From assembly GCA_964016885.1 (NCBI GenBank), contig OZ024747.1:9982001-10046000 (forward strand): a stretch of DNA of 64,000 bases, read 5' to 3'. Position 1 is the first letter of the stretch; every line of letters begins with the position of its first letter. The DNA is from Eledone cirrhosa. Taxonomy: Eukaryota. Position numbers and translations under genes: made by a program. Positions 1 through 64,000 of this stretch are shown one piece after another. Below the pieces are notes generated by a model, which did not search any database, was not told where the DNA came from, and was given only the letters and a program-made list of their open reading frames with translations.

Positions 1-1204
1 CAAAATGGAGCGCGCCCTCTTTTATTTCCTTTGGAAGAAGAGGTCTCCTCTGGTGAGGAGATCCATCTGCTGTCAACACCCTCTGAAAGGAGGGCTGGGG
101 ATGCCGTGGCTAAAAATGCGTAAACACGCATTGAGGCTAAGGTACCTCCAGGTATTCCTCACCGGTCAACCGGTGTGGGCCCCGTTTGTGAGGCGAGCCT
201 TCCCGAGGCTCGTCTCGCTCACCGAGCTGCAGTCCTGGGTGAAGCAAAGACCGAGAAAACTGGGCGACTGGCACATCGAGTGTGCCCAGGCGCTCACGGC
301 TCTCTGGCAGGCGGACCCGGCTATCGACGGAGACTCCACCTCGTCATTCTATAGAGGGCTGGTGGTTAGCGGGTGCGACGACGCCCTTGGAGAAGCCCTA
401 GGCATGGAGGAGGACGAACTGGCCAGTCTATTCGGTAGGACTTTCGGCCCGGGACCTATGGACAACTTCCAGAAGTCCTTGGCCTGGCAGTGCTACCGAG
501 GGGCTCTGCCCGTTCGGGATAAGCTCTACAGACACGGGCGCCCGGGTAGGGACCCCTCGAAAAAGATCTGTCCCAGATGCGTGCGCGATGAGGAAACCGT
601 CGCGCACGCATTGGTGCACTGCCCGGGCGTTGCCGATCTGTGGGGCTATGTCGAACAACTGCTGTCACGGGTGGGACCAATTAGGTTGACCACCGAGTCC
701 ATAGTAACGATCAAGCCGCCTCCCCCCTTCAAAAATGAAGGAGAGGCGGTCTTCCTCTGTGTAATAGCCATGGTAAAAGAGGCTATATGGTGGACGCGTC
801 TGAAAGGGCTGAGGTCGGACACCTTTCTCTCCGGCCAACAACTGGTCCTTTTCTTCCGATACCATTTCGGAAGAAGGATCAGGATGGAGAGAGAGGTGCT
901 CCACTCCAGCCAGTTTTATGAAAGGTGGGTGAAAGTTGCGAGAATGGACCGTGTGAATGGGCCTTCTCTCTACCTCAGCCTGTAGGTGGAACAGAAAGAA
1001 GGGAGCACCCTCTCTTTGTGCTCCCGTGGAGAAGGGTCACACACTTTTTTTCGGGGGTGTGTGTGACCCCAAAACGATCCCCCCCTATTGAGGACCTTCT
1101 TGTTATTTTGTTTGTTATATTTTTCTTACTCGATTTTTATGTAAACTCCCCCCACCCATGTACATGTCCCTTTCTTTTGTGCCCTAGTGGCAAATAAACA
1201 GAAA
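1..1204 (+). mobile_element. Tx1/L1-clade LINE, 3' end of ORF2 (zf-RVT) plus 3' UTR; young copy
   Basis: Uninterrupted GC/CpG-rich ORF 5-985 with P..GGLG.P and CPRC...ETVAHALVHC zinc knuckle; AATAAA at 1193-1198. Confidence 0.88.
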
Positions 1205-1237
<33 letters not shown>

Positions 1238-1242
1238 TTGTG

Positions 1243-1297
<55 letters not shown>

Positions 1298-1607
1298 GTT
1301 TGTGTGTCTGTCTGTCTGTTTGTCTGTCTGTTTGTTTGTGTGTCTGTCTGTCTGTTTGTCTGTCTGTTTGTGTGTCTGTCTGTCTGTCTGTTTGTGTGTC
1401 TGTCTGCTTGTTTGTGTGTTTGTCTGTTTGTGTCTGTCTGTGTGTATGTCTGTCTGTCTGTTTGTGTGTCTGTCTGTTTGTGTGTCTGTCTGTCTGTCTG
1501 TTTGTGTGTCTGTCTGTCTGTCTGTTTGGGTGTCTGTCTGTCTGTTTGTTTGTGTGTGTGTCTGTCTGCGTGTGTGAGTCTGTGTGTGCGTCTGTCTGTG
1601 TCTGTTC
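1205..1607. repeat. (TCTG/TGTT)n microsatellite
   Basis: Directly visible. Confidence 0.95.
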
Positions 1608-1640
1608 AGCAGATGATGATTAATGGAATAAGTACCATAC

Positions 1641-1871
1641 TTAACCCTTTTGTTACCAACCCAGCCAAAAGCCTTGGTTCTATGGAATAAAATCACCCAT
1701 TTTAAAGGTTTCCTATTCAAATTAAAATCTTCCAACATAAATTTATATAAGAACCTTACATTGAGTTACTGTCATAGGAATGAAATAACACTTTTAGTAA
1801 ATCCCTCAAAATTCTTCATTAATTAATGGAAATAGTGTATTTCATTAGAAATATGGCCATGAAAGGGTTAA
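1641..1871. mobile_element. TTAA-flanked MITE (piggyBac-like termini)
   Basis: TTAA-CCCTTT ... AAAGGG-TTAA termini; related copy at 7061-8182. Confidence 0.7.
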
Positions 1872-2700
1872 GTCTTAGGGTTGAAATCTGGCTGTAGAAT
1901 ATCACTTCAAATAAGTCATTTCTGCCCCATGCCAGTATACTAAAGAGGATGTAAAAATAGTGATGATTGCCCTCAAATTACACCCTACACATTGAGTAAT
2001 GTGGTTCCCAGCATAAAAAGACAGGATGATCACAGCTGGTATGTTTTTTCTATGATAGGTCATTACCATCAACACTGACCTAGGGTTAAACAACAGCAAC
2101 ATGGTGGTGGGCTTAGTGTACACATTTCTTTCCAATCTCATTTTTATGTTTTTGTTAGGTTTCTATAATCAATATGTCTATTTAATGAATCAACACAGCA
2201 GATATTTCACATGCCATCATAAAAGAACTGCTAGTCATATATAAATGATGAATGTATGCGTGTGTGTTTGTATGTATGTGTAAGTGTGTGTGCATGTATG
2301 TATGTGTGAAAGTGTGTGCATGTATGTATGTGCCTGCATGTCTGAATGTGTGAGTGCGTGCTGATAGGAACACAGCTTATATTTTACAAACATCCCTGAT
2401 TGATACTTTTGCTATGTTCCAGTTTTATATAATTATATAATTACTATTAATGATTTTTCATATTTTCCTTGTTAGTTCCTTTTTTTTTTATTTGTTCTTG
2501 AACAATAAATTTCTGGGTTCCATTAATGTTTAAAAACCTTCTCAGTCTTATTTTCTGCATGACATGAATGTGGCTTCCATTGTAGACAAGTCGTGGGAAT
2601 AATGCTGTCACTTTTCTCACGGAATATCACCAGGTTTTTAGATTTTCTACCCATTTTATGTTGGCTTGGCTTTCCTCTTTTAATATTGTGGATGGGGTCA

Positions 2701-2895
2701 GGGCAGTGGATTGGTGGAATTGTTAGTTATAGTTCTTTACATTCTGAGTTCAAATCCTGCTGAGCTCAGCTTTAACTTTCATCTTTCAATAAATATAGTA
2801 CCAATAAAATACTGGGGTTGATTTAATCAACTTTCCTCACCGACCCCCCCCCCCCCCTCACAATTATTGACCATGTGCCTATGCTAAAAACAATA
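2701..2895 (+). mobile_element. tRNA-derived SINE, family 1
   Basis: B box gagttcaaatcc, tttcatc...gtacca...ctggggttgatttaatcaac body; many copies in window. Confidence 0.75.
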
Positions 2896-3101
2896 TTGTG
2901 GATGTGGTTACTGTTGTTATAATTTTTGTTGTTGAGTCACTGTTCAAGCCTGATCCAAGAAATTAGAGCTGTTATCTCTTATTTTTAAGGGTATATCTAG
3001 GACTGTTTTGACCTTCCATATGACTAGTATAATTGTGTTAGGGGCTTAAGAAAAGTATGTGTGTGTCTATATATATATGATTTTTTTTTCTTTATATACA
3101 G

Positions 3102-36215
<33,114 letters not shown>

Positions 36216-36457
36216 AAAACAACAAATATAAACAACAAAAAAGCCGGAGAATAGTAAATCAAAAACGAAAATAACCAAAAAAAATCCACAAATCCACAAA
36301 AACAATCCATTGAACAAATGTAAATAATTGAGTTTTAGTTGTGGATGGTCTGGGTTGGATTGGCTGGGTTGGGTTGGGTGGATTGGGGTGGGATTTAGTA
36401 ATTAGAGTGGAGAGGCGTGCTTTGGTTTTTTTGTTTTGTTTTTATATGCTAATGAGC

Positions 36458-36463
36458 AATAAA
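36458..36463 (+). promoter_or_regulatory. Candidate polyadenylation signal of GPAT3/4
   Basis: First AATAAA noticed after the stop codon; no transcript evidence. Confidence 0.35.
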
Positions 36464-37811
36464 GCAGTTCTGTTTCCAGATCTTTCAACTCCTCCTCCTC
36501 CTCTTCCTCCTCTCAAGCTGACCACTACATCCCTCCACACCCCACCCCCGCCTTCCTCTCAGATCTCTGTTGAAGATACTGGAAAAATTTCTGTTTGGGG
36601 TTTATTTGGGGATGGGGTGGGAGGGTGGATTATGATGATGATGATGATGGAGAGGAATTGACCTCGTACTGACCTTTCCCAGTACTGAGAGGGTGGGATG
36701 GGAGTGGACATAGACATGTGAAGGACATTGATCAATACACACACACATGGTCACCTTTGGTGGAGATAGACATGTGTGATGGACATTGGACTTACATGGT
36801 CACCCTTGGTGGACTCACATGGTCACCCTTGGTGGACATGGTCACCCTTGGTGGACTCACATGGTCACTTTTGGTGGACAGAGCAATACAAAAACGAAAA
36901 GAAAAAAAAATATCAGTTGTGTGCTAAGCTAATGTTTCCTTTTTTTTGTTGTTGTTTACTAACAATTGTGTGATGATGATGATGATAGTGATAGTGATGG
37001 TGGTGATGATTGTGTGTATGTAATAATGAAAAGTGTGTGTGTGTAGTAATGAAGAGTGTGTGTATGTAGTAATGAAGAGTGTGTGTGTGTAGTAATGAAG
37101 AGTGTGTGTGTGTGTGTAGTAATGAAGTGTGTGTGTGTGTGTGTGTATGTAGTAATGAAGAGTGTGTGTGTAGTAATGAAGAGTGTGTATGTAGTAATGA
37201 AGAGAGTGTGTGTATGTAATTGCTGCTGAAGAAAATCACAATTCACTTGAACTCTTAAAACTTTAACAAACTGTTTATATGTTTAAGTAAAAATGTTTAT
37301 ATATATATATATGATATATATAACTGTTTCTACATTTGGCACCAGGCCAGCAATTACACAGTGTATTACTGGTACATTATATATGATATATATAATGTAT
37401 TATATATATATATGTATTTATATATAATATATATATGTATTTTATATATATATATATAATATATATGTGTTGTCCTTAATTTGGTAATTTCTAGATCAAA
37501 ACAAACAAACATTATCCATTGATTATTTTGTCTGCTAGTCCCAATCCTTCTTCCCTTGTTCCATCCTCCTGCTAGTGTAAATGTTTCCCCTTCCAGTTTA
37601 ACAGGCAAACCTTTCTTTTATATTATTTCTATCAATTTCTACCTCAGTTTTTACCCTTCCTTTAGCTACAGTCTCCACATTCACAATTGCAGACCAAACT
37701 ATATCAGGCCAAATACACACATTATATATATATATATATATATATAGATAATATGTGTGTGTGTATATGTGTATATATATTTATATATATGTGTGTGTGT
37801 GTGTGTGTATA

Positions 37812-38687
37812 CGAGGTGGTATCAAAAAATTCCCAGATTAATTATGTTTGAAGAAAAATATCTATTTATCTAAGCTTTAACATCATCTCCTTCAAAATAG
37901 TCCCCTTGCGCAGCAATACATCGGTCCCAGTCTTCCTGCCATTTTTGAAATCCCACCTAGAAGTCGTTTTCCATAAGTGAGTCGAGGACCTTCTGCAATT
38001 CACTCTAGATCTTGGCAAATGGTGTTAAAACCACGACCTTTGAGCTGCATTTTCAGCTTGAAGAAGAGATGGAAGGCCGCAGGTGGTAAATCTAGTGAAT
38101 AAGGCAGGTGCAGAAGTGATACAATGTTTTTGGTGAGAAACTCACGAGTGAAGAGAGCTCAGTGATGGTGTATTGTCATTGTGAGGATTCTAGTTCTTAA
38201 CACTCTGCAGCTCCAGTCATCTTCACCAAATATCCTCCCTCAAATGCCACAAAATGTTGCAGTAGAACTCTTGATTGACAGTCTGGCCCTGGGGACGAAT
38301 TCTCGATGCACAATACTGCGGATGTCGAAAAAAAAAATGATCAGTATGCTCTTGATTGAGCTGCAGCTCTGTCATGCCTTTTGAAGAGCCCATGCCTCTC
38401 AAAACATTGCATACAACCCATTGCCTTGCAACTGTAAGCTTGCTGAAGAATGCTCAATGTCTCTGTAGCAGACTTCCCAAGTTGAAAGCAAAATTTCATA
38501 TTGGCTCTTTGTTCCAACTTCCTGTCCATGACAAAATTGCAGGCTACAGCACACATGTGATCACAAAAACACACACAACTTGAGAATTGAACACAGTTAT
38601 GTTACTCAGCACACTGTGCACGCAACCATGTGTTGCCATCTGTTGGCATGCTACAGAACTAGTCCGGAAACTTTTTCACACCATGTG
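37812..38687 (-). mobile_element. Mariner element, internally deleted
   Basis: TIRs cgaggtggtatcaaaaaattccc / ccggaaactttttcacacca; HTH EQRANMKFCFQLGKSATETL and a C-terminal PYSLDLPP (YSPDL-like) remnant. Confidence 0.82.
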
Positions 38688-39174
38688 TTTGTGTGTGTGT
38701 ATATATATATATGTGTGTGTGTATGTATATATAATCTGGTGTTTTCACTTCATTTTTGTCAGGCTTTACCCTAACTCTTTTATCAATGTGTCTCTGTGAC
38801 TGTAGTCACTAGAACTAATCCAAGTTACCATAGCCCCCCACCCCCCACACATACATATACATACATATATAGATAGACTCATACACACATAAGATTCTAC
38901 ACACTTCCACTATAAGCTTGTATTAAGCACTCTTGTTTTTCTATGACTAAACATGATAAATATAATGACATTTGTGTGTGTCCTATTTCACAACTGTGTT
39001 AAAATATTTCGAAGGAGAATTTTTTTTAAATGCCAGCATTCCCCACCCACCATTTTTGTTTTTTGTTTTTAATTAAGGCATGTAAGAAGTTTCAGGTTAC
39101 AAATTTTTTTTCTACACATTGATGCCAAACAGAACATCTTTATTTCAAGAGAGATCTATCAGTTTATTACATCG

Positions 39175-39390
39175 TGATGGATTGGCAGTGTTGGTAAGGC
39201 ATCGGACACCCTGCTTCGTGGCATAGTTACGTCCCTTTACATTCTGAATTCAAATCCCGCCAAGGTCAACTTTGCCTTTCATCCTTACGGTGTCGATAAA
39301 ATAAAGTACCAGTAATGCACTGGGGCTTATTTAACCAACTTTCCCCTCCCTTCAAATTGCTGGCCTTGTACCTAAAATAGAAAAAATTAT
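39175..39390 (+). mobile_element. tRNA-derived SINE, family 1
   Basis: As 4411-4600. Confidence 0.82.
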
Positions 39391-39460
39391 TATTACATCT
39401 CTTTGTTTTGAGTTCAAATCTTGCTGCGGTAAAGTTTGGTTTTTATTCTTTTGAAGTTTA

Positions 39461-39680
39461 AATATGTACCAGCTATATATTGGTGTTGATTAAATCGACA
39501 ACATCCCTCCCAAAATATGTACCAGCTATATATTGGTGTTGATTAAATCGACAACATCCCTTCCAAAATATGTACCAGCTATATATTGGTGTTGACTAAA
39601 TCAACAACATCCCTCTCAAAATAGGTACCAGCTATATATTGGTGTTCATTAAATTGACAACATCCCTCCCAAAATAGGCA
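39461..39680. repeat. 53-bp tandem repeat x4 derived from a SINE body
   Basis: aatatgtaccagctatatattggtgttgattaaatcgacaacatccctcccaa. Confidence 0.85.
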
Positions 39681-40689
39681 CCAATGCTAGAAACCATTAT
39701 GATTATTATCAATAAGGATTTCTTTTATCATAATTTAACGTCTATTTTTCATTGCTAATATGAGATAGACGAGATGGTCACCTGATCTGACTTGTCTCAC
39801 AACTGGACCTGTTTCTGGCTTGGTTTCTACAGCTGGATGACGTTCCTAATACCAACCACATTTACAGCATGGACAAGGTGCTTTTTCTTGTATCACCAAC
39901 ACTACGACCTTCCAGGGTGGACTGGGTACTTTTCATCATGTCACCAATACAACTACTTTACAGGGTGGACTGGGTGCTTTTTGTTGTGTCCCTAACATGA
40001 CCACCTTACAGCTCGCAAAGATGATAATGCCTGGTCAGCCGTCTTCTTTTCAACAAAGAGCACTGGTCAATGATGTGGGTGATTGTCTCTGCAGCTGCAA
40101 ATCAGTGACTGCAGGTCTTCAAACCAGTGCCCTTTGTTGAAAAGAAGACGGCTGACCAGGCATTATCATCTTTGTGAGCTAATCAAAGGTGAAGTGTACA
40201 CCATGGTTGGATGGTAGGCTGGGAGCCATCTTACCATGTAGAATAAACAAGACGTATCCCAGCTTTGGTCTTCAGAAGGTCGGGAGTCGCCATAGTGTTG
40301 GATGTCATGGTCAGGTTCGAACTGTGGCCTCCTCTCGAGAGACATTCACAAGTGGGGAATGTATTGGTCTGCATCTTGAGACAACTCAAGAAGCTTCCCT
40401 CAGAAATCCCACTTGGCTGGAACTATAAAGCACACACACACCTTGAATAGGCTGTGATGCCCATGTTTTGGTGTGTCCCTGGCAGAATCCAGGCGTGTAC
40501 TTGGTCACACCTTACGGTATTAGCGGCAGACCATAGCGTAATGCTATATCACGTGGTGAGATCTGCAGCATAGCTTGAGACATGTAGACAGAGATTCATT
40601 CGAATCACAGGTGGTGTGACCTTCATGATGTAGTTGGCTGTTAGATCTGTCCTACATGTAACAACAGCTTTTTGACAAAACTCCACAAA

Positions 40690-42085
40690 TCATCAATGCA
40701 TGGATACTGGGGGGGGGGGGGAGTGTGTGCGGAGTGGTTTCATCACTCTGTGTACATTTTGAATGGTTCTGTCTGATAGTATTTCCATACCAATAGAATT
40801 TATCTGATACTGGCGGTGTGATCCCTGGTAGAAGTGCCAGGACAAAGATATTTGGAAATTGTCCATAATCCTCTGTAAGCCCCCCGAGAACAGTTCATTC
40901 AGGTCAATGCTTGGTTTCTCCAAAGAATGACACTATTTTTCAACACTAGTCCTTTATATAACACTAACGAGGAATTTCCACCAACTGCATTACCCCACTG
41001 TCAAAGAGACAGGCCGCAGAAAGACACACCTGACAAAGGGCAACCACACCTGTTCACGAGTTAGGAATGTTTGTAAATACTGCAACCATAGTGCATGTCT
41101 GCACATCAATGGTCACAACATGCTGAACTCTTCACACAAAGGGTTCTTGTATCAGATGGAGCACCTGACTAGAAAAACACGTCTCTTCGATAAGAAGTGA
41201 AAGCAGATACTCTCATTTGGTGAGACAAGAACTACGGCAAGGCACGACAGTCGGGCTACAATATATATATATAAATACAGGTAATATATGCTTTTGCCAC
41301 CTCTGTCTCATCTTTCAAGTATAGCTTCCACTTGGCTCATTTCTGGGTGAGACTGGTTACCCTGCCTATTACCTTGTCCCAATTCCGATCCACCTGGAGT
41401 TCCAGACCCCAAAATAACTTAACTGGTCCGTCCGTCTGTCCTGCACCTCCTGATGCTGTTAGATGACATAGGCTTACCTCTTCAGGTGTTGGACTGTGAA
41501 CCTATTAATTTGTTTAGGTGAATTTTTGCTCCAATCAACATTTCGTATTCTTTTAGGAAGGTACCAACCACCTCAATTTCCAAGATGTTTGATTCCATCA
41601 GTGGTGACATTCACATGTTTCAATGCAGCTCTTCAGCAATTTAGTTTGTGTGGGATGCCCTTCAACAGCTTTTGCAGTAGTGACTCAAGAGTTAGCATAT
41701 ACACAAGTGAAGAGAGGGACACCCTTGATGGACTAAACGCATCATTTGAAATGGTTTCAATAGGTGACCATTTACTCTGAGTCCGAAGCAGATGCTGCTG
41801 TATATTGAAGCAATCCCACCTTTAAAGATAGGATCATACCTGGCTACTTTGAGGATAGCCACCAAATACTGATGGTTGATCTCATCAAAAGCTGCAGATT
41901 GATAAAATGACTGCTCCCTCTCTCTCTATGATGTATCACATAGTGGAGATTGTAGAAGATAGAACTGGTTGGAACGGCCCACATCCACACCACCTTCCCA
42001 ACTATACTTTCAATGACAAGTGTCAGCCTCTTAGCCAAAATCTTAAACTCTGTTGAACAGAGTTATGGACTGGAAATATTCAATG
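40690..42085 (-). mobile_element. Old, decayed Tx1/L1 ORF2, related to 1-1204
   Basis: Fragments FKILAKRL, RVNGHL..HQGCPLS, RNWDKV, CRHALWLQYLQTFL and MDNFQISLSW align with Tx1 RT and with ORF 5-985. Confidence 0.75.
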
Positions 42086-42129
42086 TCTCCTTTATGTCCT
42101 GCCAACACATATATTGAAGTCACCAAGAA

Positions 42130-43000
42130 GTATCAGCGTGTCATCATTTGATGTGGAAGTAATGGCAGTCTAAAAGCTTTCATAGAATGTCATAATATTT
42201 TCATTGATTTGTAGAGTTGGAGCATAAACTGAAAAGGTTGTTGCAAAATGTCCACGAGTTGAACGAGTAGCCTCATTATATGATCAGTAATGCTAGACAG
42301 GCCTAGAGAGGGGATGGGCTCCACCCAATGTCAATACGGTGCCTCTATGACTCCATCAGAAGTTGTAGGTCCATACATACATACATACAATGCTTTAAAT
42401 ATTTTGCTGATGTTGTTCTGATAGCAAAATCAAATACACCTTGGCGCTCATCTTTAAGCTTACCAACCCAGAAAAGTGTACTTCCCGATGATACTTCAGT
42501 CAACTGATCTCCACTTCCTCTGGGTTCCAGGTGTGGTACAATATGCAAGTTTTCAGGGGATGTAAAACAATCTATCTCCATCACTTCTGGATAATTTCAT
42601 CATGGACAATCTGTTACTGAGTTCACTGCCTCAATTCCCTCGTTACTGTGTCTGGCCAGTTAATCTGAAGAATTTACCTAGGGCAGGTGTTAATGGATGC
42701 CTGTATTCTCTTCATGGTGGTATTCTAGGTCCCTGCCCCATATAGCAAAACAGGCTTCACAAGGGTGTCAGATATCCTGATCTTGGTGTAGGTGGAGAGA
42801 TCAGGACTCCATACATTAGCATCTGTCCATTCTTGCTTGTCAATGATGCTGTCCAGATAGGTGAAGCTATCCATCTCCTGAATCAATGCTTCATTTTCTA
42901 GTGTGATGAGGACTACTTGATGTGTTTAACCTTCATGAAGACTTTGTTCTTCCTTCCAGTATGTCAAATTAACTAGCTACTATTTTTCTAAGTTAGATTC
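42130..43000 (-). mobile_element. Decayed RTE fragments (APE endonuclease and RT C-terminal part)
   Basis: QLTEVSSGSTLFWVG..GVFDFAIRT, SVYAPT and DSFTYLDSII remnants. Confidence 0.6.
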
Positions 43001-43941
43001 AGAAGCCTTTTCCTTCCTTTAACATGAGTGGTCCCACAGACCTCATCACATTATCTGCTTCTAAGGATCAACCCAGTCAAGTCTGGTTATTTTACACCTT
43101 TTTTTTATCTGTTATCACAAGTCAAATCCATGTATTGGACCCCCCCCCCTCCCCCCACAATGGGTCATTGCGACTGACCAGAGAGACCTGTCCCATTCCC
43201 AGTTGCCATTGGTTTGACAACATCCCGCTGCCAGATATATAAATTGTTACGGTAACATTTCATATATTATATATACACTTCGTTTGTTCTTAATGTGACA
43301 GACCAACCAGTAATGGGTGAACCCACCAGGCCAGCCACCGACACTGGGGAGAAAAAACAATAAATAAAAAAAATACAAAGTATAAGGCCAATGCTGTATC
43401 CTCTGCACAGCTCTGAACACTTAAATTGATGTCTTTTATTGTGGCTTTGAGTGAACCAAGGAAAAAGAATTTGGTAGACTGAAATTGTGATGTGAAGAAG
43501 ACTATTGTATATGTGTGTGTGTGTGTGTGTGTGTAGATGTGTATGTGAGTCTGTTTGCCACTTTTTGTATTTTGTCAACATTTAAAGCAAGCGGTACCAT
43601 TTGTTTATGGCCTGTGCAAACAATACATCCTACAGAATAACAACTTAAGAACTTGTTCAATTTTCGTTTTGTTGTTTTTTTTTTTTTTCTTTAAGTCCTC
43701 ACTAAAATAAAGTTTCCCAAACCCAAGCTGTGTATGTAAATACTGCTGTGACATCTAGCTGCTGCCTCTCTTACAACTTTTTGTCTTGTTTTCAACTGTT
43801 TATCAACTGTATAATAATTTCAATAATTATTATTAAACCAATAAATTTGTTATATAAGGGAGGAAAACCACCCTCACCAACAAACAACTGTTTTAATTCT
43901 TGAAACTTGAGTTATTCAAAGCTTTACACATGTGTATTAAT

Positions 43942-43978
<37 letters not shown>

Positions 43979-43989
43979 TTAATATAGAA

Positions 43990-44044
43990 AAGGCTTCTAC
44001 AGGACTAGAACTGTTTCATTCGGGAGAAATCATCAGGAAGCCCT
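43990..44044 (-). ncRNA. Type I hammerhead ribozyme motif
   Basis: Minus strand: agggcuuc CUGAUGA u-uuc-uccc-gaa-u GAAA cag-uucuaguc-cug UA gaagccuu. Complete core, 8-bp stem I, GUA cleavage triplet; U.U at the base of stem II. Confidence 0.75.
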
Positions 44045-44121
44045 GTGGTTACCCCTGAATGAACCTGGGTTAAACTTATATTGTATATAAAACAAAACAA
44101 GACAGAAGTCAGAGGTAGGTG

Positions 44122-44223
44122 TGTTTCTGAAGAAGAGGAACTTCAAGACTAGAAATAGGTAGTAACTTAACCACTTCCATGTTAGCCAATACATCGATCT
44201 TCCTCTGAAACGACTGTAAAACA
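44122..44223 (+). ncRNA. Type I hammerhead ribozyme motif (minimal stem III)
   Basis: uguuu CUGAAGA agaggaa..(~59 nt)..uuccucu GAAA c-gacu-g UA aaaca. Complete core, 7-bp stem II, GUA triplet; stem I extended by a 26-bp inverted repeat (44095-44120 / 44239-44264). Confidence 0.7.
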
Positions 44224-45329
44224 ATTAATTAATTTACAACCTACCTCTGATTTCTGTCTTGTTTACATTGTCCTATACACAAACACACACATATATATAT
44301 ATAAATGACTCTGTAACCTAGGCGGATCTTCTTCGAGGAAACCTTAAGTGGTGGTCACCTACCACAAAACTACTGGTCACACTACCTAATCTCACTGCAA
44401 CTATCTTTCGAAGGACACATTGAGTTCTAACATTGTTATCAGCTTCACTACAACCAAGTGGAATATGAGATATATATATATATATGTGTGCATGTATGTA
44501 TGTCGTCCCCCCCCCCCCCTATAACTCGCAGGGGAGCTGTATTGATATAAAGTGTTTCTAGGGCATTTTAAACCCTGGTGGAGCCCATATCTCCAGGTCT
44601 GAATACAGCAGATTTCTTCCAGACAAAGGGTCTAGTGGGAGCGACTTGACCATGAAACAGGTTGTACTGAGTTACATGGTACCAGTAGTAAGCAGAAGCC
44701 TGCCCTGAATAAATACAATATTAGCTCATGTTAATCACATCATCAAAGGGAGATGAATTTTATTTTTTATTTTTTAATTAATTCAATAAACAAAAGTTGT
44801 TTCCCCTATTAAATAAAAGAGGAAAACAGCAAATACAAAGTCACGTCTTCGATGAGATTGTGTGATTCTGAAGGTTATTTTGATTCTTGATTTTTGTTGT
44901 TTACTAATGTAAAGGAAACCTGAAGAATGAATGAATTATTCATGAAACTGGTGAGATCTGAAATACCCAAATTATATGAGTGTAAAATTCACCTTCAAAA
45001 TGTAACAGGTGTAATATTCACCTCCAAAGTGAAACCGGTGTAATATCCATCTCCAAAGCGTAACAGGTGTAATATTCACCTCATTTACATAAAACCTTAA
45101 AGTTGATGAAAATTGGAAAAATATTTTATCAGTTATTTCTTAGCTTCTATACAAGTATATATGGTAGACCCACACCTACATACTCTTCAGTCCCAAATAA
45201 TGGGAGGGGGGGGAATCGGTAATTTTACTAAGTTGTCTCCATTGGTTGTGGTGGTGAGGAGGAGGAACCTTACAATGTATACACTATTAACTTCAAGCTC
45301 CATCGAAAACTCTCCTCATTTTACCATTG

Positions 45330-46375
45330 TCATCACCAATGCCACCACCACCATCACCACCACCACCATCTCCACCATATCCACCACCACTACTACCACC
45401 ATCACCACCACCACCATATCCACCACCACTACTACCACCATCACCATTACCACCACCACCATATCCACCACCACTACTACCACCACCACCATCTCCACCA
45501 CCATCACCATTACCACCACCACCATATCCACCACCACTACTACCACCACCACCATATCCACCACCACTACTACCACCATCACCATATCCACCACCACTAC
45601 TACCACCATCACCACCACCACCATATCCACCATCACCATATCCACCACCATTACTACCACCACCACCATCACCACCATCACTATTACCATCATCACCATC
45701 ACCATTACCATCACCACCACCATCTCCAGCATTTACTCTCAACCAAAGCAGGATATACACTCATACAGACACACAGGAAGTACACAGACACGTACATACA
45801 CACACACAGGGAGTACACAGACACGTACACACACACACACACACGGAGTACATTGACACACACACACACACAGGAAGTACACAGACACGTACACACACAC
45901 ACACGGAGTACATTGACACACACACACAGGGAGTACACAGACACGTACACACACACACACACACGGAGTACATTGACACACACACACACAGGAAGTACAC
46001 AGACACGTACACACACACACACGGAGTACATTGACGCACACACACAGGGAGTACACAGACACGTACACACACACACACACACGGAGTACATTGACACACA
46101 CACACACAGGAAGTACACAGACACGTACACACACACACACACGGAGTACATTGACACACACACACACACACACACACAGGGAGTACACAAACACGTACAC
46201 ACACACACACAGGGAATACACAGACACGTACACACACACACAGGGAGTACACTGACACACACACAGGGAGTACACAGACACACACACACATACACACACA
46301 CAGGGAGTACACTGACACACACACACACACAGGGAGAACATTGACACACACACACACACAGGGAGAACATTGACA
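45330..46375. repeat. (CCA)n array followed by a (CA)n-containing composite minisatellite
   Basis: Directly visible. Confidence 0.9.

Positions 46376-64000: not shown

Follow-up and report, generated by a model that had tools for sequence, protein, structure and literature searches.

The closest described counterparts of the locus analyzed here are the hammerhead ribozymes in the pseudo-LTRs of Penelope-like elements (PLEs), which Cervera and de la Pena (2014, PMC4209133) described as thousands of mostly solo copies derived from truncated elements, with dual minimal hammerheads reported on opposite strands at distances of 100 to 700 bp. PLE insertions are described as 5'-truncated, often with an inverted 5' copy, and as favoring microsatellites with a bias toward TA (PMC8557442). 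The PLE protein is reported to nick AT-rich DNA, reverse transcription starting internally near the hammerhead (PMC11167929). Non-LTR retrozymes, by the published accounts, require tandem units of the same polarity (PMC7229834; bioRxiv 10.64898/2026.07.22.740005). The axolotl hammerhead HHR_Amex2, whose helix II carries a U.U mismatch at its base, shows weak self-cleavage in monomeric form (22% in one hour) and cleaves better as a dimer (PMC7229834). Viroid-like circles may carry ribozymes in both polarities, and in the carnation case such an element is reported as integrated (PMC7761336).

We analyzed a locus of Eledone cirrhosa (assembly of ∼3.0 Gb) at which two hammerhead motifs of opposite polarity lie side by side, within a 64,000-nucleotide stretch of contig OZ024747.1 hereafter called the window. 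The two motifs belong to separate high-copy repeat families, A on the minus strand and B on the plus strand, and not to one unit; the locus very probably consists of 5'-truncated PLE terminal repeats of two families that were inserted independently into one TA tract. The likeness to the pseudo-LTR hammerheads described in PMC4209133 extends to the type I core, to a helix II that is long and a helix III that is short and palindromic in family B, and to the occurrence of mostly solo copies, few with a full ORF, together with opposite-strand pairs. In contrast to the pairs described there, each of the two motifs here stems from a family of its own, and family A departs from the minimal PLE hammerhead of that account in having a 4-bp helix III capped by an 8-nt loop, and in its short helix II, which a U.U mismatch closes. 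The mismatch at the base of helix II is a trait that family A shares with HHR_Amex2 (PMC7229834).

As in the endonuclease-bearing Penelope/Poseidon PLEs, there are 5' truncation, inverted 5' copies, microsatellite or AT-rich targets, alternative 3' ends, and hammerheads just upstream of an RT/GIY-YIG ORF, although the locus itself is without an ORF (PMC8557442; PMC11167929). Metazoan non-LTR retrozymes are likewise noncoding, PLE-derived, and equipped with a type I hammerhead (PMC7229834), but the head-to-tail units of 150 to 450 bp and equal polarity given for them are absent here (PMC7229834; bioRxiv 10.64898/2026.07.22.740005). Viroids and the carnation retroviroid-like element resemble the locus in being small and noncoding with a hammerhead on each strand; unlike in viroid-like RNAs as described, the motifs here neither travel together nor pair with each other, and they belong to host retroelement families (PMC7761336). 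We found no description of families A and B in a search of the literature, whose supplementary motif lists could hold related ribozymes.

Two hammerhead motifs in a TA-rich tract

A hammerhead descriptor run on the window returned exactly two motifs, at 43990-44044 and 44122-44223, where a first-pass annotation made from the letters alone had placed one hammerhead on each strand. Dinucleotide-shuffled windows (n = 100) gave a mean of 0.04 descriptor matches, with an opposite-strand pair within 300 nt in 0 of 100, so the two motifs are not due to chance. Both are real, and the annotation was right to read them as type I hammerheads of the Penelope kind. The features of the locus, in window positions, are as follows.

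43942-43979, no strand: (TG)n(TA)n microsatellite adjoining the family A fragment at its 3' end, from the sequence
43980-44044, minus: family A fragment, consisting of the hammerhead and a short 3' stub that breaks off into a TA tract, from sequence comparison
43990-44044, minus: family A hammerhead motif (type I), core and three helices
44043-44085, plus: inverted 5' arm of family A, copied from the terminal part of the family's 3' tail (87% match)
44077-44092, no strand: degenerate TA-rich spacer at the A-B junction, from the sequence, with no second spanning match among the best 40 of 170 candidates
44095-44120, minus: inverted 5' arm of family B, the left arm of the inverted repeat and a reverse copy of 44239-44264
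44122-44223, plus: family B hammerhead motif (type I), a damaged copy, core and three helices
44224-44468, plus: family B 3' tail, within which a CA/TA run lies at 44274-44303, from comparison of copies
44470-44485, no strand: (AT)n tract adjoining the family B fragment at its true 3' end, from the sequence

The minus-strand motif combines, as annotated, an 8-bp stem I with CUGAUGA, GAAA, and GUA; its stem II has 3 bp and is closed by a U.U mismatch, stem III has 4 bp with an 8-nt loop, helix I is open, and the cut is predicted between 43998 and 43997. On folding, the hammerhead lies 1.1 kcal/mol above the minimum-energy fold. The plus-strand motif also agreed with its earlier description (CUGAAGA, GAAA, and GUA, a 7-bp stem II, and a 2-bp stem III). 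It has a 5-bp stem I, a 59-nt loop on stem II, and the segment GAAAC-GACU-GUA, in which stem III has just 2 bp, and the cut is predicted after 44218. Its minimum-energy fold is not a hammerhead (−10.1 kcal/mol when constrained to the hammerhead versus −15.2 kcal/mol when free). The Rfam hammerhead models, which had been proposed as a check, did not recover either motif: a scan of the region found no hammerhead family at E values of up to 1 or up to 10. Rfam microRNA matches at the locus were rejected as microsatellite artifacts.

The 26-bp inverted repeat noted around the plus-strand motif was confirmed (44095-44120 against 44239-44264; 26 nt, 96%). The proposed limits of a ∼290-nt cassette bounded by repeats did not hold, because the CA/TA run at 44274-44303 that forms the right edge is internal to family B, which runs on to 44468, ∼190 nt beyond the proposed unit; the 290-nt boundary is thus not the boundary of an element. 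Family B copies have two 3' ends ∼180 nt apart, one at this CA/TA run (in many copies) and one corresponding to 44468, and all eight matches to the distal end motif continue into TA-rich sequence. Such spacing differs from that of described PLEs, for which a tail of 30 to 40 nt is given (PMC8557442; PMC11167929).

The family A fragment in the window is without the 80-nt tail that longer copies carry. Its arm at 44043-44085 is oriented opposite to the A hammerhead and matches tail positions 40-77 of the copy at genomic locus L030 with 87% identity; the same arm is present in copies L003, L021, and L023. An inverted piece of the same family lies within 120 nt upstream at 19 of 30 and 12 of 30 family A loci, in two samples with some overlap, and longer inverted 5' copies of the B tail occur in L002, L004, L026, and L157. 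Both the A and the B fragment are 5'-truncated with an inverted 5' copy, and since in each of them a short stretch of the fragment's 3' tail recurs in inverted form, the 26-bp inverted repeat is explained. Copies of both families sit in TA or other microsatellites, as judged from flanks read singly and not against a genomic background rate.

A trivial source of the arrangement would be misassembly. Contigs from two of three DNA runs span the junction (44029-44167) at low depth with no differences, making an assembly artifact unlikely; the three runs represent one sample, possibly the assembly's own source. Summed contig depth over the A motif was 10^5 to 10^6. Nearby, at 44550-44700, the window holds another very high-copy repeat, with a summed contig depth of up to ∼190,000.

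Two repeat families and a single-copy junction

The annotation had favored a reading of both motifs as parts of one unit, which copies elsewhere in the genome do not support. A genome search with the 291-nt region gave 57 matches (best 40 of 1,662 candidates scored), among which the window alone covers the whole query; the rest span about positions 1 to 105 or about 97 to 291 and so hold the A part or the B part only. When the 96 nt across the A-B junction were searched (best 40 of 170 candidates scored), the full match was in the window only, and the other 40 matches were to the A arm alone. As only the best 40 candidates were scored in each DNA search, rare diverged composite copies could be missed. 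At the locus itself the A-B unit is not repeated in tandem, and there is no terminal or tandem redundancy.

Each part is abundant on its own. The exact A core, a 26-mer identical to that of the window, has 1,895 genome matches (control, 0), a looser family A pattern has 25,895 (control, 1), and a 20-nt family B pattern has at least 634 (control, 0). Family B was found within 1.5 kb of none of 30 exact-core A loci and none of 30 loose-pattern A loci (a few overlap), and family A was present at 2 of 30 B loci, versus 0.8 expected from uniform placement.

Pairs of A and B-type motifs 60 to 260 nt apart adopt the divergent arrangement of the window 14 times genome-wide, the window included, and the other three arrangements 11, 40, and 27 times, so that of the window is not the commonest. 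Because the anchors sit at differing offsets and the B pattern also catches related families, these counts show that there is no fixed orientation and do not give exact rates. When the 14 divergent loci were read, their spacers differed (mostly TA runs), as did the partner subfamilies. BLAST identified a family B partner in 5 of the 14, namely, the window, L111, L119, and the near-duplicates L121 and L124; at the remaining loci the partners are related families, and L112 is not family A.

Opposite polarity is also common within family A, where 37 of 100 motifs, among the matches listed, have an opposite-strand A neighbor within 400 nt; a same-strand A neighbor within 450 nt occurs at 4 of 100, again among the matches listed. 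For this reason opposite-polarity hammerhead pairs, which are used as a sign of viroid-like RNAs, call for caution in such genomes, where they arise routinely. The opposite-strand A pairs are head-to-head, and many are joined at the 5' strand of stem I (e.g., L038/L039 and L188/L189). The window itself holds a second, partial family A hammerhead at 22540-22582 on the plus strand (95% over 44 nt), where it opens a 39-bp minisatellite array.

Penelope-like ORFs and the state of the two ribozymes

Comparison with ORF-bearing loci suggests that family A is likely a terminal-repeat fragment of a PLE. At L196 and L215, an A-type hammerhead (93% identical to that of the window over 45 nt) and its tail (87% identical to the tail of the window's subfamily as found in L030) run straight into a frameshifted ORF, which has 37 to 42% identity with residues 11-732 of the 743-amino-acid ORF of L141. 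The ORF-linked copy represents a sister subfamily and not the exact one of the window. L141 carries its Penelope-type frame at 480-3009 on the plus strand, behind the hammerhead of a third family, C, in the order TA, inverted arm, hammerhead, tail, ORF. ORFs of this family are very numerous, with 40,867 first-look candidates, and in the Atlas clusters nearest to the L141 ORF (score, 0.96 to 0.98) some members bear HTH_animal, GIY-YIG, and RVT_1. We take the L141-type ORF, with its putative RT and GIY-YIG motifs, to be Penelope-like. A Pfam search gave no match for either ORF tested, a PDB sequence search did not name the PLE-type ORF, and the 64-kb window contains no PLE-type ORF.

Exact-core A copies are mostly above 94% alike (94 to 100%). 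In the family A alignment (24 distinct rows of 31), loop II varies and the stem pairs stay. Double-sided changes occur at 2 of 6 pairs of stem I (16 cells; 0 of 500 shuffles) along subfamily lines, and because they separate subfamilies they count as few events; in the same alignment stems II and III show no double-sided change, and their pairs are conserved. The family A motif of the window may still cleave weakly.

Family B, too, is likely a PLE end, as suggested by its architecture and by its likeness to an ORF-linked family at L216. There, an intact 834-codon Penelope-type frame (2062-4566, plus strand) lies downstream of a long-stem-II hammerhead, and that family and family B agree at 24 of 25 nt in the 3' block of the hammerhead. 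Statistically this similarity is weak (nhmmer E, 0.11); the pairwise local score of 31 equaled, and did not exceed, the best of 200 shuffles. Just upstream, L216 also carries an opposite-strand family A motif, an independent pile-up like that of the window. There was no ORF-linked family B copy among 30 loci from a tail search, no ORF beyond the distal end of family B at eight distal-end matches, and no ORF-linked B in 10 stretches of about 8 kb. The ORF in L183 and L217 was not counted as B-linked, being preceded by a TA run and a different leader, nor was a C-terminal ORF piece in L234, which lies 600 nt off with an inverted arm in between.

Family B copies are mostly 75 to 88% alike. The closest relative of the window's copy is L156 (99% over the distal tail). 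Compared with it, the window's copy has lost 14 and 15 nt in two deletions, and with them the basal part of stem II on both arms, which leaves a 7-bp stem II; the same deletions are seen on alignment against 11 full-length B copies. Chance is a plausible cause of the paired deletions, since each lies between short direct repeats and other copies have single-arm deletions. Loop III of family B contexts is GATC in 35 of 55 and GACT in 3 of 55, among them the window and L002. Compared with the palindromic GAUC of the family, the GACU of the window lowers the computed stability of the self-duplex from −10.0 to −0.5 kcal/mol, so that the plus-strand motif is without a stable helix III as a monomer and without a palindromic loop III for a dimer. 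With the loop III palindrome and both basal stem II arms gone, the B hammerhead of the window is modeled as probably inactive. A consensus fold of 12 B copies reached −2 kcal/mol with no hammerhead structure and no compensatory pairs.

Origin of the locus

Two separate insertions at one TA tract would yield this locus by steps inferred from published PLE biology. The GIY-YIG endonuclease of a PLE would nick AT-rich DNA, and reverse transcription would begin internally, just downstream of the hammerhead, and usually stop early; the early-stopped product would often fold back, leaving an inverted arm. The TA flanks of each insertion could then serve as the target for the next. Family A is probably the younger insertion, placed next to a resident B copy, because A copies (mostly >94%) are more alike than B copies (75 to 88%). 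An active element would use its hammerhead to cut the precursor RNA, probably in dimeric form or assisted by protein. Here, each strand holds one ribozyme only, so no unit-length circle would be released by self-cleavage.

Independent insertion leaves room for family B to be an old nonautonomous family, SINE-like or a solo retrozyme, that uses PLE proteins in trans and adjoins A incidentally. We consider this unlikely, if far from negligible. It would fit the short, diverged copies (75 to 88% alike) and the finding of an ORF-linked B copy in none of the examined loci, but the 3' hammerhead block is common to the L216 family that precedes an intact 834-codon PLE-type frame, and the pattern of inverted arms and microsatellite ends is the same as in the ORF-linked families A and C. 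This reading refines independent insertion of PLE ends and does not replace it.

The annotation had favored an ambisense retrozyme-like element or an endogenized viroid-like RNA, with a back-to-back pair of Penelope terminal fragments inserted in a TA tract as a mundane alternative. Genomic copies with one motif family each and attachment to Penelope ORFs were among the observations that it named as refuting its inference; the single-motif copies and the link of family A to a Penelope-like ORF argue against the former two, and the evidence favors the latter. If A and B had fused once and were now moved or processed as one noncoding unit, the opposite polarity within 130 nt, the 13 further places at which the pattern finds the same arrangement, the 7-bp helix left by the double deletion in stem II, and the stable fold computed for the 291-nt region (z about −6.5 for either strand) would all fit. 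Yet that stability is due mainly to the inverted arm of B itself, and the A and B regions fold almost separately, with only a few bases paired between them. The A-B junction is moreover single-copy among the candidates scored and the unit not tandemly repeated, the 13 other places differ in spacers and partners (with family A missing from one), the remaining arrangements occur at least about as often, family B extends 190 nt past the proposed unit, and its loop III would give a dimer helix of −0.5 instead of −10.0 kcal/mol. A composite element is thus very improbable. We give even less credence to the idea that chance-fused PLE ends form a young, single-copy ambisense cassette, transcribed both ways and cut by both ribozymes; if they did, the paired 14- and 15-nt deletions would be the outcome of selection for the RNA fold, and the locus would illustrate how host retroelements can give rise to a two-polarity ribozyme unit. 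Endogenization of a viroid-like circular RNA by reverse transcription into the genome, as for the carnation retroviroid-like element, could account for about 300 nt of noncoding sequence with one hammerhead per strand, and viroid-like circles that carry a ribozyme in each polarity are known, as is one integrated example (PMC7761336). That origin is hardly credible, however, for a locus whose halves are both members of large host repeat families, one of them linked to a PLE-type ORF, with neither terminal nor tandem redundancy, no rod pairing the two ribozyme regions in folds of either strand, and, among the candidates scored, no independent copies that hold both motifs as one unit.

The locus is likely an ordinary transposon pile-up, not a viroid-like RNA; Penelope-type ends have piled up in this way at many places in a genome that contains at least 26,000 such hammerhead motifs. 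Family A, with its 4-bp helix III, U.U-closed helix II, and very high copy number, is fair material for studies of PLE hammerhead function, as is the intact 834-codon frame of L216.

Elsewhere in the window, positions 56509-61801 are occupied by a 123-bp tandem array of 44 copies, which match at 95% and include an internal (CAA)n. Open frames at 2-983 on the plus strand and 52116-53143 on the minus strand are presumably fragments of LINE reverse transcriptases, which they resemble.
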